From assembly GCA_964533945.1 (NCBI GenBank), contig CAZHPA010000001.1, forward strand, positions 59,455 to 123,454: 64,000 nucleotides of DNA, in the 5' to 3' direction. The stretch comes from an uncultured Defluviitaleaceae bacterium. GTDB lineage: Bacteria > Bacillota > Clostridia > Lachnospirales > WRBF01. The number at the start of each line of letters is the position of its first letter. Within the stretch, counting starts at the first letter, position 1. The notes beneath the pieces are model-generated. The model was not told the origin of the DNA and did no database searches. It worked only from the letters and a program-made list of their open reading frames with translations. A program made the position numbers and the translations under genes. Positions 1 to 64,000 of this stretch are shown here, piece after piece.

Positions 1-1115
1 CGCTTTCAATTATTGTTGAAGGAGAATCTTTACCAACGTTTCCTTTACAGAAAAAACGCCATTCGCCTGAATTTTTAAGAACAATTGCACATTTGCGCCC
101 AAGAACAAATATGTTTTCGGCGGTATTTCGTGTTCGTTCGTTGGCGGCATATGCTATCCATAAGTTTTTCAACGAACACAACTACGTTTATGTTCACACC
201 CCAATAATTACAGGAAGCGATTGTGAAGGTGCCGGCGAAATGTTTCAAGTTACAACGCTTAACTTAAAAGATGTTCCTAAAACAAAAGAAGGCGAAATTA
301 ACTATAAAGAAGATTTCTTCGGCAAAATGGCAAGCTTAACCGTAAGCGGTCAGCTTTGTGCAGAAACGTTTGCTATGGCATTTCGTGATGTATATACTTT
401 TGGCCCAACGTTTAGAGCAGAAAATTCAAACACAGCACGCCATGCCGCTGAATTTTGGATGATTGAACCGGAAATTGCATTTGCAGATATTGCTGACAAT
501 ATGGAAGTTGCAGAAGGCATGCTTAAATTTGTAATTAAATATGTTATGGAAAATGCCAAAGAAGAGCTTGAATTTTTTAACAGCTTTGTAGATAAACAAT
601 TAATGGAACGCTTAAATAACATTGTTGAGTCGGATTTTGCTAAAATAACATATACAGAGGCAATTGAAATTTTGCAAAAATCAGATATTAAGTTTGAATA
701 TCCTGTAAGCTGGGGTTGCGACCTTCAAACGGAACACGAACGTTATATTACAGAACAAGTTTTCAAAAAGCCTGTATTTGTAATCGATTACCCTAAAGAT
801 ATTAAAGCATTTTATATGAGGCTAAACGACGACGGCAAAACTGTTTGTGGAATGGACTTACTTGTTCCTGGTGTTGGGGAAATTATAGGGGGAAGTCAAA
901 GAGAAGAACGCCTTGATGTTTTACTTAAACGAATGGAAGAACTAAATCTTAATCCAGAAGATTACTGGTGGTATTTAGATTTAAGAAGATTTGGAACAGT
1001 TAAACACGCTGGCTTTGGGCTTGGGTTTGAACGCTTGATTATGTATATTACAGGAGTAACAAATATTCGTGACGTTGTGCCTTTTGCAAGAACTGTTGGC
1101 AACGCTGAATTTTAA
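1..1115 (+). CDS. asnS: asparagine--tRNA ligase, C-terminal part (5' end outside window)
   Basis: Frame open from nt 3 to the window edge. [38 protein letters not shown] and GFGLGFERL match class II AsnRS. Confidence 0.9.
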
Positions 1116-1223
1116 TATAATTTTATATTAACATAACTTTTCGCTTTCTTTCATATAATGCTAGTGCTAATTTATAAAACATATTGTGCGCTACACATAT
1201 ACACATGAGAGGAAGCGGTTTAT

Positions 1224-1841
1224 TTGAAAGCCACTAAAAAGCACAAAAGCCATAGACTTCCACGAACAAAGGCAGTTTTACTTTTAATTTTGTTTAGCTT
1301 AATTATGGGAATAGTTATAGGTGTTGTTTCTTCTAATTGTTTATCAGAACAAAGCTATAAAAAAACGGCAGATAATACATCTTTATATTTAAAAAGCTTT
1401 AAAACAAACAATCAAAATAAGTTGGATATTTTCAGGGAAAGTGTTGTTAAATATGTTAAAGTTGTTATAATAATCTGGTTGCTTGCATTTGTTCCGGCAG
1501 GCGGATTTTTTACGCTTATTATAATTATGGTTCGTGGCGTAAGCTATGGATTTACAACATCGTTTTTAATTAAAATGTTTGGTAGCGAAGGCGTGGTTTG
1601 TGCGGCTTTACTATACTTGCCGCAAACCTTAATTTTAATTCCAACATATTTTTACATAGCGTTTTTAAGCATTAACTTTATTTTATTTAATTTAAACAGC
1701 TTTAAAAAGTCTTCCTCGAAAAAGATGTTAAACGATATAACAATAAAGTATATTGTATCTTTTGTAATTTGCTGTTTGCTTTGCGCTTTTGCCGCATTTA
1801 TTGATGCTTTTGTTGTTCCCGGATTAATTAAAAATATATAG
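1224..1841 (+). CDS. spoIIM: stage II sporulation protein M-like membrane protein
   Basis: TTG start 8 nt after GAGGAAG. Multi-TM 205 aa with a SpoIIM-like core (VRGVSYGFTTSFLIKMFG...LLYLPQTLILIP). Confidence 0.55.
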   Translation: MKATKKHKSHRLPRTKAVLLLILFSLIMGIVIGVVSSNCLSEQSYKKTADNTSLYLKSFKTNNQNKLDIFRESVVKYVKVVIIIWLLAFVPAGGFFTLIIIMVRGVSYGFTTSFLIKMFGSEGVVCAALLYLPQTLILIPTYFYIAFLSINFILFNLNSFKKSSSKKMLNDITIKYIVSFVICCLLCAFAAFIDAFVVPGLIKNI

Positions 1842-1857
1842 GGGCGAAATTCGCCCC
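1841..1857. terminator. bidirectional hairpin between convergent spoIIM and rpmB
   Basis: GGGGCGA-aat-TCGCCCC, a perfect 7-bp GC-rich stem lying between the two stop codons. Confidence 0.6.
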
Positions 1858-2054
1858 TAAGCTCTTGTAACTTTATTAGAACGCAAGCACCTTGTGCATA
1901 TGTTAACAGTTTTAGCCGTTCCATTTTGAACTATTTTAATTCTTTTAATGTTTGGCTTCCACATTCTGTTTGCACGCCTTGAAATTTGGCTACGTGTTAC
2001 GCTAATTCTATGACCTGTGCGAATAGCTTTTTCGCAAATTTCACATTTTGCCAC
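1857..2054 (-). CDS. rpmB: 50S ribosomal protein L28
   Basis: VAKCEICEK...RSQISRRANRMWKPNIKR...CTRCLRSNKV is L28. GTG start at 2054 lies 9 nt after AAAGGGG, so the longer ORF-track start at 2147 is rejected. Confidence 0.9.
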   Translation of the reverse strand: MAKCEICEKAIRTGHRISVTRSQISRRANRMWKPNIKRIKIVQNGTAKTVNICTRCLRSNKVTRA

Positions 2055-2168
2055 TTTTTGCAACCCCTTTTTATTTCTTTTTTTCATTTTTTTCAATACA
2101 TGGTATTCTAACAGAAACATGCTAATAATGCAACAATTTATTTTCAATATTATTCAAGATTATTTAAG

Positions 2169-2197
2169 TTGACAAAACTAAACGTTAAGTGTAAAAT
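2169..2197 (+). promoter_or_regulatory. sigma-A-type promoter for tRNA-Arg
   Basis: TTGACA, 17 nt spacer, TAAAAT, ending about 15 nt upstream of the tRNA 5' end. Confidence 0.6.
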
Positions 2198-2211
2198 TAA
2201 CAAAGAAAAAA

Positions 2212-2284
2212 GCACCCTTAGCTCAGAGGATAGAGCGTTCGGCTCCGGACCGAAAGGCCGCAAGTTCAACTCTTGCAGGGTGCG
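2212..2284 (+). tRNA. tRNA-Arg (anticodon CCG)
   Basis: Hand-folded cloverleaf: acceptor GCACCCT/AGGGTGC, D-stem GCTC/GAGC, anticodon stem TTCGG/CCGAA with loop CTCCGGA, T-stem GCAAG/CTTGC with loop TTCAACT. No encoded CCA; a T9 run follows. Confidence 0.93.
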
Positions 2285-2315
2285 TTATTTTTTTTAACAA
2301 AGATTAAAAAAGAAA

Positions 2316-2514
2316 AACAAACAAAAACCTGGACTCAGGGGGGGAGTGAGGCCAGGTTGAGGGGGGTATTTTTCCTTGCGTATTAGCTGCCACTCATACG
2401 CAGGCACTCTTGTTATTGGGTTCTCCCAAAAACAGCTTGATTCTTGATTGATACTACTGCAGCTTCTAAAGCAGTAATATTACATTAATAATAATTGCCA
2501 CTTTTAAACCGTTT
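2316..2514 (-). ncRNA. candidate ~200-nt C-rich small RNA (5' end uncertain)
   Basis: Minus-strand intrinsic terminator AACCUGGCCUCA-[CUCCCCCCC]-UGAGUCCAGGUU followed by UUUUGUUUGUUUUUCUUUUUU. A second C6 run sits just 5' of it. Internal hairpins CCUGCGUAU/AUACGCAAGG and UACUGC/GCAGUA. Possible promoter TTGCAA-17-TAATAT at 2549-2521. No ORF. Confidence 0.4.
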
Positions 2515-2597
2515 ATACATATATTAGAAAATAATTTTTATTATTGCAAAATAAATTGTTTTGTGTTAGTATATAACACAAAAAAGGAGGGCAATTT

Positions 2598-3161
2598 ATG
2601 CAAATTACTGTTGAAGTTTCAGCAAGGCATCTTCATGTTAGCAAAGAACATTTAGAAGTTCTTTTTGGAAAAGGATATGAATTAACAAATAAAAAGGAAC
2701 TCTCCCAACCGGGGCAATATGTTTGTAATGAAAAAGTTGAAGTTATTGGCCCTAAAGGTTCTTTAAAAATGAGCATTTTAGGCCCTACAAGAAAAGCAAC
2801 TCAAGTTGAAATTTCTGTTACAGATGCACGCAAAATTGGCGTAACAGCATTTGTTAGAGATTCCGGCGATATTAAAGACACGGCAGGCGCAATTTTAAAA
2901 GGCCCAAATGGAGAAGTAACAATTTCTGAAGGTGTTATAGTTGCAAGCAGACATATTCATTTCTCCCCTGAAGAAGCAGGCGACATTAAAGATGGCGACC
3001 ACGTTGACGTTGATGTTGAAGGAGCAGACGGACGCTCTGTAACTTTTAAAAACGTACTTGTTAGAGTGCACAAAGATTTTAAAGGTGCTATGCACGTTGA
3101 TACAGACGAAGGCAACGCTGCTGGCGTTTACAATGGCGGCGTTGGCGTAATTGTTAAATAG
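2598..3161 (+). CDS. pduL: phosphate propanoyltransferase / phosphotransacylase, PduL type
   Basis: AAGGAGG RBS. MQITVEVSARHLHVSKEHLEVLFGKGYELT...ASRHIHFSPEEA shows the duplicated PduL motif. Confidence 0.85.
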   Translation: MQITVEVSARHLHVSKEHLEVLFGKGYELTNKKELSQPGQYVCNEKVEVIGPKGSLKMSILGPTRKATQVEISVTDARKIGVTAFVRDSGDIKDTAGAILKGPNGEVTISEGVIVASRHIHFSPEEAGDIKDGDHVDVDVEGADGRSVTFKNVLVRVHKDFKGAMHVDTDEGNAAGVYNGGVGVIVK

Positions 3162-3247
3162 CTATAAAGCAATGATTGTTAAGTATTATTAAGTTAAGAA
3201 AAGTCGCATATAAGGCGGCTTTTTTCATAAGGAAAGGAGCATTATAT

Positions 3248-3619
3248 TTGGGAAAAACTTTAATTACCAATAGTGAAAAATGCATAAAATGCCATTCATG
3301 TGAAAAAGCTTGTTCTAAAGCTTTTTTTAAAGAAGAAGATATAGAAAAGTCAAGAATTAAAATAACAGATGGCGAAATTAACGTCTGCAACCAATGCGGC
3401 GAATGTATTAAAGTTTGCAGCGAACAGGCGCTGTATAGAAATAATGCAGGCGTTGTTGTGCTTGATTCTAAAAAATGCGTGGGCTGCTTAATTTGTGTTG
3501 GTTTTTGCAGCAATTTGTCTATGAGAGTTTCAGAAGTTAAACCGTTTAAATGCATTGCTTGCGGAATTTGCGTTAAAGCTTGCAATCAAGGTGCATTAAG
3601 CTTGGGAGGTATTAGTTAG
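3248..3619 (+). CDS. 4Fe-4S ferredoxin-type electron-transfer subunit (YdhY/AorA-like)
   Basis: Four Cys clusters (CIKCHSCEKAC, CNQCGECIKVC, CVGCLICVGFC, CIACGICVKAC). TTG start 8 nt after AAGGAG is preferred over the ORF-track start at 3176. Confidence 0.8.
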   Translation: MGKTLITNSEKCIKCHSCEKACSKAFFKEEDIEKSRIKITDGEINVCNQCGECIKVCSEQALYRNNAGVVVLDSKKCVGCLICVGFCSNLSMRVSEVKPFKCIACGICVKACNQGALSLGGIS

Positions 3620-5781
3620 TGAGCTGTGAAAAAATTGAATTAATTAAAAGCCAAAAAGTGTTGGCAGAACTAAATTATGAACCTATTGCAGTTTCAAAAG
3701 GATATACAGACAAAACACTTTATATAAATGTTTCCGATAACAGCATTAAAATTAAAGACGTTCCCGAACACGTTCGCAAAAACTTTATAGGCGGCAAAGG
3801 TTATGGGCTTTACAGCTTGTGGAACGCAATTAAAGACAACACAAATTGGTTCAACCCAGAAAATGAAATTGTTATAGCAAGCGGCCCTATAGCCGGAATT
3901 GTTCAATACCCCGGTTCTGGAAAATCAATTGTTGTTTCGCTTTCGCCGCTTTCAAATAACGTTATGGATTCAAACGTAGGTGGACATTTTGGACCCTATT
4001 TAAAATTTAGCGGCTTCGATGCTATAGAATTACAAGGCAAAACCGAAAACGATGTTGTCATATATATTAATGGAAATACCAACACAATTAAAATTTATGA
4101 AGCAAATTATGAATTTACAGATAGCCATATATATTCGCAAGAACTAACAGAAGCTTTTGCCGAAAATGAGGAAGACAAGCGCAATATTTCTGTTGTTTCA
4201 ACAGGAAGTGCTGCAAAACATACGCATATTGGGTTAATTAATGTTTCTTTCTACGACAAAAGACGAAAAGAGCAGCGTTTAAAGCAAGCAGGGCGTGGCG
4301 GGCTTGGAACGGTTTTTGCAAATAAAGGAATTAGAGCAGTAGTTGTACATTTTAGCGGCACATCAGCAGATACAAATAATTCCGTAGATTTAAAAACAAT
4401 TCAGCAAACAGGCATTAAACTACACAAAGAAATACACGACTTAGACGCAATTCAAGCACAAAAACGTGAAGTTGGTACGGCAAATATAGTTGAAATTATG
4501 AATGACTACGATTTATTGCCATGCTACAACTTTAAGTATGGTTCAAACCCCGAAACTATTAAAATAGATTCAAAAAATATTAAAAAAATTGTAACACAAG
4601 AGGTACCCGATGGCTGTTGGTTTGGCTGTTCATTAGCTTGTGCTAAAGCCGCAGATTGTTTCTTACTTAAAACAGGACCATATAAAGGACAAAAAGTTTT
4701 AATTGACGGCCCCGAATATGAAACAGTTTCGGCAGTTGGTTCAAACCCCGGCGTTTTTAATATGAATCATGTTTTTGAATGCAACTTCTATTGCGACACA
4801 TATGGGGTTGACACTATAAGCTTTGGAACATTAACTGCCTTTTTAATGGAATGTTACGACTTAGGCATTTTAAACAAAGAGCGCACAGGTGGTTTAGAGC
4901 TTTGTTTCGGAAATGGTGATGCAATGCTTGAACTTTTGCACCAAATGAGCAGTGGAACAGGTTTTGGCTTAATTGCAGGGTGTGGCGTTGAATACTGCAA
5001 AAAATATTTTGTTGAAAACTTTGGGGCAGACGAAGCCATCGTTAACGATATTGGCATGGTTGGAAAAGGGCTTGAAGTTTCGCAATATATGTCTAAAGAA
5101 TCTATTGCACAGCAAGCAGGCTATTTTATAACGAATAAAGGACCTCAACACGACGAAGCATGGTTAATTTTTATGGATATGGTTAACAATCAAATTCCAA
5201 CATATGAAGATAAAGCCGAAGCACTGCACTATTTCCCAATGTTTAGAACATGGTTCGGGCTTTTAGGGCTTTGCAAACTTCCTTGGAACGACATTGAGCC
5301 AGCAAACAACCGCCAAACCGCAGAACCGGCAAAAGTTCCAGAACACGTTGACAACTACTTGGCATTATACAAATCGGTTACAGGAATTGAAATTAACAGA
5401 GACGATATGATTAGAATGTCTGAAAAAGTATATAACTTCCAAAGAGTTTTTGTTGCAAGGAGAGGCTATGCAAGCCGTAAGCACGATACACCACCATATA
5501 GAGCAGTTGGACCTGTAACGAGAGAAGAATATATTTCAAGAGCAAGCCGCTATGATAAACAACTTGCAGAATTGGGAGTTGATATAAACGGCAAAACTGT
5601 TGAAGAAAAGCTTAACATTTTGCGCAAGCAACGGGAAAAAACATATCAAGAACTTTTAAGCGTTGTTTACAAGCGCAGAGGTTGGGATGAAAACGGCATA
5701 CCTAAAATCGAGTTTTTAAAGGAAATAGGCATGGATTATCCGGAAGTTTTAGAAGTTGTTGAAAGGATTAATAAGATATGA
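3619..5781 (+). CDS. aldehyde:ferredoxin oxidoreductase family protein (W/Mo-pterin), long 720-aa YdhV-like form
   Basis: AOR N-domain signature (GYTDKTLYINVSD...FIGGKGYGLYSLW) and a large AOR C-domain. GTG start overlaps the ferredoxin stop by 1 nt. Confidence 0.9.
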   Translation: MSCEKIELIKSQKVLAELNYEPIAVSKGYTDKTLYINVSDNSIKIKDVPEHVRKNFIGGKGYGLYSLWNAIKDNTNWFNPENEIVIASGPIAGIVQYPGSGKSIVVSLSPLSNNVMDSNVGGHFGPYLKFSGFDAIELQGKTENDVVIYINGNTNTIKIYEANYEFTDSHIYSQELTEAFAENEEDKRNISVVSTGSAAKHTHIGLINVSFYDKRRKEQRLKQAGRGGLGTVFANKGIRAVVVHFSGTSADTNNSVDLKTIQQTGIKLHKEIHDLDAIQAQKREVGTANIVEIMNDYDLLPCYNFKYGSNPETIKIDSKNIKKIVTQEVPDGCWFGCSLACAKAADCFLLKTGPYKGQKVLIDGPEYETVSAVGSNPGVFNMNHVFECNFYCDTYGVDTISFGTLTAFLMECYDLGILNKERTGGLELCFGNGDAMLELLHQMSSGTGFGLIAGCGVEYCKKYFVENFGADEAIVNDIGMVGKGLEVSQYMSKESIAQQAGYFITNKGPQHDEAWLIFMDMVNNQIPTYEDKAEALHYFPMFRTWFGLLGLCKLPWNDIEPANNRQTAEPAKVPEHVDNYLALYKSVTGIEINRDDMIRMSEKVYNFQRVFVARRGYASRKHDTPPYRAVGPVTREEYISRASRYDKQLAELGVDINGKTVEEKLNILRKQREKTYQELLSVVYKRRGWDENGIPKIEFLKEIGMDYPEVLEVVERINKI

Positions 5782-5975
5782 TAACACTAAACAACCGCCC
5801 TATGGAATACGAACAAGGCATGACTATTAAAAAATTAATTGAATTAATGAACTACACATACCCTACTTTAATTGTTAGAGTTAATGGAGAATTATTTGAA
5901 AATTATAATGAAATAAATATACCTATTAAAGACGGAGATTTTATAGAAATACTTCATCCAATTTGCGGAGGATAA
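5778..5975 (+). CDS. ThiS/MoaD-family ubiquitin-fold sulfur-carrier protein
   Basis: 65 aa ending in ...HPICGG (C-terminal Gly-Gly). Translationally coupled to the AOR gene by an ATGA overlap. Confidence 0.75.
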   Translation: MITLNNRPMEYEQGMTIKKLIELMNYTYPTLIVRVNGELFENYNEINIPIKDGDFIEILHPICGG

Positions 5976-5978
5976 AAT

Positions 5979-6290
5979 ATGAGAATTACGGAACACCCTA
6001 TTTTACAGTTTAATCGTGGTAAAAAAGTTAATTTCATATTTAACGGCACTTTAGTTTCGGGCTATGAAAATGAAACAATTGCAGCAGCGCTTCATGCTTT
6101 GGGCGTACGTGAAATTAGCCATAGCGCCGAAAAACATCGCCCCCGTGGATTATATTGCGCAATAGGCAATTGCTCCTCATGCATGATGATTGTTAACGGT
6201 ACGCCTAACGTTAAAGTTTGCCTCGAACTTGTTAAAGAAGGTATGGTTGTTCAAACACAAAAGGACAAAGGAGGGCTTTTGTGTGATTGA
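5979..6290 (+). CDS. (2Fe-2S)-binding small subunit (HcnA / sarcosine-oxidase-alpha N-terminal-like)
   Basis: 103 aa with GLYCAIGNCSSCMMIVNGTPNVKVC, typical of the 2Fe-2S_4 domain. Confidence 0.7.
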   Translation: MRITEHPILQFNRGKKVNFIFNGTLVSGYENETIAAALHALGVREISHSAEKHRPRGLYCAIGNCSSCMMIVNGTPNVKVCLELVKEGMVVQTQKDKGGLLCD

Positions 6291-7356
6291 AACAGAATTA
6301 CTTATTATAGGCGGTGGGCCAGCAGGGCTTTGTGCTGCAATTCAAGCCGGAAACTTAGGTGTTAATACAATAGTTTTAGATAGAAGCGCAAATTTCGGCG
6401 GACAACTTGTTAAGCAAACCCATATGTTTTTTGGTTCGGAAAAACAATATGCTTCAACAAGGGGTTTTGATATTGCAGAAATTCTTGTTGAACAAATTAA
6501 TAAATTAAAAAGTGTAAAGCTTTTAGATGAAGCAACAGCACTTGGCATTTACGAAGATGGGGTTGTAACTTGCGAAGTTAAAGGAAAATATTTAAAATAT
6601 AAGCCGAAGGCAATTATAGCTGCAACAGGTGCTTATGAAAAAACTTTGCTTTTTAAAAATAACGATTTACCCGGCATTTACGGTGCAGGCGCTGTTCAAA
6701 CGCTAATGAATCAATATGGCATAGTACCCGGAAAACAAGTTGTTATGGTTGGAGCAGGCAACATTGGGCTAATTGTTTCATATCAGCTTTTGCAAGCAGG
6801 CGTTAAAGTTAAAGCAATTGTTGAAGGCGCAAGCGAAATTGGCGGATATCTAGTACACGCAAGCAAACTTAGGCGTATGGGAGTTCCAATTTTAACACGG
6901 CATTCAATTAAAGAAGCACACGGGGAAAATAATTTGGAAGCCGTTACAATTTGGCAACTTGACGATAATTGGCAAGGCATTTGCGGCACAGAAAAACTAA
7001 TTGAAGCTGATGTTTTATGCGTTTCTGTCGGGCTTTCTCCTCTTTGCGAACTGCTTTGGCAAGCTAAATGCGAAATGGTTTATGTTAATTCGCTTGGCGG
7101 TTTTGTTCCTAAACGAAACAAAGATACCCTTTGTACAACCGTACCGAATATTTTTGTTGCCGGTGACGTTTCAGGCGTTGAAGAAGCGTCAAATGCTATG
7201 GTTTCGGGATATTTGGCAGGGCTTTCAGCTTCTGAATACTTAGGATACTTTCCGCAAAATACACAACAGCTAAGAAACGAATATTTAAATCAATTGGAAA
7301 GCTTGCGTAAATTAAGTCATTCGCATACCAATAGCTTAGAACAACTTTTAATATAG
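6283..7356 (+). CDS. FAD/NAD(P)-binding pyridine nucleotide-disulfide oxidoreductase subunit
   Basis: GTG start 7 nt after GGAGGG. LLIIGGGPAGLCAAIQ and VVMVGAGNIGL dinucleotide folds, plus FVAGDVSG. Confidence 0.8.
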   Translation: MIETELLIIGGGPAGLCAAIQAGNLGVNTIVLDRSANFGGQLVKQTHMFFGSEKQYASTRGFDIAEILVEQINKLKSVKLLDEATALGIYEDGVVTCEVKGKYLKYKPKAIIAATGAYEKTLLFKNNDLPGIYGAGAVQTLMNQYGIVPGKQVVMVGAGNIGLIVSYQLLQAGVKVKAIVEGASEIGGYLVHASKLRRMGVPILTRHSIKEAHGENNLEAVTIWQLDDNWQGICGTEKLIEADVLCVSVGLSPLCELLWQAKCEMVYVNSLGGFVPKRNKDTLCTTVPNIFVAGDVSGVEEASNAMVSGYLAGLSASEYLGYFPQNTQQLRNEYLNQLESLRKLSHSHTNSLEQLLI

Positions 7357-7388
7357 AATTTTTATTTATAAGGAAGACGAGAAAATTT

Positions 7389-7886
7389 ATGTTAAAACAA
7401 ACAGGAATACCAACTTTAGATAATATAAACAATGTTTTTCCTACTTTAGAGCGGCTTAATAAAGGTGCGGTTGCCGTTGTTGAATGTTTTGAAAAAATAC
7501 CATGCAACCCTTGCTACACTGCTTGTAAGTTTGGTGCAATTAAGCAATTTGACGACATTAACGACTTGCCTGTAATTAATCACGACAAATGCAATGGCTG
7601 TGGCATTTGCTTGGCAAAATGCCCAGGGCTTGCAATTATGGTTGTTGACTATACATTTTCAGAAACAGAAGCGTTAATTAAAATTCCATACGAATTTTTG
7701 CCACTTCCACAAAAAGGACAAACAGTTAAAGGGCTAGACCGCTCCGGTAATTATATTTGCGATGTTTTAGTTGTTAACGTTTTAAATAACAAGGCACTTG
7801 ATAAAACGCCGATTATTTCGATTGCTGTAAACAAGCAATTTATTAAATCTATTAGAAATATAGAGGTGGTAACGGAAAATGAGTGA
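7389..7886 (+). CDS. 4Fe-4S-binding small subunit
   Basis: CNPCYTACKFG and CNGCGICLAKCP motifs; 165 aa. Confidence 0.7.
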   Translation: MLKQTGIPTLDNINNVFPTLERLNKGAVAVVECFEKIPCNPCYTACKFGAIKQFDDINDLPVINHDKCNGCGICLAKCPGLAIMVVDYTFSETEALIKIPYEFLPLPQKGQTVKGLDRSGNYICDVLVVNVLNNKALDKTPIISIAVNKQFIKSIRNIEVVTENE

Positions 7887-8178
7887 AACTATAGTTTGCC
7901 GCTGTTCCGATTTAAACATTGATGAAATAAGACAATTAATTAAAAATGGGTTCACAACTATCGACGAACTAAAACGAATTGCAAGGCTTGGTATGGGAGC
8001 TTGTCAAGGACGAAACTGTATACCGTTAGTTATGCGCGAACTTTCAATAGCAACAGGTGTTCCCGTTTCCGAAATTTCTGCAGGAACTTACCGTCCGCCA
8101 ACCAAATCCATTACACTTGGCGAAATTGCTAAATCAGCAGAAGTTAAAATGAAAGAAGGCGGCTATTTCCATGATTAA
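7879..8178 (+). CDS. BFD-like (2Fe-2S)-binding small subunit
   Basis: CRCSDLNIDEI...GMGACQGRNC pattern. Overlaps both neighbouring genes, consistent with translational coupling. Confidence 0.7.
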   Translation: MSETIVCRCSDLNIDEIRQLIKNGFTTIDELKRIARLGMGACQGRNCIPLVMRELSIATGVPVSEISAGTYRPPTKSITLGEIAKSAEVKMKEGGYFHD

Positions 8179-9319
8179 AACAGCAGATGCAGTAATTATT
8201 GGGGGCGGCATATCAGGAACAGCAATAGCCTACAACTTATTAAAACGTGGGATGAAAAATGTTGTTGTGCTTGAACGCCAATACATAGCTTCTGGAGCAA
8301 CAGGGCGTTGCGGAGCAGGCATTAGGCAGCAATGGGGTACGCAGATGAATTGTATGTTTGCAAAGCATTCATGCGAATTTTTTGAAAACGCCAACGAACA
8401 GCTTGAATATAAAGGCAATATAGGCTTTAAACAAGGTGGCTATTTGCTTTTAATTTCAACCGAACACGAAAAGCAGCAAATGATTAAAAATGTTGCGTTG
8501 CAAAATTCGTTAGGTATAGATTCAAAGCTTTTAAGCATTGAAGAAGCAAAAGAAATTGTGCCAATTTTAAATACAAATGGGCTTTTAGCGGCAACTTTTC
8601 ATCAAAAAGATGGGCATTTAAACCCATTTCATATAACACAAGCTTTTGCAAACGCTGTTAAGCGCCTTGGCGGATATGTTTATACGTATACAACTGTTGC
8701 AGGAATTGATGTTGAAAGCGGAAAAGTTAAAGGTGTTCATACAGACAAAGGTTATATTTCTACAAATGTTGTAGTTAATGCAGCAGGTGGATATTCGGGA
8801 CAAATAGCGGAAATGGTTGGCGTTAGCTTGCCGCTTTATTCCGAAAGACATCAAATACTTGTTACAGAACCCGTTATGCCTATATTAAACCCAATGGTTA
8901 TGAGCTTTTCCCTTAATTTATATTGCCAACAAGTTCCTCATGGCGGTTTTATAATGGGACAAAGCGGTATAAATGAACCAAAAGATTTAAACATTTCATC
9001 AAGCTGGCAGTTTTTAGATGAAATGACAACAACAATTGTTAAAATTCTTCCGCCTCTTAAAAATATTAGGCTATTAAGACAATGGTCGGGGCTTTACAAT
9101 ATGTCGCCCGACAGACAACCTATTTTTAGCGCATTCGATGAAGCTAAAGGCTTTTATGCTGCTTGTGGTTTTTCGGGGCATGGGTTTATGTTTGGGCCTT
9201 CAACAGGCGTTGCAATGGCAGAATTAATTTTAGGATTAAAGCCAACGCTTCCTTGGAAAGAATTAAGCATTAATAGATTTAAAGAAGGGAAGCTTATTAT
9301 TGAGCCTTCTGTTGTTTAG
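8171..9319 (+). CDS. FAD-dependent oxidoreductase, DAO family (HcnC / sarcosine-oxidase-beta / proline-dehydrogenase-beta-like)
   Basis: ADAVIIGGGISGTAIAYNL GxGxxG motif and a C-terminal GFSGHGFMFGPSTG motif. Confidence 0.85.
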   Translation: MIKTADAVIIGGGISGTAIAYNLLKRGMKNVVVLERQYIASGATGRCGAGIRQQWGTQMNCMFAKHSCEFFENANEQLEYKGNIGFKQGGYLLLISTEHEKQQMIKNVALQNSLGIDSKLLSIEEAKEIVPILNTNGLLAATFHQKDGHLNPFHITQAFANAVKRLGGYVYTYTTVAGIDVESGKVKGVHTDKGYISTNVVVNAAGGYSGQIAEMVGVSLPLYSERHQILVTEPVMPILNPMVMSFSLNLYCQQVPHGGFIMGQSGINEPKDLNISSSWQFLDEMTTTIVKILPPLKNIRLLRQWSGLYNMSPDRQPIFSAFDEAKGFYAACGFSGHGFMFGPSTGVAMAELILGLKPTLPWKELSINRFKEGKLIIEPSVV

Positions 9320-9324
9320 AACTT

Positions 9325-9353
9325 TACCCCTAAAGACTTTAACTTTAGGGGTA
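9325..9353. terminator. hairpin at the convergent junction (right arm overlaps the spmB 3' end)
   Basis: TACCCCTAAAG-actttaa-CTTTAGGGGTA, a perfect 11-bp stem. Confidence 0.5.
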
Positions 9354-9878
9354 GAAAACAAATTTTGTAATAAAAAGCGATGAAACAACTCCGGCAACGT
9401 TTGCAAGCAATGCACCTGTTAAGGTGTAACGTGTTTTAGTAATTTTAACGCTCATAAAATATACGCTCATTGTGTAAAAAACAGTTTCTGTGCTAGACAT
9501 CATAACAGAAACAAACCTTCCAAGAAAAGAATCGGGGCCATGATTTTTAAAAATATCTAAAAGCAAAGAGGTTGAAGCAGAAGACGAAACAAGGCGCATT
9601 AGCGTAAGCGGCATTGCTTCTGTTGGAAAGCCAAGCTTTTCGGTTATTGGCGCAATATATCTACTTAAAATATCAAGCGAACCAGAAGCACGTATAATTC
9701 CAACAGCAACCATAAGCCCTAAAAGCGTTGGTAAAATGTTCACAACTGTTGTTAAGCCTTCTTTTGCTCCCTCAATAAATGTTTCGTATAGGTCTAATTT
9801 TCTATAATATCCATACAATAAAATTACCGCAAACATAAGCGGTATAATCATATTTGAAAAAACAATTAACAGCCTCAT
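9345..9878 (-). CDS. spmB: spore maturation protein B (nucleoside-recognition Gate domain)
   Basis: 177-aa polytopic protein with a SpmB-like sequence, sitting directly downstream of spmA. Confidence 0.8.
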   Translation of the reverse strand: MRLLIVFSNMIIPLMFAVILLYGYYRKLDLYETFIEGAKEGLTTVVNILPTLLGLMVAVGIIRASGSLDILSRYIAPITEKLGFPTEAMPLTLMRLVSSSASTSLLLDIFKNHGPDSFLGRFVSVMMSSTETVFYTMSVYFMSVKITKTRYTLTGALLANVAGVVSSLFITKFVFYP

Positions 9879-9879
9879 T

Positions 9880-10461
9880 TTAAGTTTTTAAGCCTCCTTC
9901 AGCCATTTTTGCAAATAATACACCAACAATTGTAGAAACAACTGTTGCCAAAATGCCCGGACCAATTATTTCGGACGGGTTAATTGATTCGTATTGAGAA
10001 CGATATGCAATTATGTTCATTGAAACAAGCTGCAAAGAAGACATGTTAACTATCATAAACATGCACATAGAACGGCTTGCTCTTTCCTTTTCTTTGTTCA
10101 GCTTTTGCAGCTCTTCCATGGCTAAAAGTCCGGCAGGAGTTGCCGCCCAGCCAAGCCCTAAAATATTTGCAATTATGTTAGTTGAAATGTGGTTTAAAGC
10201 TTTGCTTCCTTTTGGTATTTCGGGAAATAAAAACATTAAAATAGGCATCATTTTTCTTGAAAGCATTTTAATTAAGCCCGATTTTTCGGCTATTTTCATT
10301 AACCCTGTCCACATAGATATAATACCAAGCATTGTAATTGCCAAAGTTACGGCATCTTTTGAAGATGTTATTGCTGCATTTGAAATATCTTGCATTTTTC
10401 CTGTAAATGCCGCAACAACTATTCCTAAAAGAACCATAAAGCCCCAAATATAGTTAAGCAT
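9880..10461 (-). CDS. spmA: spore maturation protein A
   Basis: MLNYIWGFMVLLGIVVAAFTG...ITSSKDAVTLAITMLGIISMWTGLMKIAEKSGL is a typical SpmA N-terminus. Confidence 0.8.
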   Translation of the reverse strand: MLNYIWGFMVLLGIVVAAFTGKMQDISNAAITSSKDAVTLAITMLGIISMWTGLMKIAEKSGLIKMLSRKMMPILMFLFPEIPKGSKALNHISTNIIANILGLGWAATPAGLLAMEELQKLNKEKERASRSMCMFMIVNMSSLQLVSMNIIAYRSQYESINPSEIIGPGILATVVSTIVGVLFAKMAEGGLKT

Positions 10462-10542
10462 TTAAAAACCCCTTTTTTCAAGATTACCTTAACAATTTAT
10501 ATGTTTAAATCATATATTTTATGAACAAGCGACTTTTATTAT

Positions 10543-10571
10543 TTGACAAGCAATGTAAAATATGTTATAAT
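10543..10571 (+). promoter_or_regulatory. consensus sigma-A promoter for the abrB-like gene
   Basis: TTGACA, 17 nt spacer, TATAAT. Confidence 0.6.
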
Positions 10572-10611
10572 TTGTTGAAATATGACAAAATTTGAAAGGA
10601 ATGTTAAAGCC

Positions 10612-10863
10612 ATGCGACCTTTTGGAGTAATTAGAAAAGTAGATGAATTAGGAAGAATTGTTTTGCCGTCGGGCTTGCGTAAAAAATTCGATATAAAAGA
10701 AGGAGATTCATTAGAAATTTTTACAGACGAAGATAAAATTATTTTAAAAAAGTATGAGCCGGGCGATATTTTTACAGGCGAAGTTGAAGACTTGATAGAA
10801 TATAAAGGAAAAAAAGTTTCTTTAAAAAGTATTAAAGAACTGGTAGAATTGGCAGGTTTATAA
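10612..10863 (+). CDS. abrB: AbrB/SpoVT-family transition-state regulator
   Basis: GVIRKVDELGRIVLPSGLRKKFDIKEGDSLEIF is a swapped-hairpin AbrB N-domain. The internal ATG is preferred over the ORF-track start at 10582. Confidence 0.8.
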   Translation: MRPFGVIRKVDELGRIVLPSGLRKKFDIKEGDSLEIFTDEDKIILKKYEPGDIFTGEVEDLIEYKGKKVSLKSIKELVELAGL

Positions 10864-10934
10864 GTATTTCCTCACGTTTTATTACGCACTGCATATATTG
10901 CAAATATGAGTAATAAAACAGGGGGTATAATTTA

Positions 10935-11927
10935 ATGTATGACTACAACGGAATTATGGCAGACATAGAGGAGCTTGTGTTTGATTTTCTTGTGTACAGA
11001 AAAACTAAAAGAGAAAGTTATGCGTGCAGTGCAAATAATAGCTTTAAGTCTGTTGCTAAATGTGCAAACCTTAACAATGTTAACGAATTTGGTGTAGACG
11101 AAAGCGGATTATTAATTACAGATATGTTTGAAGACGCAATGCTCCCAATGCCTATAATATCTATGGAAGAATTAGAAAATATGGATAATATGGGCGAAAA
11201 CGAAAATATTGAAGAAATGCCAAACAATCCGGCAGGCAATTATGAATATGAAAACGGCGGATATTTTGAAGACGACAACATGGGTTATAACGAAAATTAT
11301 GAAAATAATAACAGTTATGGCAACGGAAATAGCAACAACATGAACAACAACGCAAATAATAACAACATGGGCAACAATATGAATAATAACGCAAATAATA
11401 ACATGGGAAACAACATGAACAACAACGCAAATAATAATATGAACAATAACAACATGAACAACAACACAAATAATAACAACATGGGCAACAATATGAATAA
11501 TAACGCAAATAATAACATGGGAAACAACATGAACGAAGGTATTAACGGCAATTATGGTAATAATAATACAAATAATAATACAAACGGTAATACCCCTAAT
11601 AATAGCAATGAAAAAAACGAACAGCTTGAATATATTAAAATGATTTATGCGGAAATAAATAAAAAAATGTATCCAATAATTGAAGAAGTTTTACGTGAAT
11701 ATAATTTTAAAGATAGCCCCATTTTCGACAGTTATATTGATAAAGAAACTTTAGCACAAATAGTTGATAAAGTAATTGAGCGTGCGAAAATATCTATAGA
11801 AGACGTAAATAAACTAGAAGATAAAGACGAAGACCATGAAAAATGGGGGCTGTATCAAATGTTGCGTGCTATAGTAGAATCGCTTGTTATTTTTCAGCTT
11901 TATATATTAAGAAATGCAAAAATGTAG
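10935..11927 (+). CDS. hypothetical protein with ~110-aa Asn-rich low-complexity repeat core
   Basis: GGGGG RBS. Ordered N- and C-terminal regions flank N/M/G-rich repeats (NNANNNNMGNNMNNN...). No family recognised. Confidence 0.7.
   Translation: MYDYNGIMADIEELVFDFLVYRKTKRESYACSANNSFKSVAKCANLNNVNEFGVDESGLLITDMFEDAMLPMPIISMEELENMDNMGENENIEEMPNNPAGNYEYENGGYFEDDNMGYNENYENNNSYGNGNSNNMNNNANNNNMGNNMNNNANNNMGNNMNNNANNNMNNNNMNNNTNNNNMGNNMNNNANNNMGNNMNEGINGNYGNNNTNNNTNGNTPNNSNEKNEQLEYIKMIYAEINKKMYPIIEEVLREYNFKDSPIFDSYIDKETLAQIVDKVIERAKISIEDVNKLEDKDEDHEKWGLYQMLRAIVESLVIFQLYILRNAKM
11340..11534 (+). repeat. in-frame direct repeat inside the Asn-rich CDS
   Basis: The 81-nt segment at 11340-11420 recurs at 11454-11534 with 80/81 identity (offset 114 nt = 38 codons). 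Confidence 0.9.
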
Positions 11928-11940
11928 AGATTATAGTTAA

Positions 11941-11970
11941 AAGGGCAGCTTAAAGTTGTCCTTTTGTTTT
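11941..11970 (+). terminator. intrinsic terminator of the Asn-rich gene
   Basis: AAGGGCAGC-ttaaa-GTTGTCCTT (with G-U pairs) followed by TTGTTTT. Confidence 0.55.
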
Positions 11971-12083
11971 AACTTAATTTAATTTTATTTTAATAATTTC
12001 TAAACATTTGAATAATGTTTGTTTTAAAATTGATATTCCTATTCATTCTTTAGAAAAAAAGGCAAAAACCTTTCTTTCTTTAG

Positions 12084-12128
12084 AAAAAAGAAACAAAGAA
12101 GTGCGAGAGGGTTGCGATTCCCTCCCGC
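12084..12128 (-). terminator. intrinsic terminator of the FliL-like gene
   Basis: Minus strand reads GCGGGAGGG-aatcgcaa-CCCTCTCGC, then a T-rich tract. Confidence 0.55.
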
Positions 12129-12160
12129 CCCATAAATGCTTTTAAAAGCAAGGTTTAAGG

Positions 12161-12658
12161 TTATTTGGCGTTTTTAAAAAGCCCTTTAAACATATCGTTT
12201 CCGTTAACGCTTTCTTGCTCTTCCGGTGCTGCGTTGTATAATGATTCTCCGCCTGTTAATAAATCGTCTAAATATACGCCTTTAACTTTTTGCCCGCTTT
12301 CGTTGTTTGCAAGCCTGTTAAGAACCTCTTGCTTTAAATAAGCCACGCCGTTTGCATCAATTATTTTTTCATAATCAAGTTGTTCTAAAATAGAAGAAAT
12401 TTCAGAAGATATAGTTTTAGTATCAATTTTGGGTTTATCTTTTTCATCAACTTCAATTGCAAACTTTGCAATTACAGCGTGTTTTTTTCCGTCTGTAGAG
12501 CTTAAAACTGCTTTTGACGTGGGAGCTTTAACAAAGTTTGTTTTTATTATAGGTTCGCCAAAAATACTGGGAAACAAAAATGTTAAAGCAATTCCGCCTG
12601 CGCCAAGCAATAGAATAATTAAAAGAATTAATCTTGTGTTGCGTTTAGCAGTTTGCAT
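12161..12658 (-). CDS. single-pass membrane protein, FliL-like
   Basis: N-terminal TM followed by a pattern resembling FliL (AKFAIEVDEKDKPKID...ISSILEQL...GVAYLKQEVLNRLAN...VKGVYLDDLL). No flagellar genes are adjacent. Confidence 0.45.
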   Translation of the reverse strand: MQTAKRNTRLILLIILLLGAGGIALTFLFPSIFGEPIIKTNFVKAPTSKAVLSSTDGKKHAVIAKFAIEVDEKDKPKIDTKTISSEISSILEQLDYEKIIDANGVAYLKQEVLNRLANNESGQKVKGVYLDDLLTGGESLYNAAPEEQESVNGNDMFKGLFKNAK

Positions 12659-12741
12659 AAAATTCGCCCCTTTTTTTGATTATATACTATATTTACTTAT
12701 TATTGCCTTTAAGTGGTATAAAAATAACATCTGCTTTTATT

Positions 12742-13998
12742 TTATATAAAAATTCTAACTTTTTCAACTCTGTTTTTAAAAATATCTTCAATAATAAATT
12801 TAATGCCATTTGATATAATAATTTCGCCTTTTTTTGGAACACGCCCAACAACGCCCATAACATATCCGCCTATAGAATCGAAATCTTCAGATTCAATTTT
12901 TGTTCCTATAATGTCATTAACATCATTAATTTTTGCATCTCCTCTTGCAATATATTCGTTTTCTTTAATAAATTCAACAGCTTCAACAAAATCATCATAT
13001 TCATCTGAAATATCGCCAACTATTTCTTCTATTAAATCTTCAAGTGTAACAATTCCTGAAGTTCCGCCGTATTCATCAAGTATAACGGCAAAAGCAATTG
13101 ATTTTTGGCGCATTGTTGAAAAAAGTTCTCGTGTTGGTTTAGATTCATAAGTAAAAAAAGGCTCACGCATATATTTGTTTATGTTAAAAGTTTGTTTTGT
13201 TTCTTTGGTAAATGCAATGTCTTTTAAATGTAAAATACCAATTATGTTATCTAAATTATCTTCATAAACGGGCAACCTTGAAAATTGTTCTGTTTCAAAA
13301 ACTTCAACAACTTCGCTTAGTGTTGCGTTATGAGGCACAGCTACAATGTTTGTTCTTGGTGTTAAAACATCTTTTGCTGTAAAGTCGTCAAAATCAAATA
13401 CATTGTTTATCATTATTTTTTCGTCTACCTTTAAAATTCCTTCTTCTTCGCCAACGTTTAAAAGCGTTTTAATTTCGGCTTCTGTTATTAAAGGGGTATT
13501 TTTTCCTTCTCCCCCTAAAAGCTTAATTATAAAACCTGTTACAACACCTAAAATTAAAACAATAGGAGATAATAAAAAAATACAAACGCTAATTGGATTA
13601 GCAAGCTTTAAAGAAAGTTTTTCAGGGTTTTGTGATGCAAATGTTTTAGGGGTTATTTCACAAAAAATTAAAATAATAAGCGTTAAACAAACCGTCATAA
13701 TGCTTAAAGCTTTGCTGTTGTTTCCAAAAAACTGCATTGCAATTGAAGCTGAAAGCGTTGAAGCGCAAATGTTAACTAAATTATTACCAATTAAAATAGA
13801 ACTCAGCAATTTTTTAGGATTGTCTATTACTTCTTGCGTCTTTTTAGCCTTTTTAATTCCTTCTTCAGCCATTTGGCGTAGCTTAAGTTTGCTTACGCTT
13901 GTTAGCGCTGTTTCAGACATTGAAAAAAACGACGACATGCAAAGTAAAATAAACAAGCCGATAAACTGCGGAAGACTATCCACAAAATCACTCTCCAT
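12742..13998 (-). CDS. HlyC/CorC-family transporter (CNNM/DUF21 TM domain + CBS pair + CorC_HlyC)
   Basis: 418 aa. N-terminal DUF21-type TM region, a central CBS pair, and C-terminal ...GGYVMGVVGRVPKKGE... Confidence 0.85.
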   Translation of the reverse strand: MESDFVDSLPQFIGLFILLCMSSFFSMSETALTSVSKLKLRQMAEEGIKKAKKTQEVIDNPKKLLSSILIGNNLVNICASTLSASIAMQFFGNNSKALSIMTVCLTLIILIFCEITPKTFASQNPEKLSLKLANPISVCIFLLSPIVLILGVVTGFIIKLLGGEGKNTPLITEAEIKTLLNVGEEEGILKVDEKIMINNVFDFDDFTAKDVLTPRTNIVAVPHNATLSEVVEVFETEQFSRLPVYEDNLDNIIGILHLKDIAFTKETKQTFNINKYMREPFFTYESKPTRELFSTMRQKSIAFAVILDEYGGTSGIVTLEDLIEEIVGDISDEYDDFVEAVEFIKENEYIARGDAKINDVNDIIGTKIESEDFDSIGGYVMGVVGRVPKKGEIIISNGIKFIIEDIFKNRVEKVRIFI

Positions 13999-14170
13999 TA
14001 ATTTTTTATTAACTTATGTTAAACTACATAGTATTTATATGTTTTAGTGTAACTTATGATACAAATGTTATGTTTTTGCAGCTTTAAGCAATTTATGTAT
14101 TGTTCCGTTTAGTTTGTAATTTTATTATATTGCTAAATCCAACTAAAATCAAGGAGTATTTTTGATTAGG

Positions 14171-14199
14171 TTGACAAATAAAAAAGCAAAGTCTATAAT
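14171..14199 (+). promoter_or_regulatory. consensus sigma-A promoter of the citrate synthase-acn-icd operon
   Basis: TTGACA, 17 nt spacer, TATAAT. Confidence 0.65.
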
Positions 14200-14243
14200 A
14201 ACATTTACGAAAAACATTAAAAAAGAAGGGGTGAAGTAATATT

Positions 14244-15611
14244 ATGGTAGAATTTAACCAAAGAACAAATACACTAGAAGAAGCAAACTATCAATACACT
14301 TTACAAGATGTTCCAGAACCTAACCTTTATCGTGACATTTTTAGCTATGAAAAAATACCCATATGCGCATTTAATCATACTCGTGTTCCGTTTTCTGCCC
14401 CAAATGAAATTTGGATAACAGACACAACATTTCGTGATGGCCAACAATCAAGAGAACCATATACAGTTGAACAAATTGTAACTCTATTTGATTTTTTACA
14501 TAGATTAGGTGGAAAAAAGGGTAAAATAAGGCAATCGGAATTTTTTATATATAGCGAACGTGACCGTGAAGCCGTTTACAAGTGCCAAGAAAGAGGGTAC
14601 GAATTTCCCGAAATAACCGGCTGGATTAGAGCAACTAAAGAAGATTTTGAAATGGCAAAAATGATGGGTTTTAAAGAATGCGGAATTTTAGTTAGCTGTT
14701 CCGACTACCATATTTTTAAAAAGCTTAAAAAAACAAGGAAAAAAGCTATGGAGGACTATTTGGCAATAATTAAAGATGCCCTTGATATGGGAATTAGACC
14801 TCGCTGCCATTTTGAAGATATAACAAGAGCAGATTTTTACGGCTTTGTTGTTCCTTTTGCAACAGCATTGCGCAAGCTTATGGATGAAAGTAAAATACCA
14901 ATTAAAATTCGGGCTTGCGATACTTTAGGTTATGGGCTTTCATACCCCGGTGTTGCGCTTCCTCGTTCTGTTCCCGGCATAATTTACGGTCTTCATCACC
15001 ATGCAGGGTTTGATAGCGAATTGCTTGAATGGCATGGTCACAACGACTTTTATAAAGCCGTTGACAATTCAACCGTTGCATGGCTTTACGGTGCTTCTGG
15101 CGTTAATTGCTCGCTTTTGGGAATTGGAGAAAGAACAGGAAATACGCCGCTTGAAGCTATGGTTATTGAATATGCCCAAATTAGAGGAACTCTTGACGGC
15201 ATGGATACAACGGCAATTAAAGATATTGCAGATTACTACAAAACCGAAATTAAATACGAAATACCCCCCAGAACGCCTTATGTTGGCGAATGCTTTAACA
15301 TAACTCAAGCTGGAATTCACGCAGATGGTCTTCTTAAAAACGAAGAAATATATAATATTTTTGATACAGTCAAATTTTTAAACTCTCCTGTTGGTGTTGC
15401 AATTAATCAAAAGTCGGGGCTTGCCGGTATTGCGCATTGGCTTAATAGAGTTACAGAAAGCGAAAACCAGATAGACAAAAAACACCCACTAGTTGTTAAA
15501 TTAAAAGAGTGGGTTGATAAACAATACGAAAACGGAAGGGTAACAGCTCTTAGTGATGCTGAAATTAAAGCTGAATTAAACAGAATTGAACCTCGTTTTT
15601 TAGACAAATAA
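14244..15611 (+). CDS. Re-citrate synthase candidate (homocitrate/isopropylmalate synthase family)
   Basis: HMGL-like TIM-barrel motif WITDTTFRDGQQS and ...HGHNDF..., 455 aa. Immediately followed by aconitase and IDH, as in the Clostridium kluyveri-type Re-citrate synthase. Confidence 0.75.
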   Translation: MVEFNQRTNTLEEANYQYTLQDVPEPNLYRDIFSYEKIPICAFNHTRVPFSAPNEIWITDTTFRDGQQSREPYTVEQIVTLFDFLHRLGGKKGKIRQSEFFIYSERDREAVYKCQERGYEFPEITGWIRATKEDFEMAKMMGFKECGILVSCSDYHIFKKLKKTRKKAMEDYLAIIKDALDMGIRPRCHFEDITRADFYGFVVPFATALRKLMDESKIPIKIRACDTLGYGLSYPGVALPRSVPGIIYGLHHHAGFDSELLEWHGHNDFYKAVDNSTVAWLYGASGVNCSLLGIGERTGNTPLEAMVIEYAQIRGTLDGMDTTAIKDIADYYKTEIKYEIPPRTPYVGECFNITQAGIHADGLLKNEEIYNIFDTVKFLNSPVGVAINQKSGLAGIAHWLNRVTESENQIDKKHPLVVKLKEWVDKQYENGRVTALSDAEIKAELNRIEPRFLDK

Positions 15612-15658
15612 CATCTAATATGTAAAACATCTAAATAGGAGATATTTTTGGAGGACTT

Positions 15659-17578
15659 ATGAACTTAGTACAAAAAATTATTAGCTCTCATTTATTAAAA
15701 GGCAACGCTGAAAATGGAAGCGAAATATGCATTAAAATAGACCAAACATTAACTCAAGATTCAACAGGCACAATGACATATTTGCAGCTTGAAGCAATGA
15801 ATATTGATAAAGTTAAAACTAAAAAATCCGTTGCATATATAGACCACAACACACTTCAATCGGGCTTTGAAAATGCAGATGACCATAAATATATACAAAC
15901 AGTTGCCGCTAAACATGGCGTATATTTTTCAAAACCCGGCAACGGTATATGCCATCAAGTTCATTTAGAACGCTTTGGAAAACCCGGCGAAACACTTTTG
16001 GGCTCAGATAGCCATACGCCAACGTGCGGCGGACTTTGCATGCTTGCAATTGGTGCAGGCGGGCTTGATGTTGCTATAGCTATGGCAACCGGCGAATACT
16101 ATTTAACTATGCCAAAAGTTGTAAAAGTTAATTTAACTGGCAAGCTAAATAAAAACGTTGCGGCAAAAGACATTATTTTAGAAGTTTTAAGAAAATTAAC
16201 CGTTAAAGGCGGCGTTTCAAAAATTATTGAATACGGGGGAGAAGGCGTTAAAACTTTAACAGTTCCGGAACGTGCAACTATAACTAATATGGGGGCAGAA
16301 TTAGGCGCAACAACTTCTGTTTTTCCAAGCGACGAGCAAACGAAGATTTTTTTAGAAGCACAATGCAGAGAAACCGACTATATAGAACTTCAAGCAGATA
16401 GCGATGCTACATATGATGACGAAATAACTATTAATTTGTGCGAATTAACACCGCTTGTTGCTTGCCCTCACAGCCCTGATAACGTTTCAAAAGTTTCAGA
16501 GCTTAAAGGAATGAAAGTTGACCAAGTTGCAATTGGAAGTTGCACAAATTCTTCCTTTGCCGATTTAATGACTGTTGCCCAAATTTTAAAAGGGAAGAAT
16601 ATTAATGAGAACGTAAGCCTTGTTATAGCGCCCGGTTCAAAGCAAGTTCTTTCAATGCTTGCCAAAAATGGTGCATTAGCAAGCATGGTTGATGCCGGAG
16701 CAAGAATTTTAGAAAGCGCTTGCGGCCCTTGCATTGGAATGGGGCAAGCGCCGGCAACAGATGCTGTTTCTTTAAGAACTTTTAACCGTAATTTTTATGG
16801 AAGAAGTGGAACAACATCTGCAAAAATATATATTGTTAGCCCAGAAGTTGCGGCGTTTAGCGCAATTAGCGGCGTTTTGGAAGACCCAACAGAGTTTGAA
16901 AGCGCTAAATTTGAAGATTTGCCTAAACGTTATGATATTAACGATAACTTAATAATAGCGCCTCCCGAAAACAATTTAAACGTTGAAGTTGTTAGAGGTC
17001 CTAATATTAAACCTTTCCCTGTTAATGAAAAATTGCAAAATTGCATAGAAGCTTCAGCTTTAATTAAGCTAGGCGACGACATAACAACAGACCACATTAT
17101 GCCTTCTAATGCAAAGCTTTTGCCTTATCGTTCAAATGTTCCTTATCTTGCCAACTTTTGCTTAACTCCTTGCGACGAACAATTCCCACAAAGAGCAAGA
17201 GAGCAAGGCGGCGGAATAATTGTTGCAGGTAATAATTATGGTCAAGGTTCAAGCCGTGAACATGCGGCATTAGCGCCTGTTGAACTTAAAATTAAAGCTG
17301 TTTTAACTAAGTCTTTTGCAAGAATACATGAAGCAAACTTAATTAATAATGGCATACTTCCTCTTGTTTTTGTTAATGCTGAAGATTACAACAAAATTAA
17401 TCAAGGTGATAAACTAACACTTGAAAATATATATGAAGGTTTGAAAAATGACGGGATTTTAACACTTAAAGTTGGGGAAAATGAAATTAAAGTTAAAGCT
17501 AATTTATCAGAAAGACAAAAAGAAATTATACTATCGGGCGGAAGACTTAACGAACTAAGGGAGAGAGCAGCGCAATGA
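15659..17578 (+). CDS. acn: aconitate hydratase
   Basis: 639 aa. Fe-S ligand motifs (GSDSHTPTCGG, IGSCTNSS, CGPCIGMGQ) and a swivel domain (GNNYGQGSSREHAA). Confidence 0.9.
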   Translation: MNLVQKIISSHLLKGNAENGSEICIKIDQTLTQDSTGTMTYLQLEAMNIDKVKTKKSVAYIDHNTLQSGFENADDHKYIQTVAAKHGVYFSKPGNGICHQVHLERFGKPGETLLGSDSHTPTCGGLCMLAIGAGGLDVAIAMATGEYYLTMPKVVKVNLTGKLNKNVAAKDIILEVLRKLTVKGGVSKIIEYGGEGVKTLTVPERATITNMGAELGATTSVFPSDEQTKIFLEAQCRETDYIELQADSDATYDDEITINLCELTPLVACPHSPDNVSKVSELKGMKVDQVAIGSCTNSSFADLMTVAQILKGKNINENVSLVIAPGSKQVLSMLAKNGALASMVDAGARILESACGPCIGMGQAPATDAVSLRTFNRNFYGRSGTTSAKIYIVSPEVAAFSAISGVLEDPTEFESAKFEDLPKRYDINDNLIIAPPENNLNVEVVRGPNIKPFPVNEKLQNCIEASALIKLGDDITTDHIMPSNAKLLPYRSNVPYLANFCLTPCDEQFPQRAREQGGGIIVAGNNYGQGSSREHAALAPVELKIKAVLTKSFARIHEANLINNGILPLVFVNAEDYNKINQGDKLTLENIYEGLKNDGILTLKVGENEIKVKANLSERQKEIILSGGRLNELRERAAQ

Positions 17579-18570
17579 AAATAACTTTAATACCCGGCGA
17601 CGGAATAGGCAAAGAGGTTACGTTTGCAGCAAAAGACGTTATAGAAGCGGCAGGTGTTAAAATTGATTGGGATGTTCAAGAAGCAGGAGCAGAACAAATA
17701 GAAAAATATGGAACTCCACTTCCTCAGCCTGTTATAGATTCTATACGCAAAAACAAAATAGCTTTAAAAGGTCCAATTGGAACACCAATTGGAACAGGTT
17801 TTAGAAGTGTTAATGTTACGCTTAGAAAAGAATTTGATTTATTTGCAAACGTTCGCCCAGCAAAAACATATGAAGGCGTTGTTTCTCGCTATGATAATGT
17901 TGACCTAATTATAATTAGAGAAAACACAGAAGATTTATATGCAGGTGTTGAACATATGGTTGGGGAAGATGCAGCAGAAAGTATTAAAATTTTCACACGC
18001 AAAGGCTGCGAAAGAATTGTGCGCTTTGCTTTTGAATATGCAAAAGATAATGCAAGAAAAAAAGTTACAGCTGTTCATAAAGCCAATATTATGAAATGCA
18101 CAGACGGAATGTTTTTAAATGTTGCAAGAGAAGTTGCCAAAGACTATAGCAACATTGTATTTGAAGAAATGATTGTTGATGCTATGTGCATGAAGCTTGT
18201 TCAAGCACCTGAAAAATATGACGTTTTAGTGCTTCCCAATTTATACGGCGATATAGTTTCAGACCTTTGCGCCGGACTTGTTGGAGGGCTTGGTGTTGCC
18301 CCCGGAGCAAATATAGGCAAAGACTGTGCAATATTTGAACCAATACACGGAAACGCCCCCGATATTGCAGGCAAAGGCATTGCAAATCCAACGGCTATTT
18401 TATTATCTTCTGTTTTAATGCTTAATTATATTGGCGAAAAAGAAGCAGCGTCAAAAATTCACCGTGCTGTTACAGAAGTTATTTCAAGTGGCGAATGCAA
18501 AACATTTGACTTAGACGGAAATGCAACAACTACTGAATTTACAAACAAAGTTATAGAAAAGCTTTCATAA
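17575..18570 (+). CDS. icd: isocitrate dehydrogenase (NAD(P)-dependent, isocitrate/isopropylmalate DH family)
   Basis: 331-aa beta-decarboxylating dehydrogenase (NLYGDIVSDLCAGLVGGLG). ATGA overlap with acn. Confidence 0.8.
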   Translation: MKITLIPGDGIGKEVTFAAKDVIEAAGVKIDWDVQEAGAEQIEKYGTPLPQPVIDSIRKNKIALKGPIGTPIGTGFRSVNVTLRKEFDLFANVRPAKTYEGVVSRYDNVDLIIIRENTEDLYAGVEHMVGEDAAESIKIFTRKGCERIVRFAFEYAKDNARKKVTAVHKANIMKCTDGMFLNVAREVAKDYSNIVFEEMIVDAMCMKLVQAPEKYDVLVLPNLYGDIVSDLCAGLVGGLGVAPGANIGKDCAIFEPIHGNAPDIAGKGIANPTAILLSSVLMLNYIGEKEAASKIHRAVTEVISSGECKTFDLDGNATTTEFTNKVIEKLS

Positions 18571-18592
18571 TAGATAAGAAAGGCGATTTTAT

Positions 18593-19105
18593 ATGAAGCT
18601 AGACTTAAAAAGTATGACTATTGGTATTTTAATTGGAAGTTTAGGCATTACAACTGCATTTGCAGCAAGCGGTATAAAATCTGCTTCATATAGCAAAGCT
18701 AAAGTATTTTTTTATGACAAACAAGTTCCTCTTAGCGATTCTTTGGTTTCGATAATTAAAGACGGAGAAACGAACGCCAAACTTTATATGCCCGTTAGAG
18801 AACTGCTTGAATATATGCAATTTAATGTTAATTATGATAGTTCAGACGGAAATATTTATTTAACTATGAACGGCAACAACGGGCAAAACAATAACCCTCA
18901 AAGCACTACTGTTCCTTCAGATATTTCTGTTGATGAAGCTGACAAAACAGCGCTTGATATAATGCAAAGAACAGGCAATTGGGCATATATTGAAAAATAT
19001 CTTCCGCATATGTCGAATGAAGGTATAGAAACTGTTGTTAGGTTGTATAATTCAAAACACCAAAACCCAAACGAACATAAAAAAGCTTCAAACTATACAC
19101 ATTAG
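18593..19105 (+). CDS. secreted hypothetical protein, possible copper-amine-oxidase N-terminal-like (stalk) domain
   Basis: Signal peptide ...ITTAFAASG. The segment YMPVRELLEYMQFNVNYDSSDGNIYL resembles that domain. Confidence 0.5.
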   Translation: MKLDLKSMTIGILIGSLGITTAFAASGIKSASYSKAKVFFYDKQVPLSDSLVSIIKDGETNAKLYMPVRELLEYMQFNVNYDSSDGNIYLTMNGNNGQNNNPQSTTVPSDISVDEADKTALDIMQRTGNWAYIEKYLPHMSNEGIETVVRLYNSKHQNPNEHKKASNYTH

Positions 19106-19110
19106 TTAAA

Positions 19111-19139
19111 AAAGGTCTTTCTAAGCGGAAGACCTTTTT
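19111..19139 (+). terminator. intrinsic terminator
   Basis: AAAGGTCTT-tctaagcgg-AAGACCTTT followed by T's. Confidence 0.7.
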
Positions 19140-19152
19140 AGTTTTTAACCTA

Positions 19153-19182
19153 TTGACTAAGTTGCGTATAAAGGTGTATAAT
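19153..19182 (+). promoter_or_regulatory. promoter candidate for the serC operon
   Basis: TTGACT, 18 nt spacer, TATAAT with an upstream TG. Confidence 0.5.
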
Positions 19183-19242
19183 TTTTTTTGGTACAATGTT
19201 TGACAATTAAGGTAAAAAAATGAGTGGAGGGTTTTACAAATT

Positions 19243-20328
19243 ATGGAAAGAGTATATAATTTTTCTGCCGGTCCTGCGGCAATTCCGTTGCCTGTTTTGG
19301 AAAAGGCGCAAAAACAATTGGTTTGCTATGAAAATGCCGGAATGTCTGTTATGGAAATGAGCCATCGCTCTAAAGCGTTTACTGAAATTATAGAAGAATC
19401 GGAAGCTTTGCTGCGTGAAATAATGAATATTCCGCAAAACTATAAAGTTTTGTTTTTACAAGGCGGCGCAAGCTTGCAATTTGCAATGGTACCCCTTAAT
19501 TTATTTAAAAATAAAAAAGCAGACTATGTTAACACAGGTAATTGGTCAACTGCTGCAATTAAAGAAGCTAAACGGTTTGGTAATGTTAATGTTGTTGCTT
19601 CTTCTGAAGATGAAAAATTCAACTATATACCAGAACTTGACAAAAGCAAATTTGATAAAGATGCAGATTATTTCCACTATACTATAAACAATACAATTTA
19701 CGGAACAAGATTTACGTTTTATCCCGAAACAAACGGTGTGCCGCTAGTTACAGATATGTCAAGCAGCATATTGTCAGAAGTTTATGATATTAGCAAATTT
19801 GGCATAATATATGCAGGAGCGCAAAAAAATATTGGCCCTGCCGGTTTAACCGTTGTTATTATACGTGAAGATTTAATAGGAAATGCAGCGAATGATGTTC
19901 CTATAATGTTAAACTATAAAACCCATTCCGACAAAGTGTCGCTTTATAACACACCGCCAACTTTTGGTATTTATATGGCAAAGCTTGTTTTTGAATGGAT
20001 AAAAGAACAAGGCGGCGTTGCCGAAATACAAAAACTGAATGAGGAAAAAGCAAGAATTATATATGAAGCAATCGACGAATCTAAAATATTTAAAGCACAC
20101 GTCCAAAATCCAAAACACCGCTCAATTATGAACATTCCTTTCTTCTCAGGCGATGCAGATGTTGATGCAAAATTTTTAAAGCTTTGCACGGAAAACGGGC
20201 TTGTTAACTTAAAAGGCTACAGAACAATAGGTGGTATTAGAGCAAGTATTTATAATGCCGTTCCACTTGAAGGCTGCAAGCTTTTAGTAGAATGCATTAA
20301 AAAGTTTGAAACGGAAGGGGTTATATAA
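19243..20328 (+). CDS. serC: phosphoserine aminotransferase
   Basis: MERVYNFSAGPAAIPLPVLEKAQ is a typical SerC N-terminus; 361 aa. Confidence 0.92.
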   Translation: MERVYNFSAGPAAIPLPVLEKAQKQLVCYENAGMSVMEMSHRSKAFTEIIEESEALLREIMNIPQNYKVLFLQGGASLQFAMVPLNLFKNKKADYVNTGNWSTAAIKEAKRFGNVNVVASSEDEKFNYIPELDKSKFDKDADYFHYTINNTIYGTRFTFYPETNGVPLVTDMSSSILSEVYDISKFGIIYAGAQKNIGPAGLTVVIIREDLIGNAANDVPIMLNYKTHSDKVSLYNTPPTFGIYMAKLVFEWIKEQGGVAEIQKLNEEKARIIYEAIDESKIFKAHVQNPKHRSIMNIPFFSGDADVDAKFLKLCTENGLVNLKGYRTIGGIRASIYNAVPLEGCKLLVECIKKFETEGVI

Positions 20329-21467
20329 TGTATAAAGTTTTAACATTAAACAAAATTTCTAAAGCAGGGCTTTCTAATTTAGCTGAAGACAAATACGAAA
20401 TTTGCGAAACTTTAAGTTCATGCGAAAACCCAGATGGCGTATTGTTAAGAAGTTTTAACATGCATGAAATGGAACTTCCGAAAAGCCTTTTAGCCGTTGG
20501 ACGTGCCGGAGCAGGCGTTAATAACATTCCAATTGAAAAATGCTCAGAAAAAGGAATTGTTGTTTTCAATACACCGGGTGCTAATGCTAATGCCGTTAAA
20601 GAACTTGTTGTTTGTGCATTACTTCTTTCTTCAAGAAAAGTTGTTGATGGAATTAACTGGTCGCAATCTTTAAACGGGCAACAAGGCGTTGCAAAATTAG
20701 TTGAAGGCGGCAAAAGTTCATTTGTTGGCCCTGAAATTGCCGACAAAAAATTGGGTGTTGTAGGGCTTGGTGCTATAGGAATTTTAGTTGCAAACGCTGC
20801 TATGGCTTTAGGAATGGAAGTTTACGGCTACGACCCATTTTTGCCTAAAAACGAAACCCACAAGTTCAATCGTTGTGAATCTCTTGATGAAGTTTATGCA
20901 AATTCCGATTACATTACGCTTCATGTTCCATCAACCGCAAATACTAAAAATATGGTTAATGCCGACACAATAGCTAAAATGAAGAAAGGCGTTCGCATAA
21001 TTAATTTATCAAGAGGCGATTTAGTTGATAACGGCGCAATTAAAGCTGCGCTTGAAGCCGAAACTGTTTCGTGCTACGTTACAGATTTCCCAACAGAAGA
21101 TTTGCTTTGTGTTAAAAACATTATAACAATTCCACACTTAGGCGCTTCAACTCCAGAATCGGAAGAAAATTGCGCTAAAATGGCAGCAAAACAATTAAGA
21201 GAATATTTAGAATTTGGAAGTATTAAAAATTCCGTAAACTTTCCAAATTGTGAATTAGGCGAAATTAAAGGCAACCGCATATGCGTTTTGTATAAAAATA
21301 CAGAAGGCATTGAAAATGCTTTATCAAAAATCGTTTCCGAAAAGTCTCAATTTTCAAATGTTAAAGGCGATTATGGCTATGTTGTATTTGATGTTGCAAA
21401 TGCTTCTGAAAATATGGCTTCCGAAATAGAAAAAGTTGACGGTGTTATTTTAGTTAGAATTATTTAG
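20328..21467 (+). CDS. serA: D-3-phosphoglycerate dehydrogenase (2-hydroxyacid DH + C-terminal ACT-like domain)
   Basis: GVVGLGAIG NAD fold and HLGASTPESEEN. Start overlaps the serC stop. Confidence 0.85.
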   Translation: MYKVLTLNKISKAGLSNLAEDKYEICETLSSCENPDGVLLRSFNMHEMELPKSLLAVGRAGAGVNNIPIEKCSEKGIVVFNTPGANANAVKELVVCALLLSSRKVVDGINWSQSLNGQQGVAKLVEGGKSSFVGPEIADKKLGVVGLGAIGILVANAAMALGMEVYGYDPFLPKNETHKFNRCESLDEVYANSDYITLHVPSTANTKNMVNADTIAKMKKGVRIINLSRGDLVDNGAIKAALEAETVSCYVTDFPTEDLLCVKNIITIPHLGASTPESEENCAKMAAKQLREYLEFGSIKNSVNFPNCELGEIKGNRICVLYKNTEGIENALSKIVSEKSQFSNVKGDYGYVVFDVANASENMASEIEKVDGVILVRII

Positions 21468-21490
21468 CATATAATAGGAGATGCTCCGAA

Positions 21491-22726
21491 ATGTCAATTG
21501 TAAAACCTTTTAAAGCAGTTCGCCCAAGCGAACAGCTTGCAAGCTATGTTGCATCGCTTCCATACGACGTTATAAATAGCGATGAAGCTAGAGAAATTGT
21601 TAAAGGCAACCCATATTCATTTTTGCATGTTGCAAAAGCAGAAGTTGATTTAGATAAAACTGTTGACTTATATGATGCAAAAGTTTACGAAACAGCTAAA
21701 GCCAACTTAAATCAAATGATTAAAGACAAAGTTCTTTTTCAAGATAGCAAACCATGCTTTTATATTTATAGGCTAACGTTAAACGGAAGAACGCAAACAG
21801 GACTTGTTGCTTGTGCAAGCGTTGACGAGTATTTAAGTGGAAAAATTAAAAAGCACGAGTTAACAAGAGCCGATAAAGAAGAAGACAGAATCCGCCACGT
21901 TAATGTTTGCAATGCAAATACAGGCCCTGTTTTTTTAACGTATCGTGCTAAAGCTGAAGTAGATGAGCTTATTAACAACCATATTAGTAACAACAGCGCA
22001 ATATATGACTTTGTTGCAGATGATAAAATTAGACATGAAGCTTGGATTGTTGAAGACGATAATGTAGTTAACCAAATTCAACAATTATTTGAAACTATAC
22101 CAAATTTATATATTGCAGACGGACATCATAGAAATGCTTCGGCTGTTAAAGTTGCGCTTATGCGCCGAGAAGGCGGAAGCTATGATGAAAACGCTGAATT
22201 TAACTTTTATTTAAGCGTTATTTTCCCTGATAATCAGCTATTTATTATGGATTACAACAGATTAGTTAAAGATTTAAATGGTTTAAGCGAACAAGAATTT
22301 TTAAATAAAGTATCTGAAAACTTTGTTATTGAAAGCTCTGAAGATGGAAAACCCGAAAAATTGCACACATTTGGAATGTATTTAAATAAAAAGTGGCATA
22401 TACTTACAGCAAAACCTGAAATTATTTCAGAAGATGTTATAGAAGCGCTTGATGTTTCAATACTTCAAAAATATGTTTTAAATCCGCTTTTAGGAATAGA
22501 AGACCCAAGAACAAGCAAACGCATTGACTTTGTAGGCGGAATGAGGGGGCTTTGTGAACTTGAAAAAAGGGTTAATTCCCGCGAAATGAAAGTTGCGTTT
22601 TCAATGTTTCCAACTTCAATGAACGAATTACTTTCAGTTGCAGATGCAGGCGAAATTATGCCGCCTAAATCAACGTGGTTTGAACCTAAATTACGTTCGG
22701 GGCTATTTGTTCACTTGCTGGATTAA
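21491..22726 (+). CDS. DUF1015 domain-containing protein
   Basis: MSIVKPFKAVRPSEQLASYVASLPYDV...YIADGHHR is the characteristic DUF1015 sequence. Confidence 0.8.
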   Translation: MSIVKPFKAVRPSEQLASYVASLPYDVINSDEAREIVKGNPYSFLHVAKAEVDLDKTVDLYDAKVYETAKANLNQMIKDKVLFQDSKPCFYIYRLTLNGRTQTGLVACASVDEYLSGKIKKHELTRADKEEDRIRHVNVCNANTGPVFLTYRAKAEVDELINNHISNNSAIYDFVADDKIRHEAWIVEDDNVVNQIQQLFETIPNLYIADGHHRNASAVKVALMRREGGSYDENAEFNFYLSVIFPDNQLFIMDYNRLVKDLNGLSEQEFLNKVSENFVIESSEDGKPEKLHTFGMYLNKKWHILTAKPEIISEDVIEALDVSILQKYVLNPLLGIEDPRTSKRIDFVGGMRGLCELEKRVNSREMKVAFSMFPTSMNELLSVADAGEIMPPKSTWFEPKLRSGLFVHLLD

Positions 22727-22865
22727 TAATATTGGCTGCTGCAAACTTATGTTTTACGGCACAAAAATTTTTATGCTTGAATAATTTTTAACATTTTCCC
22801 TAATAATATTATAGAAAACATTTTGAATTTAGCTAGAGTTTATTATATATAAAGGAGTGTTAAAA

Positions 22866-23030
22866 ATGGATAGATTAACTATGGGCATGATTGCTGGAGG
22901 ACTTTTAGGTATTGCAGGAGCCGGAATTTCCCTTGCGTTAAGCGATAGAAATTCTAGAAACCAAATTATGCGCAGCACAAAACAAATTGCAAGAAAGGCT
23001 TCTAATATGATGCCTAATATGATGCAATAA
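22866..23030 (+). CDS. small (54 aa) single-TM hypothetical protein, below the ORF-track size cutoff
   Basis: AAAGGAG lies 8 nt before the ATG. Translation MDRLTMGMIAGGLLGIAGAGISLALSDRNSRNQIMRSTKQIARKASNMMPNMMQ. A GC hairpin follows. Confidence 0.5.
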   Translation: MDRLTMGMIAGGLLGIAGAGISLALSDRNSRNQIMRSTKQIARKASNMMPNMMQ

Positions 23031-23053
23031 TTTTAATATTTTTAAAAAAAAAT

Positions 23054-23072
23054 GGACGCACTGTGTGCGTCC
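23054..23072. terminator. GC-rich hairpin after the small ORF
   Basis: GGACGCAC-tgt-GTGCGTCC. An A8 tract lies upstream, so the U-tail would be on the minus strand; there is no T tract downstream. Confidence 0.4.
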
Positions 23073-23121
23073 TCTACATATAATGTTTGTATCTTGATTA
23101 ACCATAAAGGGTCGTGTTATT

Positions 23122-24123
23122 ATGAAAATATTAGTTACAGGCGGTGCAAGTTTTGTCGGCAGTGCAGTATGTTCAGCGCTCATTGACCATGGTTACTCAG
23201 TTGTTATATTAGATATGGTTAATGAGGAAAATTGTAATTTTGTTAAAGATAAAACGTTTTACAATGGCGAAATTAGCGATAGTAACTTAATTAAAGAAAT
23301 ATTTCATAACCACAGCGACATCGAATTTACTATTCATTGTGCAGAAAAAGTTGCCGTCGAACAATCCGTAACAAATCCATATGAATATTATCACGACAAT
23401 GTTGTAAATAGCATGGAACTTTTTAAACTTGTCTATGATTTAGGCTGCAAAAAAATTATATTTAATTCATCAGGAGCAGTTTATGATGTTGTCCCTGGTT
23501 ATATGGTGACAGAAACGTCACCTGTTAACCCAAGAAGTCCTTTTGCAAGAAGCAAATTAATGACAGAAATGATTTTAAAAGACTATTGTAATGCATATGA
23601 TTTAAAATGTATTTCCCTTAGAAGCTTTAATTCCGTTGGAGCAGACCCAAAAATTCGCTTTGGAATGCAAACCAAAAGCCGCTATAATTTAATTGGCAAG
23701 CTTTTGCAAGTTGCCTACGACTACAATCAGTCTTTTAAAATTGCCGGCAAAGATTGGGGAACAAGAGACGGAACTTGCATTAGAGATTATGTTCATGTTT
23801 GGGACGTTGCCATGGCGTTTGTTAAAGCCGTTAAAAATTTTGATACTGCTTTTAAAAAAGCCGAAACTCAAATTAAAGATAAAGGGCATTTAACAATTAA
23901 TGTTGGTTCTGGAGTTGGCGTAACAGTTAAAGAATTTATTTTTGCTTTTGAAAATGTTACAGGAGAAAAAATTAAAGTAACTTATGACGAACACAGAGCA
24001 GGTGATGTTGCCGGCTCTTATGCCAACATTACCCGTGCAAAAAGCTTAATTGATTGGACAACAAAATTCACATTGGAAGAGGCAATACTTGATGCTATTC
24101 GCTGGGAAGAAACAAAAGACTAA
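23122..24123 (+). CDS. NAD-dependent epimerase/dehydratase, GalE-like, with atypical active-site motif
   Basis: Extended-SDR fold (MKILVTGGASFVGS...NSSGAVYD). The segment aligning to GalE SPYGKSK reads SPFARSK. Confidence 0.75.
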   Translation: MKILVTGGASFVGSAVCSALIDHGYSVVILDMVNEENCNFVKDKTFYNGEISDSNLIKEIFHNHSDIEFTIHCAEKVAVEQSVTNPYEYYHDNVVNSMELFKLVYDLGCKKIIFNSSGAVYDVVPGYMVTETSPVNPRSPFARSKLMTEMILKDYCNAYDLKCISLRSFNSVGADPKIRFGMQTKSRYNLIGKLLQVAYDYNQSFKIAGKDWGTRDGTCIRDYVHVWDVAMAFVKAVKNFDTAFKKAETQIKDKGHLTINVGSGVGVTVKEFIFAFENVTGEKIKVTYDEHRAGDVAGSYANITRAKSLIDWTTKFTLEEAILDAIRWEETKD

Positions 24124-24172
24124 TTTAATTATAATTAGCCTAAAAATTTTTTGAATAATTTTAATAAAAATA

Positions 24173-24201
24173 TTGACTATATTTAGCTTTTTGTGTATAA
24201 T
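24173..24201 (+). promoter_or_regulatory. sigma-A promoter (extended -10), ~260 nt upstream of rpsU
   Basis: TTGACT, 17 nt spacer, TATAAT preceded by TGTG. Confidence 0.6.
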
Positions 24202-24460
24202 AATTTAGTAGTGCTATTAATTTACTACTTGCAATATGCACAAAAACAAGTTAAATTAATAGATTAAAGCTTTAAAAGCTTTATTAAAGCCTTTGTATAT
24301 TATGCTGCTTTTTCTTTTTAAAGCACAAAATAAACAAAGAATCCAGCCGCTCTAGCCTGTTTAAAATTAAAATAGGCTTGGGGATAATATTAGTGCGATA
24401 ACATGGACCTAGCTTCCGTGTGTTGGCAAAAAAATGCGATAACCGGAGGGAGGGAAATTC

Positions 24461-24637
24461 ATGTCAGAGGTAAAAGTTAAAGAAAATGAATCCTTGGATA
24501 GCGCACTCCGTCGCTTTAAAAGAAGCTGTGCTAAAGCCGGTATTATGGGCGAAGTTCGCAAAAGAGAACATTACGACAAGCCTAGCGTTAAGCGCAAGAA
24601 AAAATCTGAGGCTGCAAGAAAACGTAAGTTCTTTTAG
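24461..24637 (+). CDS. rpsU: 30S ribosomal protein S21, below the ORF-track size cutoff
   Basis: [71 protein letters not shown]. Confidence 0.92.
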
Positions 24638-24667
24638 TTTTCATATATTGCTTTGAATAAACAAAAA

Positions 24668-24687
24668 GGCGGTTTTACCGCCTTTTT
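24668..24687 (+). terminator. intrinsic terminator of rpsU
   Basis: GGCGGT-ttt-ACCGCC followed by TTTTT. Confidence 0.8.
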
Positions 24688-24798
24688 GTTGTGTAAAAAA
24701 ATATTAAATTGTTGTTGACACGGCTTTCAAAAAGTGATAATGTATATATAAATAAAACCAACTTACTTGGTTTAATCATCGTGGCGAGGTGATATATT

Positions 24799-25248
24799 TT
24801 GAAAATATCAACTAGAGGACGATATGGGTTGCGTGCTATGGTAGACTTGGCTATACAAAACGACAAGCAAGGCGAAAAATGCATTTCGCTAAAATCCATT
24901 GCTAAAAGGCAGCATATTTCAGAACACTACCTTGAACAATTAATTGCCTCTCTTAAAAAAGCGGGGCTTGTTAGAAGTATTAGAGGGGCAGGCGGCGGAT
25001 ATAATTTAAATTGCAATCCAAAAGAAGTATCTGTTTTGTATATTTTAACAATTCTTGAAGGCTCGCTATACCCTGTCGAATGCGTTTCAAAAAATGAAAG
25101 CGACGTTTGCGGCGGCGGTGGCTGCCATAATTGCGTTACAAAACCTATATGGGAAAAACTGTACGAAGGTCTTAATAACATTTTAGATGGCATTACACTT
25201 TACGATTTAGTTAACGATTATAAGCAATTAGAATATTTTGAAACATAA
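24799..25248 (+). CDS. iscR: Rrf2-family transcriptional regulator (IscR-like)
   Basis: TTG start after GAGGTGA. MKISTRGRYGLRAMVDLA winged helix and a Cys cluster VCGGGGCHNC. Lies upstream of nifS/nifU. Confidence 0.85.
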   Translation: MKISTRGRYGLRAMVDLAIQNDKQGEKCISLKSIAKRQHISEHYLEQLIASLKKAGLVRSIRGAGGGYNLNCNPKEVSVLYILTILEGSLYPVECVSKNESDVCGGGGCHNCVTKPIWEKLYEGLNNILDGITLYDLVNDYKQLEYFET

Positions 25249-25260
25249 GGAGCTGAAGTT

Positions 25261-26409
25261 ATGGTATATTTAGATAATGCAGCAACAACTCAAGTTAGAA
25301 AAGAAGTTTTAGATGCAATGCTTCCGTTTCTTTCTGAAAATTTCGGCAACCCTTCAAGCATATATGAAGTTGCACGCCTTTCAAAAAAAAGCGTCGAAGA
25401 TTCAAGAGAGCTTATTGCAAACGCTATAGGAGCACAACCGAATGAAATTTTTTTCACAGGAAGCGGTACAGAATCCGACAATTGGGCTATTAAAGGCATT
25501 GCAAGCGCAAACTTAAAAAAAGGAAATCATATTATAACAACGCAAATTGAACACCATGCCGTGCTTCACACTTGCGAATTTTTAGCTAAAAACGGATATG
25601 AAGTAACATATTTGCCTGTTGATGAATTTGGAATTATTGATTTAAACGAGCTTAAAAAAGCTATTAAACCCCAAACAACATTAATTTCTGTTATGTTTGC
25701 AAATAATGAAATAGGCACAATACAACCTATTAATGAAATAGGGGAAATTGCAAAAGAACATGGAATTTTATTTCATACAGATGCCGTTCAAGCCATAGCT
25801 CATGTTAAAATTAACGTTAAAGATTTAAATGTTGATGCAATGTCTTTAACTGCACATAAACTTTATGGGCCAAAAGGAATTGGGGCGTTGTATGTTAAAA
25901 AAGGAACTAAAATAAATCAGCTTATGCACGGCGGAGGGCAAGAAAACGGAAGACGTGCAGGAACGGAAAACGTTGCCGGCATAGTTGGATTTGGTGCCGC
26001 AATTAAGCTTGCAACTGAAGAAATGGAACAGGAAAGCAAACGCTTGCTTGCTTTGCGTAACAAGCTAATTAACGGTATTTTAAGTACAATACCAAATTCA
26101 AGACTTAACGGACACCCTGAAAAAAGACTTTGTTCAAACGTAAATATTTCTTTCGATTTCATAGAAGGCGAATCACTTTTAATGCTTCTTGATATGAAAA
26201 AAATATTCGCTTCAAGCGGCTCTGCTTGCACATCGGGTTCGTTAGACCCTTCCCATGTTCTGCTTGCAATTGGGCTTAAACATGAAAATGCCCACGGCTC
26301 GTTAAGGTTAACTCTTGGAAGAAACAGCACAGAAGCAGATGTTGATTATGTTATTGAAACATTACCGCCGCTTGTTAAAAGGCTAAGAGATATGTCACCG
26401 TTATGTTGA
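25261..26409 (+). CDS. nifS: cysteine desulfurase (NifS/IscS type)
   Basis: PLP lysine motif SLTAHKLYGPKG and active-site loop SSGSACTSGS. Confidence 0.9.
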   Translation: MVYLDNAATTQVRKEVLDAMLPFLSENFGNPSSIYEVARLSKKSVEDSRELIANAIGAQPNEIFFTGSGTESDNWAIKGIASANLKKGNHIITTQIEHHAVLHTCEFLAKNGYEVTYLPVDEFGIIDLNELKKAIKPQTTLISVMFANNEIGTIQPINEIGEIAKEHGILFHTDAVQAIAHVKINVKDLNVDAMSLTAHKLYGPKGIGALYVKKGTKINQLMHGGGQENGRRAGTENVAGIVGFGAAIKLATEEMEQESKRLLALRNKLINGILSTIPNSRLNGHPEKRLCSNVNISFDFIEGESLLMLLDMKKIFASSGSACTSGSLDPSHVLLAIGLKHENAHGSLRLTLGRNSTEADVDYVIETLPPLVKRLRDMSPLC

Positions 26410-26438
26410 ATTTTATATAAACAAAGGAGGAAATTAAA

Positions 26439-26876
26439 ATGTACAGCGAAAAAGTAATGGACCACTTTATGAACCCACGAAACGTTGGTGAAATTGAAGA
26501 TGCAAGCGGTATCGGAACTGTTGGAAATGCAAAGTGCGGCGATATAATGAAAGTTTCTTTGAAAATAGAAGATGGCATTGTGCTTGATGCAAAATTTAAA
26601 ACGTTTGGTTGTGGTGCAGCTGTTGCAACTAGCAGCATGGCGACAGAATTGGTTAAAGGCAGAACTATTGAGGAAGCAATAAAAATTAGCAATAAAGCCG
26701 TTATGGAAGCGTTAGACGGCTTACCACCCGTTAAAGTTCACTGTTCATGCCTTGCAGAAGAAGCACTTCATGCTGCACTTTGGGACTATGCCAAAAAAAA
26801 CGGCATTGTAATTGAAGGTTTAAATCCTCCTTCAGAATCAGATTTTCACGATTTTGAAGCAAATGATTCGCTATGA
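26439..26876 (+). CDS. nifU: Fe-S cluster assembly scaffold (NifU N-terminal/IscU type)
   Basis: GNAKCGD, FGCGAAVATSS and HCSCLAEEAL carry the three scaffold cysteines. Confidence 0.9.
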   Translation: MYSEKVMDHFMNPRNVGEIEDASGIGTVGNAKCGDIMKVSLKIEDGIVLDAKFKTFGCGAAVATSSMATELVKGRTIEEAIKISNKAVMEALDGLPPVKVHCSCLAEEALHAALWDYAKKNGIVIEGLNPPSESDFHDFEANDSL

Positions 26877-27964
26877 GAAAAAAAGTAGTAGTTGGTATGT
26901 CGGGCGGCGTTGATAGTTCTGTCGCCGCCTATTTATTAAAACAGCAAGGCTATGATGTTATAGGTATAACAATGAACGTATGGCAAGGGCTTTCAGAATC
27001 GGAAAGTGAATGCGATATTCAAAACGGCTGTTGCGGCGTTTTTGCCGTTTCTGATGCAAGACGAGTATGCGAAATGCTTGACATTCCACATTATGTTCTT
27101 AATTTTAAAGATATTTTTAAGCAAAAAGTTGTTGAATATTTTGCAAATGAATATTTAAAAGGGCTAACGCCTAACCCTTGCATTGCCTGTAACCGATATA
27201 TTAAATGGGAAACACTGCTTAGCAAAGCAATGCAGCTTGGAGCAGACTATATTGCAACAGGGCATTATGCAACCGTAGCTTTTAATGAGCAAACAGGGAG
27301 ATTTTTTTTAAAAAAATCTGTAGCCGCTAATAAAGACCAAACATACGCTTTATATAGCTTAACGCAAGAGCAATTAAAGCATACTTTAATGCCCGTTGGA
27401 GCATACACTAAAGAAGAAGTTAGAAACATTGCAAAAGACATTGGGCTTAAAGTTGCAAATAAACCGGATAGCCAAGAAATTTGCTTTGTTCCAAACGGAG
27501 AATACGGAGATTTTATTAAAAAATATAAAAATATAAATGTTTCAGAAGGAAATTTTATAGATATAAACGATAATGTTTTAGGAAAACATAAAGGAATTAT
27601 ATATTATACAGTAGGACAGCGCAAAAAATTAGGCGAATGGTTTGGAAAGCGTATGTATGTTAAAAAGATTAATATTTTAGATAATACCGTTACACTTTCT
27701 GATAATGATGCACTATTTGAAAATGAGCTGTTTGCAAACGATATAAATTTAATGTATGTTGATAAAATAAATAATCCAATTGCAGCAAAAGTAAAAATAC
27801 GTTATAATCAAAAGGCAACAGATTGTATTATTTCAATAAAAAATAATATAGCACATTGCAAATTTACGCAACCCCAACGTGCAATAACTCCGGGGCAAGC
27901 CGTTGTTTTTTATGATTTAAATGACATTATTTGCATTGGCGGCGGAACTATTATTAGTAGTTAA
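26873..27964 (+). CDS. mnmA: tRNA 2-thiouridine(34) synthase
   Basis: VVVGMSGGVDSSVAAYLL PP-loop and NPCIACNRYIKW. Confidence 0.92.
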   Translation: MRKKVVVGMSGGVDSSVAAYLLKQQGYDVIGITMNVWQGLSESESECDIQNGCCGVFAVSDARRVCEMLDIPHYVLNFKDIFKQKVVEYFANEYLKGLTPNPCIACNRYIKWETLLSKAMQLGADYIATGHYATVAFNEQTGRFFLKKSVAANKDQTYALYSLTQEQLKHTLMPVGAYTKEEVRNIAKDIGLKVANKPDSQEICFVPNGEYGDFIKKYKNINVSEGNFIDINDNVLGKHKGIIYYTVGQRKKLGEWFGKRMYVKKINILDNTVTLSDNDALFENELFANDINLMYVDKINNPIAAKVKIRYNQKATDCIISIKNNIAHCKFTQPQRAITPGQAVVFYDLNDIICIGGGTIISS

Positions 27965-28157
27965 TTAACCTATAGAATTAATAAATAAATATCTATATAT
28001 GCCTTTTTGCTTGCTTTAAATATAAGCCAAATAAGCGCAAAATGGCTTTATATGTCGAAAAAACGACTATTTACACTATATGAAAAGGTATATTTTTTGC
28101 GTGACAATATTGACAATATTATTATATGCAAGTATTATTATACTAGCGTAATTTTTT

Positions 28158-28925
28158 GTGGTTTGGTGTGATAGGAGAATGAAAAATAGATTATTTAATA
28201 CTTTGCTTTTCGTTTCCTTCGTTGTCGTGGTTTTGTTTGTAGCTTTTTCATCGCCTTTTTTTTCAATCGTTAATATGGAAATATATGGAAATAAATTACT
28301 ATCAGAACAATATATTAAGCAAACTGCTAGCACGAACAATTCCACAAATATTTTCGCTTTTAACAGAGGAACTGCAAAGAAAAATTTATTAAAAAATAAT
28401 TATGTTGACGGCATAGAAATTAAAAAGGACTACTTTGCAAAAAAAATTACATTAACAATACATGAACGAATTTTAAGCGGCTATATAGAACATAGTAGCG
28501 GTTCATTTGTTTATATTGACGAAAACGGGAGAGTTTTAGAAGTTAATTCATATTACACAGAAAAGCTGCCTATAGTCGTTGGGTTAAAACTTTCGGAAAT
28601 TACAGTTGGAGAAGTTCTTAATGTTAGCAATACCGTGTGCTTTGGAAGCCTTGTTGTTTTGGCACGACTTTTTAATAAATATGGTTTAGAGTCGGATGTA
28701 ATAAAAGTTGATGTTTCAGATGAAAACAATATTCATCTGTTTATTAACAATATTAATATTGAATTTGGCGACATTAAAGATGCCGACCAAAAAATACGCA
28801 CAATTATAGAAATAGTTAAAAAACTTAAAGAAGAAATATTTCAAAGTCTTGGAGACGAAAATATTGGAGGGTTTTTAGATATAAAGGACATAACGAAACC
28901 GGCAAGATTCAGGCCACTAACTTAA
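28158..28925 (+). CDS. ftsQ: cell division protein FtsQ/DivIB (start uncertain: GTG 28158 or ATG 28179)
   Basis: N-terminal TM then a POTRA-like region (ISIVNMEIYGNKLLSEQYIKQ). Lies upstream of ftsZ. Confidence 0.7.
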   Translation: MVWCDRRMKNRLFNTLLFVSFVVVVLFVAFSSPFFSIVNMEIYGNKLLSEQYIKQTASTNNSTNIFAFNRGTAKKNLLKNNYVDGIEIKKDYFAKKITLTIHERILSGYIEHSSGSFVYIDENGRVLEVNSYYTEKLPIVVGLKLSEITVGEVLNVSNTVCFGSLVVLARLFNKYGLESDVIKVDVSDENNIHLFINNINIEFGDIKDADQKIRTIIEIVKKLKEEIFQSLGDENIGGFLDIKDITKPARFRPLT

Positions 28926-29028
28926 TTAAAAAAGTTGATACTGAAACATACATATACATATAAACAAACAATAAGGCTTTCATTTTTAGCAGAGCTTGAT
29001 AATATTTTTGAAAAAGGAGGTAGTTGCG

Positions 29029-30225
29029 TTGATTGATATTGCCAGTTCAAAAATTGGTCCTGCAAAAATTACAGTTATAGGAGCAGGCGGAGGCGGAAAT
29101 AACGCTGTTGACAGAATGATGCTTGATGGGGTTGATTCTATAGAATTTATATCTGTTAATACCGACCACCAAGCATTGGAGCGTTCAATTGCTCCAATCC
29201 GCATTCAATTAGGTGAAAAACTTACAAAAGGCTTGGGCGCAGGCGGTAATCCCGATATTGGAAGACGAGCAGCCGAAGAAACCAAAGACGAAATAGCAGA
29301 AGCATTAAACGGAACAAATATGTTATTTATAACTGCCGGAATGGGGGGAGGCACTGGGACAGGCTCTGCCCCAATAATTGCATCAATAGCAAAAGACTTA
29401 GGTATTTTAACTGTTGCTGTTGTAACAAAGCCTTTCAGATTTGAAGGCGCACACAGAATGAGAAATGCAATCGCCGGTATTGTTGAACTTAAAAAATATG
29501 TTGATACCCTTGTTGTAATTCCAAACCAAAAATTGTTGGAAATTATTGAAAGGGATACTTCTGTTATAGATTCTTTCAAAAAAGCAGATGAAGTATTGCG
29601 CCAAGGCGTGCAAGGTATTGCAGACTTAATATCAAAACCGGGGCAAATAAACTTAGATTTTGCTGATGTATATACAATTATGTCTGGTAAAGGTCTTGCT
29701 CATATGGGTGTTGGCAGAGCTTCTGGAAAAAACAAAACAGAGCTTGCTGCAGAACTTGCAATTAAAAGTCCGCTTCTTGAAACTTCAATTTCAGGAGCAA
29801 AAAGCGTGTTAATAAGTATTGCAGGCGACACAAATCTTTCATTAATTGAAGCAGACAGCGCCGCAACATATATAACACAAGCTATAGACCCTAATGCCGA
29901 GATTATTTTTGGAACATCAATTAATGACGACCTTGCAGATGAAGTTGTTATAACTGTTATTGCAACAGGGCTTGATGACGGCGAAATGTATTCAGAACAA
30001 ACCAAACAAATGAGCCGCCAAAGTATTACTCAAACACCACCAAGACAACAAAGCAATAACAATAATAACAGCATTAGCAATAATAATATGCACGAACAAA
30101 ACGAAAGGCATGTTCCTCAGCGCCCTGCATTTGATGAAAAAGGCGCTTTAAGAGATAATTTCAAAGAAACAAGCAGCGACTTGCTTTTTGAAATACCTGT
30201 TTTTTTACAAAACAAGAAAAGATAA
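29029..30225 (+). CDS. ftsZ: cell division protein FtsZ
   Basis: TTG start 8 nt after AAAGGAGG. GAGGGGNNAV and GMGGGTGTGSAP tubulin signature; conserved C-terminal peptide DLLFEIPVFLQ. Confidence 0.93.
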   Translation: MIDIASSKIGPAKITVIGAGGGGNNAVDRMMLDGVDSIEFISVNTDHQALERSIAPIRIQLGEKLTKGLGAGGNPDIGRRAAEETKDEIAEALNGTNMLFITAGMGGGTGTGSAPIIASIAKDLGILTVAVVTKPFRFEGAHRMRNAIAGIVELKKYVDTLVVIPNQKLLEIIERDTSVIDSFKKADEVLRQGVQGIADLISKPGQINLDFADVYTIMSGKGLAHMGVGRASGKNKTELAAELAIKSPLLETSISGAKSVLISIAGDTNLSLIEADSAATYITQAIDPNAEIIFGTSINDDLADEVVITVIATGLDDGEMYSEQTKQMSRQSITQTPPRQQSNNNNNSISNNNMHEQNERHVPQRPAFDEKGALRDNFKETSSDLLFEIPVFLQNKKR

Positions 30226-30258
30226 GAATATTTGCAGAACGAAAAAGATAAGAATATT
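30216..30258 (+). repeat. 17-nt perfect direct repeat spanning the ftsZ stop
   Basis: AAAAGATAAGAATATTT occurs at 30216-30232 and 30242-30258. Confidence 0.8.
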
Positions 30259-30321
30259 TTATGTAAAAAAAGTCCAACCTAAATTTATTGAATTATAAAT
30301 TTTAAAGGGAGGATTTTTTTA

Positions 30322-31473
30322 ATGTTTAAAAAGATAATAGCTATTTTGCTAATTTTTGCAATGTCAATAAATGTATACGCTTCACAGCCTCCAAGCTTAA
30401 ATGTTGATGCTAAAGCTGCAATTTTATTAGAACCAACAACCGGTAAAGTTTTACTTGAACAAAGTTCGAGAGAAAAGCTACCAATTGCTTCCGTAACAAA
30501 AGTTATGACAGTTTTGTTAATTTATGAAGCTGTTGCAGACGGTAAAATTAAATGGGATGATGTTGTAACAATAAGCGACCATGCTGCAGGAATGGGAGGT
30601 TCTCAAATATTTTTAGAGCCTATGGAGCAGCAAACCGTTCGTGATTTAACAAAATCTGTTATAATATCTTCAGCAAACGATGCCGCTGTTGCATTATCTG
30701 AATTTATTGCCGGAAGCGAAGAAGGCTTTGTAATTATGATGAACAAGCGCGCAGTTAGCCTTGGTATGCTTGATACAACATTTAAAAACGCTTGCGGGCT
30801 TGACATAGAAGGGCATGTTTCTTCTGCCCGTGATGTTGCGGCAATGAGCAAAGAGTTAATAACAAAATTTCCCGAAGTTCTTGAAATTTCATCTATTTGG
30901 ATGGATTCTATAACCCATAGAACAGCAAGAGGAGAGGAAATGTTTGGGCTTTCAAATACAAACAGGCTAATTAAATCATATAACGGAGCAAATGGGCTTA
31001 AAACAGGTTCTACAAGCGAAGCGCTTTTTTGTGTTTCGGCAACGGCGAAAAGAGATAATATGCAGCTTATATCTGTAATTTTAGGAGGCCCAACTTCCGA
31101 AATCCGCTTCCATGAAGCTATGAGAATGTTAGATTACGGCTTTGCAAATTATGCTGTAATTCAAGGGGAATCTGTAGGAACTCCAAAAGGTGTTGTTCTT
31201 GTTAATAAAGGTAATAAAGAACAAGTTGGCGTTTCTGTTAAAACCCAAGTTAATTGTCTTGTTCCTAAAGGTAAAAACGTTGTAATAGACAGTAAAATTG
31301 AACTTGCAGAATTTGTTGATGCCCCAATATCAGCTGGAACAAAAGTTGGGGAAGTTGTGTACTATGCAGAAGGGCAAGAAGTTGGACGTTCAGATTTAAT
31401 TACTATGGAAAGTGTTTCAAAAGCAAGCTTAGGCGATATGCTAGAAACATTAATTAAGAGATGGTTTGAATAA
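30322..31473 (+). CDS. D-alanyl-D-alanine carboxypeptidase (S11, PBP5/DacB/DacF type)
   Basis: Signal peptide plus SVTKVMT (SxxK), SANDAA (SxN) and KTGST (KTG). Confidence 0.88.
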   Translation: MFKKIIAILLIFAMSINVYASQPPSLNVDAKAAILLEPTTGKVLLEQSSREKLPIASVTKVMTVLLIYEAVADGKIKWDDVVTISDHAAGMGGSQIFLEPMEQQTVRDLTKSVIISSANDAAVALSEFIAGSEEGFVIMMNKRAVSLGMLDTTFKNACGLDIEGHVSSARDVAAMSKELITKFPEVLEISSIWMDSITHRTARGEEMFGLSNTNRLIKSYNGANGLKTGSTSEALFCVSATAKRDNMQLISVILGGPTSEIRFHEAMRMLDYGFANYAVIQGESVGTPKGVVLVNKGNKEQVGVSVKTQVNCLVPKGKNVVIDSKIELAEFVDAPISAGTKVGEVVYYAEGQEVGRSDLITMESVSKASLGDMLETLIKRWFE

Positions 31474-31553
31474 TTAAAAAAATAAAAGCATTTAAAGGCA
31501 AGCTTAATTAATGTAGTAAAGGCATTAATTAAAAGATGGTTTGAATAATTAAA
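31448..31553 (+). repeat. duplicated 3' end of the dac gene
   Basis: The 31-nt CATTAATTAAGAGATGGTTTGAATAATTAAA (31448-31478) recurs at 31523-31553 with one mismatch. Weaker similarity extends ~30 nt further upstream. Confidence 0.85.
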
Positions 31554-31643
31554 GAAGGCTTGTAACATGTTTTATATTTCTTTCATAATATAAAATTAGA
31601 AACTTCCGGAAGTTTATTATATATATGAAAGGAATTAAGGGCT

Positions 31644-31961
31644 ATGGACTATATCAATACATTCGTTGAAACTCTAATTCTTCAATTAGGCAGAACGGTA
31701 ACAATTTTTACAACAAGCGGCGGATTATCGGGAAGCGGCTTTACAGGTGTATTGCTTTCAGTAGATATTAATGTTGTTAGGCTTTTAGTATGTACCGGTG
31801 CCCCACCATGTTGTCCAATTGGTAGTTCTTGCACAGGAAGCTATGGACCAACTGGAGCGCTTAATGACGTTGGTAATGTAGCATTTGTTAACAATCCGTT
31901 AGGAGCAATTTGCATAATACCAACTAGAGCAATTGCTTGCTTTACTCAAAACGCGATATAA
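31644..31961 (+). CDS. hypothetical small Cys/Gly-rich protein
   Basis: 105 aa. N-terminal beta-rich segment (LGRTVTIFTTSGGLSGSGFTGVLLSVDINVVRLL) then TGAPPCCPIGSSCTGSYG. No family recognised. Confidence 0.5.
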   Translation: MDYINTFVETLILQLGRTVTIFTTSGGLSGSGFTGVLLSVDINVVRLLVCTGAPPCCPIGSSCTGSYGPTGALNDVGNVAFVNNPLGAICIIPTRAIACFTQNAI

Positions 31962-31984
31962 AAATTTAAACCTTCCTAAAAATA

Positions 31985-32026
31985 AAAACTTTCCACTAGG
32001 GGACGCCTTGGCGGAAAGTTTTTTTA
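31985..32026. terminator. bidirectional terminator between convergent genes
   Basis: AAAACTTTCC...GGAAAGTTTT (10 bp) with A/T tracts on both sides. Confidence 0.7.
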
Positions 32027-32053
32027 TTACAAATTATAGTGTAAATTTGATGT

Positions 32054-32458
32054 TTAAAATTTAATAATGGGGGAATTTTCAATACTTTTCATTTTATTTA
32101 AAATGTCAATTAGGCTAACTTTTTCTTTGCGTTCTTTCTTTGCTTTTTCAATCCAGTTTGCCATATCTTTGTGGCATATTTTAATTGTGTTGTAAGGGTA
32201 GATTTCGAAAAGAGGAAATATTGTAATTTTTTCAGGCATAGTTTTAGTTATGGCATTAACTCTAAGGTCAGTAACGTTTGCCCAATCAGCGCATTGAATA
32301 AAATAATTCCAAATAGATACATAAAGCCTATCGCTTTTGCTCTCAAGCGTTAAAGCAAGCCTATACTTAACAAGTTCGGACTTTTCATTAGTCATTTTTA
32401 AGTCTTTTGCAACTTTTAAACAATTATACGTTTCTATGCATACTTCACTCTTCGTCAA
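32054..32458 (-). CDS. hypothetical protein
   Basis: 134-aa ORF with GGGGGAAA upstream. No recognisable motif. Confidence 0.5.
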   Translation of the reverse strand: MTKSEVCIETYNCLKVAKDLKMTNEKSELVKYRLALTLESKSDRLYVSIWNYFIQCADWANVTDLRVNAITKTMPEKITIFPLFEIYPYNTIKICHKDMANWIEKAKKERKEKVSLIDILNKMKSIENSPIIKF

Positions 32459-32561
32459 AATTTATTTCCCCCTTTTTTTATTTTCTTATAACTATTTCAC
32501 AATAATTATTATACCATATAGTTATAAATTTGTCAATAATAAATAAAAACTCCCACCAAAA

Positions 32562-33833
32562 TTATGGTAGGAGATTTAATTTACTAGCAGCAACAATAAC
32601 ACCAATTTTAGCATGAAACCATGTTAAGCCGCCTTGTAAATATACGGCATAAGGTTCTCTTACAGGAGCATCTGCGCTTAATTCAATAGATGAGCCTTGA
32701 ACAAATGCGCCGGCAGCCATAACAACAGGGCAATCATAACCCGGCATTTCTGCCGCTTCTGCTTTAACAAAGCTATCAACAGGGGCGGCGTTTTGAATTC
32801 CACGGCAAAAAGCAAGAACATTTTCTGCATTTTCAAGCTTTATGGCTTGCACAATATCGCTTCTTTTTTCGTTTGATTTAGGATAAACTTCATAGCCTAA
32901 ATTTTCAAAAACTTTGGCGGCAAAAACAGCGCATTTTAAACTGTTTGCAACAACTTGCGGTGCTAAAAAAAGTCCTTGTAAAAATGAAGGTGCAACATTA
33001 AGCATAGGCCCAACTTCTTTTCCAAGTCCGGGCGAAGTTAATCTATATGCAGCATTTTCAACAAATTCACGTTTGCCAATTATGTATCCGCCAACAGGAG
33101 CAAGCCCTCCGCCTGCATTTTTTATTAAAGAACCAACAGATAAATCTGCACCAACATCGCAAGGCTCTAAAGTTTCGGTAAATTCCCCATAGCAGTTATC
33201 AACCATACAAATTATATTTTCGTCTATAGCTTTAACTGTTGAAACAATTTGCTTAATTTCATCAATACTTAAAGAGCGTCTTAATGAATATCCTTTAGAA
33301 CGCTGAATTGCAACAAGTTTGGTTTTGTTTTTTATAGCTTTTTTAATTCCTTCAAAATCAACATATCCGTTTGGCAAAAAATCAACTTGATTATAGCTTA
33401 CGCCATGTTCTAAAAGAGAACCTTTGGTTTTTTTAATTCCGATTACTTTGTCAAGTGTATCATATGGTTTTGAAGTAACAGATAACATTTCATCACCATA
33501 GCTTAAGTTTCCAAAAAGCGCAACCGTTAGCGCATGAGTTCCGGAAATTAATTGTGGTCTAACTAAAGCATCTTCGGCATTAAAAACATCTGCAAAAATT
33601 TTCTCTGTTGTTTCACGCCCTAAGTCGTTGTAACCATAACCTGTTGTTCCTGCGAAATGTGAATCTGAAAGTTTGTTTTTTTGCATTGCTTTTAAAACTT
33701 TAAATTGATTAATTTCTGCAACATTATCTATTTCTTTAAAAAGCTTCAAAACTTCTTGTTCAGCTTTTAAGCAAAAATCAATAAATTCATATGATATATT
33801 AAAGTGCTGGTGCAAGTATGCTTTTAAAGTCAT
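32562..33833 (-). CDS. methionine gamma-lyase-family PLP protein (aluminium-resistance/YnbB type)
   Basis: HFAGTTGYGYNDLGRE and the overall sequence are typical. Sits in the conserved position downstream of hfq. Confidence 0.8.
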   Translation of the reverse strand: MTLKAYLHQHFNISYEFIDFCLKAEQEVLKLFKEIDNVAEINQFKVLKAMQKNKLSDSHFAGTTGYGYNDLGRETTEKIFADVFNAEDALVRPQLISGTHALTVALFGNLSYGDEMLSVTSKPYDTLDKVIGIKKTKGSLLEHGVSYNQVDFLPNGYVDFEGIKKAIKNKTKLVAIQRSKGYSLRRSLSIDEIKQIVSTVKAIDENIICMVDNCYGEFTETLEPCDVGADLSVGSLIKNAGGGLAPVGGYIIGKREFVENAAYRLTSPGLGKEVGPMLNVAPSFLQGLFLAPQVVANSLKCAVFAAKVFENLGYEVYPKSNEKRSDIVQAIKLENAENVLAFCRGIQNAAPVDSFVKAEAAEMPGYDCPVVMAAGAFVQGSSIELSADAPVREPYAVYLQGGLTWFHAKIGVIVAASKLNLLP

Positions 33834-34120
33834 TTTTTAGCTTCCTTTTTACCTTCTTTGCTTTCCTTAAATTCCTTTTTAGATTGGTCGTTTCTTGGCT
33901 CGTCAAGCTTTAAACTGCTAAGTGAAGGCATAGGCGCAATTGCCGAAATTGCATGTTTGTAAATTAACCTATGCGCTCCTTCGCATTCTAAAAAAATGGA
34001 ATACAAGTCAAAGCCTTCTAAAATCCCTTTTACTTTATAACCTGCATTTAAATAAACAGTTACTACAGTTTTATCTTTTCTTAATTGATTAAGTGCTACT
34101 TCTTGAATGTTTTTTATCAT
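33830..34120 (-). CDS. hfq: RNA chaperone Hfq
   Basis: Sm motifs (VTVYLNAGYKVKGILEGFDLYSIFL...IYKHAISAI) with a K/E-rich tail. ATG at 34120 lies 5 nt after AAGGGTGG. Confidence 0.88.
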   Translation of the reverse strand: MIKNIQEVALNQLRKDKTVVTVYLNAGYKVKGILEGFDLYSIFLECEGAHRLIYKHAISAIAPMPSLSSLKLDEPRNDQSKKEFKESKEGKKEAKK

Positions 34121-34164
34121 AAAAACCACCCTTTCTTAATGTATAAGCTATAAATAAAATCAAC

Positions 34165-35094
34165 CTAGCACATACCAATATGCTTTTTGGCTTTTAATAT
34201 TGCGGCATTAACTTCTTCGTGCTTTAAAGCATCAACCCATAAGCCGTCGGTTTGATTTTTAAACCATGTAAGCTGTCTTTTAGCATAGTGTCTTGTTGCC
34301 TTTTTTAAGTCGCAAACAGCTTGTTCAAGTGAAATATCTTGTTTTAAATACATAGTAATTTCTTTATATCCTAAGCTTTTCATAGAAGATAAATTTTCAC
34401 TATACCCCATATTAAGCAATTGCTGAACTTCATCAACAAGCCCGTTTTCAAGCATTTCGTCACAACGCTGTTCAATGCGGCTATATAGCGATTGTCTGTT
34501 TGTATTTAGAATAAAAAACAATAAATCATAGTAGCTTTCTTTTTGCTTTTCAAGCTTATTATGAACGGAAATTTTTTCGCCTGTTTGCCTAAAAAATTCA
34601 ATTGCACGCACAACACGCTTAACGTTGTTAAAGTGAATTTGCGTTGAAGCTTCTTCGTCAACTTGTTTCAACATATTGTGCAAAAACTCATTACCTTTTT
34701 CGGAAGCTATGTTGAAAAGTTGGTTTCTAAGCGCTTCATCTGTTGTTGTTTGAGTAAATGTGTTATTGTTTACAACGGCATTAATATAAAATCCTGTTCC
34801 GCCAACTAAAATTGGAATTTTCCCTTTATTATAAATAAGTTTTATATAATCTTTGCATCTTTTTTGAAATTCGGCAACCGAAAACTGTTCGTCGGGGTAT
34901 ATTTCATCAATCATATAATGTGGGATTTCTTGCATTTCTTCTGTTGTTGGCTTTGCAGTTGCAATATTCATATACTTATATATTTGCATAGAATCGGCAG
35001 AAATTATTTCTCCGTTAATAACTTTGGCAAGTGAAACTGCAAATTTGCTTTTACCCGTTGCTGTTGCGCCTCCTACTACTATTAGTTTGTTCAT
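34165..35094 (-). CDS. miaA: tRNA dimethylallyltransferase
   Basis: VVGGATATGKS P-loop and typical MiaA sequence. Confidence 0.92.
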   Translation of the reverse strand: MNKLIVVGGATATGKSKFAVSLAKVINGEIISADSMQIYKYMNIATAKPTTEEMQEIPHYMIDEIYPDEQFSVAEFQKRCKDYIKLIYNKGKIPILVGGTGFYINAVVNNNTFTQTTTDEALRNQLFNIASEKGNEFLHNMLKQVDEEASTQIHFNNVKRVVRAIEFFRQTGEKISVHNKLEKQKESYYDLLFFILNTNRQSLYSRIEQRCDEMLENGLVDEVQQLLNMGYSENLSSMKSLGYKEITMYLKQDISLEQAVCDLKKATRHYAKRQLTWFKNQTDGLWVDALKHEEVNAAILKAKKHIGMC

Positions 35095-35097
35095 TTT

Positions 35098-37581
35098 TTA
35101 TCCCTCGTCAAGCGAAATATTATAATAGTTATAGCTGTCTTGTTCAACTTGTTCAAACGGCAAAATTTCAACTTTTGAATAGTATGAATTGTTTATAATT
35201 TGCAAAATTTGCTCGGCGCGCTCTAATATTGGCTTTGAAATTCCGGCAAGCTTTGCAACGTGTATTCCAAAACTGCTGTCTGCTTTGCCTTCAACAAGTT
35301 TTCTTAAAAAGGCAATTTCTCCATTAATTTCTTCAACTGCCATATAATAATTTTTAACGCCTAAAACTTTCGTTTCAAGTTCTGCTAACTTGTGGTAATG
35401 AGTTGAAAATAAAGTTTTAGCACCAATTTTTAACGCAATTTCTTCAAGAACAGCAAAAGCTATACTTAATCCGTCAACTGTGCTTGTCCCACGCCCTATT
35501 TCATCTAAAACAAGCAAGCTATTTTTTGTTGCGCCATTTAAAATTTCGGCCACTTCGCTCATTTCAACCATAAATGTGCTTCTTCCTGTTGATAAATCGT
35601 CTGAGGCACCAATTCTTGTAAAAATTTTGTCGACAACTCCTATTATACCGCTTTTTGCAGGTATAAAGCAACCAATTTGTGCCATAATAACAATTAATGC
35701 GGTTTGTCTTATATAAGTTGATTTTCCTGCCATATTAGGGCCTGTTATAATTAAAAGCCTATTGCTATCTTTATCTAAGAAAATATTATTCGGAACAAAA
35801 GAAGTTAACTTTTCAATTACGGGGTGCCTTGCTTCTTCAATATCAATTACCGATTTATCATTTACAATTGGCTTAACATATTTATTTTTATTAGACACTT
35901 CGGCAAACGATTGAAGCACATCAATAGTTGCAATTATGGAAGCAGAAAGTTGCATTCTTTCTGTTTGGCTTTTTATATCGTTTATAACTTCTTTGAAAAT
36001 TTCTTTTTCTATTAAATCTATTTCTTCGTTAGCCTGCAAAATTTCAAACGCAATCTGTTCTAACTCATCTGTAGTAAAGCGCTGACCGTTAGAGTTAACT
36101 TGTCTTTTCTTGAAATAGTTTGGAACTTTTTCTAAATAGGAATTTGTAACTTCAAAATAGTACCCTAAAGCTTTGCCATATTTAATTTTTAAGCTTTTAA
36201 TGCCACTGTTTAATTTTTCTTTGTTTTCAAGCTCTGAAAGAAGTGTTTCCCCTTTTGCTTTAATTTCCCGATACTTGTCAAGCGTTTTGTCGTAGCCGTC
36301 TTTAATTATGCCGCCTTCTTCTAAGCTTGCTGTGCAGTTTTCGTTTATAGCTTCTTCAAGCAATGCATAAATATCAAAAAGTTCGTCAAAAGCATTATAC
36401 ATTTCAATACAAAGTTTAGAACTTAGCTTTTCAATGCAACGTTTTATAGTTGGCAACTGTTCGATAGCTAATTTTAAATCAATTAAATCTTTACTGCTTA
36501 TAGCTTTGTATATAATTTTGCCGCATAGCCTTTCTATATCCGAAACTAAATTTAAACTTTCTCTAAGCTCAAATCTCAAAAGACCGTTTTCAAAAAGCTC
36601 CGAAACAGCATTAAGTCGTCGATTTATTTCTATATGGCAATTTAAAGGCTGTTCTATCCATTTTTTAATAAGCCTTTTGCCCATTGAAGTTTTTGTTTCA
36701 TCTAAAACCCAAAGCAAACTATTTTTATTGCCTTTTTCGTGCAAACTTTGTGTTAATTCTAAATTTTTCAATGAAGATGCGTTAGGAATGACGTATAAGC
36801 TATTTGCGTAATATTTAATTGAATTTATATGTGAAATTGAGTTTTTTTGCATTTCATATAAATAGTCAATTAAGGCACCACAAGCGCATATGCAATGCGG
36901 GTTTTTATATATTTCAAGGCTTTTTAAGTTGTCAATTTTTAGATGACCGCATATTATTTTAGTGGCTTCTTTTAAATTAAAGGCGGTTGTATAATATACA
37001 ACTGATTTTAATTCTTTACTTTTAAACAAATCGTTTGTAATTATTTCTTTTGGACATATTCTAAAAATTTCTTCAATTACTTTTTTAGATTGCTTAGATT
37101 GTTCGGTTTGAGAAGAATCGAAACAAGTTGTTGTAAATTCTCCTGTTGTAACATCGCAAGTTGCAATTCCAAATCCGCTGTTATCTTTAAATATACATGT
37201 TATATAGTTGTTTTCTGTGCTGTCAAACGCTTTTGCGTATGTGTTTGTTCCGGGTGTTATAACTTTAATAACTTCACGTTCTACAATTTTTTTAGAACCT
37301 TTATCTTTATTTGGAGCTTCCATTTGTTCACAAATAGCAACTTTATAGCCTTTTTCTACAAGCTTTGTAATGTGGTTTTCGGCGGCATGATATGGCACCC
37401 CGCACATTGGGGAACGTTCTCCTTGTTTAGATTCACGGCTTGTTAATTTAATTCCAAGTTCGCTTGAAGCGGTTACGGCATCTTCAAAAAACAGCTCGTA
37501 AAATTCCCCTAATCTAAAGAAAATTAAGCAGCCTTTATACTTTTCTTTAACTTTAAAATATTGCTCAAGAAGCGAAGGCAT
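35098..37581 (-). CDS. mutS: DNA mismatch repair protein MutS
   Basis: GEFYELFFEDA mismatch-binding motif, GPNMAGKST Walker A, DEIGRGTS. Confidence 0.93.
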   Translation of the reverse strand: MPSLLEQYFKVKEKYKGCLIFFRLGEFYELFFEDAVTASSELGIKLTSRESKQGERSPMCGVPYHAAENHITKLVEKGYKVAICEQMEAPNKDKGSKKIVEREVIKVITPGTNTYAKAFDSTENNYITCIFKDNSGFGIATCDVTTGEFTTTCFDSSQTEQSKQSKKVIEEIFRICPKEIITNDLFKSKELKSVVYYTTAFNLKEATKIICGHLKIDNLKSLEIYKNPHCICACGALIDYLYEMQKNSISHINSIKYYANSLYVIPNASSLKNLELTQSLHEKGNKNSLLWVLDETKTSMGKRLIKKWIEQPLNCHIEINRRLNAVSELFENGLLRFELRESLNLVSDIERLCGKIIYKAISSKDLIDLKLAIEQLPTIKRCIEKLSSKLCIEMYNAFDELFDIYALLEEAINENCTASLEEGGIIKDGYDKTLDKYREIKAKGETLLSELENKEKLNSGIKSLKIKYGKALGYYFEVTNSYLEKVPNYFKKRQVNSNGQRFTTDELEQIAFEILQANEEIDLIEKEIFKEVINDIKSQTERMQLSASIIATIDVLQSFAEVSNKNKYVKPIVNDKSVIDIEEARHPVIEKLTSFVPNNIFLDKDSNRLLIITGPNMAGKSTYIRQTALIVIMAQIGCFIPAKSGIIGVVDKIFTRIGASDDLSTGRSTFMVEMSEVAEILNGATKNSLLVLDEIGRGTSTVDGLSIAFAVLEEIALKIGAKTLFSTHYHKLAELETKVLGVKNYYMAVEEINGEIAFLRKLVEGKADSSFGIHVAKLAGISKPILERAEQILQIINNSYYSKVEILPFEQVEQDSYNYYNISLDEG

Positions 37582-37601
37582 GTTACACCCCCCCTTTTTT
37601 T

Positions 37602-38000
37602 TTATCCACAGCTACTGCAACTTCCGCCTTGGCAGCCTCCGCAGTTGCTTTCTTCAGCCGGAATTCCTGTAATAACACTTTTTAACACATTCATAACTTG
37701 ATTAATAAATGCGTTAAATTCGTTTTCGGCAAAAATTAACGTTCCTATTAAAGGGTGCTTTTTAAGTTCTGCCCCCATTTCTGTTAATTTTTGAATTGCT
37801 AATTTATATTGTTCTTCTGTCATATTTCCTTTGCTTATATTTCTTTGTATGTCGGTTTGGTATGCTGTATATTCTAAAAGCTTGCGCTTTGCATCTTCAT
37901 CGCTTTCTAAGGCTTCTCTTGCAATATTAACTGATATTGCTTGGTCTGATTTTAAAATTAATTCACCAAGTTCTTTTGCTTTTTCATTGTAAATTGACAT
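37602..38000 (-). CDS. YlbF/YmcA-family protein with Cys-rich C-terminal tail
   Basis: Helical YlbF-like body; C-terminus is NCGGCQGGSCSSCG. Confidence 0.65.
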   Translation of the reverse strand: MSIYNEKAKELGELILKSDQAISVNIAREALESDEDAKRKLLEYTAYQTDIQRNISKGNMTEEQYKLAIQKLTEMGAELKKHPLIGTLIFAENEFNAFINQVMNVLKSVITGIPAEESNCGGCQGGSCSSCG

Positions 38001-38026
38001 ATTTTTTCTCCTTATTTTAATTTTAT

Positions 38027-38749
38027 CTATACAAGATGCAAACTTTTAATCTCAAATTCATTAAGCTTTCTAAAGTTACCCTCTTCCAATTCACCTAAGC
38101 AAACATTACCAATTGCAATACGTTTAAGCGAAACAACTTCATGGTTAATTGCATCGCACATTTTGCGAACTTGCCGGTTTTTGCCTTCTTTAATTGTAAT
38201 TTTAACTAGACTTATTGCTCTGGAATTTGAAGTATTGCAAATTTCAATTTCTGAGGGTGCTGTTACATAATCGTTATCTATAAGCAAGCCATTTTTAAAC
38301 TGTAAAAGTTCTTTTTTTGTTGGAACACCTTTAATTTCCGCAATATAAGTTTTTGGAATGCTATGTTTTGGATGAGTTAGTTTATATGATAATTCCCCGT
38401 CATTTGTTAAAATAATAAGCCCTTTTGTATCGTAGTCAAGCCTTCCTATTGAAAATAGACGTGTATTTATGCCTTTAACTAAATCAAAAATTGTTTTACG
38501 ATTGAATTGGTCTTTATTTGTGCAAACATAGCCTTTAGGCTTATTTAGCATAATATATTCAAACTTAGCCGAAGTTGAAATTTCTTTTTTATCTAAGCAA
38601 ACAATGTCTTTAGAGTCGTCAACTTTTGTTCCAAGCACTTGAATTGTTTTGCCGTTAACGGAAATACGCCCTTCCAAAATTAAGTTTTCGGCAGCACGCC
38701 TTGAAGCAACACCTGCGCTTGCCAAATATTTTTGCAATCTAACTAGCAC
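38027..38749 (-). CDS. rluB: pseudouridine synthase, RsuA/RluB family
   Basis: S4 domain (RLQKYLASAGVASRRAAE) and catalytic GRLDYDTKGL. Confidence 0.85.
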   Translation of the reverse strand: MLVRLQKYLASAGVASRRAAENLILEGRISVNGKTIQVLGTKVDDSKDIVCLDKKEISTSAKFEYIMLNKPKGYVCTNKDQFNRKTIFDLVKGINTRLFSIGRLDYDTKGLIILTNDGELSYKLTHPKHSIPKTYIAEIKGVPTKKELLQFKNGLLIDNDYVTAPSEIEICNTSNSRAISLVKITIKEGKNRQVRKMCDAINHEVVSLKRIAIGNVCLGELEEGNFRKLNEFEIKSLHLV

Positions 38750-39036
38750 TTTATTTTTCCGCCATTTCTAATTTTATTATAAAACTCCATAATCCTTTTA
38801 AAACATTAATTGTAGTATAAGATTATTTTTGCCATTTGAATGTATTTGGCTTGCCATATTTATATTTTAATTATATTCCTAAATTTAACAAAAATCAAGA
38901 TAAAAAGACTATGAATTGCAAAACTTTACTTTTTTGCAAACAAAATTATGCAGCTTATACCCCCACGACTAAAATGGGGGGGATTACGCTGCAATTTAGT
39001 AATTTTTAAAATAAAAATAAGAATACTTTTAGAAAA

Positions 39037-40260
39037 TTAAGAAATAGTTATTGGACCATTGGAAGTTTCTGCTGAAAGCTTAACTTTTTTAGCACAAGTT
39101 GAAAAATTGCCTGAAGTTGCTTCAACATATGTTGGCTCGTATTTTGAAAAGCTTAAATCTGAAAGTCCAAGCTGAACGTTGCTTATTGAAGTTTGCGCTT
39201 TAATATAATACCCAACTTTTTTATCTGTTGGAAGATTAATATTTATTTTGTTATTGCTTGTTTCAACAAACCAAACGTATTCACATGCTCTTGCGAAATA
39301 TGGAATTTCCATAATTACGCTCGCATTAAATGAAGATAGTTTTAAATTAGCAACATCAATTCCCCTTGCTTTAATGCCACCGCCAGAATTTTCAATATGT
39401 CCATTATCGCCCGTTAAATTTTCAATCATAAGCTTGCCGTTTTGCCCATCAATTTTCATATTTTGGGAATCAACAGATTTAATTATAACATCCCCATTTT
39501 GATTTGTTACGCTAAAATATGATGAATTTATGTTAGAAGCTTCAATTTTGCCATTAATTGTTTGCAATCTTAAATTGTTAAACAAGCCTTCAGGAATTAG
39601 CGCATCAATATAAACTTTTTCAAAATACTCCTCGTCGTAATTTAAATAGTATTTGCTTCCCAACTTCATAAGCTCGATTTCTGTGCCTTTAACTTTTGTT
39701 TTATATAAAACTTTAATTGTCATTTTGTCGCCATTATAGCCTTTAACAAAAACATCTCCGTTAAACCCAAAAAGGTTTAAATCACCGTGTTTTGAATCAA
39801 TAATTGTTTCAAACGTTTTTGATTCAAGCCCAATTGCAGGTGCAGGCATACTTGGTGCCGATATGGAAGAAGATGGCGGTGGCGTTGAAGGTTTCGCCGG
39901 TTCAGATATGCTTCTGGAAATCATATCGGAAACTTGAACAGCTTTTTCAGCAACAACTTCTGAAAAGCGCTGTATTTTAGGCTCTAAATTTTTTGCAAAA
40001 ACTTCAAATTTTCTTCCTAAATCATTTGCAAGTGCATTAAAATCAACGCTTGAACTTGAGCTTGGAGCCGAAGTTGGCATTGGCGGCGGCGGAGGAAGCG
40101 GAATTTGGTTTTGTTGATTTTGGCTGTTACTATATCCTTTATATACATCGCCACTTGGTTTAGGTGTGTTATCTACAGAACTAAGTAATTGCGCCGCTTC
40201 TTGTGCTGTAATTTTTCCTTCTTGAAGCATTTCTAAAATTTTTAATCTTTCTTGACTCAT
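39037..40260 (-). CDS. DUF4097 beta-strand-repeat protein, YvlB/LiaX-like
   Basis: N-terminal helical motif RLKILEMLQEGKITAQEAAQLL, a Pro/Ser-rich linker, and C-terminal repetitive beta-strands (INGKIEASN..., NGDVIIKS..., NGKLMIEN...). Confidence 0.65.
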   Translation of the reverse strand: MSQERLKILEMLQEGKITAQEAAQLLSSVDNTPKPSGDVYKGYSNSQNQQNQIPLPPPPPMPTSAPSSSSSVDFNALANDLGRKFEVFAKNLEPKIQRFSEVVAEKAVQVSDMISRSISEPAKPSTPPPSSSISAPSMPAPAIGLESKTFETIIDSKHGDLNLFGFNGDVFVKGYNGDKMTIKVLYKTKVKGTEIELMKLGSKYYLNYDEEYFEKVYIDALIPEGLFNNLRLQTINGKIEASNINSSYFSVTNQNGDVIIKSVDSQNMKIDGQNGKLMIENLTGDNGHIENSGGGIKARGIDVANLKLSSFNASVIMEIPYFARACEYVWFVETSNNKININLPTDKKVGYYIKAQTSISNVQLGLSDLSFSKYEPTYVEATSGNFSTCAKKVKLSAETSNGPITIS

Positions 40261-40434
40261 AAGTCCTCCTTATTTGACTTTTTTGCTTTGTCAACTTTTC
40301 ATTATACAATACGTCTATAATTTTTATTTTTAATATGTTAAATTATACGTTTAAATACGTTTAATGTTTGCATTTTTTGTAAAACCATATATAATAAGTG
40401 GAAGAATTTTATAAAAAAATAAGGAGTGGGATTT

Positions 40435-41529
40435 ATGGCAATAGTACATGGAGGAAATATTGACGAAATTGAAAGAATTTATAACATACCAAAAAGCGAA
40501 ATAAAAGACTTTAGCGGAAATATTAACCCATTAGGCGCTTCGAAAGCGGCAGTTAATACATTGCTTGAAAATGCACATACTGCAATAACAACATATCCCG
40601 ATGATAAATATTTAAAACTTAAAAAGTCGATAGCAAGCTATGTTTGCGCCGACGAGCAATATGTAATGGTTGGTAATGGCTCTACAGAACTTATTTCATT
40701 ATATATTAAAACTATTAGCCCTAAAAAGGCAATAATAATTTCTCCGGCATATTCAGAATACGAGCGTGAAATTAAGAACTGCAAAGGAGAAGTTGTTTTA
40801 TTTGAACTTTGCGAACAGCAAAATAGCTTTAGACTAAGCTTTGATAAATTGTTTGCCGCCTTAACACCGCAATACAACTTGCTTGTAATATGCAACCCAA
40901 ACAACCCAACAGGCTATACGCTAAATAGAAATGAAATTGAAATTATTTTAAATCACTGTGAAAAACACGGCATATTTGTCTTGATTGATGAAACATATGC
41001 CGAATTTTCGGAAAATGAAAGCTGCATAACGCTTATTAACAACTACGATAATTTATTTGTTGTTAGAGGAACTTCTAAATTTTTTGCCGTTCCAGGATTA
41101 AGGCTTGGGTATGGGCTTTGTAAAAATGCAAATATACTTGAACAAATTAATAAAGGAAAAGACCCGTGGTCTGTTAATTCTTTTGCTGATTTAGCCGGAA
41201 TTGCAATGTTTTCGGACTACGAATATATTTCCGAAACAAAAAAATTAATTATTAAAGAACGCAACAAGCTTTTTAAAGCGTTAGAGCAAATAGAAGGATT
41301 AAGGCCATATACAAGCCAATCAAATTTTTTGCTTGTTAAAATTACAAACGAAAAAATTACGTCTTCTTTTGTATTTTCTGAATTAATAAAAGAGGGTATA
41401 TTAATACGTGATGCTTCAAGCTTTCCTTTTCTTTCGTGCAAATTTTTGCGTGTTTGTGTTTTACTGCCCGAACATAACAATTTGCTTATTGAAAAACTTT
41501 CAACGTTGTTTAATAAATACAATTCTTAG
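40435..41529 (+). CDS. class I/II PLP aminotransferase-fold protein, threonine-phosphate decarboxylase (CobD)/HisC-like
   Basis: AAGGAG lies 8 nt before the ATG. N-terminal VHGGN motif and PLP lysine RGTSKFF. Confidence 0.7.
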   Translation: MAIVHGGNIDEIERIYNIPKSEIKDFSGNINPLGASKAAVNTLLENAHTAITTYPDDKYLKLKKSIASYVCADEQYVMVGNGSTELISLYIKTISPKKAIIISPAYSEYEREIKNCKGEVVLFELCEQQNSFRLSFDKLFAALTPQYNLLVICNPNNPTGYTLNRNEIEIILNHCEKHGIFVLIDETYAEFSENESCITLINNYDNLFVVRGTSKFFAVPGLRLGYGLCKNANILEQINKGKDPWSVNSFADLAGIAMFSDYEYISETKKLIIKERNKLFKALEQIEGLRPYTSQSNFLLVKITNEKITSSFVFSELIKEGILIRDASSFPFLSCKFLRVCVLLPEHNNLLIEKLSTLFNKYNS

Positions 41530-41711
41530 ATTTTCTTTGTAATTTTCCTATAAAAACTTGTCCCGTTATATTTTAACACATCATATGTTTAATATATATT
41601 ATCTTCGCCCTTAATGTAATTAATTCCAAATTAAAGGGCAAAGACAATATATTTGCAAACTTTTTTAAATGTGATATAATTAAAGTATCCACAATAAAGG
41701 GTTGATACGTT

Positions 41712-42305
41712 TTGAGAACACGTAAGCTATCAATGCTTTTCACTATTGTTTCTATAATAATTTTAATAACTTTACTATTTTTGGAATATAAAGTAGTATC
41801 TATGCAAAATAACTATGCTGCCGGTAAGTCGGATTGTATTTTAATTTTGGGCAATTCATTAGAAGATGGTAAAAATCCAAGCAAATGGCTTTTAGAAAGA
41901 TTAGAGGCAGGGCTTTCGCTTTATAACGACGGTTTTGCCGAAAAGATAATTGTTTCTGGCGGCAAAGGCCCAACAGATAAAGTACCTGTTTCGCAATCTA
42001 TGAAAGAATGGCTTTTGCTTAACGGGGTTTCCGATGAGCATATTTTAACGGAAGAAGCTTCAAAAAATACATATGAAAACTTTAAATTTTCTAAAGCAAT
42101 TGCAAAGGAAGAAAATATTAGAAGCGTTATTGTTGTTACAAATGATTTTCATATATATCGTTCTATGCAAATTGCAAGCAACTTTTTTAAAAACGTAAGC
42201 GGTAAAAGCGTTTATTCTGAATTTGATTTTAAAAAGCTTTTGGCATATTTAAAAGAACCGTTTTCTTTAATTAAATATTGTATTACAACTATTGCCTTTT
42301 ATTAA
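41712..42305 (+). CDS. YdcF/SanA-family (DUF218) protein
   Basis: N-terminal TM. CILILGNSL...IIVSGGKG...TYENFKFS are typical of DUF218. Confidence 0.75.
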   Translation: MRTRKLSMLFTIVSIIILITLLFLEYKVVSMQNNYAAGKSDCILILGNSLEDGKNPSKWLLERLEAGLSLYNDGFAEKIIVSGGKGPTDKVPVSQSMKEWLLLNGVSDEHILTEEASKNTYENFKFSKAIAKEENIRSVIVVTNDFHIYRSMQIASNFFKNVSGKSVYSEFDFKKLLAYLKEPFSLIKYCITTIAFY

Positions 42306-42345
42306 TTTTAACTTTTAAGCTATTTAAATTTAGGAGGTGGTTTTT

Positions 42346-43878
42346 ATGAAACTAAATTTTGCTATGCTAACACTTATAATGTTTATTTTTTGCGGCTGTA
42401 TAATGCAAAGCAGCAAAAACGATGCCATAATAGATTCATCAATTCCCGACATAAAAGCAACCGCCGCCCCAAAAACAATGGAAGAACCCGAACTAGAACC
42501 AACTACAGAAAACACGAATAATATTGAATATGTAATCAATTTAGATGTTGACCCAAAAACACGAATTGTTACAGGTATTCAAAAAGTTAAATTTACAAAC
42601 GTTCAAAGCAAAAGCTTATATAAAGTTTATTTTAACCTATATTTAAATGCTTTTAAAAAAGACAGCAAAATCGTTCCTTATTTTGACAAATTTAAAGATA
42701 AAATTTTTGAAAACGGTATTGATTACGGCTACATTGAAATACAAAGCGTTTCAAACAATAACGAAGAAACAACGTTTAATGTTTATGGAACTACTCTTGA
42801 AATAGACTTAACAGAACCTTTAGTGTTTGAAGAAACAACAGAAATAACGCTTCAATTTGAAGCATATATTCCTTTAATTAACGAAAACACAGGGGCAAAT
42901 TCAAAGGCTATGTGGTTTGGAAATTTTTTGCCTACTCTTTCGGTATATGATAAAGACGGATTTAATATATATCCCAATTACCCTGCCGGAGATTCATTTT
43001 ATACAGAAATTGCAAACTACAGCGTAAATGTAACAGTGCCTAACGGCTATGATGTATGCGGAACAGGCATTAGCACAATTACAGAGCTTGAAGATAAAAC
43101 AACAACTTCATTTACGGCGCATTTTGTTAGAGATTTTGCGTTTGCAATTAGCAAATACTATAAAAAAATGTCGTATACAGGTAAATCTGATGTTGAAATT
43201 AATATGTATTACTATTCAAATTTTAAAGATGTTCAGCACTTTCTTGAACTTGCTGAAAAAAGCTTGAATTACTACAGCCAAAAAATTGGAAACTATCCAT
43301 ATCAAAAGCTAGATATTATAGAATGCGAACTTTCGTTTCCTTCTGGTATGGAATATCCCCAAGTTATTTTTATGGATTCCAGCTACTTACAAAACGAACG
43401 CTCCCAGCTAACACTTGTGCATGAAGTTTGTCATCAATGGTTTTATAATATAATTGGAAACAACCAAGTTAATGAAGCATGGATTGATGAAGGTTTTTGC
43501 TCTTTACTTGCAGAGTATATTTTAAACGATGAGGGCAAAATATACCAAAAGCTAAAAGGGGAGTACGATACGTTGTCGGAAAAATTGGAATCTTTGGAAA
43601 ACAAAACTTTGCTTGATGATATTAGCGTTTATAAAAGCTGGTCAGATTATTATAACGTTCAATATTTGCGCTCTAAATTAATGCTTTACAGTCTTAAAAT
43701 TAAAATGGGCGACGAAAAATTTGAAGACTTTTTAAAGAAATTTTATACTAACTATGCCTTCAAAATTGCTTCTAAAAATGATATTATAAGCATTGCAAGC
43801 GAAGTTTACGGCAGCGATTTAACAAGCTTTTTTAAAAAATGGATAGAAGACAATAAAATGCCCGCTCTTGTTAATTAG
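42346..43878 (+). CDS. M1-family zinc metallopeptidase, probable lipoprotein
   Basis: AGGAGG RBS. Signal/lipobox-like ...IFCGC. HEVCHQWFYN...x18...EAWIDEG matches HExxH-18-E. Confidence 0.8.
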   Translation: MKLNFAMLTLIMFIFCGCIMQSSKNDAIIDSSIPDIKATAAPKTMEEPELEPTTENTNNIEYVINLDVDPKTRIVTGIQKVKFTNVQSKSLYKVYFNLYLNAFKKDSKIVPYFDKFKDKIFENGIDYGYIEIQSVSNNNEETTFNVYGTTLEIDLTEPLVFEETTEITLQFEAYIPLINENTGANSKAMWFGNFLPTLSVYDKDGFNIYPNYPAGDSFYTEIANYSVNVTVPNGYDVCGTGISTITELEDKTTTSFTAHFVRDFAFAISKYYKKMSYTGKSDVEINMYYYSNFKDVQHFLELAEKSLNYYSQKIGNYPYQKLDIIECELSFPSGMEYPQVIFMDSSYLQNERSQLTLVHEVCHQWFYNIIGNNQVNEAWIDEGFCSLLAEYILNDEGKIYQKLKGEYDTLSEKLESLENKTLLDDISVYKSWSDYYNVQYLRSKLMLYSLKIKMGDEKFEDFLKKFYTNYAFKIASKNDIISIASEVYGSDLTSFFKKWIEDNKMPALVN

Positions 43879-43890
43879 GAGGCAAATCTT

Positions 43891-45036
43891 ATGAAAATAT
43901 TATCAATATACGGCGCAATGCCATCATATGACTTTGGTCTTATGAAAGCTTTAAATATCGTTCATAAAACACTTAAAGAACTTTCTGTTTCAATTTCAGA
44001 AGTGTCGCTTTCATACGAACAAATACCGTGTTATGATGGCATAGGTTCGAATGCAGCAGATAAAATAATTGAAGAAATTAAAGAATCAAATGGTATTATA
44101 TTTGCAACAAGTTCAAGCTTGTTTGCTCCAAGTTCGGTTTTGCAATCTTTTTTAGAATATTTTGGTGATATTTCTTGCAAGGATATTTTAGCCGACAAAA
44201 ATTGCTTAATTTTAATTGTTTCTAAAAACGGTGGAGAAAGAAGCAGTTTAGATTATTTGTGCAAAATAGTTAATTATTTTGGAGGGTTTGATACAACTAA
44301 AATATGCATTGATGCAAAAGATGTTGAAAACCAATATTTTAAGCAAATAATTGAAAAACAGGTTGAAGATTATTTTAGAGCAGTAAGCCAAAACCGACGG
44401 TTTTTTATTCCAAACTTTTTAGGTAAAAACATAACGCCTGAAATAGAGCAAAAACAATCGCCAACAAATGAACTTTTGGCAACATTAACGCCTGAAGAAA
44501 AAGAAATACTTCTTGAACTAAACACAACAAAAAAACCCAAAACAACTATTACAGAAGTTTATAAAAAACTTGATTTAGAATCTTTTAACGAAAGGCAAGA
44601 ACAAGATATTAACGACTTAACAGAACTTTTTGCCAAAAAATATAAAGAACCGCAAACCCAAAAAAGCATCGAGCCATTAGCGCAGGCAAACAATAAAGAA
44701 ATTGCATTAATACCACGAATTAAAACTTGCCGCCAAGCAACTCAAAGCCTTCCCCATAAGTTTCAACCACAGCTTTCAAACGGGCTTAATGCCGTTTTTC
44801 AGCTTAACATAACAGGAGAAGAAATATTTGAAGGCTTTATAACAATAGTTAACACAGAATGCACATATGAAGAAGGACAAACTAAAACCCCAGACATAAC
44901 TATAATGGCAAGCGCTTCTGTTTGGGCTGATATTTTAAAAGGTAAATATACAACACAAAAAGCCTTTATGATTGGACAGCTTAAGGTTAGGGGAAATTTT
45001 ATGCTATTAACTAAATTTGACCAGCTTTTTAAATAG
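43891..45036 (+). CDS. two-domain protein: flavodoxin-like/FMN-reductase-like N-domain + SCP2 sterol-carrier-like C-domain
   Basis: N-terminus resembles the NAD(P)H-dependent FMN reductase fold. C-terminus FQLNITGEE...WADILKGKYTTQKAFMIGQLKVRGNFMLLTKF is SCP2-like. Confidence 0.55.
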   Translation: MKILSIYGAMPSYDFGLMKALNIVHKTLKELSVSISEVSLSYEQIPCYDGIGSNAADKIIEEIKESNGIIFATSSSLFAPSSVLQSFLEYFGDISCKDILADKNCLILIVSKNGGERSSLDYLCKIVNYFGGFDTTKICIDAKDVENQYFKQIIEKQVEDYFRAVSQNRRFFIPNFLGKNITPEIEQKQSPTNELLATLTPEEKEILLELNTTKKPKTTITEVYKKLDLESFNERQEQDINDLTELFAKKYKEPQTQKSIEPLAQANNKEIALIPRIKTCRQATQSLPHKFQPQLSNGLNAVFQLNITGEEIFEGFITIVNTECTYEEGQTKTPDITIMASASVWADILKGKYTTQKAFMIGQLKVRGNFMLLTKFDQLFK

Positions 45037-45146
45037 GATGCACAACACTGTGTATCCTAATATAAAACTTCTGCTAGCGAAGCTAGCAGTTAGCATTTTA
45101 AGCTACCAAAGCTTGGCGCTACAGCTTGAGCTTACTGTAAAAAATG

Positions 45147-45175
45147 TTGACAATTTCATTTAGAAATTATACAAT
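45147..45175 (+). promoter_or_regulatory. sigma-A promoter for the AEC transporter gene
   Basis: TTGACA, 17 nt spacer, TACAAT. Confidence 0.6.
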
Positions 45176-45227
45176 AATATTATAATTGGTGTGTAATTTA
45201 GTTCTAAATTTTAGTATTGGAGAAATT

Positions 45228-46196
45228 ATGATTAATCCTGTTTTAAACCAAATTTTAGTTTTTTTGTTAATATCAGCTGTTGGGTTTTTCTGTTTTAAAT
45301 TTAAAATAATTGATGATAGAGTTAAAGATGGTCTATCTTCAATTATTGTTTTAATAACATTGCCTTCTTCTATTATTGCTTCATCTAATATGGATTTTTC
45401 TATGGAGAAAGTTTTGGGAATTGCCCAAATTACGGTTTTCTCCCTTTTTTACTATATTTTAAGCATAATAATTTTCACGCTTTTATCTAAAGCAATAAAA
45501 ATTTCATCTAAACAGCGAAATGTGTTTACGTTAACTATTATATTTGCAAATACAGGCTTTATGGGCTTTCCTATGGTCGAGCTGTTCTTTGGGAAAGAAG
45601 GAGTTTTTTATGCCGCAATATTTAACGTTTTTTTTAATCTTTTTTTATTTACTTACGGCGTAAACTTATTGTCTTCTTCTGCAAATACAAAAGAAAAAGA
45701 TGGCAACGGCAACAAAAGCTTTTCAATAAAGCAAATAAAACAAATTATTTTACAGCCTAGCTTTATTGCTGCTGTTTTAATGATTTTACTTTATGGGCTT
45801 CAAGTTAAGCTGCCTTACGCTATTTTACATACTTTAAATACTTTAGGTTCTTTAACGTCATCACTTTCAATGCTTGTAATTGGTGCAATGTTTGCAAAAT
45901 CTAATTTTAAAACTCTTTTTAACGACATTTCGGTTATTATTGCTTGTTTTTTACGTCTTTTAGTTTGCCCGCTTGTCGTTATTTTTGCATTTTATGCTCT
46001 TAATTTTAACGGCATTGTTGCAATTGTTTGTGTTATTTTAACATCTATGCCATCGGGCGCTTTGGTTGCAATATTTTCAGACAAGTATAATCAAAGCCCT
46101 GAATATGCAATTAAAATTGTTATATGTACAACTTTGCTTTTTGTATTTTCAATGCCGGCAATAACTGCTATTTTTAGCAAGCTGTTGCCTATGTAA
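45228..46196 (+). CDS. AEC (auxin efflux carrier) family transporter
   Basis: About 10 TM segments. MINPVLNQILVFLLISAVGFF is a typical Mem_trans N-terminus. Confidence 0.8.
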   Translation: MINPVLNQILVFLLISAVGFFCFKFKIIDDRVKDGLSSIIVLITLPSSIIASSNMDFSMEKVLGIAQITVFSLFYYILSIIIFTLLSKAIKISSKQRNVFTLTIIFANTGFMGFPMVELFFGKEGVFYAAIFNVFFNLFLFTYGVNLLSSSANTKEKDGNGNKSFSIKQIKQIILQPSFIAAVLMILLYGLQVKLPYAILHTLNTLGSLTSSLSMLVIGAMFAKSNFKTLFNDISVIIACFLRLLVCPLVVIFAFYALNFNGIVAIVCVILTSMPSGALVAIFSDKYNQSPEYAIKIVICTTLLFVFSMPAITAIFSKLLPM

Positions 46197-46261
46197 ATAT
46201 ATTAGCAAGTTGTTTTAGATGTTTTTGAAAAAGGAGGGAAGCTACAAGCTGTAGCGCTGTT

Positions 46262-48604
46262 ATGAAAATATCAACAATTAGTAAACTAACGTCCGGAATA
46301 TCTATTTTGATACTAGCGCTTATTGCGTTATCAATATCGTTTATGGCGTATTCGTTCAATGAAGTAGTTAAATTAAACCATTTACGATATGATGTTATGA
46401 GTCATGCTGAAAAACTAAAGCAAGCATCTCATTTTTTAACAGACCAAGCTCGTGCATTTGCGCAATCGGGAAATATAAAATATCGTGATGCTTATTTAGA
46501 AGAACTAAACGATATTCAAACTATCGAAAAATCAATTGAGGCTATGGAAAAAAACGGCTTGTCTTCTTTGGAAAAAGCAATTATTGATGATATTAAGTAT
46601 CTTTCAGACGAACTTGTGCCAATGGAATTAGAAGCTTTGGAATTAGGCAAAATATTTGAACTAGGGCAGGCAACTTCTCTTGTTTCGGGCTATGAATATC
46701 AAGCCCGTGTTGATAAAATTGAGAATTTATTTGCCGAGTTTGAAAAAGAACTATTAAATAGAGTTGCAGGCCAACTACTAAGAAATGAACGCAAAACATA
46801 TTTTTTGGTTGCTTTTTCGGTTGTATCTATATTTTTAGCTTTAATTATGCAAGTTTTAATTGCTATAACAAACAGAATAAAAGTTATTAAGCCAATCCAG
46901 CAAATTAATTGCGCAATGCAGCGTTTAGTTCAAGGCGAAATAGATATGGAGCTAGACGTTAAAGAAGATGATTCGGAAGTAGGTCAACTAGGCGCTTCAT
47001 ACAATAATTTAGTTGACACAATTTTAACTTTAATTGCAGGGTTTGACCAAATAAAACATGATGTGCTGGAAGGCAAAGTTAACGAACGACTTAACCCCAA
47101 CATTTTAAAAGGTAGCTTCGACGACCTTATAGTTGGGGTTAATGACATTCTTGATTGTTTTAGCACATTTTTTGATTATATACCGCTACCTATTACTATA
47201 ATTAATAAAGACTTTTCTGTTGAATTTGTCAACGATGCTGCTTGTAAATTTACAGGAAAGTCGAAAGAAGAAATTTTAGCATCTAAATGCTCTAGTTGTT
47301 TTAAATCTAATTGCTGTGATACCGAAGACTGTATTTTAAAGAAATGCATTGAAGCAAATTCTGAAATTCGCCATTCATCAAAAGCAAGCCCTTGCGGCAA
47401 AGAATTGGAACTTGAATATATGGGAGTTCCTATTAAAGACGAATACGGTGATATAGGTGGAATTTTAACTATTATTGTTGATAATACAGAAATTAAAAAA
47501 GCTAGAATGCAAACCGAAGCAAGAGCTATCTATAATTCTAATCAAATTTCAAAGCTTATAGCTCAACTTCAACTTTTGGCACACGGAAATCTTGATTTGC
47601 ATTTTGTTCCCGATGAATGCGATGATTTTATAGGTGATATTAAAGAAGACTACTTGAAAATAGGCAAAAGCTTAGATATAAGCAGCAAAGCTATAAAAAG
47701 CTATATTAGCGAATTATCATATGTTCTGCGTGAAATTTCAGATAAAAATTTAACAAGTAAAATCGAAAGAGAATATATAGGAGAATTTGCCGAATTAAAG
47801 CATTCCATAAACACAATTTCTGAAAACTTAAATAAAACTTTTGCTGAAATATTTGTTGTTTCAAAGCAAGTTGAAATTGCTGCTTCTCATGCTTCTCAGG
47901 CAAGCCAAAACTTAGCTGAAGGTGCTTCTTCCCAAGGTGAAGCTGTTGAACAAATTAGCTTAAAAATCTCAAATGTTGCAAGCCAAACAGGGCAAAACGC
48001 AAGCAATGCAAAAGAAGCAAAAGAATTGTCGTTTAATGCTAAATATGATGCCGAAAGCGGAAATAAACAAATTGAAGAAATGGTTGAAGCTATGAATTCG
48101 ATAAAAGAGGCTTCAAAAGATATAGCTAAAATTATTAAAGTTATTGATGGAATTGCTTTCCAAACAAATCTTTTAGCTTTAAATGCTTCTGTTGAAGCAG
48201 CAAGAGCGGGAGTTCATGGAAAAGGGTTTGCCGTTGTTGCTCAAGAAGTTAGAAATTTGGCAGTTAGAAGTGCAAAAGCGGCAAAAGAAACAACCGAAAT
48301 GATTGACAATTCTCTTTTAAGAATTGCAGAAGGAGCAAACATTGCCTCTACTACAAAAGAAGCTCTTTCTAAAATTGTTAACGGAGTTATGGGAACAACG
48401 GGGTTAATAGGAACTATAGCAGAAGCTTCCATATCTCAAACAGAGGCAATTTCTCAGGTTGAAGCTGGTATTAGCCAAATTCTTAACGTTACGTTGTCAA
48501 ATTCGGCAACGGCCGAAGAAAGTGCCGCAACAAGCCAACAAATGGCGGCACAAGCAAAAGTTTTAAAGAATATGATAAATCAATTTAAATTAACAAAACA
48601 GTAG
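46262..48604 (+). CDS. methyl-accepting chemotaxis protein with HAMP and Cys-rich PAS-like sensor region
   Basis: C-terminal MCP signalling domain ([37 protein letters not shown]). Two TM segments and a cytoplasmic PAS-like segment. Confidence 0.9.
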
Positions 48605-48713
48605 ACAACTATAGCACCTTTTAGTAGAATAATATGCAGAAAATAAAATATTGGATATTTTCTAATATTAAAACTATTATAAAATTCAACGAAAATTAGG
48701 AGGAAGTTTTTAA

Positions 48714-49928
48714 TTGAACTTTTCAAACAGAATAACAAAAATGCAATTTTCCCCAATTAGAAAACTGGCACCTTTTGCAGAAGCAGCTAAAGCTTCAGGA
48801 AAAAAAGTTTATCATTTAAATATTGGTCAGCCCGACATTGAAACGCCAAAAGAGTTTTTTGAAGCTATTAAAAATTTTGATGGTAAAGTTGTGGAATATG
48901 CACTTTCTCAAGGCATACCTCAATTAATTGATATGTTTATTAAATACTACAAAACATTTGATATACATTTTGAAAAAGATGAAGTGCTAGTTACAAACGG
49001 CGGCAGCGAGGCCGCTTTGTTTTCGCTTCTTGCAATTTGTGACCACGGAGATGAAATAATTGTTCCCGAACCTTTTTATACAAATTTTAATACAATTGCT
49101 CAAGAAGTTGGGGTTAAACTTATTCCAGTATTAACAAAAGCAGAAAATAACTTTAAATTGCCGCCAAAAAGTGATATACAGCAAAAAATAACCAAAAAAA
49201 CAAAAGCGTTTTTGTTTTCGAACCCAAACAATCCAACAGGCGCTGTATTTTCTAAAGAAGAAGTAGATACAATTAAAGAACTTGCGATTGAAAACGACTT
49301 ATTTATTATTTCAGATGAAGTTTATCGTGAATTTGTTTATGATGGCCTTAAACATTTAAGCTTTGCTAAAGTTCCTGAAATTTCAGATAGAGTAATATTA
49401 ATTGATTCGGTATCTAAAAGATATAGTGCTTGTGGCACAAGAGTTGGTTGCATAGCTTCTAAAAACAAGCAATTGATAGAACAAATTATGAAGCTTTGCC
49501 AAGGACGTTTAAGCGTTGCTACAATCGAACAAATTGGCGTTTCAAGTTTTGCTAACGTTTCTACCGAATATTCAAAAAAAGTTTTTGAAGAATATTCAAA
49601 ACGCCGTGACATTGTGTACAATGCGCTTAGTCAAATGGAGGGCGTTATTTGCAACAAACCATGCGGAGCGTTTTACGTTATTGCAAAATTGCCAATTGAC
49701 GATGCGGAAAAATTTGCAAAATTTCTTCTAACAGAATTTTCTATAAACAATGAAACGGTTATGGTTTCGCCTGCCGGAGGCTTTTATGTTACAGAAGGTC
49801 TTGGAACTAATGAAGTTAGAATTTCATATGTGTTAAAAGAGGAAAATTTATACGTTGCTATGAATATTATAAAAGAGGGGCTTATTCAATACAGAAATAT
49901 GGTGACATCGAAAGGAGAGTGCCTTTGA
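48714..49928 (+). CDS. PLP-dependent aminotransferase, class I (aspartate/aromatic type)
   Basis: TTG start after AGGAGG. FSPIRKL...NIGQPD, NPNNPTG and SVSKRYSACGTRVG. Confidence 0.85.
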   Translation: MNFSNRITKMQFSPIRKLAPFAEAAKASGKKVYHLNIGQPDIETPKEFFEAIKNFDGKVVEYALSQGIPQLIDMFIKYYKTFDIHFEKDEVLVTNGGSEAALFSLLAICDHGDEIIVPEPFYTNFNTIAQEVGVKLIPVLTKAENNFKLPPKSDIQQKITKKTKAFLFSNPNNPTGAVFSKEEVDTIKELAIENDLFIISDEVYREFVYDGLKHLSFAKVPEISDRVILIDSVSKRYSACGTRVGCIASKNKQLIEQIMKLCQGRLSVATIEQIGVSSFANVSTEYSKKVFEEYSKRRDIVYNALSQMEGVICNKPCGAFYVIAKLPIDDAEKFAKFLLTEFSINNETVMVSPAGGFYVTEGLGTNEVRISYVLKEENLYVAMNIIKEGLIQYRNMVTSKGECL

Positions 49929-51004
49929 ATAAAATAAATATTGCCGTTTTGTACGGCGGTTGTTCGTCAGAACATGACATTTCTGTCATTTCGGCTTCAA
50001 CAATTATCTCAAATATTTCTCAAGAAAAATATAACGTCATTCCTTTACACATTACAAAAGATGGTGAATGGCTTTTATATGATGGCATGATAGACGACAT
50101 CAAAAATATTCAATGGACAAAATTTGGAACAAAAACTGTTATAAGTCCAGACAAAAAAGACGGCGGACTTCTTAGAATAGTTGGAGAAAAAGTTAAAACA
50201 GTTCATATAGATGTTGTTTTTCCTGTGCTTCACGGTGCATATGGTGAAGATGGCTGCGTGCAAGGGCTTTTAGAGCTTTCCGGCATACCTTATGTTGGCT
50301 GCGGCGTTTTAGCTTCTGCTGTTTGCATGGATAAATCGTTTACAAAAATTATAGCCGATTCTTTAAATGTTAGGCAAGCAGGTTATTTGGTTTTTGATAA
50401 AGCCTCGCTTTCTAATCCATCTAATCCAGATGGTTTAAATGAAGCTGCTAAAAAAATACGTTATAAAATAGGCTACCCATGTTTTATAAAACCTTCAAGC
50501 TCCGGGTCTTCTGTTGGAATTTCAAAAGCAACAAATAAAACCGAGGTTTTAGAAGCATTAGAAAAAGCTATGTTATATTCCGATAAAATTGTAGTTGAAA
50601 AAGCTGTTGTAGGGCGTGAAGTTGAATGTGCTATTTTAGGCTCTGGCGGAGATGATACAGAAGCATCTGCTGTTGGTGAAATTGTAACAGATTGTGAATT
50701 TTACGACTATTTTGCAAAGTATGACAATAAATCTAAATCTAAAACAATTGTTCCGGCAAATATTCCTGATGATATTTCAGGCGAAATTAAAAATATTGCT
50801 ATTAAAATTTTTAAAGGAGTTTGCGGAAAAGGTCTTTCAAGAGTTGATTTTTTCATTGAAGAAGGAACAAATAAAATAATTTTCAACGAAATTAACACAA
50901 TGCCCGGTTTTACACAAATTAGTATGTATCCAATGCTTTGGCGCGAAGCCGGAATTGAAACACCAGTGCTTATTGATAGGCTAATTGAATTGGCGTTAAT
51001 TTAA
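49925..51004 (+). CDS. ddl: D-alanine--D-alanine ligase
   Basis: TTG start 5 nt after AAAGGAGAG. IAVLYGGCSSEHDISV, HGAYGEDGCVQGLLE and EINTMPGFT. Confidence 0.92.
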   Translation: MNKINIAVLYGGCSSEHDISVISASTIISNISQEKYNVIPLHITKDGEWLLYDGMIDDIKNIQWTKFGTKTVISPDKKDGGLLRIVGEKVKTVHIDVVFPVLHGAYGEDGCVQGLLELSGIPYVGCGVLASAVCMDKSFTKIIADSLNVRQAGYLVFDKASLSNPSNPDGLNEAAKKIRYKIGYPCFIKPSSSGSSVGISKATNKTEVLEALEKAMLYSDKIVVEKAVVGREVECAILGSGGDDTEASAVGEIVTDCEFYDYFAKYDNKSKSKTIVPANIPDDISGEIKNIAIKIFKGVCGKGLSRVDFFIEEGTNKIIFNEINTMPGFTQISMYPMLWREAGIETPVLIDRLIELALI

Positions 51005-51142
51005 CTTTAACTAACGATTTTAAAATAGCACTTTAAAAATATTAAACAACGGCAAACGGGCGGCTTATGTCGCCTGTACCCGTTATCTAAAATCTAAGAA
51101 TTAATAACTAAGATTTAAGATTAGGTAAAAGGAGTAGCAAAG

Positions 51143-51949
51143 ATGAATAATAGCCCAATTGGCATATTTGATTCAGGGGTTGGTGGACTAACTGTTGTTA
51201 AGGAAGTTATAAACGCATTGCCAAATGAAAGCATAGTATATTTTGGAGATACTGCAAGAGTTCCATATGGTTCTAAATCGAAAGAAACTGTAACAAGATT
51301 TAGCCGCCAAATGGTTAATTTTTTGCTTTCTAAAGGGGTTAAAGCTATAGTTGCGGCGTGCAACACTGTTTGTTCCAACTCTTTAGACGTTTTAACTAAA
51401 GAATTTAACATACCAATTATTGATGTTTTAACACCTGGCGTTAATTCTTGCCTTGCGGCAACTGAAAATAATGTTGTAGGGGTAATTGGAACAGAAGCAA
51501 CAATTAGGAGCGGCGCATATGAACGCTTACTTAAACAAAAACGCCCTGAAATTACAGTTTATTCTAAAGCTTGTCCCCTTTTTGTTCCGCTTGTTGAGGA
51601 AGGCTGGACGCATAATAGCGTTGCACGCATGACAACTCAAATATACTTACAAGAACTTATAGATAAAAACGTTGACTGCATATTACTTGGCTGTACACAC
51701 TACCCTTTGCTTTATAACTGCATTAAAGAATTTGTAGGCAATGTTAAAATAATTAATTCGGCTGCTTCAGTTGCTTTAGCATTAGCCGATTTTTTAACCA
51801 AAAATAATTTACTTACATCACAAAAACCAGAACAAAAACCGCAATATTCTTTTTTCGTTAGCGATAACACTTTAAAATTTAGCAAAACTTGTAATATTGT
51901 GTTATCTGAAAGCTTTGCTGCAAATAAAGTTGATATTGAAAAAATATAG
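51143..51949 (+). CDS. murI: glutamate racemase
   Basis: IGIFDSGVGGLTV, ACNT and GCTHYP catalytic Cys motifs. Confidence 0.92.
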   Translation: MNNSPIGIFDSGVGGLTVVKEVINALPNESIVYFGDTARVPYGSKSKETVTRFSRQMVNFLLSKGVKAIVAACNTVCSNSLDVLTKEFNIPIIDVLTPGVNSCLAATENNVVGVIGTEATIRSGAYERLLKQKRPEITVYSKACPLFVPLVEEGWTHNSVARMTTQIYLQELIDKNVDCILLGCTHYPLLYNCIKEFVGNVKIINSAASVALALADFLTKNNLLTSQKPEQKPQYSFFVSDNTLKFSKTCNIVLSESFAANKVDIEKI

Positions 51950-51977
51950 AGAAAAGATTATAGAAAGAAGGAAAAGT

Positions 51978-53357
51978 ATGAGTAGATTGTTTGGAACAGA
52001 CGGCGTGCGTGGAGTTGCCAACGAAAAACTAACACCAGAACTTGCATTTGCTTTGGGTAGAGCTGGGGCGTTTGTTTTAACAAAAGAAAAACACCATTTG
52101 CCGAAAATAATTGTTGGAATGGATACAAGAATTTCCTGCGACATGCTTGCTTCAGCTTTATGCGCCGGCATATGTTCTGTTGGGGCAACAGCATATAATG
52201 CTTTGGTAGTTCCAACGCCTTGTGTTGCATTTTTGGTTCGTAAATATAAATTTGATGCAGGCGTTGTTATTTCTGCTTCTCACAATACAGTTTCTGATAA
52301 CGGAATAAAATTTTTTAATAGCGACGGATATAAACTACCTGATTGCTTAGAAGATGAAATAGAACAAATTATTTCACCAAATTCAGAAAGTTTAGAAAAT
52401 TTAGGTTTAGAAGGTTTGCCAAGACCAACAGGCGGCAATGTTGGAACAATTAAAAGCTTTGCAAATGCAATTGACGACTATATAGAATTTTTAGGCAATG
52501 CAGTTTGCAATATTTCGCTTAAAGGAATGAAAATTGCACTTGACTGTGCAAACGGCGCAACGTTTGAAGCTGCTCCTAAAATCTTAAAAAAATTAGGTGC
52601 AGAAATTTATACAATAGGCGATAAACCTAACGGAATTAACATAAATTTAAACTGCGGCTCAACTCATATGGAAGCGCTAGTTGAATTGGTTAAAGAAATT
52701 AAAGCAGATATTGGTATTGCATTTGATGGTGATGGTGACCGCTGCCTTGTTGTTGATGAAACAGGCAAAATTGTTAGTGGTGACGAAATTATGTCAATTT
52801 GCGCTTATCAATTAAAACAAGACAATAAGCTTGCGAAGAACACTATTGTAGCAACAGTTATGAGCAATTTAGGGCTTTTTCTTATGGGTAAAAAGCTTAA
52901 CATTGATATTAAACAAACTAAAGTTGGGGATAGATATGTTTTGGAAGAAATGCTTGCAAACGGTTACTGTTTTGGCGGTGAGCAATCGGGGCATATAATT
53001 TTCTTAGAACACAATACAACAGGTGACGGCATTTTAACATCACTTATGCTTTTATTAGCTATGAAGGCAACAGGAAAGAAATTAACCGAACTTAACGTAT
53101 TAATGGATGTTTTGCCACAAGTTTTAGTTAATGCTAAAGTTGCAAACGATAAAAAAGAAGCATATTTGCAAGACGAACAAATTATGAATGAAATTAAAGC
53201 ATTGGAAAATAAGTTTAACGGAGTTGGCAGAGTTTTAATTCGTTCTTCTGGAACAGAACCTTTAGTTAGGGTTATGATTGAAGGAAAAGATGAAGCTTCG
53301 ATTAAAGAAGAAGCGCAAAAAATTGCGAATATGTTAGAACAAAAATTTGCGGTTTAA
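51978..53357 (+). CDS. glmM: phosphoglucosamine mutase
   Basis: MSRLFGTDGVRG, ISASHN phosphoserine loop and FDGDGDR. The internal ATG with an AAGGAAAAG RBS is preferred over the ORF-track start at 51897. Confidence 0.93.
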   Translation: MSRLFGTDGVRGVANEKLTPELAFALGRAGAFVLTKEKHHLPKIIVGMDTRISCDMLASALCAGICSVGATAYNALVVPTPCVAFLVRKYKFDAGVVISASHNTVSDNGIKFFNSDGYKLPDCLEDEIEQIISPNSESLENLGLEGLPRPTGGNVGTIKSFANAIDDYIEFLGNAVCNISLKGMKIALDCANGATFEAAPKILKKLGAEIYTIGDKPNGININLNCGSTHMEALVELVKEIKADIGIAFDGDGDRCLVVDETGKIVSGDEIMSICAYQLKQDNKLAKNTIVATVMSNLGLFLMGKKLNIDIKQTKVGDRYVLEEMLANGYCFGGEQSGHIIFLEHNTTGDGILTSLMLLLAMKATGKKLTELNVLMDVLPQVLVNAKVANDKKEAYLQDEQIMNEIKALENKFNGVGRVLIRSSGTEPLVRVMIEGKDEASIKEEAQKIANMLEQKFAV

Positions 53358-53410
53358 TTTCTTTTTAGTAATAGAACTTTTATATATCTGAAAAAATTTC
53401 AAATTTAAAA

Positions 53411-53433
53411 GGGCAGCCTAAGCTGTCCATTTA
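53411..53433 (+). terminator. weak intrinsic terminator after glmM
   Basis: GGGCAGC-ctaa-GCTGTCC followed by ATTTAAATT. Confidence 0.45.
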
Positions 53434-53602
53434 AATTAATTAAACAAATCATTTCGTATGCTTAGTAGTAGATTTTCACCTCTTTTTTACATATTTTAAT
53501 ACTTTTAAATATAATTTTGGCAACTAAAACTAATTATTCCTTGTGGGGAAGAATGAAACGACATGTTTCGTTGTTCCTTTGATAAAAATAAGGAGGATTA
53601 TT

Positions 53603-54313
53603 ATGAAGAAATTTTTTGTTGCTGCTGCCACTGCTTTTATATTGCTTTCTGCAAATATTGTAAATGCCAATACTATATCTGAAGATGTTGCAAATACCAA
53701 TACTGTAATTTTCAGCACGGTTCCTACTTGCCTTAGTTCTAAATATAAAACCGATTTTCCTGAAAATAAAGACTATGTAATCAATGAGAATGATGAAACG
53801 TATGAAGTTCTTGCAATAAGGCAAAGAGAAACACCTAAAGTTCCCAATGATGGCACTATTTATGAATTATATGATTACCTACCTAGCGCTCCAGGAAAAA
53901 GAGTTGATTATTTTAGATTTGTCGGCGAAGTTTCCACATTCAATCAAACCCCTCACACATCTATGCTAAGCTACACTCAAATAGAATCAACAACAGTGGA
54001 ATGGGATGTAACAGACAATCTTAATTCAACACATGAAGGAGACTTGTTTATTCGAAAGCTTAAAGATGAGCTTGGCTTTTCTGTTAGTAAAACCTCGACT
54101 ATTGCTAAAAGCTCATGGGTAACTCAACAAGTTGAAGTTCCACCAAATTCAAGTAGAAGAATAGAAAAATACATAGGCGGTGTAACTTCTAGTGGCTTAT
54201 TATGTTATAAACGCTACGCTTTTACAGGACATTATATAGGGCTTTACTATGAAAAAGCCGGCGGTACCGCATTAATTCCTTCTTCTAATGGATATAAAGT
54301 GCTTCCATATTAA
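53603..54313 (+). CDS. secreted hypothetical protein (possibly an aerolysin/ETX-MTX2-like beta fold; unverified)
   Basis: AAGGAGG RBS. Sec signal MKKFFVAAATAFILLSANIVNA. Mature part is Ser/Thr-rich with alternating-pattern stretches (LSYTQIESTTVEWDVT, GFSVSKTSTIAKSSWVTQQVEVPP). Confidence 0.5.
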   Translation: MKKFFVAAATAFILLSANIVNANTISEDVANTNTVIFSTVPTCLSSKYKTDFPENKDYVINENDETYEVLAIRQRETPKVPNDGTIYELYDYLPSAPGKRVDYFRFVGEVSTFNQTPHTSMLSYTQIESTTVEWDVTDNLNSTHEGDLFIRKLKDELGFSVSKTSTIAKSSWVTQQVEVPPNSSRRIEKYIGGVTSSGLLCYKRYAFTGHYIGLYYEKAGGTALIPSSNGYKVLPY

Positions 54314-54447
54314 ACATCATATAATTCTATTATAAATGTGTCATAAATTTATTATGCAATAGTTGGTACAATGTTTCAAATTATTTATGCCACTGTACGT
54401 ATGGTTTTTGTCTTGCTTAAAGGTTAGAGAAATGGAGGCCCAATATA

Positions 54448-55407
54448 TTGATAGTAATAAATTCTCCCTTTTATCATTTTTTCACAAGTATAGCATATAT
54501 AGACAATAACATTATAATTGCAGCTTCAAGCGATGCAATTATTAGAGTTTTTAATACAATGACGCACACTATGCTAAAATGTATAGCATATTCAAACAAT
54601 GATTATCCTTCCACTTTTGTAAATTCAATTAATTTTAATGAAAACAGAAATAAATTTTTAACATCATCAATTGATGGTCAAATTGTCGAGTGGAACGCTA
54701 ACGATTTTTCAATAAATTGCATTTTTAAATTACACCAAGGGGAAGTAATTGATTCTTTTTATTGTAAAGATTCAAATTATTGTTTATCGTGCTCTACAGA
54801 CCGAACGATTAAAAGATGGAATATTAGTACAGGCAAAGTGGATTACTGCGCTAAAAGTCATAGCAACGCAATTAACTCTATTAATCAGTCTTACGATGAA
54901 AAAACGATAATATCATGTTCTGATGATGGAACCGTTAAAGAATGGGACTATTATACTGGAATTCTAATTGACACATTAATGAGTTATAATAAACCTATTA
55001 GTAATGTATTATATACTTCTAATAATGAATTAATTATAATTAATATCAATATGGGTTCACTTATTGCGTTTTCTCGAAAACATAAAAAGATTATCTGGGA
55101 ACTATCAGGTCATTGGTCTAAAATGGTTTATAATCCCGTAATTAACAGCTTATACGCTATTAATGTCGACGATTCAATTTATGAATGGAGCATTCCTTTA
55201 TTTAAACAGATAAGAATATATAAAACTGAAAAACAATCTAATCCTACCTGCATTTCGTTTAGTGCTAATTATTTAAAAATAATTGTTTCGTATAGTAATG
55301 GTTATTTTAAGGAATGGGATTGTATGAATGGTCAATTAATATCTTTTTTTGAAAGTGGACTTGCGTATAATTATTTCAAAGGCATTGGTACATACAAGAT
55401 ATTATAA
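54448..55407 (+). CDS. WD40-repeat beta-propeller protein
   Basis: TTG start after TGGAGG. Blades recur at about 40-aa spacing and end in DGQIVEWN, DRTIKRWN, DDGTVKEWD, DSIYEWS and NGYFKEWD. Confidence 0.75.
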   Translation: MIVINSPFYHFFTSIAYIDNNIIIAASSDAIIRVFNTMTHTMLKCIAYSNNDYPSTFVNSINFNENRNKFLTSSIDGQIVEWNANDFSINCIFKLHQGEVIDSFYCKDSNYCLSCSTDRTIKRWNISTGKVDYCAKSHSNAINSINQSYDEKTIISCSDDGTVKEWDYYTGILIDTLMSYNKPISNVLYTSNNELIIININMGSLIAFSRKHKKIIWELSGHWSKMVYNPVINSLYAINVDDSIYEWSIPLFKQIRIYKTEKQSNPTCISFSANYLKIIVSYSNGYFKEWDCMNGQLISFFESGLAYNYFKGIGTYKIL

Positions 55408-55497
55408 TTACTTTGTTATCGGCAAGAAGACAAACTTTAATTACCAAAAGTTATAAATCATTATTAAAAAACAAATACATAAAATAAGGTTTCCAAT

Positions 55498-55532
55498 AAA
55501 GAAACGCCACCTTATTCAGATAGCGTTTCTTT
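55498..55532. terminator. bidirectional terminator between the WD40 gene and tsaD
   Basis: AAAGAAACGC-15 nt-GCGTTTCTTT. Confidence 0.65.
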
Positions 55533-56534
55533 TTATACTAATTCGGAATTCGCATATGCATTAAGCCATAAATTACTAACGCTTCCTTTTTTATAGTTAA
55601 AATATCCACAAGATGCTATCATTGCCGCATTGTCTGTGCAATATACAGGGCTTGGAATGTTTAATTCAATTTCATTTTCAAGGCAAGCTTGCTTCATAGC
55701 TGCTCTTAATGCGCTATTGCATGAAACACCGCCTGCAAGCGCTATTTTTTTAATATTTAATGCTTTTGCTGCTGCTATAGTTTTTTTAACCAAAACTTCT
55801 ACAACGGCCTTTTGAAACGAAGCTGCAACATTTTCAACAACAATTTGTTCTCTTGTCATATTACACTTATTAATATAATTTAAAACCGACGATTTAAGCC
55901 CGCTAAAACTAAAATCTAGGCTATCTGAAAGTGCTTGGGGAAAAATAATTGCATTTTCATCGCCATTTTTTGCGGCTAGGTCTATTTTAGGGCCTCCTGG
56001 GTAGCCTAAGCCTAAAGCTCTTGCAGCTTTATCAAAAGCTTCTCCGGCGGCATCATCTCTTGTTTTGCCTAAAACTTTATATTTAGAAAAATCTAAAACA
56101 TGAACAAGGTGTGTATGCCCTCCTGAAACAACAAGACACATAAAAGGTGGTTTGAAATTTGGGTTTTCAATATAGTTGGCGCAAATATGCCCTTCTATAT
56201 GATTTACGGAAACAAGTGGCTTCTTTAATGAATACGACAAACCTTTTGCATACGAAACGCCAACAAGCAAAGCACCTACAAGACCGGGGGTATTTGTAAC
56301 GGCTATTGCATCTATATCATTAAAATTAACAGAAGCGTTTTTCAACGCTTCATCAACAACTTGACTTATAATTTCCATGTGTTTTCTTGAAGCAATTTCA
56401 GGAACAACGCCGCCGAATTTTTCGTGTATTTTAATTTGAGATGCTATAACGTTTGAAGCAACAAATGTTCCATCATAAACAACGGCGGCAGCCGTTTCAT
56501 CACATGATGTTTCAATACCTAATATTCTTAACAT
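55533..56534 (-). CDS. tsaD: tRNA N6-adenosine threonylcarbamoyltransferase
   Basis: [23 protein letters not shown] and VSGGHTHL. Confidence 0.93.
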
Positions 56535-57208
56535 TAACTTTTAATCCCTCTGGCTTCCCTATTATAAATAATTACTTGCAACAAAGCTAACACGCAAATT
56601 ATTCCAAGCAGCCAAAGTCTGGCAGAAGCAACATAATCTATTGCAGTACCAAAAGTTGACTCAAAAAAATATGAAATATTGCTAGTAAATTGTTCAGCAT
56701 AAAAAAATGCTGATGTAGCAAATTGATATAATTTAGGGGAATTTGCAAAAGATGATAATACAACATCTTTATAATACATTGCTAAAATTGAAAGCCCAAG
56801 AGAAACAGATATAAAAGCCCAAGTAAAACAAAGCACAGACTCAAGCGGATTATTTTTTTCTCCGTGAACTTCAATTAATTTCGACAATTCGGAATCCATT
56901 TCCAATTTAAATTCAGGTTCTAGTTCCGGTTCTCTACATTCCAGATGCTCCAGATGTTCTTCCATATGAACAGCTGGTTTATATAAAGATTCTTCTGCTA
57001 TTTTAAGCATAACGCTTTCTTCAAAGCCTTCGGGTGCGCTAATTATTTCCATAGCCGAAAATTCAGCCATAATTTCTTCATAAACCGAAAAATCTTCTTT
57101 GCAAGCGCTGCATGAAGAAAGGTGTCGATTAAGCAATATTGTTTCAGTGGGAGTAATTGTTTTGTCCATGCAACGCATCATTAAATCGTTATATTTATCA
57201 CAGGACAT
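56534..57208 (-). CDS. anti-sigma factor (zf-HC2 type), membrane-anchored
   Basis: [15 protein letters not shown]...[12 protein letters not shown] zinc-finger motif and C-terminal TM segments. Overlaps the sigma gene stop. Confidence 0.7.
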
Positions 57209-57776
57209 AGTTATCACCGCCTCTAATTTGCAATAAACTTTCTTTCAACATTTTCCTACCTCTAAAAATCCGATTTTTAACTTTCGACAGTGGCTCTTCA
57301 ATAACTTCCGATATTTCTTGGTATGATAAGCCTTGTTGATGATATAAAACAATCGGTATTTTATACATATCGGGCAATGCCCCAACAACTTCTTTTAACT
57401 GCTTTTTTTGCTCTTTTTTTAAAAAAACATCTTCTGGGGAAGGCTCGTTGCCTGAAGGCACAGCTCCGCCTTCCAAATCATCTATAAACGTTGTTTCGGC
57501 CCGACGTTTTCTTCTATGGTCTATAACATGGTTTGTTGTAACTCTAATAATCCATGTGCTAAATTTAAAATCGGGACGATATTTTTCAAGACTTCTATAT
57601 ACTTTTATAAAAACTTCTTGTGCAAGGTCATTTGCTTCCTCGCTGTCGTTTGTCATTCGCAAAATTATAGAATAAACAAGGTTTTTATATCTTGTTACAA
57701 GTTCGCTAAAAAAACTGTTGTCCCCGTTTATACAGTTTGTAATTAATTCGTAATCGGTTAGTTGTTTCATATCCAT
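57198..57776 (-). CDS. ECF (sigma-70 family group 4) RNA polymerase sigma factor
   Basis: Region 2 (LAQEVFIKVYRSLEKY...FSTWIIRVTTNHVIDHRRKR) and region 4 (GLSYQEISEVIEEPLSKVKNRIFRGRKML). Confidence 0.88.
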   Translation of the reverse strand: MDMKQLTDYELITNCINGDNSFFSELVTRYKNLVYSIILRMTNDSEEANDLAQEVFIKVYRSLEKYRPDFKFSTWIIRVTTNHVIDHRRKRRAETTFIDDLEGGAVPSGNEPSPEDVFLKKEQKKQLKEVVGALPDMYKIPIVLYHQQGLSYQEISEVIEEPLSKVKNRIFRGRKMLKESLLQIRGGDNYVL

Positions 57777-57867
57777 AGTTTACCACCTATTATTGCTTGC
57801 ACATAAACCACAAAACGTTCCGTCAATTTATTTTGTATTACAATATACGTTAATGCAAAAAGAAAGT

Positions 57868-58794
57868 TTATTGTTCGAAAACAATATTTTTGCAAATACG
57901 GTCATATGCGACAACAGTGTTTTCAAAAATATTTGAAGCGGCGCTTAAAAACTTTTTGGGTTCTGTTAATGAAGGGCTAAAGTGAGTAAGCCAAAGCTCC
58001 TTTACTTCTGCTTCCTTTGCAATGTTTGCCGCTTCGCTAAATAGCATATGCCTATATTCAACGGCTTTATTAAATTTTTCATCTTCTCCATAAATTCCTT
58101 CGCAAATAAATAAATCTGAATGTTTAACAAAATCAGAAAGCCCACAAACAGGGCGGCTGTCTGTGCAATACGAAACGGCTATTCCTTTGCGCTCGTTTCC
58201 TAGAACCATGTCGTTTGTATAAATTTTACCTTCATATTCAACGGTTTCATTTTTTTGAAGCATTCCCCAAACCTTTTTTGGAACTCCAAGCTTTTCTGCA
58301 CGCAAAACGTCAAATTTGCCAAGCCTTTTTATATCTAATCTATATGCAAGACAAGGTATTCTGTGCTCCATAGCAAAGCCGCTTAAAGTAAATTCGCTTA
58401 ATTTAAGCTCTTTAAATATAACTCCACTTTTTTCAATAACATTAAATTCATGAAATATTATTTCAAATGGAAGTAGCGGCGCTATAACTAAAAGACTTTT
58501 AACAACTTTGCAAAGCTCATCTGGCCCAACAATATTTAAAGGTTCTTTTCGTTCTGAATTACCTATTGCCAAAAGTAAGCCGGGAAGCCCTGAAATATGG
58601 TCTGCGTGAAAATGCGTAAAGCAAATTACATCAATATTTTTAAACCCAAACCCAAGCATTTTTAAACTAATTTGTGTTCCTTCGCCGCAATCAATTAAAA
58701 GCAATTTTCCATTTATTCTGCAAATTAAAGACGTTAAAAATCTGTTTGGAAGCGGCATCATTCCCCCTGTTCCCAAAAGCGAAACATCAAGCAT
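57868..58794 (-). CDS. rnz: ribonuclease Z (MBL fold)
   Basis: MLDVSLLGTGG...IDCGEGTQ...HFHADHISGLPGLL. ATG lies 5 nt after GGAGG. Confidence 0.85.
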   Translation of the reverse strand: MLDVSLLGTGGMMPLPNRFLTSLICRINGKLLLIDCGEGTQISLKMLGFGFKNIDVICFTHFHADHISGLPGLLLAIGNSERKEPLNIVGPDELCKVVKSLLVIAPLLPFEIIFHEFNVIEKSGVIFKELKLSEFTLSGFAMEHRIPCLAYRLDIKRLGKFDVLRAEKLGVPKKVWGMLQKNETVEYEGKIYTNDMVLGNERKGIAVSYCTDSRPVCGLSDFVKHSDLFICEGIYGEDEKFNKAVEYRHMLFSEAANIAKEAEVKELWLTHFSPSLTEPKKFLSAASNIFENTVVAYDRICKNIVFEQ

Positions 58795-58902
58795 AAAAAC
58801 CTCCATTTTAATAATTACTATTGCAATAGCAGGAGCATATGTGTATTATGAAATAATAGCATATCGAAAATAAAATTTCAAATAAAATTTTAGGGAGGCA
58901 TT

Positions 58903-60054
58903 ATGGTTAAAGTTTCTTTATCAAGGTGTAATGACTATAACTACAACGAAGTTAAAGCAGCAGTTTTAAAATCTATTGAAAAATTGGGCGGATTGGAAAA
59001 ATACATTTTAAAAGGCGATAAAGTTTTGTTAAAAGTTAACCTTCTTATGAAAAAACCCCCAAGCTATGCGGCAACAACTCATCCTACTGTTGTTAGAGCA
59101 TTAGCTGAAATTTTAATTAGTTATGGCGCAACCGTTGTAATTGGAGACAGCCCAGGAGGGCCTTTTAATGAAAAAATGCTTGCAGGTATATATAAAACTA
59201 CAGGTATGGAAGAAATTGCAAAACTAACAGGGGCAACGCTAAATTCTAATTTTAAATCTTGCGAAAAAGCAAATCCAAAAGGGGTGCTTTTAAAGCAATT
59301 AACGGTTACAGATATGTTAAATGACGTTGATAAAGTAATTTCAGTATCCAAACTTAAAACACACGGTATGATGACGTTTACAGGTGCTGTTAAAAATATG
59401 TTTGGAATTATCCCCGGAATAATGAAAGCAGAATACCATTTAAATATGCCGGAAAAGCCTGTTTTTGCCGATGCCTTAGTTGATATTTGCGTTTGTGCAA
59501 ATCCTGTTTTGTCTTTTATGGACGCAATAGTTGGAATGGAAGGCGCAGGACCTTCTGGCGGCGATGCAAGAAACATTGGGGCAATTATAGCTTCTGAAAG
59601 CCCATACCATCTTGACAAGGTTGCTTGCTCTATAATCAACATTCATTTTTCTAAAGTTTTAACAATTAAAAAATCAATAGAAAGAGGACTATGTTCAGAT
59701 GGGCTGTCCGACATTTTTCTTTTGGGAGACGAAGGCATTGATTCATTTAAGCAGGCAAACTTTAAAATACCAGAAACCATAGAAGTTGATTTTGGTAAAA
59801 AAGTTCCGAAGCCACTGAGAGGGCTAGTTAATAAGCATTTACAACCTCGCCTCATTTTTGATGAAAGCAAATGCATAGGGTGCAAAGTTTGTATTAATAA
59901 TTGCCCTGTTAAAGTTTTAACTATGGAAAAAGGTAAGAAAATTAAAATTAATTCAGAAAAATGCATTCGTTGCTATTGCTGCCAAGAACTATGCCCAGAA
60001 AAAGCTGTTACGGTTTATCGTTCAAAGTTACTTAAATTTTTAGTTTCTTATTGA
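58903..60054 (+). CDS. DUF362 domain protein with C-terminal 2x[4Fe-4S] ferredoxin domain
   Basis: DUF362-like body (KVLLKVNLL...VVIGDSPG...SKLKTHG) plus CIGCKVCINNCP and CIRCYCCQELCP. Confidence 0.75.
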   Translation: MVKVSLSRCNDYNYNEVKAAVLKSIEKLGGLEKYILKGDKVLLKVNLLMKKPPSYAATTHPTVVRALAEILISYGATVVIGDSPGGPFNEKMLAGIYKTTGMEEIAKLTGATLNSNFKSCEKANPKGVLLKQLTVTDMLNDVDKVISVSKLKTHGMMTFTGAVKNMFGIIPGIMKAEYHLNMPEKPVFADALVDICVCANPVLSFMDAIVGMEGAGPSGGDARNIGAIIASESPYHLDKVACSIINIHFSKVLTIKKSIERGLCSDGLSDIFLLGDEGIDSFKQANFKIPETIEVDFGKKVPKPLRGLVNKHLQPRLIFDESKCIGCKVCINNCPVKVLTMEKGKKIKINSEKCIRCYCCQELCPEKAVTVYRSKLLKFLVSY

Positions 60055-60078
60055 GCTGCTGTTAAGGCAGCTCTTTTT
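60053..60078 (+). terminator. strong intrinsic terminator closing the DUF362 gene, immediately before the cassette-like array
   Basis: GAGCTGC-tgttaag-GCAGCTC followed by TTTTT. Confidence 0.8.
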
Positions 60079-60154
60079 GGTAATATAATAAACTCGTGGT
60101 GCATTAGGAGCACATTAATATTTTAAGGATTATTTATAAGGAGGTTAAGTATAA

Positions 60155-60934
60155 ATGGCAAAATTTGAATTTGATGGTGAAAAATATAAACAGGCATCAA
60201 AACATCAAAAAGAATGGGGCAATAGCATAATTTCTGAACTGGAGCTTAATGGAGATGAAATAATTTTAGACCTTGGATGTGGTGATGGAGTTTTAACCGA
60301 ACAACTTTCAAGGTTAGTACCTAATGGTAAAGTTATTGGAATTGATGCGTCTGTTGGAATGATTAACACAGCAAAAAAGCTTGAAAAAGATAATCTTACT
60401 TTTATTTGCATGGATATAAATAGCATGAATTTTGCAGACCATTTTGATGTAATTTTTTCAAACGCTGCATTGCATTGGATAAAAGACCATAAACGATTAT
60501 TAAAAAATAGTTTTAAAGCTTTGAAAGGTAATGGAATTATTAGTTGGAACTTTGCCGGTGACGGTAATTGTTCAAATTTTTTTCACACTATAAAAGCTTT
60601 GATGAAAGAAAATGCCTATAAAGAATATTTCTCAAATTTCGAATGGCCATGGCTCATGCCTTCAAAAGAGGAATATGAAAAATTGATTAATGAAGCGTGT
60701 TTTAGCAATATAAATATACAATACAAAAATGCAGACAGGTTTTTTTCTAGCTGCGATGAAATGATAAGATGGATTGACCAGCCAAGCATAGTGCCATTTT
60801 TAAATTATATACCTAATGCAAATAGAGAAAGCTTTAGAAATGAAGTTGTTAATATAATGATTGAAAAAACCAAACAACCAGACGGCAGATGTTTTGAAAC
60901 GTTTAGAAGGATAAATGTAAAAGCCACCAAATAA
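60155..60934 (+). CDS. class I SAM-dependent methyltransferase (Tam-like)
   Basis: AAGGAGG RBS. ILDLGCGDGVLT motif I and FSNAALHW. Confidence 0.8.
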   Translation: MAKFEFDGEKYKQASKHQKEWGNSIISELELNGDEIILDLGCGDGVLTEQLSRLVPNGKVIGIDASVGMINTAKKLEKDNLTFICMDINSMNFADHFDVIFSNAALHWIKDHKRLLKNSFKALKGNGIISWNFAGDGNCSNFFHTIKALMKENAYKEYFSNFEWPWLMPSKEEYEKLINEACFSNINIQYKNADRFFSSCDEMIRWIDQPSIVPFLNYIPNANRESFRNEVVNIMIEKTKQPDGRCFETFRRINVKATK

Positions 60935-60937
60935 GCG

Positions 60938-61030
60938 CAATAATTTGTTGTGTGCTTAACGAAGGAAACAATTATTATCTTGTAATTGTAATTGTAATTT
61001 AATTGCTAATATTAAAGATTATTTATATTT
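60938..61030 (+). repeat. intergenic module copy 1 (truncated: m1-like + m3 + m4, no hairpin)
   Basis: CAATAATTTGTTGTGTGCTTAACGAAGGAAACAA aligns to m1 of copy 4. ATTATCTTGTAA...AAAGATTATTTATATTT aligns to copy 2. Confidence 0.7.
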
Positions 61031-61054
61031 GCGAAATAGCAAGGAGAATGATTT

Positions 61055-61756
61055 ATGGATAAAAAGGTAGCTGTTGTAACTGGTTCAAGCAGTGGCATTG
61101 GTAATGCGATTTGCAAGGTTCTATTAAATAAAGATTATTATATTGTGGCTAATGGCAGAACGATAAATTCAGTTTTTAAGGAAACAGACCATTTGATACT
61201 TAATAATGGTGATATGCTAGAACCCCAAACATCTGAATTTTTATTAAATGATGCTTTAAACAAATGGGGTAAATGTGATGTAGTATGTGTTAATGCCGGA
61301 ATTATTGAATCTAATGCAATTGAAAATATCAACATAGATGCAATGTGTGAAATGGTTAGGCTAAAGGTTGAAATGTCGTTTAGACTTATCTATACTTTCT
61401 TAAAATATTTTAAAAAAGTAGGAAAAGGTCATATTGTTATAATTTCTAGTGTTATGGGTACTAAAACTCGTGAAAACTCAGGTGCTTATGCTGGGTGTAA
61501 CTATGCATTAGAGGCATTAGCTGAGTCGCTTAGAATGGAACTTTGTGATACAAATATAAAAATCACATGTATTGAGCCCGGTCTTGTTGAAACAGGATTA
61601 CATAGAAATTGGGATATAAAACCTAAAGAATTACTTGGAATATCAATGGCATTACAACCAATTGATATTGCCGAAGCAGTAATAGAAATACTTAATAAAC
61701 CTGAACATATTAGAATTCCTAAATATATGATTTTGCCAAAAGGACATAAAATCTGA
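61055..61756 (+). CDS. short-chain dehydrogenase/reductase family protein with atypical YxxxN motif
   Basis: VAVVTGSSSGIGNAI, VNAG and ISSVMG are canonical, but the YxxxK position reads YAGCN. Confidence 0.8.
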   Translation: MDKKVAVVTGSSSGIGNAICKVLLNKDYYIVANGRTINSVFKETDHLILNNGDMLEPQTSEFLLNDALNKWGKCDVVCVNAGIIESNAIENINIDAMCEMVRLKVEMSFRLIYTFLKYFKKVGKGHIVIISSVMGTKTRENSGAYAGCNYALEALAESLRMELCDTNIKITCIEPGLVETGLHRNWDIKPKELLGISMALQPIDIAEAVIEILNKPEHIRIPKYMILPKGHKI

Positions 61757-61766
61757 TTGAATAAAT

Positions 61767-61996
61767 AAATTGACACATGAGAAAATGAAAAATATTTCTG
61801 AATAAAATCCACCAAGTAAAATTAAGCGGCTTTCTTGCGTCCTAACATTGGGTTGTTGTCAAGTTATGACTAAGCAAAAAGCTTAAAAGCTATTATCTTT
61901 TAATTAAATTTTATGCTATTTTTTAATGAACAAATTAATTGTTATCTTATAACTATTATTTAACTAATAATAGCAAAGATTATTTATATTTTCGAG
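61767..61996 (+). repeat. intergenic module copy 2 (m1 61767-61810, hairpin m2 61834-61874, m3/m4 61932-61996)
   Basis: By eye, about 86% identity to copy 3 across m1. m2 carries GTCAAGTTATGACTAAG and m4 carries AAAGATTATTTATATTTT. Confidence 0.8.
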
Positions 61997-62008
61997 AAGG
62001 GTTATGAC

Positions 62009-62758
62009 ATGATAAAATTATATAAAAACAACGCCGTTTTGCATTCACTTGTTTGGCTTGGGCTTTATTTACTAATTAACACAATAACAGGTAATGTTGC
62101 AAGTATTTTAGCGGTTAACGATTATCTCGTGAGTTGCATACCGAATTTTATTTTGGCTTTTATTTGCTTTATTCATCTTTGTAAGAATAAAATATTAAGT
62201 GACATAGGTTTATTATGTAAGCCTAAAGAAAATGCAGGAAGTATGTTGTTTTACATTCCTCTGTTCGCTTTACCGTTACTGCCACTTCTATACGGAATTA
62301 ATACCGCAATTAAGCCTTTTGATTTATTCGCAATATTTTTAATGTACACAGGTGTTGGATTTATGGAGGAAATTATTTTTCGAGGATTCATGTTTAGGGC
62401 ATTAACAAATCAATGGAACAGAGTTGTGGTTGTGGCATTCATAAGTTTTACATTTGCGATTGGACATATTGCAAGTATGGTGGCTATCGGTCAATCCGGT
62501 TTTGATACGATATTGCAAATTATTAACGCTTTGGTTGTAGGCTTTATGTTTATGACGGTTATGCTTGCATCTAAAAATCTTACAATATGTGTAATTGCTC
62601 ATATTGCATATAATTTTATAGCTAACATTTCCTTAATGGGAAGCACTAAAACAGCGATAATAATTATAAATGCTGTTATTACCATTTTATATTTTATTTA
62701 TCTACTTTTCTATCGCAAAAATATAAAAGCATACTTTAATGGAACCACCAGTATATAA
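62009..62758 (+). CDS. CPBP-family intramembrane glutamic endopeptidase (CAAX protease/Abi, bacteriocin self-immunity type)
   Basis: Polytopic. EEIIFRGFMF, FAIGH and IAHIAYNF motifs. Confidence 0.8.
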   Translation: MIKLYKNNAVLHSLVWLGLYLLINTITGNVASILAVNDYLVSCIPNFILAFICFIHLCKNKILSDIGLLCKPKENAGSMLFYIPLFALPLLPLLYGINTAIKPFDLFAIFLMYTGVGFMEEIIFRGFMFRALTNQWNRVVVVAFISFTFAIGHIASMVAIGQSGFDTILQIINALVVGFMFMTVMLASKNLTICVIAHIAYNFIANISLMGSTKTAIIIINAVITILYFIYLLFYRKNIKAYFNGTTSI

Positions 62759-62791
62759 AGATGATAAGCATAATACTTACCATTGAATTGA

Positions 62792-62915
62792 TTAATTGTC
62801 ACATAAGAAAACGAAGAATATTTCTGAAGAAAATCCGTTATGTAAACCTTAGTGACTTTTATTGTCAAAAAATGCCATTAGCCCTAACATGAAGTGTCGT
62901 CAAGTTAGGGCTAAG
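62792..62915 (+). repeat. intergenic module copy 3 (m1 62792-62836, hairpin m2 62878-62915; m4 absent)
   Basis: m2 is the perfect 11-bp palindrome TTAGCCCTAAC-N15-GTTAGGGCTAA. Confidence 0.8.
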
Positions 62916-62962
62916 TGAAATACATATTTAATTTTAATTTTACATAAAGAAGGATGTTAATA

Positions 62963-63550
62963 ATGAGTCTAATTATGATGTATATGAAATCAATTTTTTT
63001 AAATTTATTACCGTTTATACCCATCATTATTTTAATAAGAATAGTTGCAATTTTATTATTAAGAAAGGACGGAATTAAAACCACGATACACCATGAAATG
63101 GGAACCGCCTTTTTTATATATTTTATGATTGCTTTGTTTTCATTAACGATTAATATTTCAGGGTTACTTAATTTTCTTGCATCGGGAATTAAAGGTTATA
63201 GTGATATAAATATAATTCCTTTTAGTGGAATAAAGATAATTCTGCAAAGCGGTGACATTGGTTATATATTTGTAAATATTTTAGGAAATATTCTTATCTT
63301 TAGCCCCACCGGTTTTTTGTTGCCTTTGTTGTGGAAGAAAACTAAGACTATTACAGCAGTTGTTTTTATTGGCTTCATGATCTCTTTGCTTATCGAATGC
63401 ATACAATTTTTTTCAAGTAGAGGCTCTGATGTTGATGATTTAATTTTAAATACTGTGGGCACATTTTTAGGTTATATAATATTTAGTTTGTTTTATAGAG
63501 TATTTCCTAAGTTTGCCGATAGATTTCTTATTAATAATACTTGTCATTGA
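62963..63550 (+). CDS. VanZ-family membrane protein
   Basis: The ATG with 9-nt spacing to AGAAGGA is preferred over 62954. C-terminal RGSDVDDLILNTVGTFLGY is typical of VanZ. Confidence 0.75.
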   Translation: MSLIMMYMKSIFLNLLPFIPIIILIRIVAILLLRKDGIKTTIHHEMGTAFFIYFMIALFSLTINISGLLNFLASGIKGYSDINIIPFSGIKIILQSGDIGYIFVNILGNILIFSPTGFLLPLLWKKTKTITAVVFIGFMISLLIECIQFFSSRGSDVDDLILNTVGTFLGYIIFSLFYRVFPKFADRFLINNTCH

Positions 63551-63555
63551 ACCAA

Positions 63556-63805
63556 TAAATTGTTGCATAAGAAAACAAAAATAATCCCAAAGTACAGCCG
63601 CCTTATAAAATTTTGGTGGCTGTACTGTCGAAAAATGTTTAGTCTGTCATTGGGGGGCTGTCAAGTTAGGACTAAGTTTTTTCAACAAAGAGTTGGAAAA
63701 GTTATTGTATATTTGATTTAGCTGCAGTATACTTGTGTACAATGAAGAAAATAATGATTATCCTGTAACTTTGAACAAGCGAACAAAAATAGAGATTATT
63801 TATAA
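63556..63805 (+). repeat. intergenic module copy 4 (m1 63556-63587, extra 11-bp hairpin 63592-63625, m2 63638-63676, m3/m4 63750-63805)
   Basis: TAAATTGTTGCATAAGAAAACAAAAATAATCC; GTACAGCCGCC...GGTGGCTGTAC; ...GCTGTCAAGTTAGGACTAAG; AGAGATTATTTATAAAAC. Confidence 0.8.
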
Positions 63806-63821
63806 AACAGGAGGTAACATT

Positions 63822-64000
63822 GTGCTTATTTCATTTGCGCAACAACAAGATTTAGACAGTTGGATGGACTTGCTACACCTTGTAAAGGATAATTTTCCTG
63901 GGTTGGATATGAGAGAATATAAAATTGCTCTGATGGAGTATATCCATAATGAACAGGCACTGATAGCTAAAACAGAAGACACTTTAGTAGGTGCATTAGC
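63822..64000 (+). CDS. GNAT-family N-acetyltransferase, N-terminal part (runs off window)
   Basis: GTG start 7 nt after AGGAGG. VLISFAQQQDLDSWMDLLHLVKDNFPG...ALIAKTEDTLVGAL is a GNAT-like N-terminus. Absent from the ORF track because it is truncated. Confidence 0.6.
   Translation, partial: MLISFAQQQDLDSWMDLLHLVKDNFPGLDMREYKIALMEYIHNEQALIAKTEDTLVGAL

Follow-up and report, generated by a model that had tools for sequence, protein, structure and literature searches.

The end of this 64,000-nucleotide stretch of DNA (the window) raises the question of what kind of element is repeated between its unrelated small genes, and whether these genes form an integron-type cassette array, as a first-pass annotation had proposed. 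ORF calling and Pfam analysis showed that positions 60079-64000 contain five unrelated small genes on the + strand, the last of which continues beyond nt 64000, with spacers of 120, 252, 195-204 and 271 nt between them (Table 1). The upstream core gene encodes a DUF362/4Fe-4S protein (58903-60054; Pfam). Its intrinsic terminator, noted as strong in the first-pass annotation and recovered by a terminator scan, is the left edge of the array. Pfam matches of the four complete cassettes (Methyltransf_31/11/25, adh_short, Rce1-like and VanZ) agreed with the original gene calls (SAM-MTase, SDR, CPBP and VanZ). The fifth call, a GNAT, was assigned by no tool: since neither the 59-aa fragment nor its sole database relative (P0219, an 89-aa product with 76% identity) carries a Pfam domain, this assignment is putative and was read from sequence motifs. 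The methyltransferase of cassette 1 has a homologue (68% nt identity) in a Monoglobus replicon.

Table 1. Features of the array in the window, with block positions and folding of the spacers.
Feature	Position	Strand	Evidence	Details
Intrinsic terminator of DUF362/4Fe-4S gene	60053..60078	+	Terminator scan	60053-60073 plus T-run
IG0, array entry	60079..60154	+	Sequence, m4 match, alignments	TATAAT 60084-60089; small hairpin (60099-60102 with 60110-60113); m4 GGATTATTTATA 60127-60138; RBS; m1, T1 and m3 absent
Cassette 1, SAM-dependent methyltransferase, class I, Tam/BioC-like, 259 aa	60155..60934	+	Pfam, NCBIfam	
IG1, truncated module	60935..61054	+	Repeat search, alignments, nhmmer	m1 remnant (~60937-60962) joined directly to m3 (60964-60981); m4 61016-61027; both hairpins absent
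Cassette 2, short-chain dehydrogenase/reductase (SDR), 233 aa	61055..61756	+	Pfam	Stop codon within module-homologous sequence (alignment)
IG2, nearly full module	61757..62008	+	Repeat search, motif matches, folding, nhmmer	m1 61756-61810; m2 hairpin ~61835-61877 (motif 61858-61874; region -15 kcal/mol, z -2.0); m3 61931-61948; m4 61977-61988
Cassette 3, CPBP intramembrane protease (Rce1-like, CAAX/Abi-type), 249 aa	62009..62758	+	Pfam	
IG3, downstream half of module only	62759..62953	+	Repeat search, motif matches, folding	m1 62782-62836; hairpin 62798-62856 then TTTT; m2 hairpin 62878-62914 (motif 62899-62915; region -19.3 kcal/mol, z -5.6); VanZ RBS directly after m2 hairpin; promoter-like stretch, m3 and m4 absent
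Cassette 4, VanZ-family membrane protein	62954..63550	+	Pfam, NCBIfam	Start 62954 or 62963; final six codons and stop within module-homologous sequence (alignment)
IG4, full module	63551..63821	+	Sequence, repeats, motif matches, folding, nhmmer	m1 63546-63590; T1 63591-63626 (-22 kcal/mol, z -5.5); m2 63639-63676 plus T-run 63677-63682; TTGTAT-17-TATACT 63705-63733; m3 63747-63764; m4 63793-63804; RBS
Cassette 5, putative GNAT-type acetyltransferase, N-terminus	63822..64000	+	Motif reading	GTG start; gene cut by window end

Repeat searches and alignments bore out the earlier description, in which a single conserved module recurs between unrelated ORFs. The spacers are homologous to one another and represent full or truncated copies of a composite non-coding module of ~250-300 nt. 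In 5' to 3' direction, it consists of m1 (the 3' block), hairpin T1, hairpin m2, a promoter-like stretch, the AU-rich blocks m3 and m4, and an RBS; individual copies lack some of these parts. The m1 family (78 nt) has three copies, starting at 61756, 62782 and 63546, that are 63-78% identical, and module homology begins 5' of m1 (AAGCATAAT...). Within m1, 61767-61810 and 62793-62836 share 38 of 44 positions, matching the ~86% identity estimated earlier. The m2 hairpin motif (consensus GTCAAGTTAkGrCTAAG) occurs as GTCAAGTTANGNCTAAG in three copies, all on the + strand, at 61858, 62899 and 63660, with no other match in the 64 kb at up to 2 mismatches (0.09 expected). Block m4 (consensus GATTATTTATA) abuts the RBS: AGATTATTTATA was found directly 5' of an RBS at 60127, 61016, 61977 and 63793; with 1 mismatch allowed, the window contains no further match. 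The distance from m4 to the start codon was always 14-27 nt. Block m3 precedes the SDR, CPBP and GNAT genes. ORF-specific DNA is trimmed tightly, from the RBS to the stop codon with no more than 30 nt in addition; two ORFs run into the module. In a distant relative, an m4-like AAAGATTACTTATATAAT followed by an RBS occurs 5' of an unrelated HD-domain gene (locus L003, 17243-17297; nhmmer E 0.003-0.04).

Cassette-level variation, which the first-pass annotation had suggested looking for in relatives, was found in a second genome (MAG GCA_964638835.1), where the module occurs at an unrelated chromosomal site (locus L050) with different genes and one shared cassette. A LacI gene borders this second array on one side and a Phd/YefM antitoxin gene, in convergent orientation, on the other; between them lie, in this order, a methyltransferase gene unrelated to that of the window, a DUF3139 gene and a CPBP gene. 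Locus L050 has a GC content of 28%, against 34% for the window, and the spacers of its array show the same module with the same block order. The CPBP gene, the only gene common to both arrays, is 89% identical at the amino acid level and 90.4% at the nucleotide level. It includes a 138-nt tract (62447-62584) with zero differences; when the mismatch positions were permuted 20,000 times, no run of this length arose. This tract marks recent recombination, because the remainder of the gene is only 85-89% identical.

Identity between the two loci, 85-100% inside the CPBP gene, falls to module level ~30 nt 5' of its start and at its stop codon. Downstream modules are 87-91% identical within the L050 array, 70-78% within the window and 65-72% between arrays, a pattern of concerted evolution. 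The modules flanking the CPBP gene are no more similar across arrays than non-orthologous pairs, and resemble their array neighbours. Both arrays start with the 3' part of the module only (m4 or m3-m4), and m2 is the last block of the L050 array; an independent Logan contig has the identical IG0 junction. Differences among copies take the form of block-sized deletions, as in the m1-m3 fusion of IG1, the loss of everything after m2 in IG3, and the second L050 spacer, in which the promoter stretch is joined to m4. Unequal recombination between repeats would produce such deletions. With two known arrays and one shared cassette, the statistics on breakpoints are thin.

Sequence features of the module suggest a role in expression. 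Its hairpins are far more stable than shuffled sequence. Terminator scanning called T1 an intrinsic terminator in each of the three L050 spacers, twice on the + and once on the - strand, and recognised none of the window's own module hairpins as canonical terminators. Promoter-like sequences in the L050 modules (TTGTGA-17-TATTAT and TTAAGA-16-TATAAT) and in IG4 (TTGTAT-17-TATACT) are weak matches of a kind that DNA this AT-rich commonly gives. Promoter and terminator activity of the module is a prediction. Although the sequence of the m2 motif TCAAGTTA..CTAAG is conserved, L050 does not preserve the stretch with which it pairs; such a pattern fits recognition by a protein more readily than a simple terminator.

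These results are best accommodated, with a probability of about one in two, by a lineage-restricted array of accessory genes on repeated expression/insulation modules that double as portable homology for cassette exchange. Every unrelated ORF, with its own RBS, lies between module copies. Its stop codon is followed by the conserved, AT-rich m1 and the strong hairpin T1 (a canonical intrinsic terminator in L050), then by the m2 hairpin, whose loop and 3' arm are conserved in sequence, and, usually, a T-run, and finally by a weak to moderate sigma-A-type promoter-like stretch and an AU-rich m3/m4 leader up to the next RBS. Genes would mostly be insulated units, each expressed separately, and genes adjacent to the truncated copies IG1 and IG3 would probably be co-transcribed. 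Since the module stands on both sides of every ORF, it would provide portable homology. Copies would recombine homologously or undergo gene conversion, which we infer to be the mechanism of exchange; as a result, the modules of one array would become homogenised, single copies would lose parts, and arrays would gain, lose or swap ORFs, internally or with one another. Such recombination accounts for the shuffling of cassettes, not for the first entry of a new ORF between two modules.

Among the alternatives, the one with most in its favour, although unlikely, is a new site-specific cassette system, analogous but not homologous to integrons, in which a recombinase encoded past nt 64000 or elsewhere inserts and excises circles of ORF plus module, most likely by recognising the m2 hairpin with its TCAAGTTA..CTAAG motif, or m4. 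The co-oriented unrelated ORFs with tight borders, two of them ending inside the module as many integron cassettes end in attC, would fit such a system, as would the conservation of m2 beyond pairing needs and the presence of one cassette in two arrays at unrelated loci. The array starts and the L050 end at m2 could be read as an attI-like entry and defined unit ends. For attC sites, too, similarity is as a rule higher within than between arrays (PMC4889954). However, in agreement with the first-pass annotation, no integrase or recombinase was found at the array start, where 48.7-60 kb of the window hold housekeeping genes and an ECF sigma factor, in a search bounded at nt 64000, beyond which the array could hold one. 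The 10 kb flanking the L050 array on each side held none, and no collection searched yielded another array. Moreover, the shared CPBP gene moves no cassette-specific site between arrays, and different blocks are missing from different copies (m2 from IG1, m4 from IG3), whereas a recombination site should always stay.

A purely cis-regulatory unit, read by one regulator, sigma factor or RNA-binding protein of a stress/envelope regulon and without a role in mobility, was judged improbable; the arrays would then have arisen when a promoter and terminator under such control were duplicated locally. The fixed place of m4 beside the RBS in seven of eight gene starts is consistent with this, as are the m4-like site before the HD-domain gene, the shared flavour of the genes (membrane/envelope functions or small-molecule modification) and an ECF sigma/putative anti-sigma pair 2.3 kb 5' of the window array. 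Yet the surroundings of the L050 array lack a sigma factor, and a binding site accounts for 10-20 nt, not for 250-300 nt at 87-91% identity. Nor does such a unit explain why the module accompanies different genes at unrelated sites of two genomes that differ in GC content, or why identity drops at the ORF level. A known Rfam cis-regulatory family, named in the first-pass annotation as a competing possibility, was not found: the module matches no Rfam family.

The other competing possibility named there, a dispersed repeat, here a MITE-, REP- or BOX-like element inserted between the genes of a pre-existing operon, is very unlikely. The copies contain hairpins and, like pneumococcal BOX elements, varying subsets of blocks. 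However, each block has 3-4 copies within 4 kb of the window and none in the other 60 kb, and nhmmer profiles of both module halves matched, in the window, array spacers only. No copies were found in ~18 kb flanking the L050 array or in any other locus examined, and pattern scans of viral, metagenome, genome, plasmid and phage collections gave chance or coding matches and no real copy. All copies have the same orientation and register relative to the ORFs, and those in the window lack bounding terminal inverted repeats and target duplications.

A canonical integron cassette array without integrase (CALIN) and with degenerate attC sites, as originally filed, can be virtually dismissed: the array architecture is compatible and one m2 copy has arms GCCCTAAC / GTTAGGGC resembling R'' and R' core sites, but no RYYYAAC...GTTRRRY pair 50-160 nt apart occurs on either strand of 60055-64000, the arms (CCCTAAC/GTTAGGG, in just one or two copies) are 15 nt apart and lose their likeness in four of six module copies, L boxes are absent (the first-pass annotation had itself recognised that the elements are not canonical attC), no integrase lies at the array start in the window or within 10 kb of either end of the L050 array, the CPBP cassette brings no downstream site of its own from one array to the other, and complete integrons were lacking in Firmicutes in the survey of Cury et al. 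(PMC4889954).

Several known systems share features with this array. Pneumococcal BOX/RUP and enterobacterial REP/ERIC elements are likewise non-coding, hairpin-containing and modular, with variable block subsets; they occur genome-wide in tens to hundreds of copies, unlinked to gene-content variation, whereas copies of the present module are clustered and in register with ORFs. Phage morons are autonomous genes with promoter-like and terminator-like flanks beside unrelated genes, but they lack common homologous flanks, do not form five-gene arrays and are located in prophages; at the present array there are no phage genes, and phage collections gave no matches. Integron/CALIN arrays share co-oriented, unrelated ORFs split by one repeated structured element, repeats that are closer within arrays, some ORFs that end in the repeat, and a cassette present in different arrays. 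They differ in their R''/R' core sites, L boxes and attC-length hairpin, absent here, as are any visible IntI and attI; the present repeat bears promoter-side signals, its shared cassette has not kept a site of its own, and its host is a Firmicute. The array is not an integron and resembles a gene-shuffling scaffold, for which the published precedent of module shuffling by repeat homology is provided by the PeSL (promoter-early stem-loop) cassettes of T4-type phages, which lie in hyperplastic regions (Arbiol et al., 2010, PMC2839356; Comeau et al., 2014, PMC4122927). PeSLs differ in residing in phages rather than in a Clostridia-like bacterial chromosome, and show no sequence similarity to the present module, which is several times longer, has two hairpins plus m1, m3 and m4 blocks, carries its hairpins 5' of the promoter-like stretch, and has only predicted promoter and terminator activity. 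Its look of ordinary expression signals (terminator hairpins, promoter-like stretch, AU-rich leader) reused between genes speaks for a PeSL-type recombination scaffold and against an attC site. Like the modules described here, PeSLs are composites of promoter and terminator hairpin that recur among small ORFs which are non-essential and unrelated to one another, and they cluster in a plastic region, where relatives differ at the modules and the repeats give homology for shuffling.

Analysis of open reading frames, repeats and spacer alignments confirmed that, as the first-pass annotation had described, 60079-64000 of the window holds five co-oriented genes separated by copies of a single non-coding module. 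The genes and their spacers (IG0 to IG4) are listed in the table below. The 59-aa product of the truncated fifth gene yielded no family match in Pfam or NCBIfam; since its sole database relative (P0219, 76% identical) likewise lacked one, its assignment to the GNAT acetyltransferases is our own reading. At the locus of this relative, which contained no module, the P0219 gene (L137, 413-855) seems to carry a frameshift in an A-run: a product of 89 aa is called, and the reading seems to go on in another frame to about 855. The gene is thus a pseudogene, or its sequence contains an error.

Features of the array region and of the module copies in its spacers
Feature	Position	Description	Basis
DUF362/ferredoxin gene	58903-60054	directly upstream of array	
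Intrinsic terminator of DUF362 gene	60053-60073 plus T-run		terminator scan
Class I SAM methyltransferase	60155-60934	co-oriented ORF	Pfam, NCBIfam
SDR	61055-61756	co-oriented ORF	Pfam, NCBIfam
CPBP/Rce1-like protease	62009-62758	co-oriented ORF	Pfam, NCBIfam
VanZ protein	62954 or 62963 to 63550	co-oriented ORF	Pfam, NCBIfam
Putative GNAT acetyltransferase, first 59 codons	63822 to window end	co-oriented ORF	authors' reading
IG0		m4 only	
IG1		m1 remnant joined to m3-m4	
IG2		near-complete module copy	
IG3		first half of module only	
IG4	63551-63821	complete module copy	

The array, with spacers of 120, 252, about 200 and 271 nt, has a GC content of 30.2%, versus 34.0% in the remaining window. 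A 1.3-kb contig among the Logan assemblies of sequencing runs (SRR10912416, same strain) was identical over the junction between the DUF362 and methyltransferase genes, indicating that this junction is not an assembly artefact of a single data set. The same run series holds the window strain (locus L139, SRR10912416) and two distant DUF362 relatives; loci L005 and L004 derive from SRR10912416 and SRR10912415, respectively, and L141 from SRR10912417. No close sequenced relative of the window organism was found: the closest DUF362 relatives were 62-66% identical and showed three different downstream contexts, that of the best homologue (66%) also differing from the window. These relatives are uninformative on insertion at the array site.

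Genes upstream of the array encode, besides the DUF362 protein, an RNase Z-like protein, an ECF sigma factor, TsaD, a WD40 protein, GlmM, a racemase, Ddl and an aminotransferase. The WD40 beta-propeller repeat protein (54448-55407), of a type uncommon in Firmicutes, is encoded amid genes for cell-wall precursors (Ddl, racemase, GlmM). On the minus strand, an ORF of 227 aa without Pfam match, possibly an anti-sigma factor, comes after the gene for the ECF-type sigma-70 factor (57198-57776); no link between this pair (56534-57776, 2.3 kb upstream of the array) and the module was found.

Repeat searches of the window identified three families: m1, of 78 nt, and m2, which ends in GTCAAGTTAkGrCTAAG, are present in three copies each, and m4, AAAGATTATTTATA, in four. 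The m2 pattern matched three times, against 0.09 matches expected, and nowhere else in the 64 kb even when two mismatches were allowed; all four near-exact copies of m4 lay directly 5' of a ribosome-binding site of the array. Alignment of the spacers combined these families into one composite module, consisting of m1, a hairpin T1, the hairpin m2, a promoter-like stretch, m3 and m4; the ribosome-binding site comes next. Module copies differed from one another by deletions of whole blocks. In the alignment, homology began 5' of m1, at AAGCATAAT..., which identifies the last six codons and the stop codon of the VanZ gene, as well as the SDR stop codon, as module-derived sequence. Window hairpins failed the T-run rule of the terminator scan. 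Small ORFs on either strand of the module were not kept in frame between copies, so a coding function was rejected. Interpretation of m4 as a -10 box was discarded for the majority of copies, since transcription would then begin within or after the Shine-Dalgarno sequence, and m2 is not followed by the -10 box that its interpretation as a minus-strand -35 box would require.

A second array was found beside the nearest relative of the window CPBP protein (P0122, 89% identity), in a metagenome-assembled genome (GCA_964638835.1, locus L050, 28% GC). This array comprises three genes, encoding a methyltransferase unrelated to that of the window, a DUF3139 protein and, in last position, the CPBP protein, and lies between a LacI gene, the last of a sugar-utilisation cluster, and a convergent gene for a Phd/YefM antitoxin. 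Its spacers consist of the same module with identical block order. The cassette-like nature attributed to the window array in the first-pass annotation is supported, and more strongly so in view of this second array. T1 in L050 has the textbook form of an intrinsic terminator (AAAAACAGCCGAC...GTCGGCTGTTTTT); it was flagged by the scan, had a z of -4.3 in the one copy folded, and is followed by an m2-like hairpin with a T-run. Promoter-like sites were predicted in the L050 modules (TTGTGA-17-TATTAT and TTAAGA-16-TATAAT), and m3 and m4 adjoin each ribosome-binding site. The first element of this array is m3-m4, right at the stop codon of the LacI gene, and the last is m2. The Phd/YefM-type antitoxin gene (10906-11160, minus strand) abuts the last module and has no toxin gene downstream; the array may have displaced its toxin partner; alternatively, this may be a solitary antitoxin.

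Identity between downstream modules was 87-91% within L050 and 70-78% within the window array, versus 65-72% between the arrays, and the modules beside the shared CPBP gene resembled each other across arrays no more closely than did non-orthologous pairs. Within the CPBP gene, identity between window and L050 was 85-100%; it dropped to the module level at the stop codon and, on the 5' side, about 30 nt before the start codon. The 72 differences in this gene were unevenly spread. A tract of 138 nt (62447-62584 in the window, 10439-10576 in L050) contained none, whereas the two genes otherwise differed at 11-15% of positions and third-position differences were frequent outside the tract. A run of this length did not occur in 20,000 permutations. 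The tract has the appearance of recent gene conversion or horizontal transfer and points to recent recombination, either between both lineages or with a third party. At least one gene, CPBP, is by this sequence comparison a case of exchange between the arrays. Taken together, the likeness of modules within arrays, the drop in identity at ORF borders, the CPBP tract and the block deletions suggest that the repeats recombine with one another by gene conversion or unequal exchange. ORFs thus appear to move between repeat scaffolds; cassettes that each carried a private site would be expected to look otherwise.

With a probability of roughly 0.5, the module is interpreted as a reusable unit for expression and insulation that also provides portable homology, similar to the promoter-early stem-loop (PeSL) cassettes of T4-type phages. 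T1 and m2 would end transcription of the upstream gene, after which the module would restart transcription and supply an AU-rich leader for the next gene. Modules on both sides of each ORF would constitute portable homology through which ORFs could be gained, lost or swapped. Both the promoter and terminator activity of the module and the recombination pathway are what we infer from these data.

That the ORFs are instead site-specific cassettes is unlikely, and this alternative is kept alive by features left over under the expression-unit and homology reading. The loop and 3' arm of m2 (TCAAGTTA..CTAAG) are conserved in sequence though the stretch they pair with is not kept in L050, the borders of the ORF-specific segments are very tight, and the first entry of a new ORF between two modules is not explained by homology. 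Quite unlikely, too, is that the module is the recombination site of a cassette-capture system new to science in Clostridia, an expression-ready analogue of integrons with a recombinase acting at the m2 hairpin or at m4. A captured ORF would then come with, or enter, a unit carrying its own terminators, promoter and leader. A pure regulon explanation is similarly improbable. As a separate candidate, a known cis-regulatory RNA was rejected: at the gathering threshold, the only Rfam match in the whole window was a tRNA gene (2212-2284), and searches of both arrays at E up to 5 returned only sub-threshold matches driven by terminators.

A dispersed MITE-, REP- or BOX-like repeat is very improbable: nhmmer profiles of both module halves matched only the two arrays among all loci compared, and no further module copy was found in the other 60 kb of the window or in about 18 kb around the L050 array. 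Neither a known Rfam cis-regulatory family nor a dispersed REP-like repeat, both named in the first-pass annotation as outcomes that would speak against it, was encountered in the sequence covered. Pattern scans of genome, viral and metagenome contig collections gave no confirmed module copy. A strict pattern (m1...GTCAAGTTA) matched one genome contig, from a Simkaniaceae MAG, presumably by chance; among viral contigs, all matches to the m2, m1 and m3-m4 patterns were single chance matches or phage coding sequence; and none of 68 single matches to a 21-base m1 pattern in metagenome contigs was accompanied by another module block. Homologues of the CPBP protein in other genomes (63-74% identity) were ordinary single genes or pseudogenes, and no module was present at those in L051, L138 and L052 (71%, 74% and 63% identity). 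At the locus of the closest DUF362 relative (L003, 17243-17297), an m4-like sequence (AAGAATAAAGATTACTTATATAAT, then a ribosome-binding site) precedes an HD-domain gene (nhmmer E 0.003-0.04); the m4 leader motif may predate the arrays and be more widely distributed than they are, or chance in AT-rich promoter DNA may account for the match.

In blastn searches of both arrays against plasmids and phages, no module copy was detected; apart from a single spurious Arsenophonus match, only the methyltransferase gene was matched, in a Monoglobus replicon. This replicon (Monoglobus pectinilyticus 'plasmid 4', NZ_OY725728.1; locus L002, 5633-5852 and 6019-7924) is the only public one with similarity to array DNA. 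Its methyltransferase homologue (68% nucleotide identity) is preceded by a 110-nt tandem duplication and followed by three small co-oriented genes (two hypothetical genes and one for a VOC protein). The region was rejected as an analogous array, as it showed no convincing common spacer module.

Integron cassette arrays share several properties with the present arrays: one repeat lies between unrelated ORFs, ORFs end inside it, and its copies resemble one another most within an array. Indeed, attC sites are more alike within an array than between arrays (PMC4889954). The arrays differ from integrons in that the window module has no canonical attC pair and no recombinase lies near either array within the sequence covered. 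In attC sites, R'' (RYYYAAC) and R' (GTTRRRY) are inverted and end an imperfect palindrome of 50-150 nt; in 60055-64000, a regular-expression search found no RYYYAAC...GTTRRRY pair 50-160 nt apart on either strand, and single core sites numbered 2 and 5 on the plus strand. The attC-like arms of m2 noted in the first-pass annotation do occur in IG3 (GCCCTAAC/GTTAGGGC), but were not kept in other copies (attC-like arms in 1-2 of 6), and the m2 arms are only about 15 nt apart, with a loop of 7-13 nt. L'' and L' boxes, extrahelical bases and the variable terminal structure of attC were not recognised in m2. No recombinase was encoded in the 12 kb before the window array, in agreement with the first-pass annotation, or in the 10 kb to each side of the L050 array, and neither the genes upstream of the window array nor the 10-kb flanks of L050 included an IntI with attI and Pc beside a first cassette. 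The statement in the first-pass annotation that complete integrons are absent or very rare in Firmicutes agrees with the survey of Cury et al., who found none (PMC4889954). Given these results, the integron/CALIN assignment was not upheld, and a degenerate canonical CALIN is hardly tenable.

Two uncultured, low-GC, Clostridia-like genomes thus carry unrelated genes between copies of one module with apparent terminator, promoter and leader signals. To our knowledge, arrays of the integron type are essentially absent from Firmicutes, and few descriptions address how small islands of unrelated accessory genes come together in these bacteria. Should the modules indeed serve as portable homology, PeSL shuffling, so far documented for T4-type phages, would extend to bacterial chromosomes and provide a simple route to mobile, immediately expressible resistance-like genes (VanZ, GNAT, methyltransferase, CPBP). 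If a dedicated recombinase is involved, the arrays would represent a new cassette system and, should the cassette-capture interpretation be true, the first such system native to Firmicutes. Under either mechanism, the module is a concrete DNA signature that can be searched for in Clostridia genomes.

Among documented systems, the PeSL promoter/terminator cassettes of T4-type phages come closest to the module; in hyperplastic regions they bring about modular shuffling, and they are able to form mini-circles (PMC2839356, PMC4122927). As in that system, repeats lie between unrelated ORFs and bound the differences between two gene sets with one ORF in common. PeSLs pair a promoter of the sigma-70 type with a terminator stem-loop in one short intergenic unit; in the present modules, promoter-like sites are predicted, and terminators were flagged and stable in L050, whereas the window hairpins failed the T-run rule. 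Recombination between PeSLs yields deletions, replacements and mini-circles; the block-sized deletions, the within-array homogenisation and the CPBP recombination tract observed here may be indirect signs of such events. Residence in a T4-type phage and early phage promoters are not shared, the window context consisting of chromosomal housekeeping genes; phage and viral collections contained no real module copy, pattern matches being chance or coding sequence. With two arrays known, the verdict on the window array is a prediction from sequence: in our judgement, it would consist of PeSL-like regulatory repeats in a bacterial chromosome.
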